IMG/VR virus record: IMGVR_UViG_2703719355_000022
Span: 1 to 38,200 of that record
Direction: 5' to 3' (one strand)
Source of the DNA: a virus
Taxonomy: Duplodnaviria; Heunggongvirae; Uroviricota; Caudoviricetes
Length of the DNA stretch: 38,200 nucleotides
Translations under genes and position numbers: made by a program
The notes under the pieces: model-generated
Told to the model about the DNA's origin: nothing
The model's database searches: none
What the model saw: only the letters and a program-made list of their open reading frames with translations
Shown: piece after piece, positions 1 through 38,200 of the stretch
How the letters are laid out: every line of letters starts with the position of its first letter
Numbering within the stretch: the first letter of the stretch is position 1

Positions 1-124
1 TATCGAATCGTAATTATGTGCAGATGATTCGGCAGTCTATATCAGTTGTTAAAAATGACAACTTTTCGTTAACTGTAATTAAACCATCACCAGCGATAAC
101 TCTTTGCCAAGCGCCTTTGCCGCA

Positions 125-159
<35 letters not shown>

Positions 160-234
160 GTTAAATAGGCGAGTAATCTCCTGTTTAGGTTTGCCTAATA
201 TAATGCCCCCACAATAACACGAGGGGGTACAACA

Positions 235-507
235 ATGAACATCGGTAAAGCAATCATCAACTACGCAGCACGTCGCAACATGGACATTACCTTGATTGAC
301 GATGAGACCGTGGCGTTCTGGGAAGCGGATAACGATTGTGAATGGATGTTCTCCTACATGATTGGTAATGATGGTTTCCTCCACTTTAAAGGGAATGTGT
401 ATCTGCCGCAGGATATTAAAGAAGAATTACCAGCGTGCATCGATACAGACAAGAAGCTGAAAGAAGTAATCAACTTTATCGCTAAAGAGTTTATCAGCAA
501 GAAGTAA
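235..507 (+). CDS. hypothetical protein (90 aa)
   Basis: ORF with ATG at 235 preceded by GAGGGGG ribosome-binding motif; no recognisable domain. Confidence 0.5.
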   Translation: MNIGKAIINYAARRNMDITLIDDETVAFWEADNDCEWMFSYMIGNDGFLHFKGNVYLPQDIKEELPACIDTDKKLKEVINFIAKEFISKK

Positions 508-944
508 TGTCTAATTTGGCGGGTACTATTCCCGCCGATTTAAACGGAATACAGACAATGTTCAATATTATGACTCGTAAATTTGGTGAGATGACTTTCG
601 AGAAAGCTGGTGTTGCTCGTACCGAAGAAGAAGCAATGGCCTTAGTTCTGGTAGCACTGAGATCATCAACTGAGATTATCGACGCTGAATATGTAGCCGC
701 AGAAGGTGAGATTAACGAGGTTAAAGCGGTGGCTAAGGAATTAGGTGTTAAAGGTTTCCGTAAGCTGAGACTATCCCGCGAGTCATATGTAATTGGTAAG
801 CAAGGACAATACCTAGATGAGAATACCGTGATTGTTCTACTGAATAAGATTACCCGCTACGGTTGGAAGATTGAGCAATATAAAACGTGTTTCGAATTAT
901 ACGAAAAAGGTTTGCTGGATACTCTGACCATCGTTCGCGCTTAA
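507..944 (+). CDS. hypothetical protein (145 aa; true start may be ATG at 558)
   Basis: ORF whose ATG overlaps the upstream TAA (TAATG); a hairpin repeat element covers the first codons so a downstream start is possible; no recognisable domain. Confidence 0.45.
   Translation: MSNLAGTIPADLNGIQTMFNIMTRKFGEMTFEKAGVARTEEEAMALVLVALRSSTEIIDAEYVAAEGEINEVKAVAKELGVKGFRKLRLSRESYVIGKQGQYLDENTVIVLLNKITRYGWKIEQYKTCFELYEKGLLDTLTIVRA
510..536 (+). repeat. intercistronic hairpin repeat copy 1 (TCTAATTTGGCGGGTACTATTCCCGCC)
   Basis: Stem GGCGGG/CCCGCC with 7-nt loop directly after the TAA of ORF 235-507; near-identical copy at 951-977. Confidence 0.6.
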
Positions 945-950
945 TTAATT

Positions 951-977
951 TCTAATTTGGTGGGTGTAATTCCCGCC
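951..977 (+). repeat. intercistronic hairpin repeat copy 2 (TCTAATTTGGTGGGTGTAATTCCCGCC)
   Basis: Same 27-nt element with stem GGTGGG/CCCGCC, located directly after the TAA of ORF 507-944. Confidence 0.6.
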
Positions 978-1073
978 CTATTCAACCATGAAATTATTAG
1001 AGCTACTTATTCTTAGCATTTTAGCGCGTTTTTTCTCGCTGTTTATATTGTTGTTATTGTTTAGGAGAATCAA

Positions 1074-1199
1074 ATGAAACAGTTTCATGATGGTATTTCA
1101 TCTAAGACATTCAAGAAAGAATATAGCGGAGCGTGTATTAACTGGAGTGATTTAATTGGAGCGGTTGTGTTTGGTCTGGTAATTAGCATTAACTTTTAA
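1074..1199 (+). CDS. small hydrophobic peptide (41 aa, MKQFHDGISSKTFKKEYSGACINWSDLIGAVVFGLVISINF)
   Basis: Not in the ORF track (below its size cutoff); ATG at 1074 with AGGAG 6 nt upstream; C-terminal hydrophobic stretch LIGAVVFGLVISINF; followed by hairpin plus T-run at 1214-1250. Confidence 0.4.
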   Translation: MKQFHDGISSKTFKKEYSGACINWSDLIGAVVFGLVISINF

Positions 1200-1213
1200 T
1201 CTTTAATCACCTA

Positions 1214-1250
1214 GCCCCTATCGTTATAATACGCGGTAGGGGCGTTTTTG
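1214..1250 (+). terminator. putative rho-independent terminator (stem GCCCCTA/TAGGGGC then TTTTT)
   Basis: Inverted repeat 1214-1220 / 1237-1243 followed by T-run 1245-1249; the loop is large so strength is uncertain. Confidence 0.45.
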
Positions 1251-1262
1251 TTTGGAAATGGT

Positions 1263-2942
1263 ATGAAAACTAAACTGTATTCGTATATTCGCTTCTCTTC
1301 AATGAAGCAAGCGGATGGTAGTTCTTATGAACGCCAAAAGAGAACAGCCGCAGAGATAGCCGCAAAATATGACCTTGAACTGGTTACAAGCTATCAGGAT
1401 TTTGGTGTATCTGCATTCAAAGGGGCTAACAGTAGAACAGGTGCATTATCTCGTTTTCTGGATGAGATTGGTCGATCTATTCCGGTTGGTAGCTGGCTGG
1501 TTGTGGAAAACTTGGACCGTATCTCTCGCCAATCCATCATTGAAGCACAAGAGCTATTTCTCTCGATTATCCGTAGGGGAATAACTATCGTAACTGGCAT
1601 GGATGGTAAGGTCTATAGCAAGGAATCGGTTAATGCCAATCCTATTGATTTGCTATTGAGTGTCATGTTGTTTGCGAGAGCTAACGAGGAAAGCCAGACT
1701 AAGCGCAATCGTACTAACTCAAGCGCACTGATTAAGATTAAAGCTCATCAAGAAAATCCACAAAATCCGGCTGTTGCAATCGAGGAAATTGGAAAGAATA
1801 TGTGGTGGACTGATACCACTTCCGGTTATGTGTGTCCCGATCCGGTCTTCTTCCCTATTGTTCAGGAGGTTGTGGAATTACGCAGGAATGGACGGTCTAC
1901 CGCCGAGATACTGGATCACCTTAACGCGACATATACACCACCACCAGCCGCAAGTCACAAGAGGCATTCAAACTGGTCACGAGCAATGATTGAAAGGTTG
2001 TTCCATACCCGCGCTTTGATTGGTATCAAGGAAATCTCTGTAGATGGCGTTAAGTATGAGTTAAAGGATTATTACCCTCGTGTGCTAGATGACGCTGAGT
2101 TTTATCACCTTAAGAAAAGCATTGGTGTTAGAGCATGTAACTATGGAGACAAAGAAGAAGCTAAACCGATCCCCCTGCTTAGTGGTGTTAATCTGCTGAA
2201 ATGTGAACATTGCGGTTCCGCTATGGTTAAGGTGAAAGGAACTAACAAACGTCCTAACCAATATCGTTATTCATGCGATGCAATGCGCTCTAGTCGTATT
2301 GCATGTGTGCATACAAACTGGAGTTTTCGAGGTGATCAATTAGAGAAAGCTGTATTGCAATTGCTGGCTGATAAAATCTGGATTGCTGAGGATAAGGCTA
2401 ATCCGGTTCCGGCTTTGAAAGTACAGATTGATGAAATATCACGCAAGATTGATAACCTGATTACCCTTTCTGCTATGACAGGAGCAACGAAGGAGTTAGC
2501 CGACCAGATTACTACCCTCAATAGCGAGCGTGAAACACTCTACAATCAGATTAAGATGGCAGAAGAGGAAATGTATTCTGTGGACTCTCAAGGCTGGGAG
2601 AAGCTCGCAGAATTTGATTTAGAAGATGTTTATAACGAGGATCGCATTAAGGTCCGGTTTAAGATTAAGCAAGCTCTAAAACGGATCGGGTGTAGCAGGA
2701 TTGACAAATACAAAAACTTGTTTGTACTGGAATACATTGATGGTAAGACCCAGAGAGTTGTAATAGAAAATTCAAGAGGACCGAGGAAAGGCCGGATCTT
2801 CGTTGATTTGAAGACCATCAATGATAGGCAGATTCTGGAGAGTAACGGGCTTGTTTTGCATCCATGTTTAGACATGCTGACAGATAAGAACTGGAAACCA
2901 GAAGAGGAAATACCAGGTCCATTACAGGAATTTGGAATTTAA
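1263..2942 (+). CDS. large serine recombinase (integrase/resolvase family)
   Basis: N-terminal resolvase-type catalytic motif YSYIRFSSMKQ...RQ, about 560 aa, Cys-rich zinc-ribbon-like segment CEHCGS...YRYSCDAMRSSRIACVH, C-terminal coiled coil; first ATG at 1263 (track start at 1248 is TTG). Confidence 0.85.
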   Translation: MKTKLYSYIRFSSMKQADGSSYERQKRTAAEIAAKYDLELVTSYQDFGVSAFKGANSRTGALSRFLDEIGRSIPVGSWLVVENLDRISRQSIIEAQELFLSIIRRGITIVTGMDGKVYSKESVNANPIDLLLSVMLFARANEESQTKRNRTNSSALIKIKAHQENPQNPAVAIEEIGKNMWWTDTTSGYVCPDPVFFPIVQEVVELRRNGRSTAEILDHLNATYTPPPAASHKRHSNWSRAMIERLFHTRALIGIKEISVDGVKYELKDYYPRVLDDAEFYHLKKSIGVRACNYGDKEEAKPIPLLSGVNLLKCEHCGSAMVKVKGTNKRPNQYRYSCDAMRSSRIACVHTNWSFRGDQLEKAVLQLLADKIWIAEDKANPVPALKVQIDEISRKIDNLITLSAMTGATKELADQITTLNSERETLYNQIKMAEEEMYSVDSQGWEKLAEFDLEDVYNEDRIKVRFKIKQALKRIGCSRIDKYKNLFVLEYIDGKTQRVVIENSRGPRKGRIFVDLKTINDRQILESNGLVLHPCLDMLTDKNWKPEEEIPGPLQEFGI

Positions 2943-2978
2943 GCGGCCTAAATCGACGTATAACGAGCTAAAACAGTT

Positions 2979-3008
2979 AAGGGGTACAGATGTACCCCTT
3001 TTTAATTT
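2979..3008 (+). terminator. rho-independent terminator after the recombinase gene
   Basis: GGGGTAC-AGAT-GTACCCC hairpin followed by TTTTTAATTT. Confidence 0.65.
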
Positions 3009-3218
3009 AATTGCGTTAGGCAGCGTAAGCAAGTTTCATAGTAGTTTCCTCTAAAATAATAAGTTCACTACTATTTATCAGAGAAAATTGTCTTACTATT
3101 GCATTCTCTATCTGGATGTGGGTATAGGCGGGATTGAATACGGCAAAACTGAAACATTCCACTACTGCAATAAATCACTAAACAATATAAAGAATATTGC
3201 AAGTGTGGAGTGGAACTA

Positions 3219-4709
3219 ATGCAAGATATTAAAATTCATTTTCAAGATTACAGTTTCGTTAAGGTTGATTGCTCTCCTTCTATCGGAATGGAATTAAGAG
3301 ATTATTTCTCGTTTGAGGTTGAAGGGGCTAGGTTTAGCCCCCGTTACAAGTATTCTGGCTGGGATGGACGAATAAGACTGTTTACGCATGAAAACACCCT
3401 ACCAATTGGACTATTAAAAACGTTGGGTGTCTTTGTTAAAAATATGGGCTATTCAGTCTGGATTGACCCGCGATTGCTTGAGAAGGAAGATGTAACCAAA
3501 GACGCGATTAATGAATGGATTGATTCCCTAGAAGTGTATTCCGGTTCCAATAAAATCAATCCTTACTGGTATCAGCGTGAAGCAGTCTTTCTGGGTATTC
3601 ATAATCGCCGTAGAATGCTGGTTCTTCCTACCAGTGCCGGAAAGTCATTGATTGCTTGTATGCTGTCTCGCTGGTACTTAGAGCATTACACCGGAAAAAT
3701 TCTAATCATTGTTCCGACTACATCGCTAGTGGTTCAAATGAGGGATGATTTCATCGATTATAGGCTATTCCCTTATGAAGCAATTCATACAATGATGAGT
3801 GGTAGCGGGAAACATCCGGGAGATAGGCTAATCACTGTTTCAACATGGCAATCAGCTTGCAAGATGCCTCCTGAATGGTTCCGACAATATGGAATGTTGA
3901 TAGTTGATGAATCACATAAGGCTAGTGCCAAAAATATTACCAATATCATCAATGGAATGAATCATTGCCAGTTCAAAATCGGTATGACTGGTTCCCCGAA
4001 AGAATCAAAATGCCATTTAATGCAGTATGTCGGGCTTTTCGGTGATATTTCTAAGATCGTTAGCATTGACCGCCTGATGGAAGAAGGTCAAGTGACGAAA
4101 CTGAAAATCAACTGTCTTTTCCTTCGTTATACCGATGAGGAATGTAGCGCGGTTAAGGGTAGAGAATATGCGGAAGAGATCAAGTATATTACGTCTAACC
4201 CACGACGTAATAAGTTTGCTTGTAATTTGGCGCTAAAACTCGCTAAGAAGGGCGAAAACGTATTCCTGATGTTCCGCAATACTAAGCACGGAAAACTTAT
4301 GTATGATGCGTTACAGAAGGTACACGACAAGGTTTATTATATTGACGGTGGAGTTAAGACAGAAGAACGAGACGAGTTCAAAAAATTAGCGGAAGGGGAA
4401 ACAGGGATCATTTGCGTTGCATCCTATGGTGTGTTCTCTACTGGTGTTTCTATCAAGAACTTGCACCATGTTATTTTCGGGCATCCAGTTAAAGAATCAA
4501 CCATTGTTAGACAGAGTATCGGTCGTGCATTGCGCAAACATGGTTCTAAGGATATTGCTACCGTTTGGGATCTTATAGATCATCTGTGTATATTCGGTCG
4601 TAACGGAAAAATCAAGCATAAAAATTATGCGGTAAAACATGCACTTGAGAGAATCCGCTATTATTTGACCGACAAGTTCAGCTATGCAACTAAAACAATT
4701 GCTATATAA
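3219..4709 (+). CDS. uvsW: UvsW-like superfamily-2 DNA helicase
   Basis: N-terminus MQDIKIHFQDYSFVKVDCS...GWDGRIRL and motifs LVLPTSAGKS (Walker A-like), IVDESH (DExH), VASYGVFSTG, WDLIDH match my recollection of T4 UvsW along the whole length; ATG at 3219 with GGAG upstream. Confidence 0.85.
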   Translation: MQDIKIHFQDYSFVKVDCSPSIGMELRDYFSFEVEGARFSPRYKYSGWDGRIRLFTHENTLPIGLLKTLGVFVKNMGYSVWIDPRLLEKEDVTKDAINEWIDSLEVYSGSNKINPYWYQREAVFLGIHNRRRMLVLPTSAGKSLIACMLSRWYLEHYTGKILIIVPTTSLVVQMRDDFIDYRLFPYEAIHTMMSGSGKHPGDRLITVSTWQSACKMPPEWFRQYGMLIVDESHKASAKNITNIINGMNHCQFKIGMTGSPKESKCHLMQYVGLFGDISKIVSIDRLMEEGQVTKLKINCLFLRYTDEECSAVKGREYAEEIKYITSNPRRNKFACNLALKLAKKGENVFLMFRNTKHGKLMYDALQKVHDKVYYIDGGVKTEERDEFKKLAEGETGIICVASYGVFSTGVSIKNLHHVIFGHPVKESTIVRQSIGRALRKHGSKDIATVWDLIDHLCIFGRNGKIKHKNYAVKHALERIRYYLTDKFSYATKTIAI

Positions 4710-4744
4710 CAAAAAAAGCGCCCACTAGAGGCGCTTTAATTTTA
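4710..4744. terminator. bidirectional rho-independent terminator between convergent helicase and endolysin genes
   Basis: AGCGCC-7 nt loop-GGCGCT hairpin flanked by an A-run upstream and a T-rich run downstream. Confidence 0.6.
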
Positions 4745-5095
4745 TCCATGCCAGCGTGATTTTTTTGACCTGCTGTCGATGTGTGTAAAGGTTTTATATT
4801 TGCCTAAGCCGTATTGATTAGGATATTTCCCGTCAAGATAAGCATGGACAATATCAGGCGAGACGCCTTTCACTACAATATCAACCGCACGGCCTCGAAC
4901 ATGGTAGCTATTGGTTGCACCGCCTACATTCTTGTTATGAGTCGGACAACGGTTCCCGCTGTTAATAATTACTGGTTTCCCGAAGTGTTCGCGTACATCC
5001 TCAAGAATTACCAGCAGTTCAGCGTCGATAGTATCATAATCACATTTTCCGCATTTACATTTAAATTCCTTGCGAGAAAAATGCTTGCTTAACAT
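4742..5095 (-). CDS. peptidase M15-family cell-wall hydrolase (putative endolysin)
   Basis: Motifs HFSRKEF, SGNRCPTHN, SYHVRGRAVD and FTHID typical of zinc D-Ala-D-Ala carboxypeptidase-like phage lysins; first ATG at 5095 preceded by AAGGGGG (track start at 5131 is TTG). Confidence 0.6.
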   Translation of the reverse strand: MLSKHFSRKEFKCKCGKCDYDTIDAELLVILEDVREHFGKPVIINSGNRCPTHNKNVGGATNSYHVRGRAVDIVVKGVSPDIVHAYLDGKYPNQYGLGKYKTFTHIDSRSKKSRWHG

Positions 5096-5105
5096 ATTAC
5101 CCCCT

Positions 5106-5453
5106 TTAGATGTATTGCATAAGATACCCAATAAATCTGAGTCCCTTAATGTAATAAGGTGCTGTGCCTATGCATACCGCTCGTGCATCACCAATACAAT
5201 TGAAGTTGTAAGGGTTAACTACATCAATCTCCTGCCCTACACGGAAGCGGTATTTAGGACGTTTAGCGAGTGTCGCAACACAAAACACTAACCCATTACC
5301 ATCATCGCGGATCATTTGCTTGAATTGTTTATGCTTTACTCTCTTCGCCTCGTAATCAAGTGTCATTGATTCAGGGCTAATGCCATTGATAAAAATACCG
5401 GAAAGCTGGTCGACCGGATAAGTAGGAAATTCAGTGAAAATATTTTTAGCCAT
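5106..5453 (-). CDS. hypothetical protein (115 aa)
   Basis: ORF with GGGGG ribosome-binding motif 5 nt upstream of the ATG; no recognised domain. Confidence 0.45.
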   Translation of the reverse strand: MAKNIFTEFPTYPVDQLSGIFINGISPESMTLDYEAKRVKHKQFKQMIRDDGNGLVFCVATLAKRPKYRFRVGQEIDVVNPYNFNCIGDARAVCIGTAPYYIKGLRFIGYLMQYI

Positions 5454-5491
5454 GTTATACCCCCATAAGATTCTATGAGGGTATTTATGGA

Positions 5492-6097
5492 TTAAACGAA
5501 GTTGATTTTACCCATGAAGTGCTTTTTCATCTTCTTCTGGATATTCTTCTTCATCGTTTTCTCATTATCTTTCCAACTACCCATGATGTTACTACGGTCT
5601 GTTTTCTTCAACACTGCAACAAGTCGCTTCCCTAGCTTTTTCTTGTTCTTCATGTCGGCTTTAACGGATGGATCGAGAAGCAGTATTTTACCAGTCTTAG
5701 ATTTTGTGGTTACATACTTCCCTATTTTCTTACCGTTTCTGAGTTGTGGAATGTTACCAAACTGGTTAGTTCGGTCATCAGTTACAGGAACAAATTTCTC
5801 AATATTATTACCACCTTCAAAGTAATATTTTAAGTATTTTTCCTGATTCTTCATGATGAAAACACTATGGTAAGACGTTTTACCGCTTGAGCGTATCCGG
5901 TTGTATGAATTGACCGCTTTCTGTGTGAACTTGGTCGGTCGATCTATCCTTGAATTGACTTTCTTCTGCAACTTTACCCGCTCATCTATGACCGCTAAAC
6001 CCAAATCCCTATGAAAGCTATTACTAGCTTTCTGTTTCCAACTCTTGATATCTTTTTTTACTTTATCAATATTGGATGTGATTATTGGATTAGCCAT
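5492..6097 (-). CDS. hypothetical lysine-rich basic protein (201 aa)
   Basis: ORF with AGGGGG ribosome-binding motif; very Lys-rich composition; function unknown. Confidence 0.45.
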   Translation of the reverse strand: MANPIITSNIDKVKKDIKSWKQKASNSFHRDLGLAVIDERVKLQKKVNSRIDRPTKFTQKAVNSYNRIRSSGKTSYHSVFIMKNQEKYLKYYFEGGNNIEKFVPVTDDRTNQFGNIPQLRNGKKIGKYVTTKSKTGKILLLDPSVKADMKNKKKLGKRLVAVLKKTDRSNIMGSWKDNEKTMKKNIQKKMKKHFMGKINFV

Positions 6098-6098
6098 G

Positions 6099-6269
6099 TT
6101 AGCCCCCTAATAACGAAAAGACCCCCGCCAGTGTCCTGAGTAATTGTTCATCCACGGTCATAGCCGGGAGTTCAAGCCCAAAGGACGTAAGCAGAGGTCT
6201 AATTGCTACGTTATAAGTGAGGGCGATAATCAAGAGATAACCAAAATATTTCTTAAGTTTATTCTTCAT
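6099..6269 (-). CDS. small membrane protein (56 aa), possibly lysis-associated
   Basis: Internal ATG at 6269 with AAGGGGTG upstream; N-terminal hydrophobic helix YFGYLLIIALTYNVAI; no lipobox. Confidence 0.35.
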   Translation of the reverse strand: MKNKLKKYFGYLLIIALTYNVAIRPLLTSFGLELPAMTVDEQLLRTLAGVFSLLGG

Positions 6270-6288
6270 ATATTCACCCCTTTTATTA

Positions 6289-6567
6289 TTATTTTTGTCT
6301 AAGTAAATCGATAACTTGGTCAAATTTGGCGTCCATCGCAACCACTTTCTTCTCTATACCGTGTAGTGTTTGTTCCATTTGGTAAACACGTTCAGCAATC
6401 TGAGTATGGTTATTCTGCATCGTCTCAAACTTCTGGTTTAACAATGCGTCGCTGGATTCCAATTTCGACAATCTATTTTCAGTTGCTAATTGATTTCGGT
6501 GAAGTCTCCAAAGACCACCACAAATTAAGGCGATAACACCGATACCGCCATATATAATTTCAGTCAT
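6289..6567 (-). CDS. membrane protein with one N-terminal TM helix and a coiled coil (holin- or i-spanin-like)
   Basis: N-terminal IIYGGIGVIALICGGLW followed by heptad-like charged region; position between tail tip gene and lysin. Confidence 0.4.
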   Translation of the reverse strand: MTEIIYGGIGVIALICGGLWRLHRNQLATENRLSKLESSDALLNQKFETMQNNHTQIAERVYQMEQTLHGIEKKVVAMDAKFDQVIDLLRQK

Positions 6568-6672
6568 TACGCCCCCGATATTTTTATATAGTTTAATGGC
6601 AAAATTATTTAGATAAAAATAATCCCACCTAACCCAAAAGAATTAAGTGGGATTAATTATTAAAATTAAATT

Positions 6673-9600
6673 TTAAGAAACAGTAATACCAGTAGTGGCT
6701 TTTTTAGTTACCATTACTGTTAAATCACTGATCCATGTGCTAGGCGTCCAGTTGTTGATTGCGCTTGATTGCACTTCAAAGGTCAAGGTCACAGCACCTT
6801 TACCCGCTGGCATATCAATAACACCTGAGTAAAGACCAGTATTACCGCCATACGCCCTATTATACAACTCTGACCCATTCTTACGAACAATCAGGCGACA
6901 GGTGTCGTAATAGGTATTATTGTTCGACCCTTCACGCGCTCGCAATCCACCAAAACTAACAGCCGGAATAACGATTTGACGATCGAACTTGTGATCATCT
7001 TCAACGCGAACAGTGACCGTTCCCTGTGGATAACCAGCATAACCATTATCAACGTTAACATCACGATGCGGGAACTTACGTCCAATCACCTTAACGAAAT
7101 CACCCTTAACCTGAGTAGCTTCAAGCATACCCTTAATAACACAGCTAGAGTTAATCGTGACGTTGTTCAGAGTACCAGAATCAGCCGTGATATTACCTTT
7201 AACGGTAGCGTTCATGAACGTAGCGGACCCGTTCTTGTTGATATGCCATCCGGTCGATCCGTTCCAGTCGGAAGACTGGATATAGTTACCGATTTTAGCG
7301 TTATCAATTGCACCGTTTACGATCTTGGCATTGGTGATCGCGCCGTCTTGGATTTTCGCTGAATTGATCGCAGCATTGCCGATTTTAGCCGTGGTAATCG
7401 CCGCATCATTAATCTGGGCTGTACCAATTGCAGCATTACGAATCATCGCATTATCGAGATAAACCTTGTTACCTTCGATACCAAACGGGCATACTTCCGA
7501 TCCGTTCTGTGGAGCTACCGCGATTTTATCAGCATTAAAGATGATTCTCGTCGGTTGCGCCGGATCGTTGGTTGCGCTCATGTGAATACCAGCCACGCGA
7601 CCATCTGCATTAACTGCCAGATTATATTTGCTGTTAATGGTTCCTTTCAAAGCATCGATTTTTACATCTGCTTCCTGATTCACGCCAGCAATCTTGCCAT
7701 CCATTTCTACCCGAACTTGATCAATCTTGCTTGCGCTTGCTGCCTCACTGGTAGCAATTGCTTGTTTCAGGGTAGTAGCAGATGCGCTGACTTCGGATTT
7801 AATATCGCCTTTCAGTTCAGCTTTAACCTGATCAATCTTAGTGGAGCTAGCTTGCTCGCTGGTAGCAATCAGACTCTTTAAGGTATCGGCTGAGGCTTGA
7901 ACAGTTTTACCCGTCTCGGTAGTGATTTGCTTATGCATTGCATCAATTTTAGCATCGGCATTAGCGCCAGCTTGAGCAATAGCATCCGCGATAGTTTCAT
8001 CTAAGCGGTCTTGTAAACCAATCAGGTCTTCCAGTGCTTCTTTGTCCTGATCGTCCCAGCTAATTGTAGATCTCATTTGCATGAAATAAGGTTCAGACCA
8101 AACAGCATCATCCATACCGAAAATATCGTAATGTGCCGCACGAAGATAATAATCACCATCAGCCAAATCAAAGGAAGTATGGCTAACACTATTCGTGCTT
8201 ACTGCCCTTGCATCGGAGAAAGTGTTATCGGTTGCATACTGGATGATTGACCCTGCATAATCATGTTCTACGTCATCTGCCCAGCTAACAAACACACTAT
8301 TAAAGCCACCACGCGCACTAAAACCTTTCATTGGCTTATGTTGTGGGTTGATAGCCACTAAACGCGCTGGGGCGCTCTCTGAGTTGTTATAGCCCTTAGC
8401 CGATACTTCTACCGTCAGTTGACGCGAAAGGCCGTTAAACTGGTTCATATCAAGCGTATAAGTCCATGATTCAGGATCGCGGGTACGGTACTGAATAGAC
8501 TTACCAGCCTTGTTAGTCACCTTGATAATGTATGCTTCAAACAGGTCACTAAACTTGTTAGTTTCACCGTTGATCTCAACATCTAATTGTTGCTGATTTT
8601 CCCATTCGATAATCAGATCATTACCTTCGAAAGTCCCTGGCGTGCTACCCTGATTTTTGATTCGAATAACCGGAGTCGGCAATTCATAGGTAACAGTCGG
8701 ATTCTGGTTAATCAGTTCTACCCAATCGGATCGAGCGATGATACCGAAAGCACAAACTCGGTAATCGTAAGAGCGATCTTTTGCCAGTGCATTGACATTG
8801 AAGATTTGCTGTGAAGTCTGTCCCAGCTTAATCCAGTTAGGTGATCCGCTTACACGGTAATCAATCTGGAAACCATAACGGTTAAAATCTTCCGGTGCAT
8901 CCCATGTCAAAGTAACGTTTTTACCGTAAATCGTCTCGCCAGTTGCCTTAATTCTGAAATTAGTAGGCTTCTGTAATGTCATTGAATCCGGTAAACCACT
9001 TGGTCTATTGTCCGGTTTAGCCGCATAATCCAGATCTGTGTAAATCTGAGAATTATATTCTGTGGCGGTGATAGACAAAATACCAGCAATACCAGAATCA
9101 ATGCTACGCTCAATAGAGATAATACGCCAAAGTGAATTATTCAGTTTCAATTCATCGTGGGTAACGCTGATAACGTCCCAAACTTCCGCGCTGAATGCAT
9201 CGGTAGTAGTGAAGTTGATAACCTGAGTAATACGAGATTTATTTCGTTCAATGCTCGCTAATTTGTCAATCTGGTTTTCATCTTTAACAAAGCGATATTC
9301 TACGTCTTTAGCAATAATGCGCCCATCTTGACGGATAGTAGCATCATTTTCAGCATCAGCCGGATAACGTAGCATTTGCTCTGAATAGTCTAAAGATGGT
9401 TCCTGATAGATTGCGTTAATGGTATTGAAATAACCGTTAGTGCCACCTGTTTTCAGGTTAACTTTCCCCATCATTATATTGTCTTCATTGAAGGTATGTT
9501 TAACAATATCAGGAGCATCCAGTTTCAGTGTAATACGTCCAAAGGATTCAAACATTACCCCGCCGAAAGTCTGCATCAATCCGGTCAAGTTCTCTTTAAA

Positions 9601-10455
9601 GCTGGCGTTCGGATCACATGCACCGTTAGAGTGCAAATTCATCTGGCGAACTTGAGAACGTACTTTCAGGAATGAATCAACGTTAATGTTTTCAATTGGT
9701 ACTGATAAACCATATTTTTCATTTGTTAGGTAGTGGAAAATCTGGTCCACGCCGTTAGTGCTAGCCTCAATAGCATTGGTTTCAAGGTTACGAATCTTTA
9801 ATCCGCAAACGTCTACTGCTACCTGGCTATTTGGCTGGAGAATATCAACACCAGCAGCAAGAGATTTGTCATCACGACGTAACACAATACACATGGTTGC
9901 AATGCCGTTACCCTTGTAAGCATCGGTCCAGTCTGAGCCTAAATGAGTTTTTGCCAGTGACAATGCGGTGTTAGGATTCTTACCCGTGCGGAACTCGACT
10001 TCTAACACTTTACGGTATTCTTCTTTAATGTTGCCCTTATCGAGAATGCCATCACGGATCGTCATGTTTCGACCAATCAGCACGTTTTTATTATCGATGA
10101 ATAGTGCTTTGTAATGGTCAATTTCACCCTCGGCAATTGCGAAGATTTGCACTAACTTATTGTTTTCTTTCTTAGAAATTGCTTTGTAAACACAGATAGC
10201 ACCAGTTCGAGTAGTACCAAAAATAACTGGTAATACTGTTTTAGGATCGTTTGATGTTCCTAGTGTCACTGCGTTATCTGGGCTTTGTACCTTCGGTGTT
10301 TTCGGTGCGCCTACAGTGGAAGCAATCAAAGACAATGCACCAGCACCAATACCGATAGCAACAGCCGCTAATGTTGAAATTGCCGCCACGGAAGCAGCAG
10401 CCATCCCAGCCGACGCACCAGCAATAACCGCGCCGACCAATACTTCTACGCCCAT
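6673..10455 (-). CDS. tail tip central fiber / host specificity protein (lambda J-like), 1260 aa
   Basis: C-terminal ~150 aa match my recollection of lambda J (DDHKFDRQIVIPAVSFGG, VIDMPAGKGAVTLTFEV, ending GITVS); fibronectin-III-like central region; ATG overlaps the stop of the upstream gene. Confidence 0.85.
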   Translation of the reverse strand: MGVEVLVGAVIAGASAGMAAASVAAISTLAAVAIGIGAGALSLIASTVGAPKTPKVQSPDNAVTLGTSNDPKTVLPVIFGTTRTGAICVYKAISKKENNKLVQIFAIAEGEIDHYKALFIDNKNVLIGRNMTIRDGILDKGNIKEEYRKVLEVEFRTGKNPNTALSLAKTHLGSDWTDAYKGNGIATMCIVLRRDDKSLAAGVDILQPNSQVAVDVCGLKIRNLETNAIEASTNGVDQIFHYLTNEKYGLSVPIENINVDSFLKVRSQVRQMNLHSNGACDPNASFKENLTGLMQTFGGVMFESFGRITLKLDAPDIVKHTFNEDNIMMGKVNLKTGGTNGYFNTINAIYQEPSLDYSEQMLRYPADAENDATIRQDGRIIAKDVEYRFVKDENQIDKLASIERNKSRITQVINFTTTDAFSAEVWDVISVTHDELKLNNSLWRIISIERSIDSGIAGILSITATEYNSQIYTDLDYAAKPDNRPSGLPDSMTLQKPTNFRIKATGETIYGKNVTLTWDAPEDFNRYGFQIDYRVSGSPNWIKLGQTSQQIFNVNALAKDRSYDYRVCAFGIIARSDWVELINQNPTVTYELPTPVIRIKNQGSTPGTFEGNDLIIEWENQQQLDVEINGETNKFSDLFEAYIIKVTNKAGKSIQYRTRDPESWTYTLDMNQFNGLSRQLTVEVSAKGYNNSESAPARLVAINPQHKPMKGFSARGGFNSVFVSWADDVEHDYAGSIIQYATDNTFSDARAVSTNSVSHTSFDLADGDYYLRAAHYDIFGMDDAVWSEPYFMQMRSTISWDDQDKEALEDLIGLQDRLDETIADAIAQAGANADAKIDAMHKQITTETGKTVQASADTLKSLIATSEQASSTKIDQVKAELKGDIKSEVSASATTLKQAIATSEAASASKIDQVRVEMDGKIAGVNQEADVKIDALKGTINSKYNLAVNADGRVAGIHMSATNDPAQPTRIIFNADKIAVAPQNGSEVCPFGIEGNKVYLDNAMIRNAAIGTAQINDAAITTAKIGNAAINSAKIQDGAITNAKIVNGAIDNAKIGNYIQSSDWNGSTGWHINKNGSATFMNATVKGNITADSGTLNNVTINSSCVIKGMLEATQVKGDFVKVIGRKFPHRDVNVDNGYAGYPQGTVTVRVEDDHKFDRQIVIPAVSFGGLRAREGSNNNTYYDTCRLIVRKNGSELYNRAYGGNTGLYSGVIDMPAGKGAVTLTFEVQSSAINNWTPSTWISDLTVMVTKKATTGITVS

Positions 10456-10875
10456 AGATCACCCCCAAAGCGATAAGCATCGTTATAATCAATTTCGTAA
10501 ATCGGCTTGGTCGTCCAGATTCCATCTTCGGTAACGAGTCCATAGCCAGAATAATAAGGAGTCACGGAGTAATACTTACGGTTTCCTAATTTGTGATCGC
10601 GGATCAATAGGTCGCCGTCCTGTAAATCATCAGTAACTAATTTAAAATGTTCTTTGATAGGCTGGAGGATATTGGTATATCCGCTAAGTTCTTTACAGAC
10701 TTTCAAGCCTTCTTCTTTCGTTGAATATTTTTTATAAAGAGAATTATATAGGTCAGTGCCAGCGAGAATATCGATGATCTTACATGCAATTAAATTGCAA
10801 TCATTCTCGCCTTGAACGAACTCCTGACCTACTAATGAATTGATGTAATCAGTGATAAGCCTAGTTTTTAGCATG
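10446..10875 (-). CDS. tail tip assembly protein, NlpC/P60-like (lambda K-like), 143 aa
   Basis: Internal ATG at 10875 with GGAGG upstream (track N-terminus overlaps the neighbouring gene in another frame); Cys/His motifs ENDCNLIAC and GDLLIRDH; position in tail tip cluster. Confidence 0.45.
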
Positions 10876-10920
10876 TTGAATACCTCCATGCTGTTATTTA
10901 CTAGGCTTAGGGAGAAGGGA

Positions 10921-11574
10921 TTATTTCTTAGAAGAATGCCACTTGCTTTCCGCGTTCCAGCGACCCGCCCTTGAGAAGAATAGATCGTTCTCGTTTCCTG
11001 GGTATGAGCGATGAATACCATCAGAAGCATGACTACGAGCGTTTTTATCGAGAACTTCCCAGATACTATTAAGCTGGAACTCTGATTCGTTGGTACATTC
11101 TTTATCCTTGTAGTCAATAGAAATATTGATGTTATCGACTACACCACGGAAAACAGGGTAAGTGGTTTCAACCTTGCCCGTGTTGGGGTTCAAGAATACC
11201 ATTTCGATTTTCACATCTGATTTATCGAATTGCTTGTTTCGAATGAGAGTAATGTATTCTTCTCGAACGTTCGAAACGTTAACGGTGATCCCGTTGTTGT
11301 TGATTTCTTTTTCTTCGGAGTTGGAAGAAATATCAAGAAAGTCACCGCTAGCGAGATAGGTAAATCCGTTATAGTCTAAGTCAAAGTACCCATCTGTAAG
11401 CCGTAGAACGTCCCCTGACGCGGTAATCACTTCGATAATGTGAAACATCGATCCGGTGGAAAAAAGCTGCGGTAGCGTCAATCTGGTAACTTCCTGCCCC
11501 GTCTGGTCGTTGTATACCTCGATAAAGTCAATATTGGTACAGAGTTTATTAAATGCGTCTTGAATAGTAGCCAT
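10921..11574 (-). CDS. minor tail protein (lambda L-like position), 217 aa
   Basis: Translationally coupled to upstream gene (TAATG overlap at 11574); position between M-like and K-like genes. Confidence 0.45.
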   Translation of the reverse strand: MATIQDAFNKLCTNIDFIEVYNDQTGQEVTRLTLPQLFSTGSMFHIIEVITASGDVLRLTDGYFDLDYNGFTYLASGDFLDISSNSEEKEINNNGITVNVSNVREEYITLIRNKQFDKSDVKIEMVFLNPNTGKVETTYPVFRGVVDNINISIDYKDKECTNESEFQLNSIWEVLDKNARSHASDGIHRSYPGNENDLFFSRAGRWNAESKWHSSKK

Positions 11575-12170
11575 TATACATTCTCCACTAATTCAAATTT
11601 CATCTTGCCAATCTGGGCGATGTTCCAATCGATGTTTTCAGTAGTGAGAAGAAATTCACCTTCAACGTTCTGATACTTGATCACCTCACCCGCTAGGACG
11701 TTCTGACGCAAGTTAGGGAAGAGTTTCATTTCACCACCTGATTTCACGTCTTCGGTGATCGTGTAGATTTTCTTGTGGTTCTCAAACTGGATGATAGTTC
11801 CCGCTTTCAGTGTTCCGGTGAAGTTGGAGAGTCTCACCTTACGCCCACCGCGAGCAGTACCAGCAGCAGCCGTAACCATCTGGCGTACATCACCTGTATA
11901 TTTTGAAAAGTAAGACAGCGGAACAGTGAACGGACGACCAAAAAGGTGACGTGCTACAAATTCTTTTACTTCGTTAATATCCTGAGCCATGAAATTAGCT
12001 GTAAATTCTGCTTCATAGTAATGAATACCAGTAAAGCGACGCTGGAACTTACCAGAAATGGATTGCGCCTTGAAGAAAGGTTGTTTTGATTTAAGAGTAA
12101 AATCTGTGATTTTAATATTCTTGGATTTGAACATAGAAAAAGCCCCCATAGTTTTATGATTATTTATCAC
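11574..12170 (-). CDS. minor tail protein (distal tail, lambda M-like position), 198 aa
   Basis: First gene after the tape measure gene; size and position only. Confidence 0.4.
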   Translation of the reverse strand: MINNHKTMGAFSMFKSKNIKITDFTLKSKQPFFKAQSISGKFQRRFTGIHYYEAEFTANFMAQDINEVKEFVARHLFGRPFTVPLSYFSKYTGDVRQMVTAAAGTARGGRKVRLSNFTGTLKAGTIIQFENHKKIYTITEDVKSGGEMKLFPNLRQNVLAGEVIKYQNVEGEFLLTTENIDWNIAQIGKMKFELVENV

Positions 12171-12185
12171 TATGGGGGCTTTTAA

Positions 12186-14705
12186 TTACATTCTACGACG
12201 CTGGGCGTCTTCTACTGCTTGGGCAACAAGTTTCGGATGGCGTTTAATCGCTTCCATTACCATTGCATCAGAGCTATTAACGTTACCGCTAATTTGCAAA
12301 GGAGCATGTACCTCAATCGGCTGAGAGTTACCAGTGTTACCGGATTTCTGGTTAGCTAAGAAGTCTTTCAGATCGCCGTTAGTACGATCATCAACAACTC
12401 GTTCCCCTTTCTGTAACAGCCATGTACCCTCACGCGGGATGTTATCAATACCGTCATGCGCCATACCGTCAACAGAGATTGATTTCATCTGCGCAACACG
12501 AGCGATTGCAGAAGCATAGCTAGCAGCACCCATCGCAACACCCAACGGTCCAGGATACTTAGCCATAGCCTTAGTTGCGGCTTCGTGTGCGTTCATCATA
12601 CCCATTGCGATAGAAACGCCTTTCTGTGCTGCAAATAGTCCCTTAGTAACAGCGTTATTCTCTAAGCCAAATGCTTGTAACGCCTCACCAAATCCACCGA
12701 ACATATCCTGTGTATCTTGCAAGCGCATGTTATTGTATTTTAAGTCAATTTCACGCATTTTCTTTTGATGCGCTTCATTGAGTGCTTGCAGTGCTTTAAA
12801 TTGTTCAGCTTGAGGCAGTTTATCAATGTTGGCTTTATGGGTAGCGTAATCAGCATTAGCATTATCAACATCAACGGCTTTCATCTCGTCAATAGTCTGA
12901 TCACGTTCACCGAAGGAGTTAGCTAGACCACGAGATTTGATTTCTTGTAGTCCATCGGTCGCACCAGTACGGCCTTTGTAAGCATCTTCAATACGCTGTT
13001 TTTCTGCCAGATAATCCGCTAATTTGATGTTTTTATTCTGGTAGTTTTCTTCCAGATCTTTAAGGCTTTGTTCATAAACCTGTTTAGAAGCAGCCAACAT
13101 TTGCAGGGCTTCCATTGGATTTGCACCTAATACAGATTTACGGAAGTTTTCCGCGTTAGCATTAATTAGCTGGCGTCGTTTCTCTTCGTATTGTTCTTGC
13201 GTGATAATACCCTGTTTAAGAGCGTTATCTAACTTAGCAAGGTTTTCGGTAATCTGACGGTTAGAAGACGCCACAGCAGCTTGTGACGAGCTATACAAAG
13301 AGATATTGATGGCCTTCAAATCATTGTAGGCTTTTTCTCTTAATTTTTTGGCTTCGTCTGCGGCTTTCTTCGCTGCATCTTTAGCTTTCTTGGTTTCTGG
13401 ACAATCTGCGGCTGAATGCGCACCTTGCTTACATACAGGGCAAAGAGATTGAACACGGCGTTTATTCTCTTCTTCCTGTTTCTTTTTCAGTTCATCGGCT
13501 TGTGTTTGCAGTTCAGCAGCTTTGCGTTTGCGTTCTTGTTCTGCTAGATCTTCGAAGCTGGTTGCAGCACCGTTACTAACACCGCTTGCGATGGCTTCCT
13601 CTACCGCATCACCTAATCCTTGAGCGCCTTTCTTGATGTTATCGGTAGTCAATGCTGGGATTTCAAAATCAAGAAAATCGGCATCAGCACCAAACCAGCC
13701 AGCAATAGTTTTACCACCCTTGCGGATCGCATTCTGTACTTTAGCGATAATCTCGGCTAGTTTGTTGTACAGATTAATCATTGTTTCCTGTACAGTTTTA
13801 ACCGTCTTGATTATCGGGTTAATTGCTGTAAGTAGAGCATCCTTAGCTTTCTGGAATAACGGCGGGAGATTTTCGGTCACAAACTTACTAATAGCTTTCA
13901 TACTCAAATAGAAAGTAGTATTAGTAAAATCCTTGTTGAAATAATCATAGATTAAGTTGAATCCTTTCGGGAGGAACGAAAATACATCCGCGAAAGCACC
14001 CATTACCGTTTTACCTAAAGCGGTCAAATTAGAACTTGCGTTTGAATACGCGGTCGCTGTTTCTTCTGAGACATAAGCGGCTTGTTGTTGGAGCTTAACT
14101 TGATGTTCCCAATAGTCGTTTGATTCAGACAAAGCACCGATCATCTTACTGGAATCAGAAGCAATTCGTTCCATACCCGCGATAATTTCAGAATGGCTTA
14201 GTCCTGCGGCTTTAGCTTGGTAATACCACATTTCAGCAGCTTTGCGACCGCCTTCTGGATCATCGGTAAAGGCTGCATAATCCTTGATATCGCCTTTGAT
14301 CATTTTAAGCGCGGCTTGAAATTCCCCTGTGCCGTCTCGCCATGCTTCACCTAGTTTCTCGGCTGCATCCTTGTTAATATCAAGAACTTTTTCAGCATTC
14401 AGACCAAAGCCACTATAGACTTTTTCCATCTTCTGAATTTGTTCGATATTAACGCCAAATTCTTTCGACATATTGGCATATTCGATAGCCATTTTTGCGC
14501 CACCAGCAGCAAGGGCAGTAAGAGCACCCAAAGCAGCACCAGCAGCCATCCCCAATGGACCCAGCTTACCTAACAATCCACTGATAGAGCCAGTTAAATT
14601 ACCGACACCACCGGAGGCAAGACCATCAAGAATACCACTTGCTTTATCTGCGGCAGATTCAAGACCACCAGTAACGCCAGTAATATCAAATCTTAATTCT
14701 GACAT
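12186..14705 (-). CDS. tail tape measure protein, 839 aa
   Basis: Long Ala/Gly/Gln/Lys-rich predicted coiled-coil protein between chaperone-like and minor tail genes; AAGAGGT ribosome-binding motif. Confidence 0.85.
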   Translation of the reverse strand: MSELRFDITGVTGGLESAADKASGILDGLASGGVGNLTGSISGLLGKLGPLGMAAGAALGALTALAAGGAKMAIEYANMSKEFGVNIEQIQKMEKVYSGFGLNAEKVLDINKDAAEKLGEAWRDGTGEFQAALKMIKGDIKDYAAFTDDPEGGRKAAEMWYYQAKAAGLSHSEIIAGMERIASDSSKMIGALSESNDYWEHQVKLQQQAAYVSEETATAYSNASSNLTALGKTVMGAFADVFSFLPKGFNLIYDYFNKDFTNTTFYLSMKAISKFVTENLPPLFQKAKDALLTAINPIIKTVKTVQETMINLYNKLAEIIAKVQNAIRKGGKTIAGWFGADADFLDFEIPALTTDNIKKGAQGLGDAVEEAIASGVSNGAATSFEDLAEQERKRKAAELQTQADELKKKQEEENKRRVQSLCPVCKQGAHSAADCPETKKAKDAAKKAADEAKKLREKAYNDLKAINISLYSSSQAAVASSNRQITENLAKLDNALKQGIITQEQYEEKRRQLINANAENFRKSVLGANPMEALQMLAASKQVYEQSLKDLEENYQNKNIKLADYLAEKQRIEDAYKGRTGATDGLQEIKSRGLANSFGERDQTIDEMKAVDVDNANADYATHKANIDKLPQAEQFKALQALNEAHQKKMREIDLKYNNMRLQDTQDMFGGFGEALQAFGLENNAVTKGLFAAQKGVSIAMGMMNAHEAATKAMAKYPGPLGVAMGAASYASAIARVAQMKSISVDGMAHDGIDNIPREGTWLLQKGERVVDDRTNGDLKDFLANQKSGNTGNSQPIEVHAPLQISGNVNSSDAMVMEAIKRHPKLVAQAVEDAQRRRM

Positions 14706-14728
14706 ATTAACCTCTTATTCTTATTATA

Positions 14729-14760
14729 TAAAAAAGCCCCACCGATAAAGGCAGGGCTTA
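14729..14760 (-). terminator. rho-independent terminator (family AAGCCCTGCC-loop-GGTGGGGCTTTTT) upstream of the tape measure gene
   Basis: 9-bp stem with two G-T wobbles, 6-nt loop, T-run on minus strand; one of four near-identical copies. Confidence 0.6.
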
Positions 14761-14768
14761 TAATTCAA

Positions 14769-15116
14769 TTAATCTGCGGTCGCCCTTAACTTATTGACTA
14801 ACGCCGGATCAAACATGCTCAACATTGCAGCTTTGCGATCTTCTTCTTTCTTACGCTCGATTTCTTCCAGTTCTTCTTTAGTCTTGAAGATTTTCTCTTC
14901 TTTGATTAACTGGAATTGGCTAGGCTTAATTTTCTTAGCCATTTCTTTGGTCATTCCCTGAGAAGTCATATAAAGGGAATATTGAAGCATAGCGTTTTGC
15001 ATGTCATGAAATGCGGGGGATTGTGGTTCTAAGTAAGTGTCGAAAATATGCAGTGACCAAAAAAGTGTTACTGGCATATTATCCATTTCATCTTTACTCA
15101 ATCCACGCCGCATCAT
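14769..15116 (-). CDS. hypothetical protein, possibly tail assembly chaperone partner (lambda T-like position), 115 aa
   Basis: Lies in the -1 frame relative to the upstream chaperone-like gene, starts 30 nt after its stop, no ribosome-binding motif; Lys/Glu-rich. Confidence 0.35.
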   Translation of the reverse strand: MMRRGLSKDEMDNMPVTLFWSLHIFDTYLEPQSPAFHDMQNAMLQYSLYMTSQGMTKEMAKKIKPSQFQLIKEEKIFKTKEELEEIERKKEEDRKAAMLSMFDPALVNKLRATAD

Positions 15117-15145
15117 CTGGCGGAAGTAGAAAGTTAAGAGCGGGT

Positions 15146-15454
15146 TTACTTTACCGATTCTTCTACCTTACTCGGTTCCGGCATCATAGAAGCCAGAGCA
15201 ACCAGACCGATCAATTGTGCTTTAACAGTTGTGTAAAGGGCTTTAACTTGTTTAATATTAGTGAAAACTGGTTTACCGCTTTCATCTTCGATACATTTCA
15301 GAATAGTACGTTCGTCGCGGTCTTCTTTATTGTTATTCTGAATGTGCTCGTTAAATTCCTGTACGCTCATCGGACGGGCATAAAATTTAAAGCCGTTGAT
15401 TTCCATTGCTTCGCGTTTCGGGGAAAGAGCTTTCATTAAATCGTTGATATTCAT
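15146..15454 (-). CDS. putative tail assembly chaperone (lambda G-like position), 102 aa
   Basis: Small acidic protein immediately upstream of the T-like ORF and tape measure gene; position-based. Confidence 0.4.
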   Translation of the reverse strand: MNINDLMKALSPKREAMEINGFKFYARPMSVQEFNEHIQNNNKEDRDERTILKCIEDESGKPVFTNIKQVKALYTTVKAQLIGLVALASMMPEPSKVEESVK

Positions 15455-15488
15455 TTTTGTTTCCTCATTAACAATGATTACGATATAT

Positions 15489-15995
15489 TTATGTGATCTT
15501 TAAAGTCTGCTTAGTGCCAGTCTTCTTAATGTTGGTAAGGAAAGCAGCCGGAGGATTGCTTAACCAATAGTAATGAAAACCACTTTGCATACTGTTATAA
15601 GGAACAGTGACAGTAGCACCACCCAAATTAACGGTTATATTCCCCGCTCTACCGTTCTGGAGATATACAGCCATAGTAGGAGTACCGCCATTGAATTGAC
15701 CAACGATAACGCCAATCAGACGCCCTACGCCCACGTTTTCGGGGTTCTCCATAGATCCTTTACCGCGCATGTCAGTTACTGGATAGTTTGAAGCAGTCAC
15801 ACCCCAGTTATTACCCAATGAAGTAGACCACGCAGCAGTAGCTACAACCGTATCCATACCACGACCACACATCGCACTCATGTTAGCTGGGCGACTAACC
15901 TTTAATGCGTTCATTGCTGCGCTCATCCATCGTTGACCAGTTACAGAAACAGCAGATGACCCGACCCAGCCAGGCTTATTAACGACATTCGCCAT
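15489..15995 (-). CDS. hypothetical tail-module protein, 168 aa
   Basis: ORF with GGAGTAA ribosome-binding motif directly after a terminator; Gly/Ala/Ser-rich; function unknown. Confidence 0.4.
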   Translation of the reverse strand: MANVVNKPGWVGSSAVSVTGQRWMSAAMNALKVSRPANMSAMCGRGMDTVVATAAWSTSLGNNWGVTASNYPVTDMRGKGSMENPENVGVGRLIGVIVGQFNGGTPTMAVYLQNGRAGNITVNLGGATVTVPYNSMQSGFHYYWLSNPPAAFLTNIKKTGTKQTLKIT

Positions 15996-16009
15996 TTTGA
16001 TTACTCCAA

Positions 16010-16040
16010 TAAAAAAGCCCCACCATTAAGGCAGGGCTTA
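16010..16040 (-). terminator. rho-independent terminator (same family) after the tail tube gene and its extension
   Basis: AAGCCCTGCC-TTAATG-GTGGGGCTTTTTT on minus strand. Confidence 0.65.
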
Positions 16041-16043
16041 TAA

Positions 16044-16163
16044 TTAATCTTTAGCCTTGCGGCTTCGTTTAGCTGTGGCTTTCGCCGTAACTTCTTCTAC
16101 TTCTGGAATCACCACCGCTTCATGTTCCGGCTGTGGTTCCGGTTCGGGAAGTTCTTCGTTAGT
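16044..16163 (-). other. in-frame stop-free extension (39 codons) after the TGA of the tail tube gene; candidate readthrough domain
   Basis: Hand translation after TGA gives TNEELPEPEPQPEHEAVVIPEVEEVTAKATAKRSRKAKD then TAA at 16044-16046; shares 23-nt block with capsid extension. Confidence 0.45.
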
Positions 16164-16637
16164 TCATCCGGCAGTGAAGATTTGCTGTTTCAGCGGAGCA
16201 CCATCCACCGCGAAGGTAAACTCTTTGGTCACAACTTCTTCATCGCCACCGTTCATAGCAACTTTAGAAATGAAGCCGTTGAAAGCGGTGCGAATACCAG
16301 TCTGTTTTGCTGCGTCAACGTAATATTCTACTTTAATCTGAATACGAGTACCGTCTTCGGCAGCTTTGATCAGTTTTTCATGTACCGCATCGCCTGGGAT
16401 GTAGTTAACGGTCAGAGTCAGATCAGGAACGTTCAGCTTCCCTACCAGTTTACGGTTATACTGAGAAGAGAAGGATTTAACTTCTACAGTACCGCGCTCG
16501 ATACCAGTTTCAGGAAAACCAGCACACTCTTTAATTTCTTCGTATGCTTCATCAGCAAGATCGGTGTTAGTGGTATCAGCGTGATAGAACAGACTTACCA
16601 GACCACCAGTAAAAATATCTTTAAATTGTTGAGACAT
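16164..16637 (-). CDS. major tail tube protein candidate, 157 aa
   Basis: AAGGGG ribosome-binding motif; followed by a strong terminator as expected for an abundant structural gene; loose by-eye pattern similarity to the lambda V tube domain; ends in TGA. Confidence 0.45.
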   Translation of the reverse strand: MSQQFKDIFTGGLVSLFYHADTTNTDLADEAYEEIKECAGFPETGIERGTVEVKSFSSQYNRKLVGKLNVPDLTLTVNYIPGDAVHEKLIKAAEDGTRIQIKVEYYVDAAKQTGIRTAFNGFISKVAMNGGDEEVVTKEFTFAVDGAPLKQQIFTAG

Positions 16638-16693
16638 AGAATTACCCCTTAATTAAAATTGTTATTACGGGGGAACTAGTCCCCCGACTTTTA

Positions 16694-19600
16694 TTATTTA
16701 GTTGCTTTGAGTTCGGCAATCTCTTTAGTCAATGCTTCAATCTTAGCTTGATATTTGACGTCCATTTCCTGAATAGCTTTAATAATCAAGGCATTAACAG
16801 CAGAGTTAGAAATAGTCTTAATTGCTTCTGGATTTTCTGGATCTTCGGTGGATTGAATACCTACTGCTTCCGGCAATACTTCTTCCAGATCCTGAGCAAT
16901 AATACCGACTTCGCGTTTAATCACACTACGATCTTTAAGAGACTTAACTTTATCGTATGAGTAGACTTTCAGGGAGTTTACTTTCTCTAAAGCATCATCT
17001 TTTAATTCTTCCAGATTAACTTTCAGACGACGGTCCGAACGAATGTAAACATCGTTAAAGCTACCGTTACGACCTGCGGTAAAGTCACCAGCAGCGTTAA
17101 AGTCAAAGTTAGTATCATGAACATGGAGACGCACAAGAGCGTTACCGATAGTACCGCTAGGAACATGTACACCCATTGCTGCGATATGATATTTACCTTG
17201 ATGGGTTGCTTTCCATACGTTATGAGCGGAATCGGTTGATTGTTGACAGTCGACCTGAATACCAGAAGCACGATCACGCCAGCTAGCCCAACTACCACCA
17301 GCAACGCTACCACGAATAAGACCATTACCGCCACCGGATACAGTGCCCGTTTCAAGGTGAATCATCTTACCGCCGAATTTCCAGACTTCGGTTTGTTTCT
17401 CACCGCGCATACGCATAACGCCAGCATCATCGCAGTACAACAGACCCAATTCTAAGCCATTTGGATCTCTAAACCACAAATGCTTATTGCCACTGCGACG
17501 AAACTCAATATCAGCACCGTTAAGCGTGATATTACCGCCAGTGTGAATTGCTTTAGGTTTAACAGTACCGTTGATGGCAAACTCGATTAATTCAGTACCC
17601 GGACCGCCCGGTCGTTGTGTGTACCAGTGCCAACCGCTTTCGTCCGCACATTCGAATACTTGTTTACGAGCATCAGCACCCCACGCACGGATATTAAAGC
17701 TAGAAGTAGCTGTATTTTTGCCCCACGTTAATTTTCCTTCGGTAGTTAAATCCCCTCGGAAATGAGCAAGCAAACCACCAGATCCGTTACGTTCAGTGGT
17801 AAAGTGAGTTCCGCTAGTGTCCTGGAATTGCAAAACGTTATATCGGTTAGCGTTACTATTCCCCCAATGGTTAATCGTGAAAGAATCCATTGACTGATTC
17901 CCACCAGCAGAGAAAGTAAGCAATCCTTTTTCTAAGAATACGTTATTACTAAAGCGAGCAGCACGGCTATCTCTTTCAAGAATTAATGCACCTTCGTTAC
18001 CATCACCACCTAAAGTAACTTTACCATTTGTCAAATCGTAAATGAATGGTCGGTTTCCGTTCCACCCGCCCAATTTATCATTTTCGGCAGTAGAAAGAAG
18101 ATAAACTTTAGTGCCGTCATTACGCCAGAATGCACCATAATTACCGTAGATCATGCGGTAGGCGTCGCTATTCATTGAGATGAATTGAGCGTTAGTATAA
18201 ACTCGTTTTGTTCTACCAGTTGCAAGTTCGATCTGTCCGTCGATGTGGTGACGAATAGAAGTACCACCTACATCACTATACCATTCAAAAACGTTAGTAT
18301 CAGCATTACCATAACCGATCCACCCTTGACGGGTAATATCTCCAGTCCGATTATCTTGAAACGCAATATGGTTGGATTGACCAGCAGGACGCCGCAAGGT
18401 AATAACATTACTACCGCCACCTAACATCATTCGACCAGAAAGAATATTACCTTTATGAGTCCCAGCAATAGAGCTACTAGATTCAACGGTTAGAATCTCC
18501 TGAGCATCAGTGCTACCAGTAGCCAGACGATAACTGGAACCTTGAACCGTCTCATGCCAGATCATTTCATTATAGTTACTGCGGAATTTACGAATATATT
18601 TCCGACCAGTACCTTTATCATTACTTAGATGAACAATGTCATAGCTGTTTTGTGTGTTGTCGTCAAAACTCAACACACCACGTTTATTTTCTGTGTTAAA
18701 AAGAGTTACGTTGCGACCACCGATAACACCAACGGAAGGTTTAATTAACGTGGCTTCCGGCGTATCATAAACCGTCAAACTTACATAAACAGATTTCCCA
18801 TATTCGACAATAACGTTATCGGTATAACGCTGATATTTCACGTAGATATCATAGTTATCACCGGAAGTATTGACAGCAAATACCTCAAAATCTTTGTTTG
18901 TATTTCTACGGTATGCAATTACGTTAAGACCTTTAGGTCTATCGTTACCACTACGGAGAAGAATTTCTACTACATCAACTTGGTCATATGCCGTAACGTT
19001 GTAACCATTACCACCATGAATACGGAAAAACACACTACGCCCGTTTTGTGGAATTGTTGCGGTTGCCAATTTGAAATATGCAGATACGTTTTCGCTAGAA
19101 TTGGGAACAGACATAACGACGTTTTTAACAAACATCTTATCAACTTCGGCTTTGGTGTATGCACCAATCTCGCCAGGAGTCGGCTTATCACCTTCGTGAT
19201 ACATTTTATAGCTAAAGTCCTTCTGTCCTTCTCTATCAAAACCATAGGTTTCAACACGAGATCCACCAGACGCATAACGGAAAGTAAATCCGCGACCGTG
19301 CGCTTTACCGGCAGAATGAGGAACATTAAGAGTTAGATCTAAAAGACCATCTTGTTCATTAGTTCGGAAAGCACCAAAGTAATTAAGATCTCGTGATGTC
19401 TGGTCTTCCAGATAGTTAGCTGTCTTGCTTAACAGATACCCACCATGCTTAGTATTGGTATTCTTCTTGATGTAAAGAGCATCGTTGCTACCTTCAATAC
19501 CATCAATTCGACGGTTAGCGGCTGCAATCGCTGAATCAGTAGCTGATTTATTCTGGTCAACCTTGTTGTTAATGGCGGTGTGGTTGCTATTAACAGTGTT

Positions 19601-20305
19601 GGTTAAGTTGGTGATCTTCGTATCAGCATCGACCTTGTTATCGGATACAACCTTTTCGATTGCGGTCTTATTCGCCGCTACTGTCCCACTAAGGTTATTA
19701 ATTTTTGTGTCCGCGTCTTTCTTATTGGAAGTCACTGTAGCGGTTAAATTGCTAACGTTGGTGTTAGTGGTATTGACCTTGTTGTTTATTGCGGTATTGT
19801 TGTCCGCGACCGTCTTTGATAAAGCTGCGTGTTTACTATCGGCATCAGATTTATTCTGGTCGACCTTTGTGTTAATAGCGGTATGGTTGCTACTTACGGT
19901 CCCACTAAGATTATTAATTTTGGTGTCAGCATCGACCTTGTTATCACTAACCACTTTGGTCAAATTGCTAACGTTGGTATTAGTAGCATCAATGCGCTTA
20001 TTGGTCGCTGTATCTTTCGTGGTAATAGTCTGATTCAGTTCAGCTTTAGCACTAGCCAGATTATTAGCGGCCTCTTGTTTGTTGGAAGCAATAACACGGT
20101 CAGTGCTAGTTTTGTTATTGTCTACTTTCGTGTTTAAAGCATTATGACTTTCTGGGGAAACGCTGATTTGAACTACTGCGTTATTTTTGTCTTTGGTGTA
20201 AATTACATGGTCTGCCATCTGAATAGCGATTTCACCGACCTGTAATTGTTCTGGCGTTGGCTTTTTACCAGCCGTCTGTGTGCGTTTAAATTGGATAGAC
20301 TCCAT
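16694..20305 (-). CDS. tail fiber protein with C-terminal intramolecular chaperone (peptidase S74-like) domain, 1203 aa
   Basis: N-terminal tandem ~44-aa repeats (NTNVSNLT...DADTKINNLSGTV...); C-terminal segment DRRLKVNLEEL...VGIIAQDLEEVLPEAV resembles auto-cleaving chaperone domains of phage fibers. Confidence 0.8.
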   Translation of the reverse strand: MESIQFKRTQTAGKKPTPEQLQVGEIAIQMADHVIYTKDKNNAVVQISVSPESHNALNTKVDNNKTSTDRVIASNKQEAANNLASAKAELNQTITTKDTATNKRIDATNTNVSNLTKVVSDNKVDADTKINNLSGTVSSNHTAINTKVDQNKSDADSKHAALSKTVADNNTAINNKVNTTNTNVSNLTATVTSNKKDADTKINNLSGTVAANKTAIEKVVSDNKVDADTKITNLTNTVNSNHTAINNKVDQNKSATDSAIAAANRRIDGIEGSNDALYIKKNTNTKHGGYLLSKTANYLEDQTSRDLNYFGAFRTNEQDGLLDLTLNVPHSAGKAHGRGFTFRYASGGSRVETYGFDREGQKDFSYKMYHEGDKPTPGEIGAYTKAEVDKMFVKNVVMSVPNSSENVSAYFKLATATIPQNGRSVFFRIHGGNGYNVTAYDQVDVVEILLRSGNDRPKGLNVIAYRRNTNKDFEVFAVNTSGDNYDIYVKYQRYTDNVIVEYGKSVYVSLTVYDTPEATLIKPSVGVIGGRNVTLFNTENKRGVLSFDDNTQNSYDIVHLSNDKGTGRKYIRKFRSNYNEMIWHETVQGSSYRLATGSTDAQEILTVESSSSIAGTHKGNILSGRMMLGGGSNVITLRRPAGQSNHIAFQDNRTGDITRQGWIGYGNADTNVFEWYSDVGGTSIRHHIDGQIELATGRTKRVYTNAQFISMNSDAYRMIYGNYGAFWRNDGTKVYLLSTAENDKLGGWNGNRPFIYDLTNGKVTLGGDGNEGALILERDSRAARFSNNVFLEKGLLTFSAGGNQSMDSFTINHWGNSNANRYNVLQFQDTSGTHFTTERNGSGGLLAHFRGDLTTEGKLTWGKNTATSSFNIRAWGADARKQVFECADESGWHWYTQRPGGPGTELIEFAINGTVKPKAIHTGGNITLNGADIEFRRSGNKHLWFRDPNGLELGLLYCDDAGVMRMRGEKQTEVWKFGGKMIHLETGTVSGGGNGLIRGSVAGGSWASWRDRASGIQVDCQQSTDSAHNVWKATHQGKYHIAAMGVHVPSGTIGNALVRLHVHDTNFDFNAAGDFTAGRNGSFNDVYIRSDRRLKVNLEELKDDALEKVNSLKVYSYDKVKSLKDRSVIKREVGIIAQDLEEVLPEAVGIQSTEDPENPEAIKTISNSAVNALIIKAIQEMDVKYQAKIEALTKEIAELKATK

Positions 20306-20379
20306 TGAATCACCTCACTATAAAACAGGAATAAGGGAGGCGTTAACCTCCCCGCGTCATGTTTTATTTAGGAAGTGAA

Positions 20380-21213
20380 TCAATACTCCCCGAAATCGAC
20401 TCTATCAGTTTTAGCCACTGCCCCGATCTCGGCGGGAGTTGGCTTTTCATGTTCACTAAAAACCTTCACCCATCGAGATTGACCACCTTTCTGGATAGTT
20501 CGGACACGCAAACGAGGATCACCCGCAGTGGTACATGTTAGTTGCCAACCACCGTCTTCATTTGGCTGTAAATGCAATAGTGATGTATCGGATGAGAACG
20601 GGTTGCTACCAGCGGTTCCCTTGTAGGTTACGAAACGGTTTCCTGCTAATGCCTCGCTATCAATACCCCCTGTAAACGGGCTAATTCCAGCGCCTACGCC
20701 AAAGTCCCCTTGTCGAATGAGTTTTCCCTCGGTCGCTATACCCCTTGCTAGAATCCCGCCATCTGGTTCAAGTTTAAATTCCAGTGTTACAGCTTTGTTA
20801 TCTGCGCCACGGGTTTTGTGACTAGTGACATAAGCGTCATAGATGACATAGTAACCAGTGTTAGCAGCACTATAGCCAGAGTTCACAACATAGAACATAC
20901 GGAAGCGTAAAGGTGTTTTATCCTCTACCGCTTTCATCAACATTGCTTGATGTTCATCGTCAAGAACACGGTTTAATGTGAGTGTTGTCGGTTCCAGTCT
21001 ACGATAACCAGCAAGTTTCCCCGTAGCGTCCTGATCGTACTCTTCCAGAGTTTCAATCTCTGTGGATTCGGTTAGCGTAGGGAATGCTGCGACGTTCTCA
21101 ATAGAACTAAAACTAGGATCGAAAAAGTCGACCTGATTGTCTATCTGGTTAGAGATCGACACTTCAACATGTGATCCAGTGAAAATATCTAAGTTATCAT
21201 GTGTAATATTCAT
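20380..21213 (-). CDS. virion structural protein with fiber-like C-terminal motif, 277 aa
   Basis: Located between head-tail genes and the fiber gene; C-terminal HEKPTPAEIGAVAKTD motif also occurs twice in the fiber protein. Confidence 0.4.
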   Translation of the reverse strand: MNITHDNLDIFTGSHVEVSISNQIDNQVDFFDPSFSSIENVAAFPTLTESTEIETLEEYDQDATGKLAGYRRLEPTTLTLNRVLDDEHQAMLMKAVEDKTPLRFRMFYVVNSGYSAANTGYYVIYDAYVTSHKTRGADNKAVTLEFKLEPDGGILARGIATEGKLIRQGDFGVGAGISPFTGGIDSEALAGNRFVTYKGTAGSNPFSSDTSLLHLQPNEDGGWQLTCTTAGDPRLRVRTIQKGGQSRWVKVFSEHEKPTPAEIGAVAKTDRVDFGEY

Positions 21214-21222
21214 TATTACCCC

Positions 21223-21651
21223 TTAAAAACGCGCTAGATAAGAAAATTTAAGGCTAAGTGTCCCAACGATACCCCCATCACTAGAATCATCGTCATAATC
21301 GGTATTAGAAGCTACTGGAGTGATATCTGAAATAGAGAAGCCCAAATCTTTAAATCGTGGGTTATCCGGCTGAATCTGGATTATCTGGCAAATACCCTCA
21401 TGGATTTTTGTTTCATGAATCTGAGAATATAATTGCATTTCGATAACGCATTCAGCTTGCATTGCATTACCACCACGAACACGCGTATAAGTTTCATTCA
21501 TGCCAGTAATCCAACAAACCACGTCATCACTAAAGCCTTGCTGAGTTTGTTCTACGTTTAAAGCCAGACCTAGATCTTGTTCGATAATATCCTGTAAAGC
21601 ACGTTTAATCTTAAGACGTGGCATATTATTAACGGTAGCGAGCATGTGCAC
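21223..21651 (-). CDS. putative head-tail joining / tail completion protein, 142 aa
   Basis: Position downstream of capsid gene; overlaps upstream ORF by 23 nt; no motif confirmed. Confidence 0.35.
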   Translation of the reverse strand: MHMLATVNNMPRLKIKRALQDIIEQDLGLALNVEQTQQGFSDDVVCWITGMNETYTRVRGGNAMQAECVIEMQLYSQIHETKIHEGICQIIQIQPDNPRFKDLGFSISDITPVASNTDYDDDSSDGGIVGTLSLKFSYLARF

Positions 21652-21919
21652 CCCCTGCTAAAGTGATAAAGCAATCACTGGTATTGTCACCATTGCGCTT
21701 AATGTATTGAACTTTAAAACGCTGATTTTCTACAATGACAATATCACCCTGCTTTAAATCTCCCTCACGACAGAATAAGAATTCTGTTTCTGTCATTACC
21801 CCTTGTTCGTCGGTAGTAGTAATTTCATGGTAAGCACGAATTGATTTACCACCTTCCACCATAAAAACAGGAGCACTCTTAAACATTCGATTTAATTGTG
21901 ATTCTGATAATTTGAACAT
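21629..21919 (-). CDS. putative head-tail connector protein, 96 aa
   Basis: First gene after capsid gene terminator; position-based. Confidence 0.35.
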   Translation of the reverse strand: MFKLSESQLNRMFKSAPVFMVEGGKSIRAYHEITTTDEQGVMTETEFLFCREGDLKQGDIVIVENQRFKVQYIKRNGDNTSDCFITLAGGAHARYR

Positions 21920-21949
21920 AGTTACCCCCTTTTATGGAGTATTTACATA

Positions 21950-21980
21950 CAAAAAAGCCCCACCGATAAAGGCAGGGCTA
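21950..21980 (-). terminator. rho-independent terminator (same family) after the capsid gene and its extension
   Basis: TAGCCCTGCC-TTTATC-GGTGGGGCTTTTTT on minus strand. Confidence 0.65.
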
Positions 21981-21984
21981 ATTA

Positions 21985-22119
21985 TTATTTTGCTTTCGGT
22001 GGACGACCCACCTTTTTAGCTGTGGCTTTCGCCTTAACCGTCTGGGATTCTTCTTCCTGTGGTGGAATCGGATTTTCTTCCCCCAAATCGGGGGAAGGTT
22101 CAGAAGGTTCTACGTTATT
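21985..22119 (-). other. in-frame stop-free extension (44 codons) after the TGA of the capsid gene; candidate readthrough domain
   Basis: Hand translation after TGA gives NNVEPSEPSPDLGEENPIPPQEEESQTVKAKATAKKVGRPPKAK then TAA at 21985-21987. Confidence 0.45.
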
Positions 22120-24192
22120 TCAATCGCTTTTTTTCTGGACTACGGTCAGTGCGCTATGGTCCATAACAGCCCAATCCAAATCAGCCCATACACGGAAGTA
22201 CAGGTTGCCAGCCGCGCGACCTGTGGTGTCGTCGCAATCCAGTTCCAGCGATCCGAAGTCCGCAATTGCCAGAGAGCTAAAGTCACCAAACAGCATCGTA
22301 TCCTGAGCAATTACACCAGAGCCATAGATCGGACGGTTAACCAGTTTATCACCTTCTACCAGGAAGCCCGGAACGTTAGCGGCTTTCAGTTGCGCTGAAA
22401 GTTCAGCTTTAATAACACCACGAGTAGCAAATGCCAGATCAGATTCGTTAAAACCTTTGTCTGTTTGTTCAGCAACCAGTTTCAGGAACTCGGCATAGGT
22501 CCAATCAATCTGTTTAACTTTGCCAGCGTCGGTCAGGATCTTAGTCAGACCATCACGAGCGTTAGTGTTAGCAGCATTGGACAGGATCGCTTTTTCCAGA
22601 GCGATAGCACTGTGTTTCAGCATGTGCTCACCAACGATAGCACCGATGTTAGGCAGAGTGATAGCAGCCTGACGAGTTACAGGAACAATTCCATTGAATG
22701 TCTTAAGAGTCATCGGCTGTGCTGCAAACTTGATAGTACCTTCACCAGCGGATTGACCTTCTGCAACAAAACCGAAGTTTTCCAGATTGCTGGAAGTCAG
22801 AGACGGCAGAGATACCGGACCAGTTGCGTTAATGGTACGCACGCCCAATTTGCCCAGAATAGAACGTTCCATGATCATATCAACGAAGCAATCATGGCGG
22901 ATTTCTTCACCAACTACAGGTTTCAGAGATTCCATGTTCTGGCTAGCACGCAGAGCGGACGCCGGAATGAATACGGAGTTAGAACGCTGTGCACGACCAC
23001 GCGCTGCGGCTTTACGTGCTTCTTCCTGAGAATATTCAGCTTCTGCGCCAGTCAGTGCTTTACCCTCTGCGATTGCACGTACAGCTTTATTAAGATCGAA
23101 ACGAGATTCCAGAGTTTTAATGGTATCGGTCATGGTAATTTTTCCTTTAACAAAAGTTTTAGATTCGGTAGTATTTAGTGCGCGTGCTTTTTCTTTAAAA
23201 TTTTCAATAGTCACGGCACTATCTTTAATTGCGGCTTCAATTACGTCTTCGGAGATATTTAGATGTTTTCCGATAGCACGAATTTCGGCGGTATCTTCGC
23301 GAGAACGTTCAAACGGTTTTTCTTCGTCTTCAATCTTTTCTTCTTCGACTGGTTCGGATGTATTTTCCGTTTCGTCGTTCTCGTCTGTATCTTTATTTAG
23401 TTCTTCTGTTTCTTCCGGTTTAATTTCTTCTTCCGGTTCATCTTCGGAACGTTCTTCTTTTTCTTCTGGCGTTACTTCTTGCGGGTTTTCCACATCTTCG
23501 CCACTGTCAGCACTATTTCCAGAATCGGAATCAATTTCTTCATTTTCCTGTTCCTCTTTCTCTTCTTCGGAACGTTTTTCTTCATCTTCCGGTTTAATTT
23601 CTTCTACCGGAGTGTCTTTAATTTCGTCTTCCACTTGTTCACCCTCCAAAACAATCATTTCGTTGTCTGTATTTAGAGAGCGTCCAACACCCGCGTTAAA
23701 TGGATCTGCGGCACACGTTACAAGACTGCATTCGAAAGGTTGCCAGCGTGTAACGTAATAGATCCCTTTGTTAAAATCGGCTTTGCCATCAAGAACGTTA
23801 TAACCGACGCTAACTTGTGAAAGTGTTCCCTCTTTTACCTTCTCAAAGCATTCATTAGCCAGTTGGCCTACTTTGGAGAATTGGACAAGGCAACGACCTA
23901 CACGGTCTTCGTCAATACGAGCGGAGCCAGGAACAATCTTGCCGATATGAAGGTCCAGATTGTGATTAAACAGAAGACTTGCGTTAGTCTCGTTTAAAAC
24001 GGATAGATCAACCGCTGATTCATCGTGTACGAGAATCTCTTTTAATTCGACTTGCTCGCCGTCCTGATTCATGTAATAACGTGTATAAGGAGCCTCGCTT
24101 GAGAAAGCCAATTCAATAATTCGTTCGTCTTTTTCTTCGATAAAATCAGGGGTATCTACCGCAACACTACGACGGAATTGTTTTGTTGTCAT
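22120..24192 (-). CDS. prohead protease / acidic scaffold-like linker / HK97-fold major capsid protein fusion, 690 aa
   Basis: N-terminal ~170 aa resemble HK97-type prohead protease (LSQVSVGYNVLDG...WQPFECSLVTCAADPFNA); ~150-aa Glu-rich linker with internal repeats; C-terminal ~350 aa with HK97-fold capsid-like motifs (GNLYFRVWADLDWAV); ends in TGA. Confidence 0.8.
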   Translation of the reverse strand: MTTKQFRRSVAVDTPDFIEEKDERIIELAFSSEAPYTRYYMNQDGEQVELKEILVHDESAVDLSVLNETNASLLFNHNLDLHIGKIVPGSARIDEDRVGRCLVQFSKVGQLANECFEKVKEGTLSQVSVGYNVLDGKADFNKGIYYVTRWQPFECSLVTCAADPFNAGVGRSLNTDNEMIVLEGEQVEDEIKDTPVEEIKPEDEEKRSEEEKEEQENEEIDSDSGNSADSGEDVENPQEVTPEEKEERSEDEPEEEIKPEETEELNKDTDENDETENTSEPVEEEKIEDEEKPFERSREDTAEIRAIGKHLNISEDVIEAAIKDSAVTIENFKEKARALNTTESKTFVKGKITMTDTIKTLESRFDLNKAVRAIAEGKALTGAEAEYSQEEARKAAARGRAQRSNSVFIPASALRASQNMESLKPVVGEEIRHDCFVDMIMERSILGKLGVRTINATGPVSLPSLTSSNLENFGFVAEGQSAGEGTIKFAAQPMTLKTFNGIVPVTRQAAITLPNIGAIVGEHMLKHSAIALEKAILSNAANTNARDGLTKILTDAGKVKQIDWTYAEFLKLVAEQTDKGFNESDLAFATRGVIKAELSAQLKAANVPGFLVEGDKLVNRPIYGSGVIAQDTMLFGDFSSLAIADFGSLELDCDDTTGRAAGNLYFRVWADLDWAVMDHSALTVVQKKSD

Positions 24193-24235
24193 AGATCACC
24201 TTGAAAATTATTGGGGGCATTGCGCCCCCGTTGGG

Positions 24236-25759
24236 TTATTCATTTTGAGTATCAGGCGATTTTTCTTTTTCAGTCTCACCCTCACTCACTACGCATGTAT
24301 TTAGCATGTGTTTTTCTGCCTCAATTTCTTTAAAGACCTGAGACGGATCTTGACCCATTTCCATAATGACCTGAGCTTTAGACTTCAATCCGCTTTCTAT
24401 TAACAGAACTTCACTCTGAATATCTTTGATAGGTTCGATAGACGTAACGCGCGGCCTAATAATTGTCGTTGCATCCAAAATAGAATCGATCTGCGTCATG
24501 CGAACATTGATTTTTGAGTTAATTACCGCGTGACGTAAAAACGCCTCAAACAATGGAAGAATAACAGTATCAACTAAGCGATCTTGATGCGTCTTGAAGC
24601 GAGCGGATTCAATATTATGACCGAATTTTGCTGATGAGTAGTTAATAGAACTTGTATCTCCTGTAAGAGCTTGTTTAAAGCTAGACAGACCCATAGAAAT
24701 AGAAGTCAGCATTGCTTCATTGAATTTTTCGAAATCATCGCCGCCTTGAGTTGATTGTACCGTTTTAACGTCTTGCCCCGGTTCCAGTATATTGATAGTA
24801 CCTGGTTCGAAGTCAGTGATCATTGTTGGCGGTTGATAGTTTTCCGTGTCATCTTCACCAACATCAAATGAATCTTGATTTTCTTTATCGCTTGTGATAA
24901 AGGCCATACTACTTGCGTGCACGCGCTTACCGATTATTACAGTCTCGCGGAACGCTTCAAGATGAGCTATATCTTTGATTATTGGCAAGAAATCAGTAAT
25001 ACCACGTAATGCGTCGGCTGTACCAGGGATAAAGTAATGCAGCACTCTTTCCGCTGGGATTCGTACACGTTCGCCAGTAAAGGATTGAGTAAACAGGTCA
25101 CGACGCCTAAACCAATATGCAACGGGCTTTTCATCTTCATATTCGATGCCAGCGTAAACGACATTACCGTTATCTAAGGTGCGCTGATCTGACCAATCGA
25201 CACAATCCGCACCATAAATTGATACTTGCAGATCCTTACCATCTTCATGGAGTACCAGAAACGCATCACCACCCATCACGCGCTCTTTTTCCATCAACTT
25301 TAAGCATTCAAGGAAGTTAATCTTTCCGATGCGCGAGAATCGTTTCTGAGAGCTAGCCCAACGCCAAAAAGCATTCTCAATAGCGGTGTTAGTGGTTGCG
25401 TCCAGCTTTTCCCCTTTCATAACGAAGGTTCGAGGCTGTAAGCCAGTACCTACCACGGAATCAATAACGTGTTGGCAATAACGGGAGCCAATAGAGGTGT
25501 TTAACGCAAGATAACGGCCTTGATTGTATAGACGTGATGCGGACCCCTTAATCGTGCTGTTAATGCTGCCAGTGATGACATTACGCGCCATACTTCCTTC
25601 AATACGGTCGCTTTCAACCAATCCCAAAGAGCGTTTATGTAAGTCTTTGGTAAATTCTTCAATCTTGCGATCTACAAATAATTTGCGGTGCTGGCGAATA
25701 CCGATTTTCTTAACCGGATTCACGGGCATATCTTTTTTGCGTTTGAAAAAATTAAACAT
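24236..25759 (-). CDS. portal protein (putative), 507 aa
   Basis: Size and position between terminase and protease-capsid genes; no motif confirmed by eye. Confidence 0.6.
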   Translation of the reverse strand: MFNFFKRKKDMPVNPVKKIGIRQHRKLFVDRKIEEFTKDLHKRSLGLVESDRIEGSMARNVITGSINSTIKGSASRLYNQGRYLALNTSIGSRYCQHVIDSVVGTGLQPRTFVMKGEKLDATTNTAIENAFWRWASSQKRFSRIGKINFLECLKLMEKERVMGGDAFLVLHEDGKDLQVSIYGADCVDWSDQRTLDNGNVVYAGIEYEDEKPVAYWFRRRDLFTQSFTGERVRIPAERVLHYFIPGTADALRGITDFLPIIKDIAHLEAFRETVIIGKRVHASSMAFITSDKENQDSFDVGEDDTENYQPPTMITDFEPGTINILEPGQDVKTVQSTQGGDDFEKFNEAMLTSISMGLSSFKQALTGDTSSINYSSAKFGHNIESARFKTHQDRLVDTVILPLFEAFLRHAVINSKINVRMTQIDSILDATTIIRPRVTSIEPIKDIQSEVLLIESGLKSKAQVIMEMGQDPSQVFKEIEAEKHMLNTCVVSEGETEKEKSPDTQNE

Positions 25760-25768
25760 GTTAAATCC

Positions 25769-26266
25769 TTATCGAGTTAAGCGTACTTTAATCGGTGTAA
25801 TTGGTGAGTAATTGCCAGCCTTGCGCCGTTCTTGCTGAATGAGTTTTACGAGTTGTTTTTCGTAATCCTTTTTCAGTTGTTGTAAAACCGCAATTGACTC
25901 GTAGGTAAAAGAATTACCCTTTATAGTCATTGCGGATAACGCACTTTCATCATTGGCTAGGCGCGCATAGATGGTATTTTCGATTAAAGTAATCGTTTCG
26001 CGTAGATGGTCTTTTTTGGATTGTTTCTGGAATACTGGCAATACAGTTAATTCCTGCATAGAGATTAATTCATCGTCACGAGTAATAACGATGGTCATTT
26101 TTCCTTCTGGGAAGTCTAATGTTTTAATCTCGTGATTTTCCGGTGCATCATCAACCTGATATACAACGCCTTTGCTATTTCCGACCTGAATGGTTACACC
26201 CTCTTCATTCGCCAGCGTGATTTTTTCGCCTTTACGAATTACTAAGGGAATTAGTTCTAAACTCAT
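25769..26266 (-). CDS. hypothetical protein between terminase and portal, 165 aa
   Basis: ORF in packaging/head module; no recognisable domain. Confidence 0.4.
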   Translation of the reverse strand: MSLELIPLVIRKGEKITLANEEGVTIQVGNSKGVVYQVDDAPENHEIKTLDFPEGKMTIVITRDDELISMQELTVLPVFQKQSKKDHLRETITLIENTIYARLANDESALSAMTIKGNSFTYESIAVLQQLKKDYEKQLVKLIQQERRKAGNYSPITPIKVRLTR

Positions 26267-26337
26267 AATTACCCCTTATTTAATTGTTATTGGATTAACA
26301 ATATTTAGGGGGAGGCCGCCCCGAAGGACGGCATCAA

Positions 26338-28266
26338 TTAAAAGTTATTTACCCACCCACCACGACGCACAGGACGCGCCATAGGACGACGATTAGGTTT
26401 GTGATGAGTGATTGGCTTAGTTTCTTCGATTTGCTCGTTAGAATGTGATTTAGGAGCTTCTACGGTTGCTTCTGGTTCACGATTCAGCTTTTCTTTCATT
26501 GCAATGAGCTTATCCCATGACATTTTTGAAAGAACATAGCGAGAAGCCGCATAGCTATAAACCAGACAGTCGAGCGCCTCGTTTCGTGTCGCACCTGGAT
26601 TTTTTACCCAACGTGTTCCAGTAACAGTACGCTTGATGGATTCACTCAAAAGCTGATCGAGATAATCATCAGGAACGGTTTCTGATATCTCTAAACCAAT
26701 ATGAGGGTTTTCTTTCAAGTTGCGTGTTAATAGCTCACGAATAGCCGTTTTACCCACGTTAACGCCCAACATAAGCAACTCATGACCGCCCGTGGTAGTT
26801 GGTTTCACTGGAATGATTGGAGCAGTACCAGATGAACTACCTTTGATTGCGTGTAAGTTCTTCCACTTACCACCGCAAATACGGTATCCGGCTTGAGTGA
26901 ATCGACCGTTCGATGTATCAAGGAAGCTGGCGAGCATAGGAACACGATCACCCGATACAGTAGTAAATTTGGTTTTATGGAAGTTGATTAATCTGTCCCA
27001 TACAGGAGATTCATATCGTTCACAGTTATGGTCGTAAAAGCTGCGATGATCCAGAATATAAATCTTATCCTTTGCCACGCCCATGATCGTAGTTTCTGCG
27101 CGATCTAATTGCTGGTCAGTACCCGCACACAAGAAAATCACGTCATCAGGGATATTCTCGATAGAAACATCTGTTTTAAGTTCTTCCAGTTCGTTTACTT
27201 CTACTGCCGTTTCCTGATCATCGTATACAGTGCCGAGAACGGTATTATAAAAACTTTGTAAATCAAATGTTTGCCACGCTTGAGAGAAGTCAGAGACACA
27301 TGCTTTGATAGAGCTAAAAGGTGAATATAGACGGCTGATCCAGAATCCTGCTACATCACTTTCACGGGTAGCTCTCCATTCACCTTGTGCAACCGCTCTA
27401 ATGCGATCCCCTTCTGACCAATCAGTCTGGCAATGAGGACACACATAACGGGCGCTTTCAACACATGGCAGATTGCGACCATCCTGATTTTTCCACTCGA
27501 ACTTAACATTTTCCCACTCGATCACCTGGTGTTTCCCGCAATGCGGACAAGGAACAAAGAATTTACGCTGATCACTTGATAACCATTGTTGATTAATCGG
27601 TCCCAGCTTAGTGGTCGGGGTACTGGAAACGATAATTCTTGCTTCATCCCCGAAAGTGGTTGCGCGGTTAGCCGCAAGTGCAATCGGATCGCCCTCTTCA
27701 CTAGCACTGGCAGCATCACATTCATCGAGCAGAATCAACGGGCTGGTTTTTGAACGCAAGGTTGATGGGCTAGTAAGCGATACCATGTAAAGAAAATGAT
27801 TAGTCTTAAGCTGAATCTGACTATTGTTATTAACAGCGTTGCGATCATTCTTGTCGGTGATTGCTTCGCGTAATGCCGGACATGCTTCAATGGCTGGTCG
27901 GATCTTCCCGCTTAGGTACTGAGCGGTTTCCTTCGTGGTTGCTTGGCCTATGATGATATTGCTGGGATCGTTAGCTATCTTATTGAATAATATACCATTA
28001 AGGATGGAAGTTTTGCCGATCTGGGCACTTGTACAAAAAATGTACTTTTTCTTATTCTCTAAGAAAGGAGCATCAATCATGCCTTTCTGAAAGCTGGTTA
28101 ATTTAATTTTAGCGCCAGCTTGTGGTCCATCCACTAGGATCATGTTTTCCTCGCACCATTCAGATGGTAAACGCTTAATTGGCGGTCGGATATGTTTTGA
28201 TACTTCGTTAAAAATTCGCTTGAGTTTAAATTTATTTGAGAGTTTTTTCACCGTGATTATCCTCAT
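26338..28266 (-). CDS. terminase large subunit, lambda gpA family, 642 aa
   Basis: Motifs [29 protein letters not shown] and C-terminal RNEALDC recall lambda gpA; Walker A-like GKTS; first gene of the minus-strand operon. Confidence 0.9.
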
Positions 28267-28268
28267 AT

Positions 28269-28281
28269 CAACAATATGTTG
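28269..28281. promoter_or_regulatory. perfect palindrome CAACA-ATA-TGTTG in the 55-bp divergent intergenic region
   Basis: Inverted repeat between terminase start (28266) and the divergent plus-strand gene (28322); candidate operator. Confidence 0.3.
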
Positions 28282-28321
28282 TATTTAGATAAATACGGGT
28301 ATTAAGATTTAAGGGGGTTGT

Positions 28322-28924
28322 ATGCTAATTAATCAGCAACAAAGAGATGAATTAGAATTAGCCTTGTCTTGTACCGATCATGAATATCGTTTGCCAGTAA
28401 AACATAAGCACTTAAAGACTGATTACACAACATCCGGTTTTAGCCGTGAGGAAGCGAAAGAGATTTTAATAGAATTTTACCGTGATAATGGTTATACAGA
28501 CGTTCACAACTTCTTTAAGAAGCATAGAACATCACATACAGAGTTTCGGAGAGTCCGAGATTGGTTTGATTTTGATATCAAGCGTTATTATCGCATTGAT
28601 GACGGTCCTATCTATCGGTTGCAGTGGAAGCCGATCCGAGAAGTGTTGAAACAGAAGAGATTGAATCACGCAATTACACGCTATCGTAACGTGGCTTTCA
28701 AGAAAGGCTATGGTGATACAAGGGAACTATTCGTTGAACTAGCTAACGTGAAATATAGCCACTATTACAACGATCCTACAGGGTTCTTCGAAGTGCTTCG
28801 CAAGGTTGATATTAGTCGGGGTACATATTATTCACGGCTGAGGAAGTACGGGATTAAGGCAGAGTTCTTTATGTCGGTTGACGACTCACCCATGTTCAAG
28901 ATAAAATCTAAGTCCTCTAAATAA
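28322..28924 (+). CDS. hypothetical basic protein with two helix-turn-helix-like repeats, 200 aa
   Basis: AAGGGGG ribosome-binding motif; two internally similar segments (EILIEFYRDNGY...FRRVRDWF and ELFVELANVKY...YSRLRKYG); Arg/Lys/Tyr-rich. Confidence 0.4.
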   Translation: MLINQQQRDELELALSCTDHEYRLPVKHKHLKTDYTTSGFSREEAKEILIEFYRDNGYTDVHNFFKKHRTSHTEFRRVRDWFDFDIKRYYRIDDGPIYRLQWKPIREVLKQKRLNHAITRYRNVAFKKGYGDTRELFVELANVKYSHYYNDPTGFFEVLRKVDISRGTYYSRLRKYGIKAEFFMSVDDSPMFKIKSKSSK

Positions 28925-28959
28925 TATTGAGAAATCACTATTGTTTGGAGGAAACTACT

Positions 28960-29187
28960 ATGACTACTAAAGCTACTCGCGGTCGCCCTGCCCGTTTTAA
29001 CGCTGAACAGATGGCTGATATTGCCTACGCTTACTATACAGCGGATCGTGGTAAGGAAGCGAAAGAACAGATTCTTAGTGAACATGGGATCTCAATCGCC
29101 CAATTCTATAAGAATATGAAGAAGTTAGACATTAAATTCTATGTTCAGATCGGTGATGGTCAGATCGTAGAAGCAACAGGTTTTTGA
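28960..29187 (+). CDS. small DNA-binding protein with N-terminal GRP motif resembling small-terminase N-terminal domains, 75 aa
   Basis: GGAGG 7 nt upstream of ATG at 28960; N-terminus TRGRPARFNAEQMADI resembles the GRPxxYxPE start of some small-terminase DNA-binding domains; too short for a complete small terminase. Confidence 0.4.
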   Translation: MTTKATRGRPARFNAEQMADIAYAYYTADRGKEAKEQILSEHGISIAQFYKNMKKLDIKFYVQIGDGQIVEATGF

Positions 29188-29263
29188 TTCTCTTTGCCAC
29201 TCTTCGGAGTGGCTTTTTTGTATATAAAACAATCTGAGCAAAACTGCGCACATCTCCATATAC

Positions 29264-29291
29264 AAAAAGCCCCACCATTACGGCAGGGCTT
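29264..29291 (-). terminator. rho-independent terminator (same family) closing the minus-strand early operon
   Basis: AAGCCCTGCC-GTAATG-GTGGGGCTTTTT directly after the TGA at 29296. Confidence 0.6.
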
Positions 29292-29295
29292 CTAA

Positions 29296-29940
29296 TCAGA
29301 TTCCGAAGATAGCAAGGTCAATACAGTTTTCACTATCAAGCAAATCACCAAGACATTTCTTAGTCTTAGGCTTTCTAACACGCGTTTTAACGGCCTTAAT
29401 CTTAGCGGTAATGGGTTTGGCTTCCTGTACCTTGATTTTTGCTCTAATGGCCTCGGCAGCAGCCATAATTTCTTCTTCTACTCTATTTCTTTGTTCTTTC
29501 TCTCTTTGTGCTTGAAACAGTGCCAGCCTCATCCATTCTATCTTCTGGTGTTCTGGATCTGCATTAGCAAGAGCATCCTTCAAACGAAGATATTCAACCT
29601 TATCCGCATCACTCAAAGAATTATAGAAAGCAAGTTCTTTATTATTTCGTTGTTCTAGTTCCTCTTCCATACGGCGAATATCTTTGACGATCATGTAAGC
29701 GATGTTAGCACTTAATCCCATCATGATAATCAACACGGATCGCTTTCCACCTCTACCTTCAAAGACATAATCACCATCGGTCTTAGTTGGCTTTTCTTTT
29801 AATGCATCCCAACATCTAAGCAATTCCTCTTCCGCCCTCTGATATGACACCTCACATACAACAGCAACCTCGCTCAAAAGCATAGATTTAACGCTATCAT
29901 CACGCATAGCACGGGTAATATCTTCAATAGTCAGGTTCAT
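29296..29940 (-). CDS. hypothetical protein, 214 aa
   Basis: ORF downstream of the Rha-like gene; charged helical composition; no recognised domain. Confidence 0.45.
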   Translation of the reverse strand: MNLTIEDITRAMRDDSVKSMLLSEVAVVCEVSYQRAEEELLRCWDALKEKPTKTDGDYVFEGRGGKRSVLIIMMGLSANIAYMIVKDIRRMEEELEQRNNKELAFYNSLSDADKVEYLRLKDALANADPEHQKIEWMRLALFQAQREKEQRNRVEEEIMAAAEAIRAKIKVQEAKPITAKIKAVKTRVRKPKTKKCLGDLLDSENCIDLAIFGI

Positions 29941-29987
29941 AATATTCTATCCTCAAAAAGCCCCATATTTCAGGGGCAAAATAAAAA

Positions 29988-30860
29988 TTAAATTCCAAAG
30001 TGTTCCAGCGATCCGACGTTCTTACGAATCAGTGCGGCAGTATTATTGACGATTGCACGAGCATTGTTAGGCTGCGGTAATTTCAAAGTTGCTCGTTGTT
30101 CTTCTTCAATCAATCCCAATTTAACCAGCACAGGTAAACAGTCAGTTGTGAACTCAAGCTGACCATGTGCTGATTGTCGAGCGTACATGTAAGCAGGAGG
30201 AAGAACATCATAGCCGTTAGGCTTACCAGAAGCATCCAGACGACGCTCAATGTGTTTAGCCTCACACAATCCCTTAAGAATCATTTGTACCTTTGTAGAG
30301 CCTCGTTTTTCGCCCAATAAACGGGTTAAGCTGTGTGCATCAATAGCTTTACGAACATGGAGATCAACTAATTGTTGATTCTCGTGAAGCAATTGTTCTT
30401 TTTCTTCTTCAAGTTTAACCGCTTCGCGCATCCAGTCGAGCTTAGTCATCTTGCTTGCGTCTGGGAACGGATTAGCTTCTTTGTTTGCCAATTCTGTTAG
30501 TAAACGTGCGTTTTCTTCTTTCAGAATCTTCCATTCTTTAATTACACGATTACGAATCGGAGTGCTATATCCAGTGACAAGAGTCATGCAAAGTTCTTCA
30601 TTCAAATGACATACCGGATCTTTAACAACGATACCTAAGCCATTGATTTTCTCCACAAATCCAAAATTGGATTCCTGAGAAATACCCAATTCTTTATACA
30701 TCACGCGAATATCACGCAATACATGACAGTGTTTCTTTCCGGTAAACTCGGCAATCTGGAAAGAAGACATAGTTAATTCTTTTTCTACAGAGTCATTTGC
30801 AGCAACCAGAGACACAGAAGCAGTTTTAACAGCGGTATTCATTACAGAAATAGCATTCAT
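29988..30860 (-). CDS. Rha-family phage regulatory protein (antirepressor-like)
   Basis: N-terminal LTMSSFQIAEFTGKKHCHVLRDIR resembles the Rha signature; start assigned to ATG at 30860 with AAAGGGG upstream (track start at 30917 is GTG). Confidence 0.6.
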   Translation of the reverse strand: MNAISVMNTAVKTASVSLVAANDSVEKELTMSSFQIAEFTGKKHCHVLRDIRVMYKELGISQESNFGFVEKINGLGIVVKDPVCHLNEELCMTLVTGYSTPIRNRVIKEWKILKEENARLLTELANKEANPFPDASKMTKLDWMREAVKLEEEKEQLLHENQQLVDLHVRKAIDAHSLTRLLGEKRGSTKVQMILKGLCEAKHIERRLDASGKPNGYDVLPPAYMYARQSAHGQLEFTTDCLPVLVKLGLIEEEQRATLKLPQPNNARAIVNNTAALIRKNVGSLEHFGI

Positions 30861-30947
30861 AATTAAGTTCCCCTTTCGGTTTAGTGATATTGATCCTCCT
30901 AGTTCCGGCATCACCACCGGAACATTTTTATTTATGATAGAAATTTA

Positions 30948-31280
30948 TTACCAATCGATTTCTACTTGGTCTTCTTCATAATAAGGAATCGCATATTCAT
31001 AACGCCAGTTTTCGATGATTTCACGTTCTTCATTAGTAAGAAGGTGATTGCTAACTGGAGTCGCATTGTGATTACCAGCTTCGAATTGCTCGCGAACTTC
31101 CAGCATTGCATGAATACCAGTTAAAGACATCAGATCAAACGGAACATGCATACTACGGGAGATAGTTTCACGGGATACGCCCCAATCATTTTCTACATGG
31201 CTAGGGGTTACAGAAACGGTTTTGCCGGATATTTTAACAGTCCAGTCATACAGGGATTTAGTGATGGTAAATTCTTTCAT
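30948..31280 (-). CDS. hypothetical protein, 110 aa
   Basis: AGAGGA ribosome-binding motif; first gene after a strong promoter; no recognised domain. Confidence 0.45.
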   Translation of the reverse strand: MKEFTITKSLYDWTVKISGKTVSVTPSHVENDWGVSRETISRSMHVPFDLMSLTGIHAMLEVREQFEAGNHNATPVSNHLLTNEEREIIENWRYEYAIPYYEEDQVEIDW

Positions 31281-31336
31281 GTTACATCCTCTTTACAAAT
31301 CTAGGTCAAATAGGTTCAAAGTTGTCAAGTGCGATA

Positions 31337-31365
31337 ATCATAAAAAAGTCAGAAAATTTTGTCAA
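31337..31365 (-). promoter_or_regulatory. sigma70-type promoter (TTGACA-17-TATGAT) for the operon 31280 down to 29296
   Basis: -35 at 31360-31365 and -10 at 31337-31342 on minus strand; overlapped by TTGTCAA-N6-TTGACAA palindrome at 31359-31378. Confidence 0.5.
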
Positions 31366-31400
31366 TACCCCTTGACAAGACGCCAAAGGGTTGACCTAAC

Positions 31401-31868
31401 TTACAGCATGTCTAAGCCTTCATCGTAGCCGTAGAAGCCATTCTGAGAAGAGAAACAGATTGGCGCGTAGTCGTCGTCATCTTCGTCTTGTTCATCTTCT
31501 TCTGGGGCTTCCTGAGCGGTTTCTTTGCCGTAGTTAAACATTGCTTCATCCAGTTCATAGACAGTAACGAAGCTCCCCAGGTCAATGTCACCGGAACGGA
31601 CTTCAAACGGAAGATCATCACGAACAATAATTGCTGGTAGATTCTGGTACTTTAAGCGTTCTTCATCGGTGAAGACGTTAACAACAATGGTCGGCTTCTT
31701 ATTACGGCAAAACGCATACCATGCACTAGAGAAATGGGATTCATCAGAGTTGAAAAGGATGTTATAACCACGTTCACGGAACATCTTCATTAACTTGTCA
31801 TTGTGAAAGCTATCAGAATCCAGACCCAGAAGGATAAAAGGAGTAGTGGTAGTCATTTTATGGTTCAT
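31401..31868 (-). CDS. hypothetical acidic protein, 155 aa
   Basis: GAGGA ribosome-binding motif; C-terminal third very acidic (EEDEQDEDDDDY); no recognised domain. Confidence 0.45.
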   Translation of the reverse strand: MNHKMTTTTPFILLGLDSDSFHNDKLMKMFRERGYNILFNSDESHFSSAWYAFCRNKKPTIVVNVFTDEERLKYQNLPAIIVRDDLPFEVRSGDIDLGSFVTVYELDEAMFNYGKETAQEAPEEDEQDEDDDDYAPICFSSQNGFYGYDEGLDML

Positions 31869-32153
31869 AGTGGAAATCCTCTAAAAGAAAGTGAATCAAT
31901 CTAATATTATTTATAAAGAGAAAATTCTTGTTATTATGGAAAGAGTGGTCTGGTAGAGTCCAAAACTGGTCTGTACTTGAAAGGTGATTGGATTCAGTCG
32001 GGCTAGCCCTCCTTCATAGATTTGATTAAATCATCACCAAAACGAAGAAGTATCTTTATAATATAAGAATCTTTCTTTTGTAGAAATAATAATCGAACAA
32101 GATGGACGCTCCCTGAGCGTCTGCGAAGCATATCTAATTCCTTCCAGTATCAT

Positions 32154-32242
32154 CAAAGTGATCTAGAATCAGTTTGTTTTAAAGTGATTGTAATACCTTT
32201 ATCTTGGAAGTGATTTAACTACCATCTTCAAAGTGATCTTGA
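32154..32242 (+). repeat. four direct copies of AAGTGAT(Y)T spaced 24-26 bp
   Basis: GTGAT cores at 32158, 32184, 32209, 32233; outer copies are the near-identical 19-mers TCAAAGTGATCT(A/T)GAATCA. Confidence 0.6.
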
Positions 32243-32316
32243 ATCATCATGTTAAAATCCCTTCCTGAATGATTCGAAGCAGATTACTCGCGCCCCGCAG
32301 GGCGCATAATATCTTT

Positions 32317-32354
32317 GTAGGTATATTGGTTTGATGGTATGTAGGTATATTGGT
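32317..32354 (+). repeat. direct repeat GTAGGTATATTGGT x2 (24-bp period)
   Basis: Identical 14-mers at 32317-32330 and 32341-32354; preceded by palindrome GCGCCC-CGCA-GGGCGC at 32290-32305. Confidence 0.6.
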
Positions 32355-32408
32355 CTGTAGGTCTGGATCGCTTCTAAGCCCCGTCATTACTGGTTTCCCC
32401 ACTTTGAA

Positions 32409-32662
32409 ACGGGGACGGGAAAGAGACGGGGAAGGGATACCACGGGGACAGGTCGGGGATAACATGGGGATGATACGGGGACACCACGGGGAAAGCATTT
32501 AAAATCATATCCTTACATAAGAATACGCATCTAATACCGGGGATTTTACGCGGGGATGGCGGGGAAACTACCCTAATCCGGGGGATTTTGCTTCCAAAAC
32601 GGGGATGAACGCGGGGACGGTGACGGGGATACATCTTCTAAAGTGGGGATATCGCGGGGAAA
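32409..32662 (+). repeat. G-rich array of at least 16 same-orientation CGGGGA motifs, first seven largely phased at 11 bp
   Basis: GGGGA starts at 32411, 32428, 32444, 32455, 32466, 32477, 32488, 32539, 32552, 32561, 32581, 32601, 32613, 32625, 32645, 32656; flanked downstream by an AT-rich stretch. Confidence 0.8.
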
Positions 32663-32865
32663 CCTTTAAATTCATTCAAATATTTTGATAGAAAATTCTT
32701 GTATATTATTTAACCAAAAAATCATCAAAAATCGCTGTAACTTAATGATTTAAAAGGGATTATCAAAAGGTCGCCGTGCTATAATAGGTTATAAAGGTTG
32801 ATAATCATTATTCGCCATTTTCACACAAAAATTTTGATAGCCTTTTCTCGCTTGGGTCAAGTGTG

Positions 32866-32894
32866 TTGACTTCTGTCAAGGATTATTTTATACT
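32866..32894 (+). promoter_or_regulatory. sigma70-type promoter (TTGACT-17-TATACT) reading into the plus-strand early genes
   Basis: -35 at 32866-32871, -10 at 32889-32894; flanked by GTCAA/TTGAC half-sites at 32856-32879. Confidence 0.55.
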
Positions 32895-33029
32895 TTTTCT
32901 CGTTGGTAGGGGTTGAAATTTTCAAAACAGTCCCCATATAGATGATAAGCAAGATTTTCTCTCTACTAAATACATGTGAGAAATGATTGTTCACTTCTGA
33001 AAATCTCCTGATTCACTGTTAATTAATAC

Positions 33030-33058
33030 AGCACTGGTTAGATATACAGTGCTTTTTT
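33030..33058 (+). terminator. hairpin plus T-run (AGCACTG-N10-CAGTGCT-TTTTTT); terminator or attenuator
   Basis: 7-bp stem followed by six T; a similar hairpin CCACTG-N11-CAGTGG-TTTT at 33117-33145. Confidence 0.5.
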
Positions 33059-33236
33059 GGTTGAATAATGTACGAATTGATTAATTATTAATCTTCTCTT
33101 TAGCAATTCGTGCTCCCACTGATCGGATATACAGTGGTTTTACAGGGTTTTCTGAAATGACTTTTATAAATAGAAGTATCAAGGGCGAAAAGCTCTTTTT
33201 ATGAGAAAAAATAATCCACATTGTAGAGGATGTAAC

Positions 33237-33419
33237 ATGGCCAGAACTGTTAAATTTACTCGCGAGATTATGTTAGAGAAAGCAAAACGCTACTTTGAAC
33301 TGACGCCGGGAGTGAGGATTGAAGAGTGGTTTAAAAATGAAGGCATCGATAAATCAACCTTCCATAAACTCTTAAAGAAATATGAAATCAAGGTGAAGAT
33401 TGAAGCTACCGTTTGGTAA
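33237..33419 (+). CDS. hypothetical small protein, 60 aa
   Basis: ATG at 33237 with GAGGA upstream (track start 33201 has no ribosome-binding motif); basic helical protein. Confidence 0.4.
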   Translation: MARTVKFTREIMLEKAKRYFELTPGVRIEEWFKNEGIDKSTFHKLLKKYEIKVKIEATVW

Positions 33420-33518
33420 TCAACTTTGACTGAGAATTAAATTATGAAACTTTTAACCAATAAAAAAGCCCCCTTGCGGCAACAAGGAGGCTTCTACTTA
33501 ACATAAGGAATTACTACA

Positions 33519-34532
33519 ATGAAACAAAATAACTTCTCTATTACCGTTTACAGCAACACCGCAGACACCGCAAAATATCAGTACGATGCAGATATCGAAA
33601 TTCGTAACTATGGCAGCAACGAAGCCGACGAATTAACTATTGGCACTAATATTTATAAAGAAGAATCTATCGATTCTCTGTACACCACTCTCTATCATGC
33701 TGGTTCCGACTGGAAAAAAGAATACCGTGGTTTAGAGCGTAAGAAAGCTACTTTGAAAGCAATGGTTAAACCAGACCAGCGCGAAGTATATGCTATCGCT
33801 TACAAGAACGGCGACGAATCCTATGTAGTGTCTATCCTGCAAGATGAAGCTGGTAGCCTCTGGGGTAACATGATCCACGCTTCCCGCCGCGATGCTAAAG
33901 GCCGTTTCGTTAATGGTAAAGTTAAAAACTTTGCTCTGGCTTCTAGTGTTGTTGGTGCATGGTCTGATTGTGCTCACGGTGAGAAATTCAATATTTCTTT
34001 CTTCGTTTCCAACAAAGCTAAACTGAATGTTAACGCTGTTGATAAGGCAGTATGGAAAGAAACCACTAAAGAAAAAACCGTTTCCAACTACGAAGAAGAA
34101 TTACAGCAGCGTGATATTCAGATTCTGTCTGATGCGCATCGTGCTTTTGAGCAACGTCTTGCTGAGATGGAACGCAAATTCGCTATGCTGATGGAAGAAA
34201 ACATTAGTCTGAAAAAAGAAATTGAAGTTCTTGAAATCCGTGTAGAAGAACTGGAAGCAAAAGAAGTTAAAGCGCCGGAAGTTAAAGAAGTTGAAGCGGT
34301 AGCAGTAGTTCCGGCAGCTACCCAGGAAGAAGCGAAAGAAGAAAAAGAAGCACCGGAGGCGGTTACTGTTGATCAGCCGATTATCAAACCAGCGTTAACC
34401 GTAGTTTCTTGTGATATTTCTGATGCCAGCTTAAACAACCTTCTTGATGTAGAAGAAGGATATAAACCATATGTTCCAACCATTCCGGCTATGGATGAGA
34501 TGGACCGCGAATTACTTGATTTTGCAGCTTAA
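33519..34532 (+). CDS. hypothetical protein with central coiled coil and acidic C-terminal tail, 337 aa
   Basis: AAGGAA ribosome-binding motif; heptad-like region around residues 190-250; C-terminus MDEMDRELLDFAA; function unknown. Confidence 0.5.
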   Translation: MKQNNFSITVYSNTADTAKYQYDADIEIRNYGSNEADELTIGTNIYKEESIDSLYTTLYHAGSDWKKEYRGLERKKATLKAMVKPDQREVYAIAYKNGDESYVVSILQDEAGSLWGNMIHASRRDAKGRFVNGKVKNFALASSVVGAWSDCAHGEKFNISFFVSNKAKLNVNAVDKAVWKETTKEKTVSNYEEELQQRDIQILSDAHRAFEQRLAEMERKFAMLMEENISLKKEIEVLEIRVEELEAKEVKAPEVKEVEAVAVVPAATQEEAKEEKEAPEAVTVDQPIIKPALTVVSCDISDASLNNLLDVEEGYKPYVPTIPAMDEMDRELLDFAA

Positions 34533-34559
34533 TTTTTAATTTAAAAGAGGAATACTACT

Positions 34560-35561
34560 ATGAACATTTACGCAATCGACAACAAAAAACTCAACAAAGA
34601 AGAAACTGAATCACTGGTAAACGTTCGTCTGACCTCCACCTTTGACGGTGGAGTTACCGCAAACTTCAAATTCACCGATAATCTTAACGGCGGTGATTAT
34701 TATCAGGAATTGTTTTCTATTCAGAATCCCCGCGCTAAAGATTCTGAGAATGTCATTAAAGAAATCATGAAACACGGTATCAAGCTGACGGTAGAAGAAC
34801 ATACTATGATTAACAGCTTCATCAATAAAACTGGTGATCGTCTGGTTTATTCTGTGGTTGGTTATGAACTTAGTGGGTTTTACGATGAAGAGAAGAAAGG
34901 CGTTGCTATGGTTGTGATTAGCCGTGGTGGCGTCGCTACTGTCTTCGCTTTTGGTAATGTTGTTCAGGGTACGCCGAAAACATCAAACGTTTATACGATC
35001 CGCATTAAAGAAAATAGCTATTGCCGTTATAATCTGGCTTTGGTGTCTACCGACGATAACAGCGTTGAACTTAGCGACATGAAATCCTACACCTTCCCTA
35101 TCGATGTGGAAGGCAATTTAGGAAAAACTGTGTTTCAATTCTATGTGACAAAACCTAAAGTTCCAGCATGTATTGAAGACCACGACCATCAAGTTTGTGC
35201 ATATAAAGCCAATCTGGAAGCGATTAAGGCCAAAGAGAAAGCAGAGCAGGAAGAACGGGATCGCCCACGTAAAGAAGCAGAGGCACAAGCAAAACAGCTT
35301 CTAGGCCGATTTAACAGCATGAAGACTAAGATCAAGAATGCTAAAACGTGGGAAGATGCGGTTAAGTTCTATCATCAAGCTAATATTCTTTTGGTTGAAG
35401 TAGAAGAAGCGCGGGATCTGTGGGCTAGCTTAGATAAGAAGTACGCGCAACGTAGATCGCCAGCAACCTTACAGCCGATTGATGAACTGTGCAAACTTCC
35501 TAAGCCAGAAATTAAACATGAAATTAAGAAAGCAAGACCTACCCTTCGTTTGGTTGCTTAA
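34560..35561 (+). CDS. hypothetical protein, 333 aa
   Basis: AGAGGAA ribosome-binding motif; Lys/Glu-rich helical C-terminus; no recognised domain. Confidence 0.5.
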   Translation: MNIYAIDNKKLNKEETESLVNVRLTSTFDGGVTANFKFTDNLNGGDYYQELFSIQNPRAKDSENVIKEIMKHGIKLTVEEHTMINSFINKTGDRLVYSVVGYELSGFYDEEKKGVAMVVISRGGVATVFAFGNVVQGTPKTSNVYTIRIKENSYCRYNLALVSTDDNSVELSDMKSYTFPIDVEGNLGKTVFQFYVTKPKVPACIEDHDHQVCAYKANLEAIKAKEKAEQEERDRPRKEAEAQAKQLLGRFNSMKTKIKNAKTWEDAVKFYHQANILLVEVEEARDLWASLDKKYAQRRSPATLQPIDELCKLPKPEIKHEIKKARPTLRLVA

Positions 35562-35564
35562 GAC

Positions 35565-35608
35565 AATAAAAAAGGGAGTCCCCGACGAAAGAGACTCCCT
35601 TTTGATTT
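35565..35608. terminator. bidirectional terminator (AAGGGAGTC-loop-GACTCCCTT flanked by A-run and T-run)
   Basis: 9-bp stem between convergent gene blocks. Confidence 0.5.
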
Positions 35609-35869
35609 AGGATCAACACAACAAACAAATTAAGGATTCTAAGGAAATTATAATGAACACTACCGTTACATTATTCTTTAAAGCCAGAAAATAACCGCCC
35701 CCTTCGGGGCGGGAGGATTAACACTAATCTATACTTGTTATGTTTTTATGATGTATAGACCATCGACTATGAAAACACTGTACTGTATGTGTTTTTATGG
35801 CTTTTAATCGGGAATCCTCAAAGAAGACCCCCTGTTAATAACCATAAGGAGAAAAGGCAGATTACATTA

Positions 35870-36148
35870 TTATTTAGTATCCTTGTTACTTAACACAAGA
35901 AACACCAGATAAAACAGAATCAGGATAAAGCACGTTTTACCAAATCCTTCGGGGTTAACATCAAACAGAATCATAGAGATTAACGCTACCACAAAACTAA
36001 TCGCTTCGATGATAACTACGATAGCAGAATACCCGATAAACGCGCCTAAGAATAATTCGTACTTCTCTTTATTACTGTCAGAAAGACCGTAAGCGGTAAT
36101 CATGGAAAGCGCGGTAATGATTACGAGATAAGTCAGAAAAATAGTCAT
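35870..36148 (-). CDS. small integral membrane protein (three predicted TM helices), 92 aa
   Basis: GAGG ribosome-binding motif; hydrophobic segments LTYLVIITALSMITAYGL, LGAFIGYSAIVVIIEAISFVVALISMILF, CFILILFYLVFLVL. Confidence 0.4.
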   Translation of the reverse strand: MTIFLTYLVIITALSMITAYGLSDSNKEKYELFLGAFIGYSAIVVIIEAISFVVALISMILFDVNPEGFGKTCFILILFYLVFLVLSNKDTK

Positions 36149-36180
36149 TTGTATTTTGCCTCTAGTTAGACAAACATCCT

Positions 36181-36226
36181 CAAAAAATCAAATCAGAAAA
36201 ATTGGGAGGGGAGCATCTAACTCCCC
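36181..36226 (-). terminator. putative terminator after the Nu1-like gene (GGGGAG-loop-CTCCCC then U-rich tract on minus strand)
   Basis: 6-bp GC stem followed by a T-rich tract on the minus strand. Confidence 0.4.
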
Positions 36227-36278
36227 TTAGACGTTGACTCGTTCAACATCTTTCTCACTATTATTTAGTATCTAATTT

Positions 36279-36836
36279 TTACGACACATCAAATTCATCG
36301 TCTTCTTGTTCTTCTTCCGGTTCTTCCTGCTTCACTTCCTCATCTTCTGAGTATTCATCGTAGGCATCAAGATCCGGTGAAATCATAATATCCCCGATCT
36401 CATTCAAACGAGCGGAAATGATATCCTTCAATGTTTCTTTCAAAGTACGCTGATCCGTTGCAGCTTCCATAATTTTTAGAGTGTCTACCGTCGCCATCTG
36501 CATCATGGTCTGGCGTACATCACCACAAAATCCGGCTAGAACTGTTTCTACATAACCTACAGGAATCAGATCATTTAGTTCGGTGCGGTTCTTAAGTTCG
36601 ATGGCGTCCGCCTCCCCTCTCGCCTTTCTTAATCGTTCTTGTTGGATCTGCGCTTGTACATCAACTTCCCTAAGTGGGCTGATTATGTTTTCAATTACCC
36701 AGGTGATTGCTCTATCCCGTGGACAACGGCGGGTATTCGTATTATACGGAAGACCACGATCACGCCATTTCTGAACAGCCGGAAGGGAATACCCATACAT
36801 TTTAGATAATTCGGTTAAAGTTACTTCTTGCGTCAT
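36279..36836 (-). CDS. terminase small subunit, lambda Nu1-like, 185 aa
   Basis: N-terminal TLTELSKMYGYSLPAVQKWRDRGLPY and central ARGEADAIELKNR...YVETVLAGFCGDV match my recollection of lambda Nu1; ATG at 36836 with AGAGGA upstream; acidic C-terminus. Confidence 0.7.
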   Translation of the reverse strand: MTQEVTLTELSKMYGYSLPAVQKWRDRGLPYNTNTRRCPRDRAITWVIENIISPLREVDVQAQIQQERLRKARGEADAIELKNRTELNDLIPVGYVETVLAGFCGDVRQTMMQMATVDTLKIMEAATDQRTLKETLKDIISARLNEIGDIMISPDLDAYDEYSEDEEVKQEEPEEEQEDDEFDVS

Positions 36837-37169
36837 GAAACTATCCTCTGAGCTAAAAATATGCGTAATTGTATTTAGACGAAATACGCAATATAACGGC
36901 CTATAACGCAATTTAAGAAAATCCCATGTGACGGGGCGTTGAGAAGTGATTTAGCTCGTTGTAGGGCTTGTTTGGTGGCTTAACTAAACCAATTTGAAAA
37001 AGGCACAAGCGAGATTTAAACCGCGCCGGGCAAAACACGCCCTCTTTTACCACTTATCACAGCACCTTTCTGTTGTCAAGTCTTTTTTATCGAATATTTT
37101 AAATTTTTTCATCTTTTTTCTCGTGCATTCATCCGTTTTTTTCTCGGTCAAAATCAATGACTTGACCCG

Positions 37170-37197
37170 TTGACACTGATCCGGTCATCAATATAAT
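37170..37197 (+). promoter_or_regulatory. consensus sigma70 promoter (TTGACA-16-TATAAT) upstream of the lipoprotein gene
   Basis: -35 at 37170-37175, -10 at 37192-37197; GGAGG ribosome-binding motif before ATG at 37314. Confidence 0.6.
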
Positions 37198-37313
37198 CGG
37201 TCACACTTTGACCATGTAAGGTGTGTTTCAGATGTGAGGATTAACGATAGATATTTACATAAATAAAGATGTGGTTAATCCATTCATCAATTTAATTCTC
37301 TGGAGGATATTCT

Positions 37314-37886
37314 ATGTTTAAAAAGATTGGTGTTATTGCTGCGGTTGTTCTGTTATCTGGTTGTGCGTCTATGGCTGAACTTGAAAAGCGTAGTGATGGT
37401 CTTTCGGCTTATCCTGGCATCAAGTATGAACAGTTTCAGGGGTATGAGATTGTAAGTAGCTATACAACTACAAAGGCAACTCGCCCATATAACAAACTTA
37501 AAATGCAATCCTGTCTCTATGACACTGTGCGTAATGACATTATGGTGCATACTGACGCATTCAATGAGATTAAAGATTTAGAAACTGGTGGTCGTATTGT
37601 TGAACGCGCCCGTTCTAATAGTGCTATTTTTAGTGGCAACTTCGAGCAAACTATTACCTTGCGTACTATTGTAGGTGACACTCCCTATACTCAATATGTG
37701 AAGTATAAAGGTATTGCTTTACCGTCCGGTGATAAGACACAGTTCACATTTACCGGATTGAGTGTTAAGCCTAAATCTGGTGGCGAGCATCCACTATGGT
37801 CACGTAAAACAAATAGCCCAGAAGAAAGTATTAAAGAACTTGATAAGCTGGCGGATGAGATTGCCGATTGTCTTAATGATGAATAA
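37314..37886 (+). CDS. lipoprotein (signal peptide with lipobox LLSGC), 190 aa
   Basis: N-terminus MFKKIGVIAAVVLLSGCAS: basic n-region, hydrophobic core, lipobox Cys; no Asp at +2; own promoter and terminator. Confidence 0.7.
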   Translation: MFKKIGVIAAVVLLSGCASMAELEKRSDGLSAYPGIKYEQFQGYEIVSSYTTTKATRPYNKLKMQSCLYDTVRNDIMVHTDAFNEIKDLETGGRIVERARSNSAIFSGNFEQTITLRTIVGDTPYTQYVKYKGIALPSGDKTQFTFTGLSVKPKSGGEHPLWSRKTNSPEESIKELDKLADEIADCLNDE

Positions 37887-37903
37887 AGAATAACTGATTA
37901 TAT

Positions 37904-37929
37904 AGCCTCGCTAAATGCGGGGCTTTTTT
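37904..37929 (+). terminator. rho-independent terminator after the lipoprotein gene
   Basis: AGCCTCGC-TAAAT-GCGGGGCT hairpin followed by TTTTTT. Confidence 0.6.
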
Positions 37930-37969
37930 GTGTCTAAATACCATCAAGTTAATTGATGAGGAACACGAC

Positions 37970-38200
37970 ATGACCAAAGAAGAATTTTTGAAGCTGTCCG
38001 TTAAAGAGCAGAAGTCACTGGTTAACACCATGCTTAGTGAGCGTGGCTGGAAGCTGGTTGAAACAGAAGAGTATGGAACTGATTGGCATCAACGGATCAT
38101 GATCATCAATACTGGTGGTGATGAATGGCGTGATTGGTGTCTTCGTACTGTTACCCCGCTTTCCCTTGTTACTGGCGTTGGCTTTCTGGAAAGAGAGTAA
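37970..38200 (+). CDS. hypothetical small protein, 76 aa
   Basis: ATG at 37970 with GAGGAA upstream; stop TAA at the last three bases of the window. Confidence 0.4.
   Translation: MTKEEFLKLSVKEQKSLVNTMLSERGWKLVETEEYGTDWHQRIMIINTGGDEWRDWCLRTVTPLSLVTGVGFLERE

Follow-up and report, generated by a model that had tools for sequence, protein, structure and literature searches.

A 27-nt hairpin that occurs twice in the accessory operon at one end of an E. coli prophage is probably a terminator-derived intercistronic hairpin, which marks the 3' end of swappable gene modules and also serves as a patch of homology for their shuffling. The element was restricted to one E. coli prophage family. Features of this kind are ordinary in mosaic phage genomes, and the element represents neither a new class of element nor a new signal. 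It illustrates, at the population level, the stacking, loss and exchange of accessory genes at a prophage end, which take place at a short conserved stem-loop: about 100 loci were resolved into five architectures and one crossover was placed within 13 nt inside the hairpin. It is also a small, testable system in which one could ask if selection on terminator-type hairpins is for RNA function, recombination or both.

The repeated hairpin

The pattern TCTAATTTGG(C/T)GGGT...ATTCCCGCC was found at only two positions in the window, which is the whole 38.2-kb stretch of DNA analyzed in this study. Both copies, referred to as HP1 and HP2, are on the + strand (Table 1). A pattern search that allowed up to 3 mismatches identified the same 2 copies in the 38.2 kb and 0 in 100 shuffles, and a looser search of the window for the hairpin core returned these 2 copies and no others. 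HP1 and HP2 were identical at 23 of 27 positions, and their similarity reached 44 nt (502–545 vs. 943–986; repeat family D16), over which the identity was 77%. HP1 begins 3 nt past the TAA of the ORF at 235–507 and HP2 begins 6 nt past the TAA (942–944) of the ORF at 507/558–944, with the stems starting 11 and 15 nt after the TAA, respectively.

Both copies are predicted to fold into a 6-bp stem with a 7-nt loop. The dG values of the core hairpins were -11.3 kcal/mol for HP1 and -9.4 kcal/mol for HP2. In longer sequence context, the pairing probability of HP1 was ~1.0 and an imperfect extension of the stem brought its dG to -16.8 kcal/mol. An extended imperfect palindrome is found around HP1 at approximately 508–546, and HP1 is part of a 15-bp imperfect inverted repeat. 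The stem of HP2 contains one G.U pair, and its pairing probability ranged from ~0.4 to 0.6 in longer sequence context. With its G.U pair, the hybrid HP2 pairs only in + strand RNA. No T-run was found after HP1 or HP2, which are followed by GATTTAAAC and CTATTCAAC, respectively, and neither was flagged by a terminator scan of the window. Past the stem of the element, the RNA is AU-rich and single-stranded (GA-UUUAAAC or GC-UUUUUAAA). The sequence-only reading of the window had proposed a 27-nt hairpin repeated after TAA stop codons, which was confirmed by the sequence, the pattern search and the shuffles. It had also described a 6-bp GC stem, a 7-nt loop and no U-run in each copy, with which the folding and the terminator scan agreed.

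The prophage and its accessory operon

The window is from an E. coli prophage inserted in hicB. Its gene content is that of a siphovirus and includes the genes for a lambda-J-like tail tip protein, a gpA-type terminase, an HK97-type capsid fused to a protease, a UvsW-like helicase and a large serine integrase. In E. coli genomes with related prophages, the same sequence as the host part of the window is annotated as a hicB pseudogene beside ydcR. Related prophages were found in 61 of 5426 complete E. coli genomes, where the insertion is in hicB, ycdX or codB. The window ends inside the prophage, so attR and the right prophage arm are not part of it. Both hairpins are within a small accessory operon that runs from attL to the serine-integrase gene and is the first operon inside attL (Table 1).

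Table 1. Positions of the hairpins and neighboring features in the window.
Feature	Position	Strand	Description
Host E. coli DNA	1-195 (approx.)		ydcR side and 3' fragment of disrupted hicB
att core	184-195		TTTAGGTTTGCC; attL junction, repeated at attR of relatives
Phage-side leader	199-234	+	TATAAT, -10-like, at 199-204; CCCCC/GGGGG hairpin at 206-210/223-227; G-rich SD before g1
g1	235-507	+	90 aa; optional accessory gene; phrog_6147
HP1	510-536	+	TCTAATTTGGCGGGTACTATTCCCGCC; stem GGCGGG/CCCGCC at 518-523/531-536; loop TACTATT
Spacer	537-557	+	GATTTAAACGGAATACAGACA; between HP1 and g2 start
g2	558-944	+	128 aa; optional accessory gene; C-terminal part matches phrog_14908
HP2	951-977	+	TCTAATTTGGTGGGTGTAATTCCCGCC; stem GGTGGG/CCCGCC at 959-964/972-977 with one G.U pair; loop TGTAATT; hybrid allele
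s29	988-1077	+	Small hydrophobic ORF, 29 aa; alternative to the 26-aa s26 of most relatives
s41	1074-1199	+	41 aa; hydrophobic C-terminus; conserved in all architectures
Intrinsic terminator, classical	1214-1253	+	11-bp stem, then GTTTTTGTTT; closes the accessory operon; flagged by the scan at 1214-1243
Serine integrase gene	1263-2942		Directly downstream of the operon terminator
Reused classical terminators	14734-14759, 16015-16039, 21956-21979	-	After capsid and tail genes

The integrase possesses the Resolvase, Recombinase and Zn_ribbon_recom domains of a large serine integrase. Pfam gave no match for g1, g2 or s41 and recognized no phage recombinase among the window ORFs scanned. PADLOC gave no match for g1, g2, s29, s41 or the g3 of relatives. 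Of three lipoprotein-type ORFs, one had no match either and two had marginal matches only (E values from 5e-4 to 6e-3). No SD was visible ahead of s29. None of the GenBank phages searched with megablast and sensitive blastn carried the element or this region, and the conserved core of g1 alone had matches, in lytic siphophages. Murrayvirus-like lytic phages (Sortsne and vB-Eco-KMB41) and Cronobacter phage ESP2949-1 have GC hairpins without a U-run after their g1 homolog and after neighboring small genes. These hairpins are unrelated to HP1 and HP2, and they recur in different order between phages. In the window itself, near-identical classical terminators are reused after capsid and tail genes. 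Their reuse in the same genome suggests that this phage habitually ends its genes with repeated hairpin modules.

The leader that precedes g1 in the window directly precedes g2 in the type A relatives described below, and its TAT(A/C/G)AT is conserved across integration sites. The leader may act as a promoter. In an attP-spanning site that was reconstructed from relatives, a -35 TTTACA in the attR-side arm is 18 nt upstream of the TATAAT. It is speculative that the accessory operon would be driven by a promoter formed only on circular phage DNA. If this were the case, the hairpins and the terminator that closes the operon could gate read-through into the integrase gene.

Architectures of related loci

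About 100 related loci, from IMG/VR, metagenomes and E. coli genomes, were compared, and 34 were included in a module census. In these loci, this region is a combinatorial mosaic of optional genes. Type A is leader-g2-HP and lacks g1; type B is g1-(12 nt)-g2-HP; type C, that of the window, is g1-HP1-spacer-g2-HP2; type D is g1'-HP without g2, where g1' is an allele of g1 with 74% nt identity; and type E is g1-g3-HP3. In every case, the hairpin is found between the last gene of the first block (g1, g2 or g3) and a small hydrophobic ORF. The only extra hairpin copy is HP1. Located 3' of the hairpin are s26 or s29, then s41, 0–2 lipoprotein-type genes, a terminator and one of several integrase alleles. 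The g1/g2 junction of type B and the g1/g3 junction of type E have no hairpin. In type B, the 12 nt GGCAGCAAAACA are in place of the 50 nt at window positions 508–557, and HP1 is missing. Given that types B and E join genes without it, the hairpin is not required for stacking.

A junction search found HP1, i.e., the type C junction, in 19 of the 5426 complete E. coli genomes. Type C is carried by, for example, E. coli H2 (NZ_CP028733) and DEC5A (NZ_CP038394). Moreover, 13 complete genomes matched the end of g1 and the hairpin only, at ~88% identity; this pattern fits type D, for which sequence confirmation came from IMG/VR and metagenome loci only. In L096, which belongs to the codB-integrated lineage, the start of g2 is preceded by ...TTTGAACGCAGGAATACAGACA-ATG, and the 3' part of the spacer between HP1 and g2 is homologous to this attL-proximal leader. 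The match between the spacer and the g2 leader of L096 suggests that type C consists of two "leader-gene-hairpin" modules in tandem. A type D derivative with the window's own g1 allele, which would be the direct product of an HP1 x HP2 deletion, was not found among the compared loci. The hairpin was invariant across lineages whose g2 genes were only 84–88% identical. The comparison with relatives bears out the earlier suggestion that the element is at the boundaries of gene cassettes. The search for further copies, which had been proposed at the same time, found none elsewhere in the window and found copies at gene boundaries in the relatives.

The relatives also bear on where g2 begins. In type A, which has no g1, and type B, which has no HP1, the sequences directly upstream of the ATG equivalent to that at 558 are unrelated: type A has the attL leader at this place and type B has TAAGGCAGCAAAACA. 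In these two types, PGAP calls a 129-aa protein from this ATG. Wherever copy 1 is present, however, PGAP uses the upstream ATG, which is equivalent to window position 507, and the 17 extra codons of the ORF at 507–944 are HP1 and the spacer. The sequence-only reading had favored ATG 558, as HP1 covers the annotated start of this ORF, and the type A and B relatives agree with it. Thus, ATG 558 is supported over ATG 507 as the true start of g2, which corrects the upstream call of PGAP, and some initiation at the TAATG overlap may still occur in type C.

Breakpoints at the hairpin and the chimeric HP2

When 100 nt on either side were compared, the identity fell from ~100% to background exactly at the hairpin. 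Between the window and L005, the identities were 100% in the left 100 nt and 61% (background) in the right 100 nt. Between the window and L092, they were 57% on the left and 92% on the right, and between HP1 of the window and type D, 77 and 58%, respectively. HP2 of the window is a hybrid that combines the g2-linked 5' arm GGTGGG with the s29-linked 3' arm CCCGC-, and this hybrid was carried by the window and L011 only. The linkage of its arms points to a crossover inside the shared GGGTG(C/T)AATTCCC core, which left the G.U pair. HP2 lost its U-tail through the exchange that brought in s29, and HP1 is without a U-tail because the g2 leader comes next.

Alleles, covariation and diversity

The alleles of the element differ in stem, loop and downstream sequence. 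In the HP1 allele, the stem and loop given in Table 1 are followed by GATTTAAAC. The majority allele of HP2 has the stem GGTGGG/CCCACC and the loop TG(T/C)AATT, followed by GCTTTTTAAA, and the HP2 allele of the window and L011 has the stem GGTGGG/CCCGCC and the loop TGTAATT, followed by CTATTCAACC. The HP3 allele, which is found after g3 and before s29', has the stem AGCGGG/CCCGCT and the loop TGCAATT, followed by TACCCAA. Over 5 distinct alleles, which follow three different genes, 30 of 30 stem cells pair. Two-sided changes were found in 2 of the 6 stem pairs: one from G-C to A-U and one from C-G to U-A (U.G in the hybrid). Every slid register scored worse than the true stem register. In the covariation shuffle control, 37 of 500 shuffles reached the observed score, which, with 5 alleles, is only suggestive. 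Among 27 distinct sequences, pi was 0.013 in the hairpin region vs. 0.037, 0.025 and 0.10 at the g2 codon positions; the block of low diversity runs ~75 nt either side of the hairpin (alignment columns ~315–480), and the conservation is not hairpin-specific. The evidence for selection on the stem is modest.

The majority allele, TGGTGGG-TGTAATT-CCCACCG followed by CTTTTTAAA, accounted for 32 of the 42 listed element copies. It scores as a weak intrinsic terminator, and its form with GCTTTTT (T5 tail) was flagged as terminator-like in L008, as was the main terminator of the operon. Given that the commonest allele of the relatives has both a U-run and a terminator-like flag, the element is best seen as terminator-derived. 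The earlier description of the hairpins as not being classical terminators holds for the two window copies but not for this allele, whose U-run is GCTTTTTAAA.

Proposed role and alternative explanations

In the reading that we favor, the common allele (stem followed by GCUUUUU) would, as a weak and leaky terminator or as an attenuator, separate the first gene block from the downstream genes for small membrane peptides and lipoproteins. The U-less copies of the window would at most cause RNA polymerase to pause or protect the upstream mRNA against 3' exonucleases. The conserved 30–45 nt that comprise the hairpin and its flank would be the homology patch where co-infecting or resident phages recombine, and recombination at this patch would stack, delete or exchange modules. 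The type C arrangement of the window would consist of two stacked "gene + hairpin" modules, with g1-HP1 followed by an L096-like leader-g2-HP2, and its HP2 a chimera from a crossover in the loop and inner stem. From the sequences, we infer that the hairpins would function in termination, attenuation or stabilization in vivo and that homologous recombination would be the mechanism of the shuffling. A role in RNA processing, stability or attenuation is plausible. It is very improbable that the hairpin is a dedicated exchange site for "gene + hairpin" cassettes, which would be captured and excised as units beside the integrase gene, or a graded attenuator in an integration-state circuit that sets integrase expression.

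The element might also be purely an RNA signal, either for processing or stability (for instance, a hairpin that protects the 3' side beside an AU-rich RNase E site) or for attenuation, with its position at gene junctions a by-product of its intergenic location. The compensatory stem changes with 100% pairing, a diversity of the hairpin region below that of the g2 coding positions, the AU-rich single-stranded sequence 3' of the stem and the unrelated U-less hairpins behind the g1 homologs of lytic phages are all consistent with such a signal. However, the chimeric HP2 points to a crossover within the element and each observed change of neighbors coincides with the element, and we consider a pure RNA signal rather unlikely. 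It overlaps with the RNA half of the favored reading, and the two are not mutually exclusive. The stem, which is kept by two-sided changes in alleles behind three different genes, and the invariance of the hairpin between lineages whose g2 genes have diverged argue against a functionless relic. Such a relic would be an old terminator hairpin, carried along as "gene + 3' end" pieces that were joined by illegitimate or short-homology recombination, and the window copies would be inert. The loss of the U-tract from both window copies, the weakened hybrid that is HP2, the lack of a hairpin between the genes of types B and E, and the presence of only two copies per genome in one prophage family fit this explanation, which we nevertheless regard as improbable.

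Least probable of all is that a protein recognizes the element as a DNA site, i.e., as an operator palindrome or as an integron attC-like site for cassette recombination beside the integrase gene. HP1 lies within the 15-bp imperfect inverted repeat, an "ORF + 3' hairpin" beside a recombinase gene resembles an integron cassette array, and the crossover maps within the hairpin. The symmetric compensatory changes, however, are predicted by a nucleic-acid stem and not by half-sites that are read independently. HP2 and HP3 have no extended palindrome, and an operator was rejected, as the extended inverted repeat is specific to HP1. An attC site is an imperfect palindrome of 57–141 bp (R''-L''/L'-R') with extrahelical bases, beside the gene of the tyrosine recombinase IntI. 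The element is unlike attC in being 19 nt long and perfectly paired, the adjoining recombinase, a large serine integrase, has an attP/attL of its own, and the other cassette junctions of the array are without the element; attC was rejected on these three grounds.

Comparison with known systems

Similar to intrinsic terminators, the element has a GC-rich stem of 6–7 bp and a 7-nt loop a few nt past a stop codon. An intrinsic terminator in E. coli needs a U-tract immediately 3' of the stem, with at least ~5 U within 8 nt. A T5 tail is present in the majority allele, whereas the window copies, with GATTTAAAC and CTATTCAAC after their stems, have no U-run. Intercistronic hairpins such as REP/BIME are said to stabilize mRNA. 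Similar to these, the window copies are U-less hairpins that separate cistrons of the same operon, where they could be a block to 3' exonucleases and cause the cistrons to be expressed differentially. However, the element is unrelated to REP in sequence, and it is not scattered over the host chromosome. In exact-pattern scans of IMG/VR, JGI metagenomes and GTDB, all true copies were at the same two positions in this prophage family, and those in E. coli genomes were also in this prophage region; REP/BIME or a dispersed mobile miniature element was rejected on this basis. Among GTDB representative genomes, the one exact pattern match was a chance match in a Chloroflexota MAG, and further chance matches were in marine contigs.

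In lambdoid nut sites, a short hairpin whose purine-rich loop is conserved is preceded, at a distance of a few nt, by boxA, CGCTCTT(A/T)A. The boxA-like matches in the window were at 13216 and 15134 only, both on the minus strand, and a nut site was rejected. The center of the loop, which would be conserved in nut, differs between copies of the element (ACT, GTA and GCA). Membership of an Rfam family was also rejected: in a permissive E-value scan, the best overlap was RF03142 with 15.3 bits vs. a gathering score of 37.8 (E = 1.6).

Mosaic temperate phages reportedly carry morons, terminators and boundary ("linker") sequences. Similar to these, the element involves optional prophage-end genes with a 3' hairpin and short conserved sequences at mosaic junctions. 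A classical moron is an independent transcription unit with its own promoter and an efficient terminator. The modules described here are different in that they share one operon and in that the window hairpins are without a U-tract.

The closest known analog is the stem-loop half of the PeSL (promoter-early stem-loop) motifs of T4-type phages, and the element itself is not a PeSL. PeSLs are repeated cassettes of a promoter and a stem-loop that flank ORFans (Arbiol et al., 2010, PMC2839356; Comeau et al., 2014, PMC4122927). Their stem-loops recombine within the loop, which leaves the sister phage with one chimeric motif (PMC2839356). The element has two copies per genome and is in a temperate siphovirus prophage, whereas PeSLs have ~50 copies and are in T4-type myoviruses. 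No sigma-70-like promoter was found on the + strand in window positions 1–3300, including at or next to the hairpins, and the best loop hexamers by eye (TGTAAT and TACTAT) had no -35. In positions 1400–3300 of L008, the sole promoter-like site on the + strand was at 2289–2318, inside s26 and downstream of the hairpin. A full PeSL was rejected, given that no sigma-70 promoter is joined to the hairpin and that only two copies were found in 38.2 kb. Similar to PeSLs, the element is a short repeated intergenic GC stem-loop that borders small accessory ORFs in a hyperplastic region, and in both cases the stem-loop is interpreted as a terminator or attenuator. In both, moreover, two copies flank an ORF in one phage where a relative has a single copy, and chimeric motifs result from crossovers that map within the loop: g2 is between HP1 and HP2 in type C, type D has only g1'-HP, and HP2 of the window is chimeric.

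Putative Promoter Divided Between the att Arms

A perfect -10 hexamer, TATAAT, was found in the phage arm directly inside attL, and -10 variants of the form TAT(A/C/G)AT were conserved across integration sites. When attP was reconstructed from relatives, with the attR arms of the related loci L093 (around 5310–5390) and L034 (around 35400–35450), TTTACA was located in the opposite arm, 18 nt upstream of the -10 hexamer, and upstream of TTTACA lie an AT-rich stretch and a terminator. These elements would form a putative promoter spanning attP, whose two halves would be separated by integration. If integration splits this promoter, transcription of the operon of the accessory genes g1 and g2 might be limited to circular phage DNA. 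The same limit might possibly apply to the serine integrase gene, int, if it is reached via read-through.

The leader hairpin, CCCCC(N12)GGGGG, overlaps the G-rich Shine-Dalgarno sequence of the first gene, and one leader is found for either g1 or g2, according to the architecture of the first gene block. At the other end, the accessory operon is closed by a strong terminator that was conserved in all relatives. Its 8-nt loop contains TATAAT and only about 10 nt lie between its end and the start of int (1263). This layout could reflect a weak promoter embedded in the terminator, or a means of letting transcription read through into int.

Coordinates of features in the window
Feature	Position	Strand
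attL region	184–234	
-10 hexamer	199–204	
Leader hairpin	206–227	
Hydrophobic ORF	988–1077	
T-run	1018–1021	
Operon terminator and interval to int	1214–1262	
Second-family hairpin	14726–14765	minus
Second-family hairpin	16006–16045	minus
Second-family hairpin	21947–21986	minus
Second-family hairpin	29258–29297	minus
Tail fibre ORF	16694–20305	minus
gp37-like stretch	16763–19438	
GGGGA-type repeats	32434–32498	

Small ORF, Repeats, and Insertions

The hydrophobic ORF downstream of g2 has no visible Shine-Dalgarno sequence and encodes 29 amino acid residues, vs. 25 in L011 and L092. Because its T-run is one base shorter than in these two loci (TTTT vs. TTTTT), the frame is shifted and the ORF extends into the start of s41, the next small ORF. 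Either a frameshift that arose naturally or an error in sequencing could account for the difference.

The second hairpin family comprises four near-identical copies (AAGCCCTGCC..GGTGGGGCTT, followed by a T-run). One copy follows the capsid gene, another lies close to the tail-tube gene, and the other two were found upstream of an 839-aa tail gene and after ORF 29296–29940. Three of these copies were flagged as classical terminators, and they may also act as recombination linkers. Tandem 11-nt GGGGA-type repeats (GGGATACCACG / GGGGACAGGTC ...), apparently in an intergenic or regulatory region, could be iterons or operator repeats. IS911/IS3-family insertions break the operon terminator in L011 (E. 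coli RMDEC332; 2200–3400) and a tail fibre gene in L093 (23376–24604). Thus, some members of this prophage family are defective.

Comparison With Other Phages

This temperate siphovirus has a tail fibre gene that encodes 1203 amino acid residues, and a stretch of about 2.7 kb in this gene was 74–89% identical at the nucleotide level to gp37, the long tail fibre distal subunit, of the Krischvirus myophages RB49, phi1, and ECD7. Such identity indicates, from sequence comparison, that a receptor-binding module was exchanged horizontally between very different phages.

Lytic siphophages with a g1 homologue (L068–L071 and L097) include Sortsne, ESP2949-1, vB-Eco-KMB41, and their relatives. In these phages, a U-less GC hairpin, such as GGCCCCGCAAGGGGCC, GCCCGGTCGAGAGCCGGGC, and GGCGGGAAATGGTCCCGCC, lies directly behind the g1 homologue and behind each of the adjacent small early genes, with a Shine-Dalgarno sequence next in order, and identical hairpins were found behind different genes in different phages. 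Judged from their arrangement, these hairpins look like a parallel case of gene shuffling bounded by hairpins.

Follow-up and report, generated by a model that had tools for sequence, protein, structure and literature searches.

A conserved micro-gene beside the large serine integrase of an enterobacterial prophage family very probably encodes a small protein with a predicted membrane-anchoring tail

We describe here p40, a micro-gene which is very probably a real coding gene and which, as judged by comparison of related prophages, is a core gene of an enterobacterial prophage family integrating by a large serine recombinase. It occupies positions 1074..1199 of the plus strand (41 codons, then TAA at 1197-1199; product MKQFHDGISSKTFKKEYSGACINWSDLIGAVVFGLVISINF) in the window, by which we mean the whole stretch of 38,200 nucleotides analysed here (IMG/VR record IMGVR_UViG_2703719355_000022, positions 1 to 38,200). 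The pattern of substitutions among relatives indicates that the amino-acid sequence of p40, and not an RNA or DNA element, is the target of selection. The overall best explanation, of which we are about half persuaded, is that p40 may be a tail-anchored inner-membrane factor of this prophage family, acting early or after excision; the specific timing and role proposed below are distinctly more tentative.

Results

p40 lies between the attachment site and the integrase gene

We consider the window to be essentially one complete E. coli prophage of ~38 kb inserted in hicB, because a remnant of this host gene is found at its left end and because the last phage gene stops at its right end. The remnant is the 3′ part of hicB (79..205, minus strand), and the attL junction, which was placed by comparison with relatives integrated in ycdX, falls at ~195-205 and marks the left prophage end. 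A truncated hicB is also annotated in RefSeq relatives, 40 nt upstream of orf90, and the annotated relatives are prophages of ~39 kb that occupy either the antitoxin gene hicB or, depending on the strain, ycdX. Among 5,426 complete E. coli chromosomes, 57 have a match to the region, with identities of 85-99%.

The gene at 1263..2942 (plus strand) encodes a large serine recombinase, the prophage integrase (Pfam Resolvase, Recombinase and Zn_ribbon_recom; PHROG 95, integrase). p40 therefore lies in the short arm bounded by attL on one side and the integrase gene on the other, with transcription running towards the latter. Over all loci examined, the integrase gene is always found downstream of p40, at a spacing of 55-1315 nt. 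A recombination directionality factor, a role raised by this strict linkage, is unlikely given the hydrophobic tail of p40.

This prophage type is absent from the GenBank phage collection. Interrogating that collection by blastn with positions 900-1300 gave no match, tblastn with the p40 peptide gave spurious matches only (E = 4, nrdA), and the uvsW-like and gp37-like genes are the only ones of the window to match GenBank phages, which are T4-like. Nothing relevant was found in the literature on hicB- or ycdX-integrated prophages with a serine recombinase.

Translation signals, terminator and annotation status

The ATG at 1074 is preceded by the Shine-Dalgarno motif AGGAG (1063..1067, plus strand) and a 6-nt spacer, AATCAA (1068-1073), in agreement with the motif and distance reported in a first, sequence-only reading of this DNA. 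The motif sits within the 3′ end of an upstream micro-ORF (988-1077). The same reading had called the ribosome-binding site strong, and this stands in part: the window has a working-looking Shine-Dalgarno sequence, but the strong AGGAG is not shared across lineages, the relatives having GGGGTGAG, AAGGAG, AAGGAAG or GGAAGGGAG as SD-like motifs at the matching site. The strong AGGAG is peculiar to the lineage of the window, and the stop-start overlap with the upstream ORF is the universal feature.

Downstream of p40, the hairpin followed by a T-run that had been noticed earlier is indeed present and resembles an intrinsic terminator (1214..1253, plus strand). Its stem (1214-1243) has 11 pairs, 7 of them G-C, with a loop containing TTATAAT, and is followed by GTTTTTGTTT. 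This hairpin, located 14 nt past the p40 stop and 9 nt ahead of the integrase start, ends the operon; it is kept in relatives, where the changes in the stem are apparently compensatory, as judged by eye.

The ORF carries no CDS in the seven RefSeq relatives inspected (7/7), and is recorded as a 'hypothetical protein' in a few GenBank entries. The suggestion that such a gene is missed by size cutoffs is in agreement with this, as pipelines usually skip p40.

Conservation of the reading frame and of the amino-acid sequence

By itself the ORF is unremarkable, because an ATG-initiated ORF of at least 41 codons arises in 15% of composition-matched shuffles of the 318-nt gap where it is found (945-1262), and the case for p40 therefore depends on conservation. 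An ORF of this length plus a preceding SD-like pentamer is obtained in 0.5% of the same shuffles.

We compared 41 independent loci: besides the window, these are seven E. coli loci from RefSeq, eight contigs from Logan and 25 from IMG/VR. The Logan contigs come from two lineages of host other than E. coli, in which ycdY shows 78.5% and about 60% identity with the E. coli gene. The p40 frame, whose loss in relatives was named at the outset as the observation that would speak against the gene, is kept in all 41 loci under purifying selection. It encodes 40-41 amino acids throughout, in 22 distinct nucleotide versions and 14 peptide variants, and the only length change over the 41 loci is an in-frame 3-nt indel. 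The five other frames are interrupted by stops in each of the 22 nucleotide versions. Pairwise dN/dS ranges from 0.07 to 0.31 and synonymous sites are saturated between lineages, which argues against an overlapping RNA under constraint at p40.

The constraint is most visible in the first 15 codons, where only synonymous differences separate the E. coli and L006-L010 loci, including a serine switch from TCT to AGC. Between lineages whose residues 1-15 stay identical, identity is 68-71% for the integrase and about 72% for the helicase, and p40 is retained where the host ycdY is 60-79% identical. Furthermore, p40 is found in 25/25 integrase-anchored IMG/VR loci with intact upstream DNA, while the adjoining genes come and go.

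A small-protein family restricted to one prophage lineage

A word-indexed search of 5.8 billion proteins recovered ten p40 proteins of 40-41 amino acids and one 68-amino-acid fusion, some of them annotated as E. coli 'hypothetical protein'. A filter-only HMMER search with the p40 alignment over 1.84 billion representative proteins gave nine clusters at 50% identity, of 39-41 amino acids except for one 90-amino-acid miscall. The common family motif is M[KR]QFH[DEQ]GISSKT[FY], followed by the hydrophobic tail. As there are only nine clusters at this identity, the conservation reflects one phage lineage.

Profile searches of Pfam, NCBIfam, PHROGs, PADLOC and the PDB with p40, p26 and the neighbouring small proteins yielded nothing above noise. 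Rfam gave only a sub-threshold STnc180 match at 3150-3243 and none at p40; tblastn of p40 against plasmids found no match, a pattern scan of species-representative genomes with the p40 alignment confirmed no relatives, and no paralogue was found inside the window. From these searches p40 appears to fit no described family and to constitute a new family of small proteins whose general kind is familiar. Its distribution, as recovered here, seems confined to one prophage lineage, which occurs in ~1% of complete E. coli genomes and extends to at least two further host lineages.

An invariant polar head and a variable hydrophobic tail

The peptide divides into two parts. Codons 1-15 (1074..1118, plus strand) encode a polar head of net positive charge, MKQFHDGISSKTFKK, which is the same in all E. 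coli and L006-L010 loci, and codons 27-41 (1152..1196, plus strand) encode an uncharged hydrophobic C-terminal helix which hydropathy, charge and AlphaFold2 together predict to be a membrane anchor. Residues 27-41 of the window's p40 form a 15-residue uncharged run, the best 19-residue Kyte-Doolittle mean being 1.84. Over the family this run covers 15-24 residues and reaches the C-terminus in all members, with 19-residue means of 1.75-2.24 and a net charge of +1 to +4 ahead of it. AlphaFold2, applied to the family alignment, predicts a helix at residues 24-40 (block-mean pLDDT 83-93) and gives low confidence to the N-terminal half (block-mean pLDDT 53-54). The polar N-terminus and hydrophobic C-terminal helix proposed in the sequence-only reading are recovered in this way. 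A single C-terminal hydrophobic helix with positive charge on its N-terminal side is also the arrangement of tail-anchored proteins, a structural class that implies no homology.

The sequence of the tail varies among relatives, with its hydrophobicity, G34, L35 and S38-I39-N40 being kept. Its strictly apolar core is 13-15 residues in the window, and the Hessa-scale sum over a 19-residue span is unfavourable, at +4.2 kcal/mol. The hydrophobic segment is short for a classical membrane span, yet hydrophobic in every homologue. Because of the short core and the unfavourable Hessa sum, a membrane span is likely but not assured, and the tail could alternatively be a peripheral anchor or a protein-protein interface. 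On the sequence features and the structural model together, we consider it somewhat probable that p40 is membrane-anchored with its N-terminus inside.

The contrast between an invariant head and a tail that varies but stays hydrophobic suggests that the head is the working end of the protein, and that its partner is nearly unchanged across host genera.

p40 is the last conserved cistron of a coupled operon

In 41/41 loci the start of p40 either shares nucleotides with the stop codon of the ORF ahead of it (ATGA) or lies 3-11 nt beyond it, and translational coupling is therefore a constant feature. p40 is the last conserved cistron of an operon running from the attachment site towards the integrase. 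The initial description of a single ORF must be amended on this point: a genuine small (pro)phage coding gene had been identified, but it is the last core cistron of a coupled operon that includes p26. The upstream cistrons in the window are orf90 (235-507, plus strand) and orf145 (507-944, plus strand), with PHROG matches phrog_6147 and phrog_14908; they occur in variable combinations in relatives.

The cistron immediately ahead of p40 is the 29-codon micro-ORF at 988..1077 (plus strand), the window's version of p26, whose TGA overlaps the p40 start (ATGA). An upstream p26 is found at every locus; in relatives it is a wholly hydrophobic peptide of 25-26 amino acids, for example MSVLISFASAVFITILSFVYMVVNAA, always stop-start coupled to the next gene; its length and S/T/Y pattern are conserved, with an uncorrected pN/pS of 0.24-0.75. 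The window has a run of four T (1019..1022, plus strand) where L001 and L002 have five, which shifts the p26 frame so that the conserved ...AVYIVVIV end is lost. Therefore, either p40 works without p26, or the copy in the window is partly defective. A natural p26-p40 fusion protein (P0004), created by a change of TGA to TGG, may be taken as a weak hint that the two peptides act together; its structure, predicted from the single sequence, is a generic helical hairpin.

Several positions of the operon accept additional genes. Between p26 and p40, some relatives carry a gene for a 62-amino-acid cytoplasmic protein or for a secreted protein of ~75 amino acids. Between p40 and the terminator, many E. 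coli prophages carry cargo encoding secreted proteins of 75-139 amino acids, a membrane protein of 113 amino acids or a T5orf172-like protein of 348 amino acids, the insertion point being located exactly at a TTTAA microhomology by the p40 stop. In 32 of the 41 loci, 0.3-1.3 kb of cargo (one or two genes, or IS911 in L001) parts p40 from the terminator, p40 itself being unchanged. As judged from these comparisons, the slot between p40 and the terminator appears to be a cargo-insertion hot spot. The layout of the window is minimal (frameshifted p26, p40, terminator, integrase), and is shared with the most distant relatives.

Transcription of the operon

No promoter-like site was found on the plus strand in 1-3400, in a scan limited to near-consensus sigma-70 sites. 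About 40 nt of phage DNA separate the attL junction from orf90, and the genes at the opposite prophage end point towards attR. Taken together, these three observations suggest that the operon is probably transcribed across attP in the circular genome. The lipoprotein gene at that other end (37314-37886) has a promoter matching the consensus at 12/12 positions (TTGACA-16-TATAAT, 37170-37197) and its own terminator, which would limit read-through across attP. As the scan sees only near-consensus sigma-70 sites, a weak or activator-dependent promoter could drive expression in the lysogen.

Discussion

A working model for p40

The model that we favour can be described as follows. Translation of p40 would start in two ways, from its own ribosome-binding site and by reinitiation of ribosomes that have terminated on the upstream ORF. 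The 15-20 uncharged C-terminal residues would then anchor the protein by its tail in the inner membrane, leaving the invariant, positively charged 15-25 N-terminal residues in the cytoplasm, where they may contact a partner strongly conserved from one host genus to another. p40 would probably act jointly with the hydrophobic p26, of ~26 residues, with cargo being inserted between and after them. Integration would sever the operon from everything upstream of attP, so that it would be expressed chiefly while the genome is circular, either upon infection or once excision has occurred. p40 would in that case be an early factor aimed at the host membrane or at the establishment of lysogeny, and not a conversion gene expressed by the lysogen.

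A more specific version, to which we give little credit and which is built on analogy, would have p26 and p40 as a core two-peptide inner-membrane module, tied in function to the integration and lysogeny arm of these prophages and made only from the circular genome, acting through the p40 head on a conserved host machine (for instance FtsH, in the manner of CIII) and biasing the lysogeny decision or the stability of an integration factor. Should this be true, it would represent a new regulator class for serine-integrase phages.

As it stands, p40 is, from the comparisons made here, a well-supported new small-protein family and is not surprising in kind. Proteins of its size are systematically missed, and p40, unannotated in seven RefSeq relatives, is among the most conserved elements of the prophage family, with a head more conserved than the adjoining integrase or helicase. 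For the question of how temperate phages employ micro-proteins at the inner membrane, p26 and p40 offer a testable candidate pair. Were the association with the integration arm to prove functional, they would be players of a new kind in the control of large serine integrases, which is poorly understood in Gram-negative prophages.

Other possible roles of p40

p40 could instead be an inner-membrane peptide for lysogenic conversion or superinfection exclusion, expressed by the lysogen and either blocking the entry of other phages' DNA or inhibiting an envelope enzyme, as HK97 gp15 and D3 Iap do. There are documented examples of small membrane peptides acting in these ways (PMC3594210, PMC4815439), and p40 is found at a prophage end among envelope-directed accessory genes: the operon of its relatives carries signal-peptide proteins, an OmpW/Ail-like beta-barrel and a TM protein, and there is a lipoprotein moron at the other end. 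We nevertheless hold this role to be unlikely. Unlike morons, p40 is present in every family member and lacks a promoter of its own (PMC3594210). Moreover, E. coli BS74R-D harbors two prophages of the family, one in ycdX and one in hicB, whose integrases are 87% identical and whose p40 protein is identical. Therefore p40 seems not to exclude its own kind effectively, and the idea of an exclusion factor put forward in the sequence-only reading is weakened as far as its own phage family is concerned. Finally, an invariant head, predicted to be cytoplasmic, is more easily matched with a conserved target inside the cell than with a phage tail or receptor that evolves rapidly.

A membrane-depolarising toxic peptide, consisting of p40 alone or with p26 and serving as a type I-like toxin or as an abortive-infection or addiction effector, seems to us improbable. 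The size and hydrophobic helix of p40 recall toxins of the Hok, TisB, Ibs and Ldr types, p26 is wholly hydrophobic like Ibs or ShoB, and a site beside the integrase would suit prophage stabilisation. The strongest constraint, however, bears on the polar head and not on the helix, and p40 is coupled within an operon and is not a tightly repressed stand-alone unit. On the strand opposite p40, neither the ORF nor the sequence just after it contains a promoter-like site, the sole nearby minus-strand site (1045-1018) pointing away from p40, and there is no Rfam antisense or sRNA family there. With synonymous sites saturated, and hence no conservation at the nucleotide level, a classical toxin controlled by antisense RNA, one form of the toxin role first suggested, is unlikely.

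The position of p40 also invites the idea of a cis-acting leader peptide, whose translation would affect how often transcription stops at the terminator and, with it, how much of it continues into the integrase gene. Indeed, the p40 stop lies 12-15 nt from the base of the conserved terminator in the window and in L007-L013, and no promoter could be recognised for the integrase gene itself. The cargo of 0.3-1.3 kb that parts p40 from the terminator in 32 of the 41 loci is hard to reconcile with such a function; nor does p40 contain a regulatory codon run, and folding of 1040-1275 gives only the terminator, with no significant alternative structure and a stability not significantly above that of shuffled sequences (z = -1.5). 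The conserved hydrophobicity of the tail would also be needless for a leader, and we find this reading very improbable.

A part in lysis timing, as a holin, an antiholin or a spanin-like peptide, is what a small phage peptide with one hydrophobic helix might bring to mind, and a lysis modulator had indeed been proposed. However, the endolysin gene (4742-5131, minus strand; Peptidase_M15_3, PHROG 894) and its neighbours belong to a late operon on the opposite strand, 3.5 kb off, whereas p40 belongs to the integration module. Holins typically carry a charged C-terminal tail, whereas p40 ends in a hydrophobic run (...VISINF). We see scarcely any room for this function.

Finally, an untranslated chance ORF that owes its conservation to a DNA or RNA element, as the 15% of gap shuffles giving such a length and the omission of p40 from most RefSeq annotation might suggest, is the least credible of all and is already refuted by the comparative data, namely a frame kept in 41/41 loci, dN/dS well below 1, serine codon switches, the in-frame indel, stops in all other frames, and SD-like motifs found within unrelated upstream contexts.

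Comparison with known systems

The model that we favour, an early or post-excision factor anchored in the inner membrane, can be set against several well-described small proteins. Morons are self-contained transcription units of sporadic presence (PMC3594210). Moron status was considered for p40 and rejected: no promoter of its own was found in 1-3400, its start overlaps the upstream stop, it is present in 41/41 loci, and a terminator is the only such element found. HK97 gp15 is a moron-encoded inner-membrane superinfection-exclusion protein of the YebO family, located in the tail operon (PMC3594210). p40 resembles it as a small prophage protein predicted to reside in the E. coli inner membrane and belonging to a size class that annotation overlooks. 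It differs in being a core gene beside the integrase, devoid of its own promoter and of any Pfam or NCBIfam match, and in co-existing in identical form in a double lysogen.

Iap of the Pseudomonas phage D3 is a small peptide that inhibits the host O-antigen alpha-polymerase (PMC4815439, PMC3594210). Both Iap and p40 are very small temperate-phage peptides belonging to a multi-gene accessory cassette, with a host inner-membrane machine as target, which in the case of p40 is a prediction. However, Iap travels with wzy-beta and oac, and nothing alike is found near p40; p40 showed no similarity to any family of the libraries searched, and is set apart from Iap on this basis. To our knowledge, Iap has no conserved cytoplasmic head such as the one predicted for p40.

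The enterobacterial type I toxins (Hok/Gef, TisB, Ibs, Ldr, ShoB and ZorO) are of less than 60 amino acids with one hydrophobic helix, and several are found in prophages. p40 shares with them the small hydrophobic ORF, with its 41 amino acids and C-terminal hydrophobic helix. These toxins are tightly repressed at translation, are transcribed from a promoter of their own and are paired with an antisense RNA; p40 shows none of the three in our computational analysis, and its polar head is the most constrained part.

Lambda CIII, a 54-amino-acid inhibitor and substrate of the membrane protease FtsH (PMC1838920), might be the closest analogy for how p40 works. Both would be small conserved early peptides, encoded on a transcript leading to integration genes and acting at the cytoplasmic face of the inner membrane. 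CIII uses an amphipathic helix, whereas p40 would use a C-terminal hydrophobic anchor, and the two share no sequence similarity; no CII-like partner was identified near p40, and a link between p40 and FtsH is purely speculative. By analogy, HK97 gp15, D3 Iap and lambda CIII would be the nearest functional counterparts of p40, and the type I toxins its nearest structural ones.

A conserved micro-ORF upstream of p40

The 41-codon gene p40 (1074-1199, plus strand) is preceded in its operon by p26, a second conserved micro-ORF, whose product of 25-26 residues is hydrophobic throughout and belongs to a size class too short for gene callers. The p26 peptides keep an S/T/S/Y..VV pattern, and the following gene is stop-start coupled to p26 in all cases. 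We located this micro-ORF in several related loci (L003 2445-2525, L006 5924-6004, L007 5700-5780, L008 5739-5819, L011 2071-2148 and L013 5515-5595). The window itself carries a frameshifted version (988-1077, plus strand), in which a shift at the T-run 1019-1022 leads to a 29-aa product.

The two peptides also occur as one. P0004, a database protein of 68 aa encoded on an ENA contig of 747 nt, joins p26 to p40 in one reading frame; this natural fusion originated by a TGA to TGG change. Since p26 and p40 share a frame in L003-type loci, with just TGA-GCA between them, read-through of the stop codon could also yield the fusion there.

Possible cassette boundaries and the cargo slot before the integrase gene

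An element composed of TCTAATTTGG and a GC hairpin of 6 bp is found twice on the plus strand, at 509-535 after the stop codon of the upstream cistron orf90 and at 951-977 after that of orf145. The stems are GGCGGG/CCCGCC and GGTGGG/CCCGCC, and the loops contain -10-like hexamers. In L003-L005 a T-run is added to the same GC hairpin, making it terminator-like, immediately 5′ of p26. This repeated element may mark cassette boundaries.

On the other side of p40, the segment from its stop codon to the terminator is an insertion hot spot for cargo, as comparison of window 1197-1213 with L002-L006 and L015-L039 reveals. Different genes fill it, coding for secreted proteins (75-139 aa), a membrane protein (113 aa) and a T5orf172-like protein (348 aa). 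The junction with the cargo lies at a TTTAA microhomology at the p40 stop; where cargo occurs, p40 is followed by a small AT-rich palindrome (GATATAAATATATC). In E. coli RMDEC332 (L001, region 20302-21470), the nearest complete-genome relative, IS911 separates p40 from the integrase gene and sits within the terminator hairpin.

This hairpin (1214-1243, plus strand) stands in front of the integrase gene. Its loop holds a perfect TATAAT (1225-1230), kept in most relatives but not in L013. This TATAAT could be the -10 of a weak integrase promoter concealed in the hairpin.

Integration and probable gene exchange with other phages

The window (1-38200) is one entire prophage of about 38 kb, inserted into the antitoxin gene hicB by its large serine integrase. 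In relatives whose integrase is about 87% identical, the insertion site is ycdX; both sites are occupied in E. coli BS74R-D, each by one prophage. Because a -10-like TATAAT (199-204) falls exactly at the att junction (attL, about 195-205), the promoter context of the orf90-p26-p40 operon would change between the integrated and the circular genome. Directly 5′ of orf90, a plus-strand hairpin (205-227), whose stem reads CCCCC...GGGGG in the window and GTACCC...GGGTAC in relatives, includes the orf90 ribosome-binding site within its 3′ arm.

Judged by its sequence features, a textbook moron (37170-37924, plus strand) lies at the right prophage end. It has a predicted sigma-70 promoter matching the consensus at 12/12 positions (37170-37197), a gene (37314-37886) for a 190-aa lipoprotein whose lipobox is LSGC, and a terminator at 37904-37924. 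Beyond it, another gene (76 aa) is directed towards attR.

None of the GenBank phage records is similar to the element as a whole. Two genes, encoding a UvsW-type helicase (3210-4709, plus strand) and a 1203-aa tail fibre (16694-20305, minus strand), match at the nucleotide level, with about 80% identity, uvsW and gene 37 of RB49 and Phi1, which are lytic T4-like phages. Together with the UvsY gene present in some relatives, this similarity suggests that a temperate phage and lytic T4-like phages have exchanged genes.

Follow-up and report, generated by a model that had tools for sequence, protein, structure and literature searches.

The recombinase gene and its surroundings

The DNA analyzed here, which we call the window, is a 38,200-nucleotide stretch of a viral record in the IMG/VR collection. 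The features at its left end are collected in Table 1. A preliminary description had placed a serine recombinase of ~560 aa between small genes and a UvsW-like helicase gene. The open reading frame (ORF) list and Pfam agree with that placement, the small genes having no Pfam match, and the recombinase is a real ORF with three Pfam domains. The ORF list gives it as 1248-2942 (+), encoding 564 aa if translation begins at a TTG codon. However, ATG 1263 is the likely start, giving the N-terminus MKTKLYSYIRFSS, because more than 50 database homologs of 559 aa match the shorter protein in length with full coverage.

Table 1. Positions of sequence features near the left end of the window, and of regions within the encoded integrase.
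Feature	Position	Strand	Details and basis
Host E. coli chromosome: ydcR-hicB spacer and hicB 3' fragment	1-190	-	Translation, genome matches
attL	~165-232	+	Comparison with empty attB (K-12) and attR of ETEC4085 and RMDEC332; outer limits approximate
attL, B arm	~165-190		...CTCCTGTTTAGGT
attL, probable crossover	191-192		TT
attL, phage P' arm	193-~232		GCCTAATATAATGCCCCCACAATAACACGAGGGGG
Gene for 90-aa protein, function not assigned	235-507	+	phrog_6147; no Pfam match
Gene for 145-aa protein, function not assigned	507-944	+	phrog_14908; no Pfam match
41-aa ORF, variable slot directly 5' of integrase cassette	1074-1199	+	No Pfam match
Conserved hairpin and T-run in integrase leader	1214-1253	+	Terminator scan, folding
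Large serine recombinase (integrase) gene	1263-2942	+	559 aa; Pfam, alignments, AF2, Foldseek, dN/dS
Catalytic domain	residues ~1-150		
Helix E	residues 127-164		
Recombinase domain (RD)	residues ~170-300		
Zinc ribbon (ZD)	residues ~305-375		
Coiled-coil	residues 382-437		
C-terminal extension	residues 440-559		~110 residues; no Pfam match
Intrinsic-terminator-like hairpin ending integrase transcription unit	2979-3006	+	Terminator scan, folding
UvsW-type helicase gene, downstream of integrase	3210-4709		UvsW_N, E 1e-34 (Pfam)

Pfam detects Resolvase (PF00239, residues 6-153, E 9e-15) and Zn_ribbon_recom (PF13408, residues 310-368, E 3e-9), each over its curated cut-off, and Recombinase (PF07508, residues 198-286, E 1e-7) at 32 bits against a cut-off of 21. 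No variation was seen at the catalytic residues R10, S12, Q16, D85, R86 and R89, or at the zinc-ligand residues C314, C317, C338 and C348, when 12 and then 27 homologs reaching down to 34% identity were aligned. In an AF2 model of mean pLDDT 78, the long helix E is followed by a mixed alpha/beta domain, and the coiled-coil is predicted as two long antiparallel helices (382-406 and 410-437). When the predicted structure was compared with the PDB using Foldseek, the top 17 matches, every one with E <= 0.001, were large serine integrases. The best of these aligned over the full length of the integrases of SPbeta and PhiC31 (E 2e-13 to 7e-13), followed by the LI, TG1 and Bxb1 integrases. A PDB sequence search returned a single match, the catalytic-domain entry 3guv; the integrases were reached by the fold search. 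We calculated dN/dS values of 0.02-0.28 across the integrase domains, all of which are thus under purifying selection. A search of genome contigs with the single protein gave no match, and the same search with an alignment gave only relatives of 31-40% identity in other genera together with one 53% match, an 83-residue fragment from another genus. The 559-aa protein thus appears to be a genuine large serine integrase, a so far undescribed member of a known enzyme family.

The ORF at 1074-1199 occupies a slot that in relatives holds other genes (139 aa, 81 aa or IS911), and the leader that follows it carries the inverted repeat GCCCCTA...TAGGGGC at 1214-1243. The preliminary description had offered this repeat as a candidate recombination site. 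The repeat exists, as an 11-bp stem with 7 GC pairs that is followed by GTTTTTGTTT (dG -20.5 kcal/mol, z -2.8 versus shuffles), and a TATAAT sits in its loop at 1225-1230. Of 36 relatives retrieved, 35 keep it 5' of the large serine recombinase (LSR) gene, in varied upstream gene contexts and in elements inserted in hicB as well as in ycdX; the exception is RMDEC332, which has a substituted left arm next to an annotated IS911. Its T-run and its identity in the hicB- and ycdX-targeting variants rule it out as an attachment site, the junction itself lying at 191-195, outside the segment (1214-3218) that the preliminary description considered, and we regard it as a terminator-like element of the integrase leader. 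The hairpin at 2979-3006 is also stable (dG -14.5, z -3.4), with 0 of 200 shuffles folding as well. A second repeat offered as a candidate site, CATAGTAGT-N21-ACTACTATT, is present at ~3040-3080, but its folding is unremarkable against shuffled sequence (z -1.1; 29/200 shuffles fold as well), which rules it out in that role. One of its arms is part of a 20-nt sequence resembling a ribosome-binding site and start, repeated at 28944-28963. Across the whole window, no Rfam family reaches its gathering score.

The host-prophage junction within hicB

The left end of the window is not phage DNA. A minus-strand ORF at 79-384 has a translation ending in the C-terminus of HicB: the hicB stop codon lies at 79-81, and the C-terminal 37 aa of the protein (...GKPKQEITRLFNLHHATKIDAVQLAAKALGKELSLVMV) come from positions 82-192 (minus strand). 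Positions 120-195 equal the K-12 hicB region save at two positions, and positions 1-195 match E. coli ETEC4085 throughout; in that genome the RefSeq annotation at this place is a fragment of hicB, "missing N-terminus". Some part of window 1-6000 is matched by 5410 of 5426 complete E. coli genomes. These matches indicate that bases 1 to ~192 are host chromosome and that the host/prophage junction falls at ~191-195 inside hicB. The junction was overlooked in the preliminary description, which saw no lysogeny module. Its observation that neither a repressor nor another integrase is recognizable holds up: neither a CI-type repressor nor a tyrosine integrase was detected by Pfam or PHROGs among the window ORFs scanned, and PF00589 matches neither these ORFs nor the 559-aa protein. 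The sole regulator found among them is a Rha/Ant-like protein at 29988-30917.

The anatomy of the junction was deduced by comparing occupied sites in hicB, ycdX and codB with the empty sites of K-12. K-12 carries an intact, empty hicB attB, which reads CTCCTGTTTAGGT-TT-GCCAATTCGCCTGGC. In the pair of junctions from prophages in ycdX, attL and attR overlap with attB by TT and nothing more, and there is no target duplication longer than this. The bases past TT vary among hicB attL variants (GCC, CCC, CAC), an attL in codB departs from attB directly after TT, and an imperfect dyad, TTAGGn-TT-nCCTAA, surrounds the dinucleotide. In the window variant, a 12-bp stretch (TTTAGGTTTGCC) is common to attP and attB, and the TT is therefore assigned there by homology with the other variants only; the central TT at 191-192 is the probable crossover. 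The attP of this variant, as reconstructed from the closest relative, would be ...TTTACAACATTTAGGT-TT-GCCTAATATAATGCCCCCAC..., and the attP junctions predicted for lysogens such as RMDEC332 or ETEC4085 take one of two forms, ...ACATTTAGGT-TT-GCCTAATATAATG... or ...ACATTCGGG-TT-GCCAAATATCATG.... Short sites, an imperfect dyad, and attL and attR that are simple hybrids all fit a serine integrase.

The search of bacterial genomes for flanked prophages that had been suggested as a check succeeded, and the outcome named as refuting, no integrated copy in any host genome, is contradicted: the prophage in the window is already inserted in a chromosome, and relatives are present in 57 of 5426 complete E. 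coli genomes (~1%), all of them chromosomal. In complete genomes with the same element, the other half of hicB lies ~36-40 kb away. Thus, the hicB halves of ETEC4085 are 35.7 kb apart around the same prophage, and those of RMDEC332, whose LSR is 99% identical, are 40.4 kb apart. The attR of the window copy falls ~90 nt past the right end of the window. The junctions recur in independent data: among metagenome contigs, 5 carry an identical hicB attR and 3 carry the ycdX attR. In every copy examined the integrase gene begins 1.07 kb inside the prophage end, as it does from attL in the window, and among the ORFs scanned between both junctions no recombinase was found besides the 559-aa protein. 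The gene at 235-507 is the first prophage gene beside attL in hicB- and ycdX-type relatives. Its exact 90-aa product occurs in 495 blocks of the assembly collection, with 10/10 places among the matches listed adjoining ydcR/hicB. The 145-aa protein is conserved in hicB-, ycdX- and codB-type prophages, and its homologs open the codB-type element. We conclude, with a probability of roughly 0.88, that the protein is the integrase of a ~38-kb, siphovirus-type temperate prophage that fills nearly the whole window. The prophage belongs to a lineage of temperate phages not described before, whose insertion disrupts the DNA-binding domain of an antitoxin encoded on the chromosome.

Serine integrases recombine attP with attB unidirectionally, and excision needs a cognate directionality factor. 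Taking the reaction chemistry by analogy from what is established for these enzymes, we propose that the infecting phage genome would circularize, that one integrase dimer would bind attP and a second would bind attB within hicB, and that the synapsed tetramer would cleave both sites at the central TT via Ser12 with a 2-nt stagger. One pair of half-sites would then turn by 180 degrees before religation, producing attL and attR and interrupting hicB within the part that encodes its helix-turn-helix. For excision, the phage would have to supply a directionality factor; none was identified, and the small upstream proteins may include one, as the preliminary description suggested.

Target genes and the DNA-binding domains of the integrase

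Related prophages occupy ycdX or codB in place of hicB, and we compared their LSRs with the window protein domain by domain. In ten LSRs from hicB sites, the RD is 97-100% and the ZD 96-100% identical to that of the window protein. These hicB-site LSRs carry either of two catalytic-domain alleles (100% or 79% identical), with RD and ZD alike. Two LSRs from ycdX sites have an RD of 85% and a ZD of 83% identity, and three from codB sites have an N-terminal domain of 96%, an RD of 59% and a ZD of 67% identity. Between the hicB and ycdX types, 31 of the 35 separating columns lie within residues 176-351. In these sequences, the DNA-binding domains (RD and ZD) co-vary with the target and the catalytic domain assorts independently, a correlation suggesting that it is RD and ZD that determine which target is chosen.

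A more speculative reading, which we consider rather unlikely as a whole, is that the three types form a natural retargeting series. Exchange or divergence of RD and ZD alone, with a near-constant attP and freely assorting catalytic domains, would have moved integration among the unrelated genes hicB, ycdX and codB, and insertion into the HicB helix-turn-helix would act as a reversible switch. If so, the hicAB locus of lysogens would lack autoregulation yet keep a toxin-neutralizing HicB stub, and excision would restore the gene. In the literature searched, nothing relevant was found on prophages or serine integrases that target hicB, ycdX or codB.

Alternative roles and relation to known recombinases

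The alternative that best withstands these data, although we think it improbable, is that the prophage is defective: the recombinase once integrated it, the copy is now immobile, and the element spreads only vertically or by homologous recombination through its flanks. Consistent with this, the attP form expected of an excised phage is absent from every collection searched. Pattern scans of IMG/VR with both P-arm types gave 0 matches. The loci encoding the LSR there are prophage predictions trimmed at gene starts and thus carry no information on attP. JGI metagenome contigs, searched with the ETEC-type P arm, gave only attR junctions and unrelated chance matches; PLSDB gave no match, and in assembly look-ups all copies were integrated, with no attP. 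INPHARED holds no isolated phage related at the DNA level. Since neither an attP form nor an isolated relative was found, the current mobility of the lineage is something we infer and have not observed. Moreover, no recognizable replication genes were found among the window ORFs scanned, which adds to the missing repressor; IS elements have inserted into several copies elsewhere; and in FDAARGOS_1267 the ycdX fragment adjoining the prophage has diverged, a hint of transfer along with flanking DNA. Against a defective prophage, the LSR reading frame is unbroken and lacks none of the catalytic or zinc-ligand residues, its dN/dS is low as given above, and the phage has complete modules for structure, packaging and lysis. 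The lineage occupies three target genes, its DNA-binding domains having changed correspondingly, and is found in both E. coli and Salmonella, its cargo and tail fibers differ between copies, and two of the complete E. coli genomes hold two copies of the integrase gene. We therefore favor the reading of the protein as the integrase of a temperate prophage, and this copy of it is presumably active.

The preliminary description had left open whether the protein is an integrase, a resolvase or an invertase, and the integrated copies, the junction and the co-variation of RD and ZD strongly favor the first. A resolvase would act on phage multimers or concatemers at a site beside its gene, such as the 1214-1243 hairpin, with integration performed by something else. 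The N-terminal domain is of the resolvase type and a conserved inverted repeat does lie directly upstream. The closest homologs from isolated phages, all very distant, are serine recombinases of the YbcK type (lambdoid E. coli phages 4A7, Perceval and D2; ~31% identity) and those of Burkholderia phage Bcep176 (gp53), JC1 and Bcep22, with 28-31% identity over 80-85% of the protein and the same three domains, and lambdoid phages with YbcK-like genes generally use a separate tyrosine integrase, so that YbcK-like genes are probably not the integrase in those phages. Here, by contrast, scanning of the ORFs revealed no other integrase, just ~90 nt of prophage lies outside the window, and the gene sits at the prophage end, abutting att, with RD and ZD that follow the integration target. 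Furthermore, Tn3-family resolvases act at res sites with multiple subsites, unlike the single, terminator-like hairpin, which is the same across targets. We consider a resolvase very improbable. An invertase switching tail-fiber or host-range genes is less probable still: the phage has T4-type gp37-like tail-fiber genes and the protein a weak secondary PHROGs match to "DNA invertase" (phrog_125, E 2e-11 versus E 1e-55 for integrase), but Gin, Hin, Cin and Pin are ~190-aa enzymes with a C-terminal helix-turn-helix and inverted sites flanking an invertible segment, unlike a 559-aa protein with RD, ZD and coiled-coil, the fiber genes lie 8 kb from the recombinase gene, and neither a copy of an att arm nor a convincing long inverted repeat was found bracketing a segment of the window.

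As an integrase, the window protein shares its domain order (catalytic domain, helix E, RD, zinc ribbon with embedded coiled-coil) with the A118/LI, SPbeta SprA, PhiC31, Bxb1 and TG1 enzymes, and its predicted fold matches the solved structures of the PhiC31, SPbeta, LI, Bxb1 and TG1 integrases. In this family the gene typically lies by att at the prophage end, the sites are short imperfect dyads with a 2-bp crossover, and insertion into a host ORF is common to several members, the Listeria A118/LI integrase using an attB within comK and Bacillus SPbeta SprA one within spsM; the prophage in the window is alike in each respect, including the splitting of a host ORF. It differs from these five systems in a sequence identity of just 12-17%, in having E. 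coli and Salmonella rather than Firmicutes or Actinobacteria as hosts, and in its extra C-terminal extension.

These findings do not challenge the current understanding of serine integrases. They provide a defined integration system: an integrase, an attL in the window, attP and attB as reconstructed above, and TT as the probable crossover. Its host is a Gram-negative model organism in which such enzymes are little studied. The three natural specificity variants, differing mainly within residues 176-351, would offer a compact set on how RD and ZD recognize DNA, the question at the heart of re-engineering serine integrases for genome insertion. A catalog of LSRs with predicted att sites, E. coli elements being among its sources, has been published (Durrant et al. 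2022, PMC10083194). The searched parts of its supplements contain neither the att strings nor the protein strings reported here; the catalog draws the same kind of inference as we do, from attL and attR versus an empty attB to attP and attB.

An integrated prophage at hicB

Although the preliminary description saw no lysogeny module, the window opens in host chromosome at a prophage junction, with a minus-strand ORF ending in ...GKPKQEITRLFNLHHATKIDAVQLAAKALGKELSLVMV, the C-terminus of the E. coli antitoxin HicB. A megablast search with window positions 1-6000 gave matches in 5410 of 5426 complete E. coli genomes; beyond a small part of this query the matches came from a few dozen genomes, at least 80% of it was covered in 8, and nearly all match places were chromosomal. 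The search for integrated copies that had been proposed was thus successful: relatives of the prophage are present in 57 of the 5426 genomes, chromosomal in every case, and Salmonella also carries relatives.

In strain ETEC4085, ydcR and a partial hicB (annotated 'missing N-terminus') open the match; the same small genes, the recombinase, an endolysin and tail genes come next, and a 'missing C-terminus' hicB fragment with hicA lies 35.7 kb further along. Window positions 1-195 equal the ETEC4085 left junction apart from three positions. Likewise, the hicB halves of strain RMDEC332 are 40.4 kb apart, its recombinase is 99% identical, and IS911 lies inside the prophage copy. Alignment of the right end to RMDEC332 reveals that the last phage gene ends 3 nt before the window end, and the window's attR would be expected about 90 nt past base 38200. 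With the hicB junction at one end and attR expected this close to the other, the window is not a free phage genome; it is a nearly complete prophage (~38 kb) in its integrated state.

In K-12 HicB, residues 3-67 form the HicB antitoxin domain and residues 88-134 an HTH_3 domain. The lysogen's upstream hicB fragment reads ...ARRIGKPK, then five phage-derived codons and a stop, so that the HTH is cut between its helices and the toxin-binding domain is left. It is plausible that such a lysogen would lose HicB autoregulation and retain toxin neutralisation.

The recombinase gene and its product

The serine recombinase gene claimed previously is confirmed. Translation from the ATG gives a 559-aa protein beginning MKTKLYSYIRFSS, whose length and both ends agree with those of >50 database proteins of 559 aa (86-99% identity). 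It contains Resolvase, Recombinase and Zn_ribbon_recom domains, the trio that defines a large serine recombinase (LSR), and is assigned to phrog_95 'integrase' (PHROGs, E 1e-55). In an alignment of homologues down to 34% identity, R10, S12 and Q16 (the R-x-S-x-x-x-Q motif), D85, R86 and R89 are kept in 27/27, and C314, C317, C338 and C348 are invariant across the 27. An AlphaFold2 model (mean pLDDT 78) has a catalytic domain and a long helix (127-164), then a mixed domain and a ribbon, and a pair of long helices at 382-437 fits the coiled-coil motif. When this model was compared with the PDB by Foldseek, large serine integrases (SPbeta, PhiC31, LI, TG1 and Bxb1) took all of the best 17 places, several aligned full-length; by sequence alone, just one catalytic domain in the PDB is reached. 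Values of dN/dS are 0.02-0.28 across every domain, indicating that LSR function has been maintained. At the sequence level, the LSR has every feature that defines the serine-integrase family.

Positions of the features in the window, with attachment sites in window orientation
Feature	Position	Strand	Sequence or basis
hicB attB, K-12 empty site			CTCCTGTTTAGGT-TT-GCCAATTCGCCTGGC
Window attL	TT at 191-192, placed by homology		...TTTAGGT-TT-GCCTAATATAATGCCCCCACAATAAC...
ETEC4085 attR			GGGTTGACTACATTCGGG-TT-GCCAATTCGCC
RMDEC332 attR			GGGGTTTACAACATTTAGGT-TT-GCCAATTCGCC
ORF with HicB C-terminus	79-384	-	
Small ORFs without Pfam match	upstream of LSR gene		ORF listing, Pfam, PHROGs
Integrase-leader hairpin	1214-1253 (repeat 1214-1243); ~5100-5190 in relative locus L005		terminator-like
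TATAAT in hairpin loop	1225-1230		
LSR ORF	1248-2942 as called (TTG start); 1263-2942 from ATG	+	ORF listing
Resolvase	LSR residues 6-153		Pfam, above curated cut-off
Recombinase (RD)	LSR residues 198-286		Pfam, above curated cut-off
Zn_ribbon_recom (ZD)	LSR residues 310-368		Pfam, above curated cut-off
Second hairpin, closing LSR gene	2979-3000		terminator-like, z -3.4
RBS-plus-start-codon copies	3036-3055; 28944-28963	-; +	TTTGGAGGAAACTACTATGA
UvsW-type helicase	3210-4709, downstream of LSR gene		Pfam
Tail-fibre gene	11764-14439		
690-aa capsid gene	22120-24192		
Rha/Ant-like protein	29988-30917		
CGGGGA array	32405-32660		

The described setting, small unknown ORFs upstream and a UvsW-type helicase downstream, also holds, as does the reported lack of a repressor or other integrase: among the window ORFs scanned with Pfam and PHROGs, no second recombinase was detected and the sole regulator recognised is a Rha/Ant-like protein. 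Neither Pfam nor PHROGs gives a match for two ORFs of 337 and 333 aa at 33.5-35.6 kb. ORFans make up almost all of the early/regulatory region at 28-38 kb, where neither a repressor nor a replication protein could be recognised.

Attachment sites and choice of target

Attachment sites were defined by comparing prophage junctions with the empty K-12 sites. At the ycdX junctions of strain 14EC007, attL and attR both still match attB over exactly TT, and at codB attL leaves attB directly after TT. The three bases after TT differ among hicB attL variants (GCC, CCC, CAC), as expected for phage-derived bases, and the reconstructed attP has a dyad, TTAGGn-TT-nCCTAA, around TT. The junction sequences display the anatomy of serine-integrase sites, which are short and imperfectly symmetric and overlap by 2 bp without any longer duplication. 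Since attP and attB of the window variant share 12 bp (TTTAGGTTTGCC), its putative crossover dinucleotide was set at TT by homology with the junctions of the other variants.

Related prophages split ycdX in 14EC007, PSJ-22, FDAARGOS_1267 and in Salmonella, and codB is a further gene split in this way. We compared the integrases with a known junction (10 hicB, 2 ycdX, 3 codB) with the window protein. The hicB-site LSRs are 97-100% identical to it in the RD and 96-100% in the ZD, and their catalytic domain is one or the other of two alleles (100% or 79%) separated by a dS of about 1.4. Identities for the ycdX-site LSRs are 85% (RD) and 83% (ZD). The codB-site LSRs have the window's catalytic allele (96%), yet just 59% identity in the RD and 67% in the ZD. 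Thirty-five alignment columns fully separate the hicB and ycdX types, 31 of them within residues 176-351. Integration site thus co-varies with the DNA-binding domains and not with the catalytic domain, as expected if the LSR chooses the site. Useful by-products are an att system now defined for E. coli and a series of three natural specificities (hicB, ycdX, codB).

The preliminary description left integrase, resolvase and invertase as options, of which the first is strongly supported by a gene adjacent to att and by domains that track the target. It is unlikely that this LSR integrates nothing and resolves multimers, since no other integrase was detected among the scanned window ORFs, its gene lies next to att and its domains for DNA binding follow the integration target. 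An invertase is likewise unlikely, given the size and domains of the protein and the absence of inverted sites in the window. As an integrase, it would act like those of A118/LI (comK), SPbeta (spsM), PhiC31 and Bxb1. Its closest isolated-phage homologues are lambdoid-phage YbcK-like proteins and Burkholderia phage recombinases (28-31% identity). Our literature search turned up no report of hicB, ycdX or codB as a serine-integrase target, and neither the att strings nor the protein strings occur in the available, possibly incomplete, copies of the Durrant LSR catalogue supplements (PMC10083194).

For the window's own copy, we consider it improbable, but a possibility of some weight, that the prophage is grounded and its integrase no longer used. 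IMG/VR, scanned for both types of P arm (the phage-derived half-site), yielded no attP junction, and its contigs encoding the LSR are trimmed prophage predictions. With the ETEC-type P arm, JGI metagenome contigs yielded attR junctions at hicB (five) and ycdX (three) that agree fully at the crossover, no attP junction, and otherwise chance matches. PLSDB gave no match, the E. coli assembly copies looked up are integrated at hicB, and INPHARED held no isolated phage like the element at the DNA level, save Krischvirus-like uvsW and tail-fibre genes. Because targets, hosts and cargo are diverse, we infer present-day mobility of the lineage.

Two complete E. coli genomes, BS74R-D (NZ_CP063332.1) and UTME-9 (NZ_CP157110.1), each have two integrase gene copies at different chromosomal positions, and may be double lysogens of prophages with different integration specificity. 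In FDAARGOS_1267 (relative locus L063, 3640-3780), the ycdX fragment directly beside attL resembles ycdX of E. coli or Salmonella at just ~80%, and the outer genes ycdY, ycdZ and csgG carry the annotations of normal E. coli proteins, which suggests that the prophage brought along a piece of foreign flanking DNA.

Flanking repeats and other regions

Both inverted repeats proposed previously as recombination sites are present, and neither is an attachment site. The upstream repeat is a terminator-like hairpin followed by GTTTTTGTTT (dG -20.5, z -2.8), the same in hicB- and ycdX-type elements and kept immediately 5' of the LSR gene in 35 of 36 retrieved relatives, whatever the preceding gene or target. 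In RMDEC332, other sequence replaces its left arm, and IS911 is annotated just upstream. This hairpin belongs to the integrase cassette and probably insulates it from upstream transcription; the perfect TATAAT in its loop is, speculatively, a candidate -10 element. The fold of the downstream repeat (3040-3080) is no more stable than that of shuffled sequence (z -1.1). A 20-nt RBS-plus-start-codon sequence occurs twice in the window (95% identity), and the copy downstream of the integrase heads just a 7-codon ORF. That copy looks like what is left of a minus-strand gene after its deletion, and such an origin would account for one arm of the 3040-3080 repeat.

The uvsW gene has up to 87% nucleotide identity to that of the T4-like Krischvirus phages RB49, JSE and ECD7, to which the remainder of the element is unrelated. 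In relatives, the integrase-endolysin slot is either empty or holds a GIY-YIG nuclease, a 185-aa ORF and uvsW, sometimes with uvsY. A tail-fibre gene shows ~74-80% nucleotide identity to the Krischvirus gp37 long-tail-fibre distal subunit gene (Phi1, ECD7, RB49), and a gp38-like 'receptor-recognizing protein' is also present in relatives; this is apparently a second block exchanged by virulent T4-like phages with a temperate prophage of siphovirus type. Roughly 15-20 CGGGGA motifs, spaced about 11 bp (one helical turn), lie in a 1.3-kb gap (~31900-33200) without convincing ORFs or, in the array region, an Rfam match, and could be origin iterons or a binding array for terminase or a partition protein. 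For the terminase, the best match (45% identity) comes from the 141-kb phage DCP80. The capsid gene has matches in two kinds of family, major head and head-maturation protease, and its product appears to be a protease-capsid fusion.

Follow-up and report, generated by a model that had tools for sequence, protein, structure and literature searches.

Why does a temperate siphovirus carry a helicase gene that belongs to virulent T4-like phages, and what could the gene do there? T4-like phages have uvsW among their core genes (PMC2993671), and its product is known for R-loop unwinding, fork regression and branch migration (PMC3016281). In this study, the window was the whole 38,200-nucleotide stretch of DNA that was analysed (IMG/VR record IMGVR_UViG_2703719355_000022, positions 1 to 38,200). 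We believe, with a probability of about 0.78, that its uvsW encodes a captured and maintained stand-alone RecG-like helicase of Krischvirus origin, which sits in a terminator-insulated slot, has been converted in patches and is under purifying selection. The enzyme itself is ordinary, and it is the genomic setting that is unusual.

Identity of the helicase

3219 to 4709, plus strand: uvsW, a UvsW-type SF2 DNA helicase of 496 amino acids, intact

The frame is open without interruption from the GTG at 3210 or the ATG at 3219 to 4709, and the ATG start, which gives 496 amino acids, is the one chosen by RefSeq annotators for near-identical prophages. The initial annotation had recognised T4 UvsW in this protein from an N-terminal MxDIKxHF motif onward, and this was borne out: MQDIKIHF is present, the helicase motifs are intact, and the T4 UvsW structure 2OCA was aligned over the full length. 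In the phmmer search of the PDB, 2OCA was matched with E = 1e-182 (query 3-494 vs chain 2-500) with two gaps only, of 3 residues and 4 residues, and the second-best match was of the XPB type (E = 4e-14). The Pfam domain UvsW_N (PF21241) was matched with E = 1.4e-34 and 118.8 bits (cut-off 25.3), residues 3-83 corresponding to profile positions 1-81 of 81; ResIII (3e-19), Helicase_C (6e-11) and DEAD were also matched. The SF2 motifs PTSAGKS (137), DESH (230), TGS (257), STGVS (407) and QSIGRALR (432) are intact and, including the Walker A Lys, were conserved in all eight prophage uvsW copies examined. The PDB chains of T4 UvsW have R at the Walker A Lys position, which we take to be the engineered K141R; this position is K in all natural UvsW sequences examined that match the motif.

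By sequence, the full-length match, the UvsW_N domain and the complete set of SF2 motifs identify 3219-4709 as an intact orthologue of T4 UvsW. The opposite reading, in which the protein is an unrelated SF2 helicase or the gene an assembly chimera or T-even phage contamination, has nothing in its favour beyond the ResIII, DEAD and Helicase_C matches that any SF2 enzyme gives, and we consider it almost certainly wrong. The similarity to UvsW far exceeds generic SF2 motifs, so the concern of the initial annotation that the kinship might be limited to such motifs does not apply, and an unrelated SF2 helicase is excluded by the full-length T4 UvsW match with its family-specific N-terminal domain. 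Chimera and contamination are excluded as well: uvsW occupies the same slot in 17 complete E. coli chromosomes that were assembled independently, as well as in several Salmonella assemblies, and its flanks are both contiguous with prophage genes.

The initial annotation was right about the kinship with UvsW, but the nearest relatives are the Krischvirus proteins, not that of T4. The prophage protein shared 81-83% amino acid identity with the UvsW of Krischvirus (RB49-like phages) and about 53% with the T4 group. In the neighbour-joining tree, the prophage and Krischvirus alleles formed one clade with 100% bootstrap support, nested among UvsW of T4-like phages. Of the two homologues it had proposed for comparison, T4 UvsW aligned over the full length, whereas T5-type helicases aligned over about half of the protein with approximately 25% identity. 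From the 53% identity to T4 and the intact motifs, the prophage UvsW is predicted to carry out ATP-dependent branch migration, fork regression and R-loop unwinding.

The prophage and its cargo slot

79 to 198, minus strand: 3' fragment of hicB (antitoxin), the left prophage/chromosome junction (attL side), translation ending in GKPKQEITRLFNLHHATKIDAVQLAAKALGKELSLVMV before the stop
1263 to 2942, plus strand: large serine recombinase, the prophage integrase (Resolvase, Recombinase and Zn_ribbon_recom domains; PHROG integrase 2.8e-56)
2979 to 3000, plus strand: intrinsic terminator 3' of the integrase, a 9-bp G+C-rich stem followed by a T run, conserved in the relative L002
4715 to 4737, both strands: bidirectional intrinsic terminator between the convergent uvsW and endolysin genes
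4742 to 5095, minus strand: M15 (D-Ala-D-Ala carboxypeptidase-type) endolysin (Peptidase_M15_3 9.5e-28; PHROG endolysin 1e-45)

The window is a nearly complete lambda-like temperate siphovirus of approximately 38 kb integrated in E. coli hicB; in strain RMDEC332, a partial hicB is annotated at the same position and the other half of hicB lies about 40 kb away. The lysis and tail genes are on the minus strand and converge with uvsW, and the M15 endolysin is the first gene of this lysis/late block. Among the late genes, which resemble those of lambda in broad outline, are a lambda-family portal, a gpA terminase, a tail tube like that of lambda and the C-terminal domain of a J-type tip. The arrangement given by the initial annotation, with uvsW beside a serine recombinase and facing lambda-like late genes, was thus confirmed. 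Genes resembling gp37 and gp38 are present in this prophage too, and their nucleotide identity to Krischvirus reaches 97%.

Apart from uvsW and the integrase, the window held no UvsX, UvsY, UvsW.1 or other recognisable replication or recombination enzyme, and the genes of the T-even neighbourhood (inh, uvsW, uvsW.1, uvsY.-2, uvsY, 25 and onward) were not found around uvsW. Searches of PHROGs, Pfam, NCBIfam and PDB sequences gave no useful replication or recombination match for the early-region ORFs; single-sequence AlphaFold models of the early-region proteins of 337 and 333 amino acids reached pLDDT values of 42 and 48, respectively. The Rfam scan of the window gave no match. The proposed mosaic replication/recombination module therefore stands only in part: the gene is foreign to its siphovirus background, but uvsW and the serine integrase form no such module, because the recombinase is the integrase for the hicB site and uvsW is a separately terminated and dispensable cargo. 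Likewise, the role of UvsW in T4 recombination-dependent replication cannot simply be transferred to the prophage, because the T4 partners of UvsW are absent from the window.

The variable cargo slot that contains uvsW runs from the integrase to the endolysin, which forms its right border in all family members, and the slot is insulated by the terminators at 2979-3000 and 4715-4737. Among 5,426 complete E. coli genomes, the integrase was found in 57, the head/terminase genes in 55 and uvsW in 17. Thus, approximately 30% of the prophage family members carry uvsW and approximately 70% lack it; in PE15, ETEC1717 and DEC5A the slot holds other genes or almost nothing. uvsW is present or absent at one fixed slot among otherwise collinear relatives and is accessory (moron-like) cargo. 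Because about 70% of the family lack it, uvsW may be helpful but is dispensable; moreover, IS1 interrupts one of the 17 copies, and this, together with the absence of uvsW from most members, makes any benefit conditional.

Capture from Krischvirus and gene conversion

4020 to 4563, plus strand: gene-conversion patch in uvsW, approximately 540 nt, 91-100% identical to RB49-class Krischvirus uvsW

The patch was defined by sliding-window identities and the longest identical runs. It contains a perfect 305-nt run with RB49 at 4065-4369, and its flanks are only 55-80% identical; the window's uvsW had 2 differences from RB49 in 335 nt of the patch vs 240 in the first 750 nt. Other prophage copies also carry patches 97-100% identical to RB49-class uvsW, and different copies were nearest to different RB49-class phages. 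Such patches show that the prophage uvsW has been converted repeatedly and recently by homologous recombination with infecting virulent phages of the RB49 class.

Relics in relatives suggest how the gene arrived. The Salmonella relatives have a full-length UvsY gene convergent with uvsW and a gp51/gp27 junction fragment 76.6% identical to RB49 in nucleotides, and E. coli FDAARGOS_1267 has a 55-aa UvsY remnant with 100% amino acid and 87% nucleotide identity to RB49; these T-even relics occur in relatives only. The alignments indicate that this siphovirus family of E. coli and Salmonella acquired uvsW from Krischvirus-type virulent myoviruses as part of a larger uvsW...uvsY...gp51/gp27 block. 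The rest of the block has since decayed: uvsW stays intact while uvsY, gp51/gp27, uvsW.1 and uvsY.-2 decay or vanish.

The dN/dS among prophage uvsW copies was 0.01-0.09 when calculated over its full length; in the 5' 750 nt, where no Krischvirus import was detected, it was 0.03-0.13. For UvsY, dS was saturated and the ratio uninterpretable. The deletion-bearing alleles of this window and CFSAN061761 differ by 4.5% in nucleotides but only 1% in amino acids, and in both, the uvsW ORF is intact and evolves conservatively after the loss of both neighbouring nuclease genes. These values show, at the level of substitution patterns, purifying selection on the prophage uvsW. If undetected 5' imports occurred, the low dN/dS could be partly inherited from selection in the donor phages.

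Control region and adjoining nuclease genes

3016 to 3120, no strand assigned: remnant of a divergent control region, 96% identical to L002 10252-10356
3112 to 3218, plus strand: remnant of a CapR-domain ORF, its last ~107 nt, 100% identical to L002 10893-10999

In relatives, nuclease-like genes with CapR and MUG113/T5orf172 domains lie upstream of uvsW. The 185-aa CapR-domain (homing-endonuclease-like) ORF ends with a stop that overlaps the uvsW ATG (TAATG), and it is intact in L001, L002, L009, L011, L013, L014 and the Salmonella loci; from this layout, uvsW in relatives appears as the second gene of a small operon behind the CapR/T5orf172 homing-endonuclease-like ORF. In the window, both nuclease genes were lost through two deletions and only remnants are left. 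The first remnant comprises the start of the deleted T5orf172/CapR nuclease gene (its first codons, minus strand, with the ATG at 3037-3039) together with some of the intergenic sequence, in which a -35-like TTGCAT lies at 3099-3104; the CapR-ORF remnant contains the Shine-Dalgarno GGAG of uvsW at 3207-3210.

Upstream of the CapR-like ORF, a TTGCA-N16/17-TATAAT element (read by eye) is conserved in the E. coli and Salmonella relatives, and we regard it as a putative sigma70-type promoter for the CapR-like ORF and uvsW; in consensus promoter scans of the window and of L002, no sigma70 site was flagged 5' of uvsW. In the window, the deletion junction turns the -10 TATAAT into TATAGG (3123-3128), so the transcription of this uvsW copy is uncertain. 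RB49, JSE and G2248 have TATAAATA, a gp55-type late promoter, at -44 of uvsW, and this promoter is not present in the prophage copies. A T4-type late promoter was considered in the window, where TATAAAGA at 3186-3193 in the CapR-ORF remnant matches 7 of 8 positions; since it is not conserved in most Salmonella copies, it was treated as a chance match. The Krischviruses G5211 and PTE-Eco09 have a SegE-type GIY-YIG homing endonuclease gene (HEG) directly upstream of uvsW, and the first ~990 nt of their uvsW diverge from RB49. A single shared HEG that carried uvsW was rejected, because this HEG shows no similarity to the prophage nuclease-like genes.

Possible roles of the prophage uvsW

We tentatively favour an accessory function in the prophage's own lytic growth as the most likely role. 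By analogy with T4 UvsW, which corresponds functionally to RecG, the prophage protein would act as an ATP-driven translocase on branched nucleic acids and may migrate Holliday junctions and D-loops, regress stalled forks and unwind R-loops. It would do so without UvsX, UvsY, gp32 and UvsW.1, acting on R-loops and on branched intermediates generated by host RecA or by replication, and this processing could allow fork restart and yield concatemers fit for packaging by the gpA terminase. Since the prophage's replication proteins were not identified in the searches, a link between uvsW and its replication mode is purely inferred. The putative sigma70-type promoter and the moron-like insulation would fit expression in the lysogen equally well.

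Expression in the lysogen leads to an explanation that we consider unlikely, although several observations fit it: UvsW from a host-type promoter, with UvsY in some lineages, may lower the yield of RB49 and T-even phages on lysogens. Studies have shown that T4 makes UvsW only late and that its R-loop unwinding switches origins off (PMC3016281); premature UvsW, in the lysogen or on superinfection, could therefore unwind the origin R-loops needed for T-even early replication. In addition, T6 escapes Shedu through uvsW loss (bioRxiv 10.1101/2023.08.10.552762; PMC13434031), and the prophage UvsW may supply the missing activity in trans to uvsW-null escapers of Shedu-type defences. Three further features also fit: in place of the late promoter TATAAATA, the prophage copies have a conserved, putative sigma70-type promoter; they have moron-like insulation in a variable slot adjoining the integrase; and the neighbouring CapR/T5orf172 genes are members of a family that a phage satellite employs against its helper (PMC8096241). 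As the conversion patches prove, RB49-class DNA reaches lysogens or their prophages, and these still have descendants. The intact UvsY of some Salmonella members, which has no partner in the prophage itself and is useless without UvsX and gp32, fits a T-even-directed role better than self-replication. However, the promoter is damaged in the window, and the literature search found no paper that ties UvsW to prophage-encoded exclusion. In PADLOC-DB, UvsW gave only weak partial SF2 matches (PbeA, 2e-11 over ~150 residues; type IV and type I REase; HamB), and the alternative slot cargoes and the nuclease genes gave no significant match, with one marginal partial PD-Lambda-1 match (E = 0.005). A known anti-phage defence system was thus rejected, and a defence hotspot remains speculative. 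Toxicity of over-expressed wild-type UvsW has been reported in E. coli and speaks against strong constitutive expression in the lysogen. A still more doubtful extension takes the whole locus (uvsW, uvsY in some lineages, the host-type promoter and domesticated homing-endonuclease-like genes) as both an instrument of conflict between temperate and virulent phages and a chromosomal recombination partner that trades alleles with them.

It is also improbable that uvsW is a selfish passenger, that is, the homology flank of a homing-endonuclease-associated exchange island that benefits neither prophage nor host and persists because functional sequence is re-imported from infecting Krischviruses. HEGs are reported to mark the limits of inter-phage exchange (PMC10448857), most prophage copies have HEG-like CapR/T5orf172 genes immediately upstream of uvsW, and the SegE-type HEG holds this place beside the RB49-divergent stretch of G5211 and PTE-Eco09; the repeated conversion tracts, the dispensability of uvsW in most family members and the IS1-disrupted copy agree with this. 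Yet the low dN/dS holds in the 5' 750 nt without detectable import, uvsW persisted while its co-captured neighbours did not, the two nuclease-less alleles keep a conservatively evolving uvsW, and the Krischvirus HEG has no kinship with the prophage nucleases. Lysogenic conversion, in which low-level UvsW supplements host RecG and RNase H-type activities by removing R-loops and rescuing stalled forks, appears quite unlikely. Ectopic UvsW has served as an R-loop helicase in Rho- and RNase H-deficient E. coli (PMC5909445, PMC11551753), and the putative host-type promoter and a transcription unit that may be autonomous would suit such a role. Nevertheless, E. coli already has RecG, RNase HI and Rho, uvsW is rare (17/5,426 genomes) with no association with any host background, and the promoter of the window's copy is damaged.

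Significance and comparison with known systems

A family of temperate siphoviruses in E. coli and Salmonella maintains UvsW alone, which offers a natural experiment in UvsW action without UvsX, UvsY and gp32. The locus is also a clear case, open to dating, of DNA passing from virulent to temperate phages, with a 305-nt perfect RB49 match within sequence that is about 30% divergent and with donors that differ between strains. It is relevant to how safe Krischvirus-type phages are assumed to be in phage therapy, and to prophages as archives of virulent-phage genes. Because uvsW loss lets T-even phages escape Shedu, a functional copy resident in the host could matter for the dynamics of defence escape. 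If the prophage UvsW does act against other phages, its mistimed activity would collapse the origin R-loops of incoming T-even or Krischvirus phages or re-sensitise uvsW-null escapers to Shedu-like defences.

Compared with T4 UvsW (PDB 2OCA, 1RIF), the prophage protein shares whole-length collinearity, UvsW_N, two RecA-like domains and the SF2 motifs, and presumably the helicase chemistry on branched DNA and R-loops (PMC3016281). It differs by its ~53% identity and in motif II, which is DECH in T4 and DESH here; furthermore, the prophage copy is encoded by a temperate siphovirus and lacks the late promoter and the uvsW.1, uvsY and uvsX neighbours or partners. The Krischvirus UvsW (RB49, JSE and G2248; the G5211/PTE-Eco09 allele class) falls in the same fully supported clade, but the 5' 800 nt and the final ~150 nt of the prophage gene are only 55-80% identical to it, and the genomic setting, regulation and partner genes differ. 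For gene flow from T-even to temperate phages there is a precedent: tail-fibre genes are shared between T-even and lambdoid phages, T4 gp37/gp38 with lambda stf/tfa. Those are host-range genes, whereas uvsW is a core DNA-metabolism gene, and in the literature we found no description of such a T-even gene captured by a temperate phage.

E. coli RecG and T5 D10, described as a UvsW-like branch-migration protein (PMC5180179), are functional analogues, being monomeric SF2 helicases for branch migration and fork remodelling, and the RB49 and JSE records annotate UvsW as a functional homologue of RecG. Neither has a specific sequence relationship to the prophage UvsW, and RecG was absent from its phmmer matches in the PDB. 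The prophage nuclease-like genes share the CapR/T5orf172-type family with PLE CapR (PMC8096241), and their role here is putative. In the HEG-flanked exchange islands of Barth, Dunham and Seed (2023, PMC10448857), as at uvsW in the relatives and in G5211 and PTE-Eco09, nuclease genes of the T5orf172/CapR or GIY-YIG type adjoin a conserved DNA-metabolism gene, and identity between genomes changes sharply at the borders. In this study, by contrast, the prophage and Krischvirus nucleases are unrelated, the nuclease genes are deleted in the window, and the exchange crosses lifestyles, from a virulent myovirus to a temperate siphovirus.

UvsW identity of the helicase gene

The gene at window 3219-4709 had been read as a T4 UvsW-type helicase in the initial annotation, and this identity was borne out. 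The ORF is unbroken on the + strand from 3210 (GTG) or 3219 (ATG) to 4709, and the ATG start used by RefSeq for near-identical prophages gives a protein of 496 aa with the coordinates 3219-4709. Pfam detected the family-specific UvsW_N domain over the whole profile (E=1.4e-34), followed by ResIII/DEAD and Helicase_C. The best match among all PDB sequences was T4 UvsW (2OCA, E=1e-182), aligned over residues 3-494 with two small gaps, whereas the next unrelated helicase reached only E=4e-14. Helicase motifs I (PTSAGKS), II (DESH), III, V and VI (QSIGRALR) are intact. Therefore, the likeness to UvsW is specific and full-length rather than limited to generic SF2 motifs, and by every sequence criterion the protein belongs to the UvsW family. 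The family features that this copy lacks are contextual only, namely the T-even neighbourhood and the late promoter. In RefSeq, the helicase is named merely "DEAD/DEAH box helicase family protein".

Two homologues were unusual. The metagenomic protein P0015 (844 aa) carries PF05204 and PF14528 between UvsW_N and Helicase_C; we take these to be homing-endonuclease/intein-type domains, and P0015 may be an intein-containing UvsW. P0019 of Serratia phage 4S is annotated as a 'putative split helicase'.

The prophage carrier and its integration site

The left part of the window is arranged as follows.

79-198, - strand, last 39 codons of the chromosomal hicB, at the start of the window
1263-2942, large serine recombinase, at the left end of the prophage
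2979-3000, terminator
3016-3120, remnant of the nuclease start and part of the control region
3112-3218, remnant, last 107 nt of the 185-aa ORF
3219-4709, + strand, uvsW
4715-4737, terminator

The element also occurs in E. coli RMDEC332, where the two hicB halves on either side of it are approximately 40 kb apart; together with the hicB end in the window, this indicates that the window is an almost complete prophage of approximately 38 kb. The insertion interrupts hicB, which encodes the antitoxin of the hicAB toxin-antitoxin pair, while hicA stays intact (window 1-198). Family members with an approximately 87% identical integrase are inserted instead in ycdX beside the csg operon in E. coli and Salmonella (L005 17094-17405). 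An IS911 copy lies upstream of the integrase in RMDEC332 (L001 15918-17086).

The description of the setting as lambda-like siphovirus morphogenesis was fair, given the lambda-family portal, gpA-type terminase, lambda-like tail tube and J-type tip protein; an HK97-type protease-capsid fusion, gp37/gp38-type fibre genes and an M15-type endolysin are also present. The proposed mosaic replication/recombination module did not hold, because the serine recombinase is simply the integrase and no replication module was found in the window. The integrase and UvsW are its sole recognisable DNA-metabolism enzymes. The early-region ORFs had no matches in PHROGs, Pfam, NCBIfam or PDB, two AlphaFold models were uninformative, and Rfam had no match anywhere in the window.

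At 32434-32498, an 11-nt unit, GGGGA(T/C/A)nnnnn, is repeated six times head to tail, and more GGGGA-containing copies occur to approximately 32670. The array lies in a 1.6-kb ORF-poor stretch upstream of two uncharacterised genes of approximately 335 aa; it looks iteron-like and may be the phage origin or a site of the centromere type. Near the right prophage end, a Nu1-like small-terminase homologue (PHROG 57, 3.9e-18; 36279-36911, - strand) is approximately 8 kb from the large terminase gene (26338-28266), an unusual spacing in the integrated map.

Origin of the prophage uvsW

Within the first 12 kb of the window, the helicase gene alone matched any sequenced phage by megablast, and the matches were uvsW of Krischvirus, the RB49-like virulent T-even myoviruses (RB49, JSE, G5211 and others), at 79-87% nucleotide identity. 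The protein is 81-83% identical to Krischvirus UvsW, compared with approximately 53% to the T4, Mosigvirus and Tequatrovirus groups. In the tree, Krischvirus and prophage alleles form one clade with 100% bootstrap, apart from other T4-like phages. Because T4-like viruses have uvsW among their core genes (PMC2993671), the original transfer ran from T-even phage to prophage.

This direction was confirmed by relics of T-even synteny, which are found in relatives and not in the window itself. Salmonella members of the family, which share the integrase and the slot and are inserted at ycdX beside csg, have a full-length uvsY that converges on uvsW, the T-even arrangement, and one has a fragment across the gp51/gp27 junction with 76.6% nucleotide identity to RB49. 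E. coli FDAARGOS_1267 retains a 55-codon UvsY remnant (100% amino acid and 87% nucleotide identity to RB49) spanning the uvsY.-2/uvsY junction. Intact prophage-borne UvsY was seen at two Salmonella loci (L019 9530-9940 and L026 6530-6937, both - strand), and these prophages have no UvsX partner for it. The two proteins are 51% identical to each other, and 74% and 47% identical to RB49 UvsY, which implies that the T-even donors were different or that uvsY has been kept independently for a very long time.

The cargo slot and re-wiring of uvsW

uvsW is an accessory gene of this family. The family was found in 55-57 of 5,426 complete E. coli genomes (by integrase or head/terminase) and uvsW in 17, a lower bound at megablast sensitivity, always as a single copy between integrase and endolysin. 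Without uvsW, the slot holds unrelated 332-aa and 147-aa genes, accompanied in one member by a 193-aa CapR/T5orf172 gene, or is almost empty. In most uvsW-positive members the order is as follows.

integrase, then a terminator
324-391-aa gene, - strand, with CapR and MUG113/T5orf172 in the E. coli copies tested
divergent intergenic region
185-194-aa ORF, + strand, its stop overlapping the uvsW ATG, with a CapR domain in several copies
uvsW, then a bidirectional terminator, then endolysin

In the PLE satellite of Vibrio, CapR is a T5orf172 homing endonuclease that has been domesticated (PMC8096241). Through two deletions, the window has lost the body of the nuclease gene and all but the last 107 nt of the 185-aa ORF, and the CFSAN061761 prophage is arranged in the same way.

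A perfect T4-late TATAAATA precedes uvsW by 44 nt in RB49-class phages and is missing from the prophage copies, and the divergent region of the relatives contains a conserved TTGCA-N16/17-TATAAT element (compared by eye). Thus, the captured uvsW was re-wired from T-even late control to a putative host-type promoter. In the window, the -10 of this element is TATAGG, altered by the second deletion junction. The terminators at 2979-3000 and 4715-4737 insulate the uvsW unit.

Exchange with virulent Krischvirus

In the sliding-window comparison, window 4020-4563 matched RB49-class uvsW at 91-100% identity, without a mismatch over the 305 nt from 4065 to 4369, while the first 800 nt were 55-80% and the last 150 nt approximately 60% identical. 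In the patch core of 335 nt, the window shows 2, 3 and 12 differences from RB49, G2248 and JSE, respectively, and RB49 differs from JSE at 10; CFSAN061761 is nearer to JSE (6) than to RB49 (12), and RMDEC332 (49 differences) and FDAARGOS_1267 (105) lack the patch. The prophage patches therefore fall inside the diversity of the RB49 class and trace to different donors, which indicates repeated, recent conversion of prophage uvsW by Krischvirus. An assembly artefact was ruled out by the same pattern in independent complete genomes.

Within Krischvirus, uvsW alleles also fall into two classes. In G5211 (L004 3265-3996) and PTE-Eco09 (L016 1265-1996), the gene directly upstream of uvsW encodes a SegE-type GIY-YIG homing endonuclease. 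In this class, the first ~990 nt differ from RB49 by 20-45%, and the rest of the G5211 gene is 96-99% identical; this looks like a co-conversion tract. The pattern fits the report that nuclease genes tend to lie at the borders of exchange (PMC10448857); no relationship was found between the Krischvirus and prophage nucleases compared. The Salmonella prophage allele P0012 is sister to that of a 168-kb T4-like contig with standard T-even gene order (97% bootstrap, 77% amino acid identity). The two allele classes, this placement and the divergence of the two UvsY proteins fit recurrent allele replacement.

The window also carries a gp37/gp34-like long tail-fibre gene (16694-20305, - strand) and a gp38_N adhesin gene (15489-15995, - strand). 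The fibre gene is a mosaic against Krischvirus Phi1 gp37 (60-97% nucleotide identity; 60-80% over most, 92-97% around 18100-18475), making it a second site of exchange with this genus of virulent phages.

Maintenance and possible role

All 8 uninterrupted prophage copies examined encode a full-length protein with every motif intact; IS1 splits the gene in 1 of the 17 E. coli copies (ETEC1738, L012 1501-3768). The main-clade prophage copies share 92-98.6% nucleotide versus 97-99.8% amino acid identity, and the two deletion-bearing alleles (window and CFSAN061761) are 4.5% apart at the nucleotide level but only 1% at the amino acid level. uvsW is under purifying selection, with a dN/dS of 0.01-0.09 for the whole gene (Nei-Gojobori). 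Because imported tracts could bring the selection signal of their donors, the ratio was recomputed for the first 750 nt, a part of the gene without detectable import, and was 0.03-0.13. In most lineages, the co-captured uvsY, gp51/gp27, uvsW.1 and uvsY.-2 have been shortened or lost, and the retention of uvsW during this decay points to UvsW as a target of selection in its own right, irrespective of its T4 partners.

T4 UvsW is a translocase that acts on branched nucleic acids: it drives the migration of junctions and D-loops, causes fork regression and unwinds R-loops (PMC3016281). By analogy, the prophage protein would have these activities and would work without UvsX, UvsY, gp32 or UvsW.1. 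We tentatively prefer, with a probability of approximately 0.45, that it is an optional helper in prophage lytic growth, which, by removing R-loops and stalled or branched intermediates, would allow replication to proceed and packageable concatemers to form. It is unlikely, though conceivable, that UvsW interferes with T-even phages that superinfect the lysogen, either through R-loop unwinding at the wrong time or by complementing uvsW-null Shedu escapers (bioRxiv 10.1101/2023.08.10.552762); PADLOC gave no defence-system signal. We give the same low weight to uvsW as a selfish passenger of nuclease-associated exchange, and a RecG-like benefit to the host seems more improbable still. The damaged promoter of the window copy, the intact UvsY of some relatives and the PADLOC result pull these readings in different ways, and the computed results do not firmly discriminate among them, the lytic helper included.

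Full-text literature searches returned no account of a UvsW encoded by a prophage or temperate phage. The enzyme is ordinary and its setting is unusual: a T-even core gene has been captured by a temperate siphovirus, kept alone, and repeatedly and datably converted from virulent phages.

Follow-up and report, generated by a model that had tools for sequence, protein, structure and literature searches.

Candidate stop-codon readthrough cassettes behind the capsid and tail tube genes of an enterobacterial prophage family

Architecture of the tube and capsid loci

We analysed a 38,200-nt stretch of a Caudoviricetes genome (IMG/VR record IMGVR_UViG_2703719355_000022, positions 1 to 38,200), hereafter the window, which is a siphovirus-type prophage of E. 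coli. Over its tube region the window matches the chromosome of E. coli MEI003 (NZ_CP071263) with 99.9% identity; there the prophage, near 229-259 kb, is flanked by an LprI-family gene and hicB/ydcR and has a serine recombinase aboard. The structural genes lie on the minus strand in an order that begins with terminase, portal and a 690-aa fusion of protease, acidic scaffold and HK97 capsid protein, continues with three small head-completion genes and a 1203-aa tail fibre bearing an S74 chaperone domain, and then passes through the 157-aa tube gene to a gp38-type adhesin, the G/T chaperones, the tape measure and the tip genes. The tube gene matches Pfam Phage_TTP_11 (PF16460) with 28.4 bits, exactly the gathering score; the best PDB matches of its AF2 model in Foldseek are 8k36 and 7t2e, the lambda gpV tube domain (E 3e-7, probability 1.0), and PGAP labels the gene 'phage tail tube protein' in MEI003. 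The features discussed below are collected in Table 1.

Table 1. Positions of the tube and capsid features in the window, counted from its first nucleotide
Feature	Position	Strand	Details
Tail tube protein gene, 157 aa	16164..16637	-	Ends GGA TGA A; TGA at 16166-16164
Tube extension, 39 in-frame codons, TNEELPEPEPQPEHEAVVIPEVEEVTAKATAKRSRKAKD	16047..16163	-	Translation
TAA closing the tube extension	16044..16046	-	Sequence/translation
Shared 24-nt block, tube copy, GTTACGGCGAAAGCCACAGCTAAA (V-T-A-K-A-T-A-K)	16068..16091	-	Holds the GGC-GAAA-GCC mini-hairpin
Intrinsic terminator after the tube extension, AAGCCCTGCC-TTAAT-GGTGGGGCTT plus T-run	16009..16039	-	Hairpin 16039-16015
Third terminator of the same family	14734..14759	-	Directly after a TAA stop without an extension; internal control
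Prohead protease / acidic scaffold / HK97-type major capsid protein fusion, 690 aa	22120..24192	-	Pfam Peptidase_S78, Phage_capsid; translation; ends GAT TGA A, TGA at 22122-22120
Capsid extension, 44 in-frame codons, NNVEPSEPSPDLGEENPIPPQEEESQTV-KAKATAKKVGRPPKAK	21988..22119	-	Translation
TAA TAA double stop closing the capsid extension	21982..21987	-	Sequence/translation
Shared 24-nt block, second (capsid) copy, GTTAAGGCGAAAGCCACAGCTAAA	22015..22038	-	One mismatch against the tube copy
Intrinsic terminator after the capsid extension, tube-terminator family	21950..21979	-	Hairpin 21979-21956
RNA hairpin CUUCCCCC-GAUUU-GGGGGAAG in the capsid extension	22077..22097	-	22 nt after UGA
RNA hairpin GGUGG-GUCGU-CCACC in the basic-tail codons (VGRPP)	21998..22012	-	Folding

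A first-pass annotation of this DNA had proposed that the tube gene stops at TGA-A and stays open in frame for 39 codons up to a TAA, that the capsid gene shares this architecture, that both extensions are Pro/Glu-rich and then basic, and that a terminator of the same family follows each of them. All of this was borne out on the sequence, the capsid frame likewise running on for 44 codons past its TGA-A. Both extensions in the window open with (T/N)-N-(E/V)-E, turn Glu/Pro-rich, pass through V-(T/K)-AKATAK and finish Lys/Arg-rich; the one behind the tube gene consists of a Glu/Pro-rich spacer, TAKATAK and the basic tail RSRKAKD. AF2 assigned a pLDDT below 50 across this 39-aa low-complexity tube extension, which is therefore predicted to be disordered, and no folded Ig-like or FN3 domain was found in it.

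The near-identical in-frame block, given earlier as 23 nt, extends to 24 nt with one mismatch; its frame is identical in the tube and capsid genes (V-T/K-A-K-A-T-A-K), and a match of equal quality arose in 0 of 100 shuffles. The two cassettes also begin alike (TGA-A(C/A)T-AAC-G.A-GAA), and the TAA that closes each extension stands 5-9 nt upstream of the terminator stem. Judged by this common start, the 24-nt block and the terminator, the tube and capsid regions are paralogous cassettes, and the duplication half of the alternative raised in the first-pass annotation, a duplicated 3'-UTR cassette, therefore holds.

TAA is the stop of 25 of the 29 likely genes in the window, and TGA-A occurs at the tube and capsid genes only, which are the two most abundant virion genes and the most highly expressed; the corresponding tally for MEI003 is 32 TAA, 5 TGA and 1 TAG. 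The probability that both spacers are open by chance is about 0.02 (0.18 x 0.11) when each extension is shuffled and about 0.005 when calculated from the base composition of the window. A single-sequence chance of 0.02 to 0.005 makes a weaker, or at best an equal, case compared with the '1 in several hundred' estimated previously, and it is comparative evidence and not single-sequence odds that makes the feature real.

Conservation and distribution of the cassettes

For the tube gene we compared the window with 23 IMG/VR relatives (86-100% amino acid identity) and one ENA contig. The stop is TGA followed by ACT in all 25 loci, and the extension occurs in 15 distinct nucleotide versions, every one of them open over 36, 39 or 41 codons, with 2-5 stops in frames +1 and +2 of each version. 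One version is a largely replaced segment (TFEEQPQPIQDEPTVIPEIEVV...) in which the acidic/Pro character is kept. The capsid comparison comprised 17 IMG/VR loci, 7 further contigs and the window (25 loci), plus the matches of a pattern scan. TGA-A was present in 25/25 loci and in every genuine cassette from the scan; the frame was open for 28, 33, 42, 43, 44 or 45 codons at these loci, and altogether the capsid extension is represented by about 25 distinct variants of 25-45 codons from 3 genera. The Salmonella cassette (TGA-AATAAC, NNEELPEEIPVATAKATKRGRKPKA) and the Providencia cassette (TGA-ACTAAC, TNEELPEEEPLPVATEKSTKRRKSK) each have 25 codons, a diverged sequence and an unrelated terminator. 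Since these terminators are unrelated and no extension precedes the third terminator copy of the window, the ORF is more than the upstream half of a terminator repeat.

Across some 40 different cassette sequences, taken from prophages of E. coli, Salmonella and Providencia, frame 0 is free of stops; frames +1 and +2 each contain 1-6. The observed lengths (36/39/41 codons for the tube, 25/28/33/42/43/44/45 for the capsid) require at least 9 indel events, all of them multiples of 3, for which the chance expectation is (1/3)^9, or about 5e-5; the loops of the adjacent downstream terminators differ by 1 and 2 nt. The order of a Glu/Pro-rich part followed by a basic part survives nucleotide replacement, as seen in TNEELPEPEPQPEHEAVV versus TFEEQPQPIQDEPT and in the long versus the short capsid types. 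The cassette tails read off the translations (KKVGRPPKAK, KRGRKAKN, KKQRKTKE or KRRKSK) keep a basic character and not an R-G-R-P core, and an AT-hook reading of KKVGRPPKAK was rejected because other variants are without the GRP core. With an invariant TGA-A, some 40 open sequences and indels in multiples of 3, the cassette appears to behave as coding sequence in frame, in agreement with the earlier proposal of TGA readthrough into a coding extension.

The substitution patterns of the extensions look only weakly protein-like. The dN/dS ratio was 0.42 in the tube extension versus 0.16 in the gene body and 0.74 in the capsid extension versus 0.42 in its gene body; variable sites in the extensions show no third-position excess, and the shortage of stop-creating substitutions (P about 0.25 and 0.04) is modest alone. 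Among the relatives, no sense codon was found at the TGA position. Nothing among 5.8 billion protein clusters matched the capsid tail joined to its extension, and the only full-length match in these clusters to tube, W and extension, the 'fused' tube protein P0001, was discarded, as its metagenome gene call had read TGA as Trp where the DNA has TGA.

The cassettes are patchily distributed. Of 5426 complete E. coli genomes, 22 matched the tube cassette and 54 the capsid cassette. Most of these 54 match the window only from about 5 nt upstream of the TGA onward, which makes the stop codon a mosaic junction and the cassette a module that travels as such; the capsid C-termini that precede it are of at least three kinds (...VLHISAE, ...VLKMGEE and ...VVQKKSD). 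Isolated phages in GenBank yielded no close relative, no DNA match to the window and none with the cassette; the nearest by protein is DCP80 (tube 44%, capsid 31% amino acid identity), which is without the extension. Scanning genome contigs with a tube alignment added a single distant locus, in Buttiauxella, at 44% identity and also without the extension. The tube cassette is confined to one sublineage and missing from many relatives, and is therefore dispensable.

Genes without the cassette use a different stop. Every tube gene without the extension has TAA as its stop, immediately next to a terminator; such genes occur in DCP80, in Hafnia, Salmonella, Providencia and Edwardsiella, and in E. 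coli lineages at 57-74% identity. The cassette-less capsid genes of Hafnia, Salmonella L122 and DCP80 show the same arrangement. Only the capsid gene of Edwardsiella departs from this rule: its TGA-T is followed by just 9 codons in frame and by vestiges of the shared block, and judging from these remains, its cassette looks decayed. Several relatives encode a basic tail directly. Tube proteins of Salmonella and Providencia end in ...GSRK, ...GLRK, ...SARK, ...SARSK or ...PSRAK with no stop in between, and the capsid proteins of Salmonella L122 and Hafnia end in ...EASKAK and ...EAKSKD. In the Edwardsiella tube gene, sense codons lead without a stop from ...VFTP into DAPLATYHMNVIPEAVAAKEK (...NVIPEAVAAKEK), and in BLASTP the alignment of this tail with the E. 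coli extension (...HEAVVIPE) crosses the stop position. A basic tip at the C-terminus of both proteins therefore seems to be a family trait, of which the E. coli lineage, on this comparison, seems to put a longer version behind a leaky stop. These data establish the anatomy of the loci, the paralogy of the cassettes and the retention of stop type, frame and peptide character.

Stop-codon readthrough and its rivals

Comparative genomics, as set out above, supports the readthrough interpretation of the first-pass annotation. Our preferred reading, to which we give a probability of roughly 0.6, is that tRNA-Trp reads the UGA, so that a minority of capsid and tube subunits are made with a C-terminal extension whose basic tip is exposed on the surface of the virion. 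Near-cognate tRNA-Trp is indicated as the decoding agent by the layout in frame and the UGA-A found at every cassette, and also by the lack of any tRNA gene, SECIS element or alternative start. An independent start inside the extension was looked for, and none of the possible start codons (ATG, GTG or TTG) is conserved there in frame together with a Shine-Dalgarno sequence; the TTG of the E. coli short-type cassettes is CTA in Salmonella. Frameshifting was set aside as unneeded, the conserved frame being frame 0 directly after the stop and the other frames closed.

The model that we infer takes in the readthrough, its level, incorporation into the virion, surface exposure and the ligand of the tip. 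The cassette would consist of a UGA-A stop, 25-45 in-frame codons for a disordered Glu/Pro-rich spacer, (T/K)AKATAK and a Lys/Arg-rich tip, and a strong TAA stop after the tip that abuts the intrinsic terminator. Most ribosomes would end at the UGA and release the normal subunit, and a few percent would insert Trp by near-cognate tRNA-Trp and read on, giving the predicted junctions ...QQIFTAG-W-TNEELPEPEPQPEHEAVVIPEVEEVTAK in the tube and ...SD-W-NNVEPSEPSPDLGEENPIPPQEEESQTVK in the capsid protein, or HISAE-W-NNEELPEE... in the capsid protein of MEI003. Such minor subunits would co-assemble with the normal ones, in estimated numbers of ~10 for a T=7 head and ~5 for a tail, each sending a flexible arm of ~10 nm with a basic tip out from the outer surface. 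A few percent of the subunits would thus probably carry a flexible, acidic and proline-rich arm with a basic tip, to go by the translated cassettes, and the likely role of that tip would be weak electrostatic binding to polyanions, e.g., LPS, capsule, mucus or DNA.

Several properties of the host and of related folds bear on this model. The C-terminus of lambda gpV bears an external Ig-like domain, and the C-termini of HK97-fold capsid proteins are external in T7 10B, phi29 and encapsulins; the tube arm would sit where gpV bears its Ig-like domain. An A at position +4 weakens termination at UGA. Natural E. coli RF2 is more efficient than the RF2 of K-12, and readthrough in the real host could therefore fall below 2%. 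In E. coli K-12, UGA readthrough via tRNA-Trp amounts to about 2% at 37 C and 4% at 25 C and varies with cAMP and growth state (PMC10570021).

Part of the conservation lies at the RNA level, given that not even synonymous sites vary in the shared block and that several hairpins carry compensatory changes. In capsid cassettes of the short type, a hairpin of 11 bp, 3 of its pairs covarying, lies 10 nt after the UGA, the GGUGG/CCACC hairpin of the basic-tail codons occurs as compensatory GGCGG/CCGCC variants in loci L131 and L038, and at least one compensatory change was seen in each of these two and in the GGC-GAAA-GCC mini-hairpin. The capsid extension RNA also folds better than its shuffles (z = -3.9 to -5.4). 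Added to the paralogy of the two cassettes, terminator included, and to dN/dS near 0.4-0.7, these observations favour a duplicated, structured 3'-UTR module that stabilises or processes the two most abundant late mRNAs and whose open frame is incidental and untranslated. We consider such a module unlikely as the whole explanation. It gives no reason for at least 9 indels that are all multiples of 3 beside terminator loops that vary by 1-2 nt, and it leaves unexplained both a stop-free frame 0 with stops in the other frames and an invariant TGA-A where relatives have TAA; the acidic/Pro-then-basic peptide is moreover kept across non-homologous nucleotide segments, and relatives encode basic tails directly. 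The structure itself differs between the two genes, as the tube extension RNA is not significantly structured (z = -1.5) and the 3' hairpin, at +10 in the short and +22 in the long capsid type, is not found for the tube. A purely cis-acting role, in which readthrough ribosomes change how the terminator or Rho works, or affect mRNA decay, and thereby tune the expression of downstream genes while the peptide is functionless, strikes us as quite improbable, despite three points that fit it: the TAA stands 5-9 nt from the terminator stem, whose 5' arm would be covered by a ribosome terminating there; the relaxed dN/dS agrees with selection for an open frame without selection on its sequence; and UGA readthrough changes with host physiology. 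Peptide composition is nevertheless kept across genera and replaced segments, relatives bear short basic tails directly on their proteins in front of a TAA stop, and the ordinary stop of extension-less relatives is equally near the terminator, so that a 40-codon spacer would be unneeded.

That the cassettes are relics, left when a nonsense mutation cut an ancestral longer C-terminal tail and still undecayed, is suggested by the homologous tube tail of Edwardsiella, which has no stop, and by the decayed look of the Edwardsiella capsid cassette. It would require that TGA-A became fixed and was kept in two genes, three genera and about 40 diverged sequences through many later in-frame indels and without any stop, while the G-to-A change to the preferred TAA was never seen, and we regard it as very unlikely. 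Specific decoding of the UGA, by selenocysteine, a phage suppressor tRNA or an altered genetic code, has in its favour that a metagenome gene caller picked a TGA=Trp code for one contig. It is effectively refuted: the window holds no tRNA gene, Rfam gave no SECIS or other match even at E <= 10 save terminator-like noise, the E. coli host has the standard code, and other phage genes end in TGA with no downstream ORF. Even when specific decoding is pooled with explanations that we did not consider, only a slim remainder of the probability falls to them.

Relation to known systems

To our knowledge, recoded minor extended virion subunits in tailed phages are known only by frameshifting, and readthrough to such subunits only in Qβ; the literature that we searched held no report of stop-codon readthrough of capsid or tail proteins in tailed dsDNA phages, an absence that is not proof. 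Against this background we tentatively propose, as a possibility that we hold with less confidence than readthrough itself, a mobile 'leaky-stop display cassette' in which a weak UGA-A precedes a rigid Glu/Pro spacer with a basic tip as ligand, and a strong stop and a terminator close the unit. It might have spread by recombination between the capsid and tube genes of an enterobacterial prophage family, placing a few basic whiskers per virion on head and tail, with an occupancy set by host UGA readthrough and thus by temperature, cAMP and growth state. If this is true, virions from different host states would differ in their surface properties, tying virion surface composition to host translational fidelity, and the structural protein made by way of the cassette would be the first in any tailed dsDNA phage to arise naturally by stop-codon readthrough. 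The cassette would amount to a new recoding route for dsDNA phages, found on both head and tail of E. coli prophages, and to a kind of coding sequence that goes unannotated by gene callers and by PGAP.

The closest mechanism is that of Qβ A1 and the closest architecture that of the Listeria phages PSA, A118 and A500. In Qβ, the UGA of the coat-protein gene is read by tRNA-Trp at a rate of about 1/15, and the resulting A1 protein is present in ~12 copies per particle, its extension beginning with a Pro-rich polyproline-II helix (PMC8067240). The prophage shares with it the E. coli host, a UGA after a structural gene and a Pro-rich start, the products here being predicted from the genes. Qβ is a ssRNA phage with an unrelated coat fold, and its A1 extension is a folded and essential domain of ~196 aa, whereas the cassette belongs to a tailed dsDNA prophage, encodes a predicted disordered extension of 25-45 aa, follows two structural genes and is dispensable in many relatives. 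In the Listeria phages, frameshifting gives longer capsid (Cps) and tail shaft (Tsh) products (PMC5009743). They too are temperate siphoviruses, and both their capsid and their tail gene are recoded at the 3' end, to which the common architecture of the two genes described here would correspond. Their products arise by +1 or -1 frameshifting (e.g., at CCC_UGA), in contrast to frame 0 behind a stop and no shift, and, unlike theirs, the two extensions described here are paralogous copies of one cassette.

Minor, C-terminally extended subunits are made in set ratios and placed on the exterior in T7/T3 10A/10B, SPP1 gp17.1* and the Ig domains of the Lactobacillus phage A2 type, as would be the case here; T7 10B display and SPP1 gp17.1* reportedly put such minor extended subunits on the virion exterior. 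The T7, SPP1 and A2 systems depend on frameshifting and mostly add folded Ig/FN3 domains, whereas the prophage would use readthrough and add a low-complexity acidic spacer with a basic tip. With lambda gpV the tube protein has in common both the fold and the site of attachment, where the tube domain ends C-terminally on the outside of the tail; the C-terminal Ig-like domain of gpV is constitutive and folded, unlike the extension here. Engineered lambda gpV display vectors achieve partial occupancy by means of a suppressible stop and a linker. This stop-codon display is man-made, and the cassette would be its natural counterpart, an analogue in prophages of suppressible-stop phage display.

The capsid stop codon and the fate of capsid tails in relatives

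In the comparison with E. coli genomes, the capsid stop codon (window 22120-22126) is a mosaic breakpoint. Of 5426 genomes, 54 have prophages matching the capsid extension cassette (TGA-A stop, in-frame codons, TAA and terminator). The majority of these prophages are 87-95% identical to the window in the extension, the terminator and the next gene, but have capsid gene bodies so diverged that they cannot be aligned. Upstream of this junction, the capsid gene encodes a 690-aa fusion whose S78 protease and HK97 capsid domains are joined by an extremely acidic linker, presumably a built-in scaffold that is cut away at maturation.

In one Hafnia prophage (L063, 4650-4690), a TAA stands five codons before the capsid C-terminus where its relatives L064 and L065 have GAA (PAGV*AKSKD versus PAGAEAKSKD); the short basic capsid tail is thereby naturally truncated. 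The capsid gene of an Edwardsiella tarda prophage (L124, 2789-2932) stops at TGA-T followed by only 9 in-frame codons, with out-of-frame remnants resembling the block shared by both extensions (GCGGTCGAAAGCC) further on, and this 3' region looks like a cassette that has decayed. On the tube protein of that prophage, the tail is directly encoded.

A gene-caller fusion and RNA structure in the cassettes

A public metagenome gene call (P0001, from ENA contig k141_243218, locus L051) translates the tube TGA as Trp, yielding a 198-aa 'fusion' protein; the gene caller had settled on TGA=Trp and rated the extension as coding sequence. At the RNA level, the cassettes (window and loci L047, L048, L126, L127 and L131) carry small hairpins, including two mini-hairpins with GNRA loops, GGC-GAAA-GCC within the shared block and AGCC-GCAA-GGCU within the tube tail, and, in the short-type class of capsid cassettes, an 11-bp hairpin 10 nt 3' of the UGA. 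Several of the cassette hairpins show compensatory base changes among relatives, and they could serve in readthrough stimulation or in mRNA 3'-end stabilisation.

Neighbouring tail genes and phage DCP80

The gene order around the tube gene is unusual, with the tube gene and its cassette flanked by a fibre gene and a gp38-type adhesin gene; in relatives without the tube cassette, other small genes replace gp38 at that position. Next come the two tail assembly chaperone ORFs, the second lying in the -1 frame and open from just within the 3' end of the first (15116-15170). The stop of the first gene lies in GUA_AAG_UAA, a candidate site for a -1 slip that would produce a G-T fusion. A third terminator of the cassette family separates the T-like chaperone gene from the tape-measure gene; it directly follows a TAA stop, without an extension.

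Features in the window
Feature	Position	Strand	Details
Third cassette-family terminator	14734-14759	minus	AAGCCCTGCC...GGTGGGGCTT plus T-run
Tail assembly chaperone ORFs	15454..15146 and 15116..14769	minus	
gp38-type adhesin	15489-15995	minus	Gp38_N, E 2e-15; immediately downstream of tube gene
T4-like long fibre	16694-20305	minus	1203 aa, S74 chaperone C-terminus; upstream of tube gene
Small RNA hairpins in extension cassettes	22077-22097, 22024-22033, 21998-22012, 16077-16085	minus	
Acidic low-complexity linker	23300-23650		E/D runs with K/P; capsid residues about 180-300

Phage DCP80 (PQ671644), annotated as hypothetical for nearly all genes, is classified in Straboviridae/Tevenvirinae despite its lambda-type tube gene. 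Both this tube gene and the DCP80 protease-capsid fusion are homologous to those of the window prophage.

Follow-up and report, generated by a model that had tools for sequence, protein, structure and literature searches.

A tail-tube paralogue with a gp36-like end as the likely anchor of a gp37-like side fibre in a lambda-like siphovirus

Described fibre joints and the present locus

Lambda gpV and SPP1 gp17.1* bear C-terminal decoration domains, and the L-shaped tail fibre pb1 of T5 attaches via the p132 collar. The partner of T4 gp36 is gp37, whose N-terminal region it binds (PMC3004832). The Ur-lambda Stf trimer has three separate collar domains, connected to the fibre by flexible linkers of ~10 residues, and it is by its own collar domains that lambda Stf attaches near gpV–gpM at the tail tip (PMC12617516).

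The window analysed here, a 38,200-nucleotide stretch of DNA from a virus of the Caudoviricetes, carries on its minus strand two adjoining open reading frames, one encoding a 1203-aa fibre and the other a 277-aa protein (Table 1). As in the T4, Krischvirus Phi1 and RB49 joint, the 277-aa protein ends in gp36-like fashion (…KPTPxxxGAV…[IV]DFGx[FY]) and the fibre starts in gp37-like fashion (IQFKR…P-x7-GE[LI]AIN); the order of the two genes matches as well, the locus encodes a gp38-like adhesin, and most of the fibre body has about 80% nucleotide identity to the Krischvirus (Phi1/RB49) gene 37. Unlike that system, the locus lacks both the proximal half-fibre gp34 and the knee gp35: neither gene occurs between terminator and fibre, and a tube-protein domain takes their place. 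The gp36-like end is carried by a tail tube paralogue, the gp36 body has shrunk to almost nothing, and the virion is that of a lambda-like siphovirus rather than a myovirus.

Like lambda gpV and SPP1 gp17.1*, the 277-aa protein has an N-terminal tube domain of the same fold followed by an extra C-terminal module outside the tube, but here the module would be the knob of a trimeric fibre, together with a fibre joint, in place of a monomeric Ig/FN3 domain, and the phage has in addition an undecorated tube protein. As with Ur-lambda Stf, a lambda-like siphovirus bears an accessory side fibre besides its J-type central fibre and, as proposed here, flexible linkers join a trimeric fibre to separate anchor domains around the tail axis, whereas the Stf anchor is a small collar domain on gpV and gpM and the present anchor would be a tube-protein paralogue, a separate polypeptide. 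An S74 intramolecular chaperone end on an accessory side fibre of a siphovirus is also found in T5 pb1 and endosialidase-type fibres, but no p132-like collar protein was seen here, and the N-terminal anchor of the fibre is of gp37 type.

Table 1. Positions in the window of the two proteins, their parts and the neighbouring tail genes.
Feature	Window position	Strand	Basis
277-aa protein: tail-tube paralogue, linker, knob, gp36-type C-terminal end	20380..21213	-	ORF; phrog_158
Tube domain, aa 9–163 of 277-aa protein	20725..21189	-	similarity to own tube protein, AF2, Foldseek
Glycine-rich linker (…GDFGVGAGISPFTGGIDSEALAG…), aa 164–192	20638..20724	-	pLDDT below 50
Knob module, aa 193–251, five predicted beta-strands	20461..20637	-	AF2 and family profile
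Module-end motif KPTPAEIGA, aa 257–265	20419..20445	-	aligns with Phi1 gp36 KPTPADVGA
C-terminal tail VAKTDRVDFGEY, aa 266–277, proposed 'plug'	20383..20418	-	conserved ending
1203-aa fibre, candidate side fibre	16694..20305	-	ORF; Pfam Gp34_trimer and Peptidase_S74; phrog_1699 long tail fiber distal subunit, 1.3e-141
gp37-type N-terminal domain, fibre aa 1–53, proposed 'socket'	20147..20305	-	T4 gp37 similarity
Asn/Thr/Lys-rich rod with internal repeats, fibre aa 54–285	19451..20146	-	direct repeats 19535–19642, 19838–19945
Krischvirus gp37-like body, fibre aa 286–1200	16706..19450	-	nucleotide identity to Phi1/RB49 gene 37
Mid-fibre module-end motif KPTPGEIGA, aa 374–382	19160..19186	-	profile match; between PHROG matches 274–385 and 399–544
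Peptidase_S74 intramolecular chaperone domain, fibre aa 1090–1148	16862..17038	-	Pfam PF13884, E=1.8e-15
157-aa tail tube protein, undecorated paralogue	16164..16637	-	Phage_TTP_11; phrog_158, 1.9e-21
Tail terminator, lambda gpU-like	21223..21651	-	AF2 pLDDT 78.8, pTM 0.72; Foldseek
gp38-like fibre-tip adhesin	15489..15995	-	Pfam Gp38_N, 2e-15; phrog_1121, 6.3e-34

Domain architecture, homologies and gene adjacency at the proposed joint

The phage has its own tail tube protein of the lambda gpV type, and the 277-aa protein is a full paralogue of it, extended by a glycine-rich linker and one knob module. Its tube domain is 30% identical to the 157-aa tail tube protein (E=4e-16; AF2 pLDDT 80–92), and Foldseek places it closest to tube structures of lambda gpV (8k36_A, E=1.4e-7, TMt 0.62). 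The major tail protein family phrog_158 matches aa 10–154 (4.9e-9); in Pfam, there was no match to Phage_TTP_11 above threshold. The role of terminator is filled not by this protein but by a 142-aa gpU-like protein, whose Foldseek matches are lambda gpU (3fzb, 8iyd_K) and T5 p142 (E about 1e-5).

Homologues of the 277-aa protein formed 78 clusters in Enterobacterales prophages. Across the family, linker residues G169, G172, G174, G176, G182 and D185 are invariant, despite the low pLDDT of this region. Strands of the knob were predicted at aa 193–196, 211–218, 221–227, 234–240 and 246–251 (pLDDT 45–75), and the family profile, searched against a small database, matched the region preceding the motif in Phi1 gp34 (847–917, 1.3e-7) and Phi1 gp36 (429–496, 2.7e-7), as well as T4 gp34 (1220–1257, 0.012). 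Matches of the knob profile to solved structures were weak (E=0.021 and 0.085).

Few parts of the family are as well conserved as the last twelve residues, which end in …VDFGEY-COOH, an ending shared by Phi1 gp36 (…AVIDFGTF), T4 gp36 (…SVQDFGYY) and all close relatives. End-to-end alignment of the last 28 aa with the last 28 aa of Phi1 gp36 (…KPTPADVGAV…IDFGTF) gave E=2e-5, and for P0090, another member of the family, the alignment to T4 gp36 extends over 166 aa (E=1e-15). In the 277-aa protein the gp36 resemblance is confined to those 28 residues, and the protein went unrecognised by Pfam, including Phage_T4_gp36 (PF03903), and by NCBIfam. The N-terminus of the fibre, for its part, is 35% identical to T4 gp37 residues 4–63 (E=6e-12) and also resembles the Phi1 gp37 N-terminus. 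The rod that follows has its counterpart in a Proteus prophage as a separate 198-aa protein, and the body aligns with aa 67–978 of Phi1 gp37.

In all the loci read, the [IV]D[FL]G-x-x ending closes one gene and the gene immediately after it starts [IFL][QK][FL][KR]R…P-x7-GE[LI]x[IV]N (the window, L007, L008, DCP80, Enterobacter, Proteus, L012, L013, Phi1 and T4, loci that are phylogenetically related and so do not constitute independent trials). The Enterobacter head is a divergent variant (HQLRK…) with two residues fewer before GE, and the Proteus prophage has two successive tail/head joints. Tail type and head type show a hint of co-variation. Relatives without the [IV]D[FL]G-x-x ending carry the whole fibre in a single chain, with the tube protein gene next to it; fibres fused to the tube domain gave 342 matches, of which 161 clusters reached E<=1e-10, and most were of 600–1500 aa, with tube domain and knob at the N-terminus. 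Of 54 E. coli prophages, about half lose their DNA resemblance to the window at window position 20145, indicating that the initial ~53 codons of the fibre have stayed with the 277-aa gene while the remaining fibre has been exchanged.

We consider it likely that the 277-aa protein is a tube-type anchor with a gp36-like end that holds the gp37-like fibre. It would join the tail as a tube-type ring subunit, and flexible glycine-rich linkers would allow three C-terminal knob modules to trimerise outside the tube. The gp36-like stub so formed would hold the trimeric 1203-aa fibre non-covalently via a gp36/gp37-type joint, in which the motif and twelve-residue tail would represent the gp36 C-terminal end and the gp37-type N-terminal domain of the fibre its partner. 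Besides the lambda-J-like central fibre, the virion would bear this one as a side fibre. Judging by homology and by the order of the genes, it probably docks on the gp36-like tail of the 277-aa protein. We infer the incorporation into a ring (hexameric, from the fold alone) and the trimerisation, as well as how many fibres each ring bears, where along the tail it lies, and the contact of plug with socket. A hexameric ring bearing trimeric fibres is a mismatch that counts against the anchor model and requires a symmetry solution; the collar and linker arrangement of Ur-lambda Stf provides a precedent. A PDB sequence search with Phi1 gp36 returned no solved gp36 and no structure of the gp36–gp37 joint.

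Alternatively, the 277-aa protein could be merely a decorated tube protein, its fibre-like C-terminus a vestige and the fibre attached elsewhere, for instance at the tail tip. Both the decoration domains of lambda gpV and SPP1 gp17.1* and the attachment of lambda Stf near the tip speak for such an arrangement, but Stf uses its own collar domains, and a Stf-like collar domain is absent from this fibre, which has a gp37-type head only. Furthermore, a second, undecorated tube protein is retained by the phage, the conservation of the last twelve residues argues against a vestige, and in more than 100 relatives the chain continues at this point as a complete fibre whose end is of the receptor-binding or S74 type. 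We therefore regard mere decoration as unlikely.

Three KPTP sites and the module-end motif

In the 1480 residues of the two proteins KPTP was observed three times, against an expectation from composition of 0.004, and these sites are three of only four KPTP occurrences across the six frames of the 38.2-kb window; a chance origin of the three is excluded. The recurrence across the fibre and the adjoining protein reported in the initial annotation is thus borne out, although its reading of the three as copies of one motif holds for two of them. KPTPAEIGA of the 277-aa protein (KPTP at aa 257–260) and KPTPGEIGA of the fibre (aa 374–377) fit the consensus KPTP-x-E-IGA exactly and, judged by sequence, are copies of one module-end motif. 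The fibre N-terminal site (aa 15–18, window 20252–20263) has KPTP and a displaced 'GEIA' only (KPTP-EQLQVG-EIAI).

The module-end motif, [YF]-x3-4-[KN]-P-T-x-x-[DE]-[IV]-G-A, is repeated in T4-type gp34, gp36 and gp37, with up to eight or more copies per fibre, and the KPTP..EIGA peptide is an ordinary motif of this kind in T4-type long tail fibres. In T4 gp34, where PPQPSDIGA occupies residues 1242–1250, the P5 beta-prism spans 1146–1238 and a short triple beta-helix begins after it (PMC5537660), placing the motif directly after P5, at the start of the helix. The AF2 model of the 277-aa protein has the motif after the fifth knob strand, within the region of pLDDT 45–75. The place of the motif would be between the final beta-strand of one knob module (…W-x-K-[IV]-[YF]-x3-4-K) and the next segment of the trimeric fibre.

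A profile search with the motif region, suggested at the outset as a check, recovered the mid-fibre site (fibre 355–387, iE 0.0025) and sites in gp34, gp36 and gp37, and missed the fibre N-terminus. The N-terminal KKPTPEQLQVGEIAI (window 20225–20263) lies inside the gp37-type N-terminal domain, to which it belongs as a different element from the motif; KPTP is not kept in other gp37-type N-termini (T4 TRPAAS, Phi1 RKPDAS, DCP80 YIPKAA). The mid-fibre copy, the Phi1 gp37 counterpart of which is KPTPSELNV, is a generic module boundary inherited with the Krischvirus-type gp37 segment and not a docking site. As to conservation, a question raised with the original observation, the C-terminal copy has been kept: P258, A265, D273 and G275 are invariant in 18 diverse relatives.

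It is accordingly improbable that all three sites form one docking or oligomerisation element shared by both proteins, as first suggested. KPTP is common to the three far above chance, and the closest relatives (L007, L008 and the Proteus 198-aa protein) also have it at the N-terminal site, where it seems to accompany the DFGE[YF] tail type, but the N-terminal site escapes the motif profile, its spacing is unlike (P-x7-GE in the head, P-T-x-x-E-I-G-A in the motif), other gp37-type heads have no conserved KPTP, and the W-x-K-[IV]-Y strand is missing upstream. The suspected link to fibre attachment survives in another form: the 277-aa C-terminus and the fibre N-terminus correspond to the two halves of the T4 gp36–gp37 joint, with no docking part for the mid-fibre copy.

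The nine-codon cores of KPTPAEIGA and KPTPGEIGA share 22/27 bases and their differences are synonymous, so the similarity has been held at the protein level and does not reflect a recent DNA duplication. We give little credence to the motif being mainly a recombination site, that is, a conserved coding sequence for module swaps with no special structural role: fibres of this prophage group are mosaics, and in longer relatives whole extra fibre modules sit exactly between one motif copy and the next, which also fits the past domain shuffling suspected initially, but the window copies, with their scattered synonymous changes, are too short and diverged to recombine efficiently by homology, the motif lies away from the mosaic boundaries mapped at fibre aa ~53 and ~286, and the gp34 motif has a defined place after the beta-prism. 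Such recombination is compatible with the anchor model as a secondary effect.

Distribution and implications

What is new here is the proposed tube-anchored fibre, a variant within known fibre types, the motif being already known; we found no published description of a side-fibre class anchored by a tail-tube paralogue. Tentatively, we suggest that side fibres anchored by tube paralogues may be widespread in temperate lambda-like siphophages of Enterobacterales, that one branch may have been cut at a T4 gp36/gp37-type joint and mount T-even distal half-fibres (gp37 body, gp38-like adhesin), and that the [IV]DFGx[FY] tail and IQFKR head may be a portable connector chaining fibre segments.

The module-end motif itself is routine, and a handy marker of module boundaries in long tail fibres. 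The locus provides a testable model in which a duplicate of a siphovirus's own tube protein serves to anchor a side fibre, and a short, sequence-defined joint appears to link fibre segments between phages of different morphotypes. Should the joint function in this way, it would explain the movement of host-range modules between T-even phages and prophages, supply an annotation rule for fibre adaptors currently labelled 'hypothetical protein', and offer phage engineers a natural plug-and-socket with which to swap receptor-binding fibres.

Recurrence and context of the KPTP motif

The initial annotation had described a KPTP-x-E-IGA motif occurring three times across the side fibre (1203 aa) and the adjacent 277-aa protein, here called the adaptor, and had proposed a common docking or oligomerisation element, or domain shuffling. 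The recurrence itself was borne out: KPTP lies at fibre residues 15–18 and 374–377 and at adaptor residues 257–260, and is real, because only 0.004 occurrences are expected from the composition of the two proteins' 1480 residues and the six frames of the entire window hold only four. Attachment and shuffling are indeed involved, but the three sites are not one element. The mid-chain fibre site and the adaptor site have nine-residue cores (KPTPGEIGA and KPTPAEIGA, respectively), whereas the fibre N-terminal site has KPTP alone in common with the other two, followed by a displaced GEIA, and received no match in a profile search with the knob-plus-motif region. Recent duplication of the motif at the DNA level was ruled out because the two nine-codon cores are identical at 22/27 positions, with synonymous differences.

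The motif itself is ordinary. Every copy stands in the context W/Y-x-[KQR]-[IVM]-[YF]-x3-4-[KNP]-P-T-x-x-[DE]-[IV]-G-A, and copies were found near the end of gp34 in both Krischvirus Phi1 and T4 (one each), in Phi1 gp36 (three regular-expression matches and a looser fourth by profile), in Phi1 gp37 (one, at the position equivalent to the mid-fibre copy) and, at least eight times, in long fibres of the protein library. In T4 gp34 the P5 beta-prism spans residues 1146–1238, and a short triple beta-helix starts after it (PMC5537660); the T4 copy (residues 1242–1250) falls directly behind the prism, where the helix starts. In longer relatives of the adaptor (446–1209 aa), whole modules are inserted between the first motif copy and the last copy before the tail, and the mid-fibre copy sits between PHROG-defined modules at residues 274–385 and 399–544. 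The mid-fibre motif was ruled out as a mosaic breakpoint, the boundaries being at fibre residues ~53 and ~286.

A gp36-type end and a gp37-type head

The adaptor begins with a tube domain, residues 9–163 aligning with the entire 157-aa tail tube protein (30% identity, E=4e-16) and modelled by AlphaFold2 at pLDDT 80–92; the top structural matches of the adaptor model were lambda gpV and other siphovirus tube proteins. A conserved, Gly-rich linker (residues 164–192, pLDDT below 50) leads to a five-stranded knob (193–251), the motif (257–265) and a C-terminal tail, VAKTDRVDFGEY, with P258, A265, D273 and G275 invariant among 18 diverse relatives. The last 28 residues align end to end with Phi1 gp36 (E=2e-5), whose C-terminus is RYQLYHEGNKPTPADVGAVPLNAVIDFGTF; T4 gp36 ends in …SVQDFGYY, and P0090, a family member of 395 aa, continues from tube domain and knob into a gp36-like body (E=1e-15 against T4 gp36) with the C-terminus STIDFGTF. 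Judged by these alignments, the adaptor C-terminus is a gp36 end. Searches of Pfam and NCBIfam gave no match for the adaptor, the gp37-type head or the knob module, and a PDB sequence search returned neither a solved gp36 nor any adaptor relative. A role for the adaptor as tail terminator was ruled out, since it resembles tube proteins and the gpU fold belongs to its 142-aa neighbour.

The fibre N-terminus, MESIQFKRTQTAGKKPTPEQLQVGEIAIQMADHVIYTKDKNNAVVQI, matches residues 4–63 of T4 gp37 (E=6e-12) and also resembles the N-terminus of Phi1 gp37. The signature that these N-termini have in common is [IF][QK][FL][KR]R…[KR]P-x7-GE[LI]x[IV]N; KPTP is not conserved in other heads (TRPAAS in T4, RKPDAS in Phi1, YIPKAA in phage DCP80, HKPQS in Enterobacter). 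By sequence, the fibre N-terminus is classed as a gp37 head. T4 gp36, a trimer, attaches to gp37 at the latter's N-terminal region (PMC3004832).

A gene with a gp36-type tail lies directly before one with a gp37-type head in the window, DCP80, Enterobacter, two further loci, Phi1 and T4, and the same adjacency recurs in two other E. coli prophages with otherwise unrelated fibres. A Proteus prophage shows two such joints in succession: a 275-aa protein (…EEIDFGEF) comes before a 198-aa protein consisting of head, coiled coil and …LIMDFGTF, and the next protein is a gp37-like fibre of 675 aa that has a head of its own. In roughly half of the E. coli prophages that carry the block, DNA similarity to the window stops at fibre codon ~53; adaptor gene and head therefore remain linked when the remainder of the fibre is swapped.

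DFGE[YF] tails seem to precede SIQFKRT..KPTP.QL..GE..I..DHV heads, and DFGTF tails [RQ]IQFKRT…GELA[IL]N[LM]AD heads. This apparent co-occurrence of tail and head types, seen at the window and two related loci (L002 and L005), is no more than a hint of pairing specificity, given how few the cases are and that they share ancestry.

Fibre body and genomic setting

The fibre is an in-frame fusion of counterparts of the Proteus 198-aa and 675-aa proteins, residues 1–285 corresponding to the 198-aa segment. Residues 286–1200 align with residues 67–978 of Phi1 gp37, that is, gp37 without its own head, which is removed at a junction near GGYLLSKTANYLED. This body has ~80% DNA identity to gene 37 of Krischvirus (Phi1, RB49 and ECD7; virulent and T4-like), which suggests that a virulent myovirus and a temperate siphovirus have exchanged sequence here. 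Asn, Thr and Lys abound in the rod between head and body, which also contains diverged direct repeats (19535–19642 versus 19838–19945, 76%, plus two shorter pairs 216 nt apart); these are dispersed, and Tandem Repeats Finder returned no tandem repeats for the rod region.

The window covers the structural genes of a temperate, lambda-like siphovirus. Its minus-strand gene order runs from a gpA-type terminase, a lambda-type portal and a protease–capsid fusion, through a 96-aa protein, the 142-aa gpU-fold protein, the adaptor, the fibre and the 157-aa tail tube protein, to a gp38-like adhesin, G/T chaperones, tape measure, tip proteins and a J-like central fibre. The 96-aa protein has a weak, below-cutoff match to Phage_attach, the head–tail attachment family of lambda gpFII, and the linker of the protease–capsid fusion is long, very acidic and Glu/Asp-rich (about residues 185–300). 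No Pfam, PHROG or NCBIfam match was obtained for the 142-aa ORF, but with its gpU-like fold it already fills the terminator role; because its homologues have 140 aa, translation probably begins at the ATG of 21643–21645 rather than at the listed GTG. The central fibre carries Ig_GpJ_C, and the 1203-aa fibre is therefore probably accessory to a J-type primary receptor-binding protein. The fibre ends in a self-cleaving Peptidase_S74 chaperone, yet a gp38-like adhesin gene accompanies it, and S74 fibres are likewise paired with a Gp38_N protein at two related loci (L003 and L012), whereas Phi1, whose gp37 is closest to the fibre body, is without a gp38 gene.

Coordinates of features in the window and in related loci
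Record	Feature	Position	Strand	Description
Window	Protease–capsid fusion	22120–24192	minus	Peptidase_S78 prohead protease and major capsid protein in one 690-aa ORF
Window	142-aa ORF	21223–21651	minus	Fold like lambda tail terminator gpU
Window	277-aa ORF	20380–21213	minus	Adaptor
Window	gp36-type tail	20383–20418		Cf. DFGE[YF] tails
Window	1203-aa ORF	16694–20305	minus	Side fibre
Window	gp37-type head	20147–20305		Fibre residues 1–53
Window	Rod	19451–20146	minus	Fibre residues 54–285
Window	gp37-like body	16706–19450	minus	Fibre residues 286–1200
Window	gp38-like tip adhesin	15489–15995	minus	Gp38_N, phrog_1121
Window	1260-aa central fibre	6673–10455	minus	Lambda J C-terminal receptor-binding domain, Ig_GpJ_C 8.3e-34
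DCP80	Siphovirus module	1–21560
L002	Tail/head pair	5947–10450
L005	Tail/head pair	8001–11516
L010	Tube domain plus whole fibre	5992–10296
L011	Tube domain plus whole fibre	5992–8907

The tube-anchored fibre family and a proposed mode of attachment

A profile of the adaptor family gathered 342 representatives, 161 of them at E≤1e-10. Most are 600–1500 aa long, with an N-terminal tube domain and knob and a complete fibre behind (library proteins P0095–P0226, and loci L010 and L011), and several of these fused relatives end in an S74-type chaperone. At the Enterobacterales prophage loci read, the fused gene lies directly upstream of the ordinary tube protein gene, Leclercia and Rouxiella having a single fused gene in this same slot. 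Set in this larger fused family, the adaptor therefore represents a tube-anchored fibre in its shortest version, cut off at a gp36/gp37 joint.

The window's block occurs in 54/5426 complete E. coli genomes, chromosomal every time, and also in Salmonella, Shigella, Providencia, Edwardsiella, Proteus and Enterobacter. A scan of genome contigs relied on a single peptide pattern and for that reason yielded just two loci. Queried by tblastn with the adaptor and one distant relative, 50,697 phage records returned only DCP80, the sole member of the family in the collection of isolated phages. This Escherichia phage (GenBank PQ671644, 141 kb) is filed as Straboviridae/Gaprivervirus, yet its first ~20 kb encode the structural proteins of a lambda-like siphovirus, a tube-anchored fibre among them; chimeric assembly or misclassification may account for this.

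In the arrangement we propose, the adaptor would form or join a tube-type ring, its flexible linkers would allow three knob modules to trimerise, and the gp36-like stub would grip the fibre trimer by its gp37-type head, giving two fibres per hexameric ring; ring position along the tail, copy number and the tail–head contact are what we infer. A literature search, within a limited set of papers, for the motif string and for tube-protein/fibre fusions returned nothing relevant, and no description of the adaptor architecture was found there. Ur-lambda solves a comparable symmetry mismatch by giving each Stf trimer three collar domains on flexible linkers (PMC12617516). The architecture of the adaptor is thus far best described as a variation on fibre-attachment schemes that are already known.

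Follow-up and report, generated by a model that had tools for sequence, protein, structure and literature searches.

An HK97-type major capsid gene of a tailed phage that belongs to a group of E. coli prophages, carried on a 38,200-nucleotide stretch of viral DNA (IMG/VR record IMGVR_UViG_2703719355_000022, positions 1 to 38,200; hereafter the window), ends in a UGA codon behind which 44 further codons stay open in the same frame. Comparison with related loci suggests that this extension is translated by UGA readthrough and has been kept translatable by selection, which on balance would probably give rise to a minor, C-terminally extended form of the capsid protein. The case for this predicted readthrough rests on comparative evidence and not on the single sequence. 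In mononucleotide shuffles of the window's 132 nt the frame stays open in 11% of cases, so that the open frame of the window alone lies within chance (P about 0.11), and in-frame continuations of at least 44 codons past the stop follow 4 of the window's 34 ORFs, the other three being 203-510 codons long. The extension region is poor in T, which makes open frames cheap, and Lys-rich translations easily come from A-rich DNA upstream of terminators, as in locus L093.

The gene concerned lies on the minus strand, as do all features described below, and encodes a fusion of protease, acidic linker and HK97-type major capsid protein of 690 aa (coding part 22123..24192; ORF with its stop 22120-24192), as read from the ORF list and from Pfam, PHROG and PDB matches. 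In Pfam, residues 59-162 match Peptidase_S78 (PF04586) and residues 433-686 match Phage_capsid (PF05065), and the ORF also matches PHROG 617 (major head protein) and the major capsid protein of PDB 8gta (E = 8e-12); the gene carrying the extension encodes a tailed-phage major capsid protein of the HK97 fold. Around its stop the strand reads ...GTC CAG AAA AAA AGC GAT TGA AAT AAC GTA GAA..., with an A7 homopolymer (22128..22134, in CAG AAA AAA AGC) two codons ahead of the TGA (22120..22122, context GAT TGA AAT), which has an Asp/Glu codon before it and an A after it. The extension, NNVEPSEPSPDLGEENPIPPQEEESQTVKAKATAKKVGRPPKAK (21988..22119, 44 codons), consists of a Pro/Glu/Ser-rich acidic part followed by a Lys/Arg-rich tip, and a Pfam search with it gave no match. 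Its frame closes at TAA (21985-21987), a second TAA follows at 21982-21984, and this tandem pair (21982..21987) stands 2 nt ahead of the stem of an intrinsic terminator found by a terminator scan, AGCCCUGCC-UUUAUC-GGUGGGGCU followed by U6 (21950..21979), in which a hairpin of 9 pairs (21956-21979) precedes the T-run. The first-pass annotation, made from the window alone, is borne out on these points: the protease-capsid ORF does stop at TGA with A as the next base, and the 44 in-frame sense codons up to the TAA, with residues exactly as it had listed them, are followed by a terminator. The next gene (21629..21919) encodes a 96-aa protein with a weak Pfam match to PF05354 (head-tail attachment). 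A scan of the window for tRNA genes found no suppressor tRNA.

Among the window's 34 long ORFs, 30 end in TAA and 3 in TGA, and the capsid gene, which is presumably among the most highly expressed of the prophage, is the only one to end in TGA-A, the bacterial stop most liable to leak, with no back-up stop for 44 codons past it. In E. coli, UGA with A in the +4 position is prone to misreading by tRNA-Trp (PMC5289835), Trp has been identified by mass spectrometry as the main residue inserted at TGA, and readthrough rates reach 14% or more in some conditions (PMC11126739); the earlier description of UGA-A as readthrough-prone in E. coli agrees with this literature. The same chemistry, a competition of RF2 and tRNA-Trp that depends on context and growth condition, underlies background UGA readthrough in E. 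coli, where ordinary TGA genes usually have back-up stops soon downstream and no conserved extension (PMC11126739), whereas this prophage group keeps 27-45 codons open in all haplotypes.

The arrangement was followed across 56 related loci from E. coli genomes, IMG/VR and metagenomes, which hold 30 distinct extension haplotypes. GA[N] TGA A[A/C]T ends the capsid ORF, in phase with an open extension, in 55 of the 56 informative loci, and no sense codon replaces the TGA in any of these relatives. The sole exception, ETEC1703, has one A fewer in an A6 run homologous to the window's A7, and apart from this missing A it is identical to PE15 and HeN100 over the aligned stretch; the length of the A-run before the capsid stop varies among relatives. 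The stop arrangement is common to capsid lineages that are just 37-41% identical in protein. DNA homology to prophages with a different capsid gene begins at the capsid stop, the junction falling within the last one or two capsid codons, and the extension, the terminator and the 96-aa gene form a module common to different capsid lineages. Because all loci share this one module, the TGA and its phase with the extension represent a single origin and not a set of independent observations.

The extension occurs in eight length classes (27, 28, 33, 35, 42, 43, 44 and 45 codons), all of which run in phase to a homologous TAATAA; in all loci it ends in TAATAA (or TGATAA) with TTAGCCC directly after. 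At least 6 independent length changes have taken place within it, all of them multiples of 3, whereas in the spacer alongside just 1 of about 7 is (Fisher p = 0.005 for indel phase), and among some 66 inferred substitutions no stop was observed where 2.9 would be expected (P = 0.05). None of the other frames, on either strand, is open in every haplotype. Omega in the extension is about 0.5, with a synonymous excess (p = 0.02) that can be seen in the GRPP codons (GGT/GGA, CGT/CGC, CCA/CCG), and one K has become R by a two-base change; the substitutions are spread over the three codon positions as 19:23:24, and this lack of third-position bias, together with the omega value, indicates that the amino-acid sequence is weakly constrained. 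The first-pass annotation had proposed to examine whether relatives keep the frame open with conservation at the protein level; they keep it open, with lengths differing by threes and no start of its own, while protein conservation proved weak. No ATG, GTG or TTG in the extension is conserved across haplotypes; a candidate TTG start, which has no Shine-Dalgarno sequence ahead of it, is TCG in L021 and L022, and the short forms either lack it or have TTA/TCG in its place.

Composition is kept among the haplotypes and sequence in part. The Pro/Glu-rich then Lys-rich order that had been described for the window recurs as a conserved acidic-then-basic pattern, which four unrelated tails and the short form all retain, and the composition of the tail is plainly low-complexity. 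The basic tip exists as four interchangeable tails (KKVGRPPKAK, KKQRKTKE, KKERKTKAK and KRGRKPKE). The AT-hook-like GRP motif of the first-pass annotation is found in the VGRPPKAK tails only, the other three lacking GRP, and as one of four interchangeable tails it is not a conserved feature; an AT-hook DNA-binding motif was rejected, as there is no conserved (R)GRP core and no Pfam match.

In the mechanism that we favour, most ribosomes would terminate at GA[N]-UGA-A with RF2 during late expression and give the normal protease-scaffold-capsid precursor, while a minority would read the UGA with a near-cognate tRNA. The decoder is probably tRNA-Trp, in which case these ribosomes would add Trp and 27-45 residues (44 in the window, about 5 kDa) before halting at UAA UAA just ahead of the terminator, and the predicted junction peptide in the window would be K|SD-W-NNVEPSEPSPDLGEENPIPPQEEESQTVK. 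The product would be a capsid subunit of low abundance whose C-terminal tail is intrinsically disordered and consists of an acidic Pro/Glu/Ser-rich spacer and a Lys/Arg-rich tip, and it would co-assemble in a few copies per head, like T7 gp10B or Qbeta A1. We infer a useful level of readthrough, the residue inserted, entry into the virion, and the exposure and function of the tail; as a guess, this function might be electrostatic adhesion or a role in assembly or stability.

To our knowledge, bacteria and their DNA viruses use functional stop-codon readthrough very rarely, and Qbeta is the textbook case. The literature searched suggests that capsid readthrough is known for this RNA phage, no report of it having been found there for a tailed DNA phage. 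Tailed phages extend capsid and tail proteins by frameshifting, as in T7 and T3, where recoding near the end of a tailed coliphage capsid gene gives a second species, gp10B, that is a few kDa longer, minor and co-assembled, and where the exposed C-terminus of the T7 capsid protein is the basis of T7 display. The T7 event is a -1 frameshift into another frame, whereas the prophage extension lies in the zero frame behind UGA and has no conserved slippery heptamer. The Qbeta coat gene stops at a UGA with A behind it, which the tRNA-Trp of the host misreads at a few per cent. This yields A1, a minor form of the coat protein that becomes part of the virion and whose C-terminal extension starts with a flexible Pro-rich linker. 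The likeness to the prophage lies in the UGA-A coat stop and in the minor extended coat species, which for the prophage is predicted. Qbeta is, however, a single-stranded RNA phage with an unrelated coat fold, as opposed to a tailed dsDNA prophage with an HK97-type capsid, and its extension of about 195 aa includes a folded domain needed for infection, whereas that of the prophage has 27-45 aa, is low-complexity and is probably unstructured. Readthrough to A1 was described by Weiner & Weber and Hofstetter et al., as cited in PMC5289835 and PMC7026636.

Further systems make a fixed minor fraction of an extended virion protein by recoding at the 3' end of a major structural gene, among them the major head protein of Lactobacillus phage A2, Listeria phage PSA and SPP1 gp17.1* (PMC5009743, PMC8718954). 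These cases in siphophages of Gram-positive hosts are experimentally proven -1 or +1 frameshifts, often into folded Ig or FN3 domains, whereas the prophage would use stop readthrough into a short disordered tail and is predicted only. In poleroviruses, enamoviruses and ilarviruses, a leaky capsid stop with a downstream RNA structure that modulates readthrough yields a minor extended capsid protein (CP-RT/CP-RTD; PMC9553062, PMC11166343). The plant viruses differ from the prophage in using eukaryotic ribosomes and in having RNA genomes and long extensions. For bacterial readthrough, we know of no established role for downstream RNA structure.

If the readthrough is real, a new recoding route would join those known from tailed phages, and there would be a natural and easily engineered E. 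coli system in which to study how UGA leakiness depends on the codon at -1, the bases at +4 to +6, hairpins downstream, the RF2 allele and growth conditions. Because the physiology of the host affects readthrough, heads could carry more or fewer tails as the host's state changes, and such a host-dependent tail number would be a possible source of virion heterogeneity. A component of the virion would also have escaped annotation pipelines, as the extension is annotated in none of the RefSeq records examined (7 loci).

Conserved RNA hairpins, which the first-pass annotation had missed, lie inside the extension. In the window, H1 (CUUCCCCC-GAUUU-GGGGGAAG, 22077..22097) begins 22 nt past the UGA, and its stem is invariant in all aligned variants of 33 to 45 codons, L021 having a single substitution in the loop. 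In the variants of 27 or 28 codons its place is taken by another hairpin, AAUUGCCGGAA-GAAA-UUCCGGUAGUU, which lies 10 nt past the UGA and shows compensatory changes. The mini-hairpin H2 (GGC-GAAA-GCC, 22024..22033), seen by folding and alignment, is GGA-GAAA-UCC in L058, altered on both sides. H3 (GGUGG-GUCGU-CCACC, 21998..22012) lies within the basic tail, where it codes for VGRPP; it reads GGCGG...CCGCC in L004, which was counted as a both-sides change, and L006 and L046 have the same variant. On the plus strand, H3 also scores as a terminator-like site. The terminator itself is near-invariant in relatives (pi about 0.006); one pair has changed on both sides (C-G to U-A), and several substitutions on one side leave the pairing intact. 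Rfam searches around the site, at E up to 10, gave chance-level matches only. The hairpins 10-22 nt past the UGA may adjust the level of readthrough or make the capsid mRNA more stable at its 3' end. Three hairpins show compensatory changes and hence selection on the RNA, which could account for some of the conservation.

This leads to an alternative that we regard as unlikely, in which H1-H3 and the terminator are a structured 3' UTR that stabilises or processes an abundant capsid mRNA, the frame being open as a side effect of low T content and common descent. The folding z-scores of the extension (-3.6 and -3.0) would fit such an element, as would the presence of a strong hairpin soon past the stop in both the long and the short class despite their differing sequences, and the three both-sides compensatory changes among only 7 short-class sequences, one of them the change from GGC..GCC to GGA..UCC, which requires two nonsynonymous changes; the absent third-position bias and the non-significance of the single open frame point the same way. 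RNA structure, however, needs no indels in threes, yet 6 of 6 in the extension are of this kind as opposed to 1 of 7 next door, and it does not explain why TGA-A has been retained in a phage that uses TAA. H3 is absent in three of the four tails and H1 has been replaced wholesale, and the frame is kept every time; the one frame that stays open throughout the haplotypes is the sense frame in phase with the TGA.

A second alternative, distinctly unlikely in our view, accepts readthrough and holds that it is the translation itself that matters. Ribosomes that reach UAA UAA, 2 nt from the stem, would hinder the terminator hairpin or protect the RNA and would in this way set transcription into the head-tail and tail genes. 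Whatever its length, the extension does stop right beside the terminator (TAATAATT-AGCCC); terminator and spacer hardly vary, and it is the frame that is conserved, the amino-acid sequence only weakly so. A low rate of readthrough would, however, touch few transcripts, and in Alexa, which has no extension, the capsid stop is 7 nt from the terminator stem, a layout that makes the proximity of stop and terminator ancestral and in no need of readthrough. The retention of the acidic-then-basic pattern in four unrelated tails and the short form, and the double substitution that turns K into R, both point to the protein.

There is a slim chance that the tail segment is expressed by another route, either as a micro-ORF translated by reinitiation or by a hop or frameshift at the stop. 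In DCP80 an ATG-started ORF of 28 codons, MERAISPMSLGAEALDAAPVKKSKSASG, begins 5 nt past the capsid TAA, Lys-rich ORFs are found in the -1 frame of L085 and L096, and a 33-aa TTG ORF has been annotated once, in a MAG; the last sense codon GAA also recurs in frame 3-4 codons downstream (GTA GAA / GAA GAA), which would permit a stop hop of the type discussed in PMC5009743. The E. coli group, on the other hand, has no conserved start, the TTG lacks a Shine-Dalgarno sequence, and the last sense codon is GAT, GAC or GAG in several haplotypes, the window's included, so that a GAA-to-GAA hop is not general. A -1 or +1 frameshift at the A7 run was rejected, as both frames past it end within 4-6 codons and the extension is in the zero frame.

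Selenocysteine insertion at the UGA, guided by a SECIS-like hairpin, is hardly conceivable: a stable hairpin does lie 10-22 nt downstream, but its sequence, loop (GAUUU vs GAAA) and distance differ between the classes, Rfam searches near the stop gave no match passing E = 10, neither loop fits the E. coli fdhF SECIS (apical loop GGUC and a bulged U), and it makes little biological sense for the virion's most abundant protein to end with a selenocysteine codon. Three other readings were also rejected, namely an antisense gene over the extension (antisense frames are broken or without starts in several haplotypes), an independent small-protein gene (no conserved start with a ribosome-binding site) and a recent nonsense mutation or decaying pseudogene tail (30 haplotypes with many in-phase indels and no decay).

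No near-identical DNA was found in 50,697 phage records, and there is thus no characterised relative; that collection holds no isolated member of the prophage group. A profile of 17 extension peptides, searched against 5.8 billion proteins, gave one match, the 33-aa MAG prediction with a TTG start, and no capsid protein with the extension fused through a sense codon was found in that database. The conserved spacer, sought as an exact pattern in 100,044 species genomes, gave no match, and a scan of the species genomes with a capsid profile gave only Mangrovibacter (29% identity), whose capsid gene stops at TAA and lacks an extension. DCP80, VP882, Alexa and low-GC IMG/VR lineages, at 27-42% identity, likewise have TAA stops and no zero-frame extension, and in the low-GC phage relatives a terminator or the next gene follows closely behind the TAA. 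Long apparent extensions in high-GC relatives were dismissed as GC artefacts only.

Other lineages of the capsid family have short, variable, low-complexity C-terminal tails within the main ORF (TPKAGTTTP, GTPAEAPAEAKAGK and others), which indicates that the capsid C-terminus tolerates such tails. The Lys-rich -1-frame ORFs of L085 and L096 resemble the short ORF behind the capsid gene of DCP80 and have no start. It is possible, although we put this forward as tentative, that the family makes a flexible C-terminal tail substoichiometric by lineage-specific recoding, through UGA-A readthrough in the E. coli prophages and, in L085, L096, L093 and L113, through a Lys-rich tail that follows an A-run in the -1 frame, with the tail constitutive elsewhere. 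Programmed readthrough of a stop codon would then be described for the first time in a tailed dsDNA phage, and an RNA stimulator would be at work on bacterial ribosomes. In the readthrough cases and in the -1-frame cases of L085 and L096, a hairpin lies 6-22 nt past the stop.

The protease-capsid ORF (690 aa; 22120-24192, minus strand) encodes a prohead serine protease joined through a highly acidic linker to a major capsid domain of the HK97 type (Pfam PF04586 and PF05065; PHROG 617; a PDB 8gta match). It ends in ...CAG AAA AAA AGC GAT TGA, followed by A, and past this stop the zero frame runs on for 44 sense codons, NNVEPSEPSPDLGEENPIPPQEEESQTVKAKATAKKVGRPPKAK, up to a tandem TAA TAA (21982-21987, minus strand) that lies 2 nt ahead of a terminator hairpin of 9 bp with a U-run (21956-21979, minus strand). 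The first-pass annotation had described this order of TGA-A, open extension, TAA and terminator, and all of its coordinates and residues were right. The gene 3' of the terminator encodes 96 aa with a weak head-tail attachment match. The linker, residues ~185-300 of the capsid precursor (window ~23290-23640), is extremely acidic and Pro/Glu-rich (EEIKPEDEEKRSEEEKEEQENEE...), similar in composition to the first half of the extension, and is presumably a scaffold (delta-like) region that is cut away during maturation. A GC-rich hairpin, GGGGGCG-CAA-UGCCCCC (24213-24229, minus strand), sits in the 43 nt that separate the portal gene from the capsid gene; it has a terminator-like score despite a poor U-run and could mark a point of processing or attenuation upstream of the capsid gene.

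The window sequence by itself is insufficient to establish a selected extension: the segment is T-poor, its frame stays open in 11% of its shuffles, and 4 of the 34 long ORFs of the window have an in-frame continuation of at least 44 codons. The unusual feature within the window is stop usage, with TAA closing 30 of the 34 ORFs and TGA three, and TGA-A found at the capsid gene alone.

While the window has no DNA-level match to sequenced phages, matching prophages are present in 54 of 5,426 complete E. coli genomes, many with a capsid gene too divergent for a DNA match and with homology starting exactly at the capsid stop codon. The loci compared were 35 from IMG/VR gathered via the downstream gene, 15 metagenome loci gathered via the invariant spacer, and seven from E. 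coli; the extension is missing from the annotation of every RefSeq record examined (7 loci). Of 56 informative loci, 55 have a capsid ORF that closes with an Asp or Glu codon followed by TGA-A[A/C]T, and the frame past TGA is open until the same TAATAA (or TGATAA) beside the terminator, an arrangement common to a third capsid type and to two capsid lineages whose capsid domains are only 37% identical. The exception, E. coli ETEC1703 (L001, 3666-3670), differs from strains PE15 and HeN100 in the aligned part only by one A missing from an A6 run; its RefSeq capsid protein therefore has a different C-terminus (KKLTELL) and ends at TAG. The missing A probably reflects either a homopolymer sequencing error or a frameshift mutation that arose very recently. 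This A6/A7 homopolymer lies two codons upstream of the capsid stop (22128-22134 in the window).

The extension occurs in eight lengths (27, 28, 33, 35, 42, 43, 44 and 45 codons) and 30 distinct haplotypes, and since the homologous stop is reached in all variants, TGA and TAATAA are always separated by a multiple of three nucleotides. The count of independent length changes is at least six (+3, +3, -3, -27, -48 and a tail replacement), all six in multiples of three, as opposed to one of seven in the ~35-nt spacer just 3' of the extension, where 1- and 2-nt indels are frequent (Fisher p = 0.005). About 66 inferred substitutions in the extension gave no stop, with 2.9 expected (P about 0.05), and the sense frame in phase with TGA is the only one of six that no haplotype closes. 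No conserved start codon was found in the haplotypes, the sole candidate TTG being TCG in some and missing in short forms. The frame is thus kept open in related phages, as the first-pass annotation had proposed to check by alignment.

Protein-level selection on the extension appears to be weak. With codon changes counted by a minimum-spanning method, omega is about 0.5 and there is a modest synonymous excess (p about 0.02), while changes by codon position (19:23:24) have no third-position bias, as opposed to 23:9:41 in the neighbouring gene. Local signs of constraint are seen in GRPP, preserved across GGT/GGA, CGT/CGC and CCA/CCG codon swaps, in a K to R change made via a double substitution, and in an acidic-then-basic layout retained by the short form and by each of the four tails. 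The extension has a nucleotide diversity (0.09-0.18) similar to that of the capsid 3' end, and the terminator and spacer are nearly invariant among relatives. We favour, with moderate confidence, a selected UGA readthrough that yields a minor C-terminally extended capsid protein; this part of the first-pass annotation is supported on comparative grounds. Its AT-hook-like GRP fails because the motif is not conserved, the extension having four different basic ends (KKVGRPPKAK, KKQRKTKE, KKERKTKAK and KRGRKPKE).

The extension also folds better than its shuffles (z-scores of -3.6 in the long form and -3.0 in the short). The long-form hairpin, CUUCCCCC-GAUUU-GGGGGAAG, lies 22 nt past UGA, and the short form has a different one, of 11 bp with a GAAA loop, 10 nt past UGA. 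Among seven short-class sequences three pairs are altered on both sides with pairing kept, which argues for some selection at the RNA level; one such change, GGC-GAAA-GCC to GGA-GAAA-UCC, costs two amino-acid changes. This structure may stimulate readthrough or stabilise the capsid mRNA at its 3' end, or do both. With lengths that are all in phase, an untranslated structured 3' UTR is an unlikely account of the segment, and slightly less likely again is a readthrough that serves terminator or mRNA control and not the peptide, a reading that fits the weak protein-level selection and sits poorly with the retained acidic-then-basic layout. A further hairpin, H3 (21998-22012, minus strand), is followed by TTTTT when read on the plus strand, making a terminator-like site in the opposite direction, and its pairing is maintained from GGUGG/CCACC to GGCGG/CCGCC in L004, L006 and L046.

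In the readthrough that we favour, a near-cognate tRNA would decode the capsid UGA to give the minor extended protein. This is the simplest route, since the window holds no tRNA gene, the extension site has no Rfam match, its hairpins are not SECIS-like, and the -1 and +1 frames past the A7 run both meet a stop after a few codons. A UGA with A as the next base is described as especially liable to be misread by tRNA-Trp in E. coli (PMC5289835, citing Engelberg-Kulka 1981), and mass spectrometry has identified Trp as the main residue at TGA, with readthrough of a few per cent and up to far more under stress (PMC11126739). Nearby back-up stops are usual for TGA genes (PMC11126739); the capsid gene, presumably very highly expressed, combines a leaky stop signal with a run of 27-45 codons that lacks a back-up stop, which would be costly unless the product were tolerated or useful.

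In low-GC phage relatives with 27-42% identity (VP882, Alexa, DCP80, Mangrovibacter and several IMG/VR lineages), all capsid ORFs stop at TAA, shortly 5' of a terminator or of the next gene. Several carry short, variable, low-complexity tails within the main ORF, beyond the end of the conserved fold (...KVL-TPKAGTTTP, ...YEK-GTPAEAPAEAKAGK), by which the capsid C-terminus evidently accepts flexible tails. Those of L181-L186 and L090-L103, after ...KVL or ...RLFLYEK, are highly variable (also TPKAAAGGSNP and GEAEAGETRKAK), with TAA and a terminator directly after each. Two related capsid genes (32-36% identical) end in ...KTGA-TAA (L085, stop about 4415; L096, about 4382), and the -1 frame behind each stop holds a Lys-rich ORF that has no start codon (NTGEQASPAKVKKPRALKVK and DTGAQAAPVRKPRALKVTK, respectively); the two ORFs are distinguished by synonymous substitutions and indels that stay in phase. 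The beginning of this ORF is covered by a hairpin, 6 nt past the stop, that shows a compensatory change, and an A-run lies just upstream (A AAA AAG in L096). The tail could arise by a T7-10B-like -1 frameshift or hop. In L093 and L113 the -1 frame encodes a KAKAKA... tail behind A5 and A8 runs. Escherichia phage DCP80 (L038, PQ671644.1, 3193-3330) has an unannotated 28-codon ATG ORF, MERAISPMSLGAEALDAAPVKKSKSASG, starting 5 nt past the capsid TAA and similar in composition to the window's extension, and a hairpin, GGAGAGA-GCAA-TCTCTCC, between that TAA and the terminator. Its record is labelled Straboviridae (141 kb), yet it has a protease-capsid fusion homologue, odd-looking for a T4-like phage, which adjoins an upstream ORF at the place of the window's lambda-type portal gene. 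The -1-frame tails and the DCP80 micro-ORF suggest that conditional tails may be a habit of the family, and they keep alive expression of the extension via another route, which is improbable in the window, where both alternative frames are closed. Selenocysteine at the UGA is highly implausible, the hairpins lacking SECIS likeness and a conserved position.

The predicted readthrough resembles that of Qbeta A1 (UGA-A, tRNA-Trp, a minor extended coat protein), although the capsid here has no shared ancestry with it. T7 gp10B shares the niche of a recoding-derived minor structural isoform, as do those of Lactobacillus phage A2, Listeria PSA and SPP1 gp17.1* (PMC5009743, PMC8718954); the predicted extension falls outside the frameshift group because it is in the zero frame and has no slippery site. 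No report of stop-codon readthrough in a tailed-phage capsid gene was found in the literature searched.

Elsewhere in the window, ~2.7 kb (16763-19438) of the long fibre gene (1203 aa; 16694-20305, minus strand) has 78-80% DNA identity to the gene of RB49/Phi1-like T-even phages for gp37, the distal subunit of the long tail fibre, which indicates that a temperate prophage and virulent phages have exchanged receptor-binding modules.
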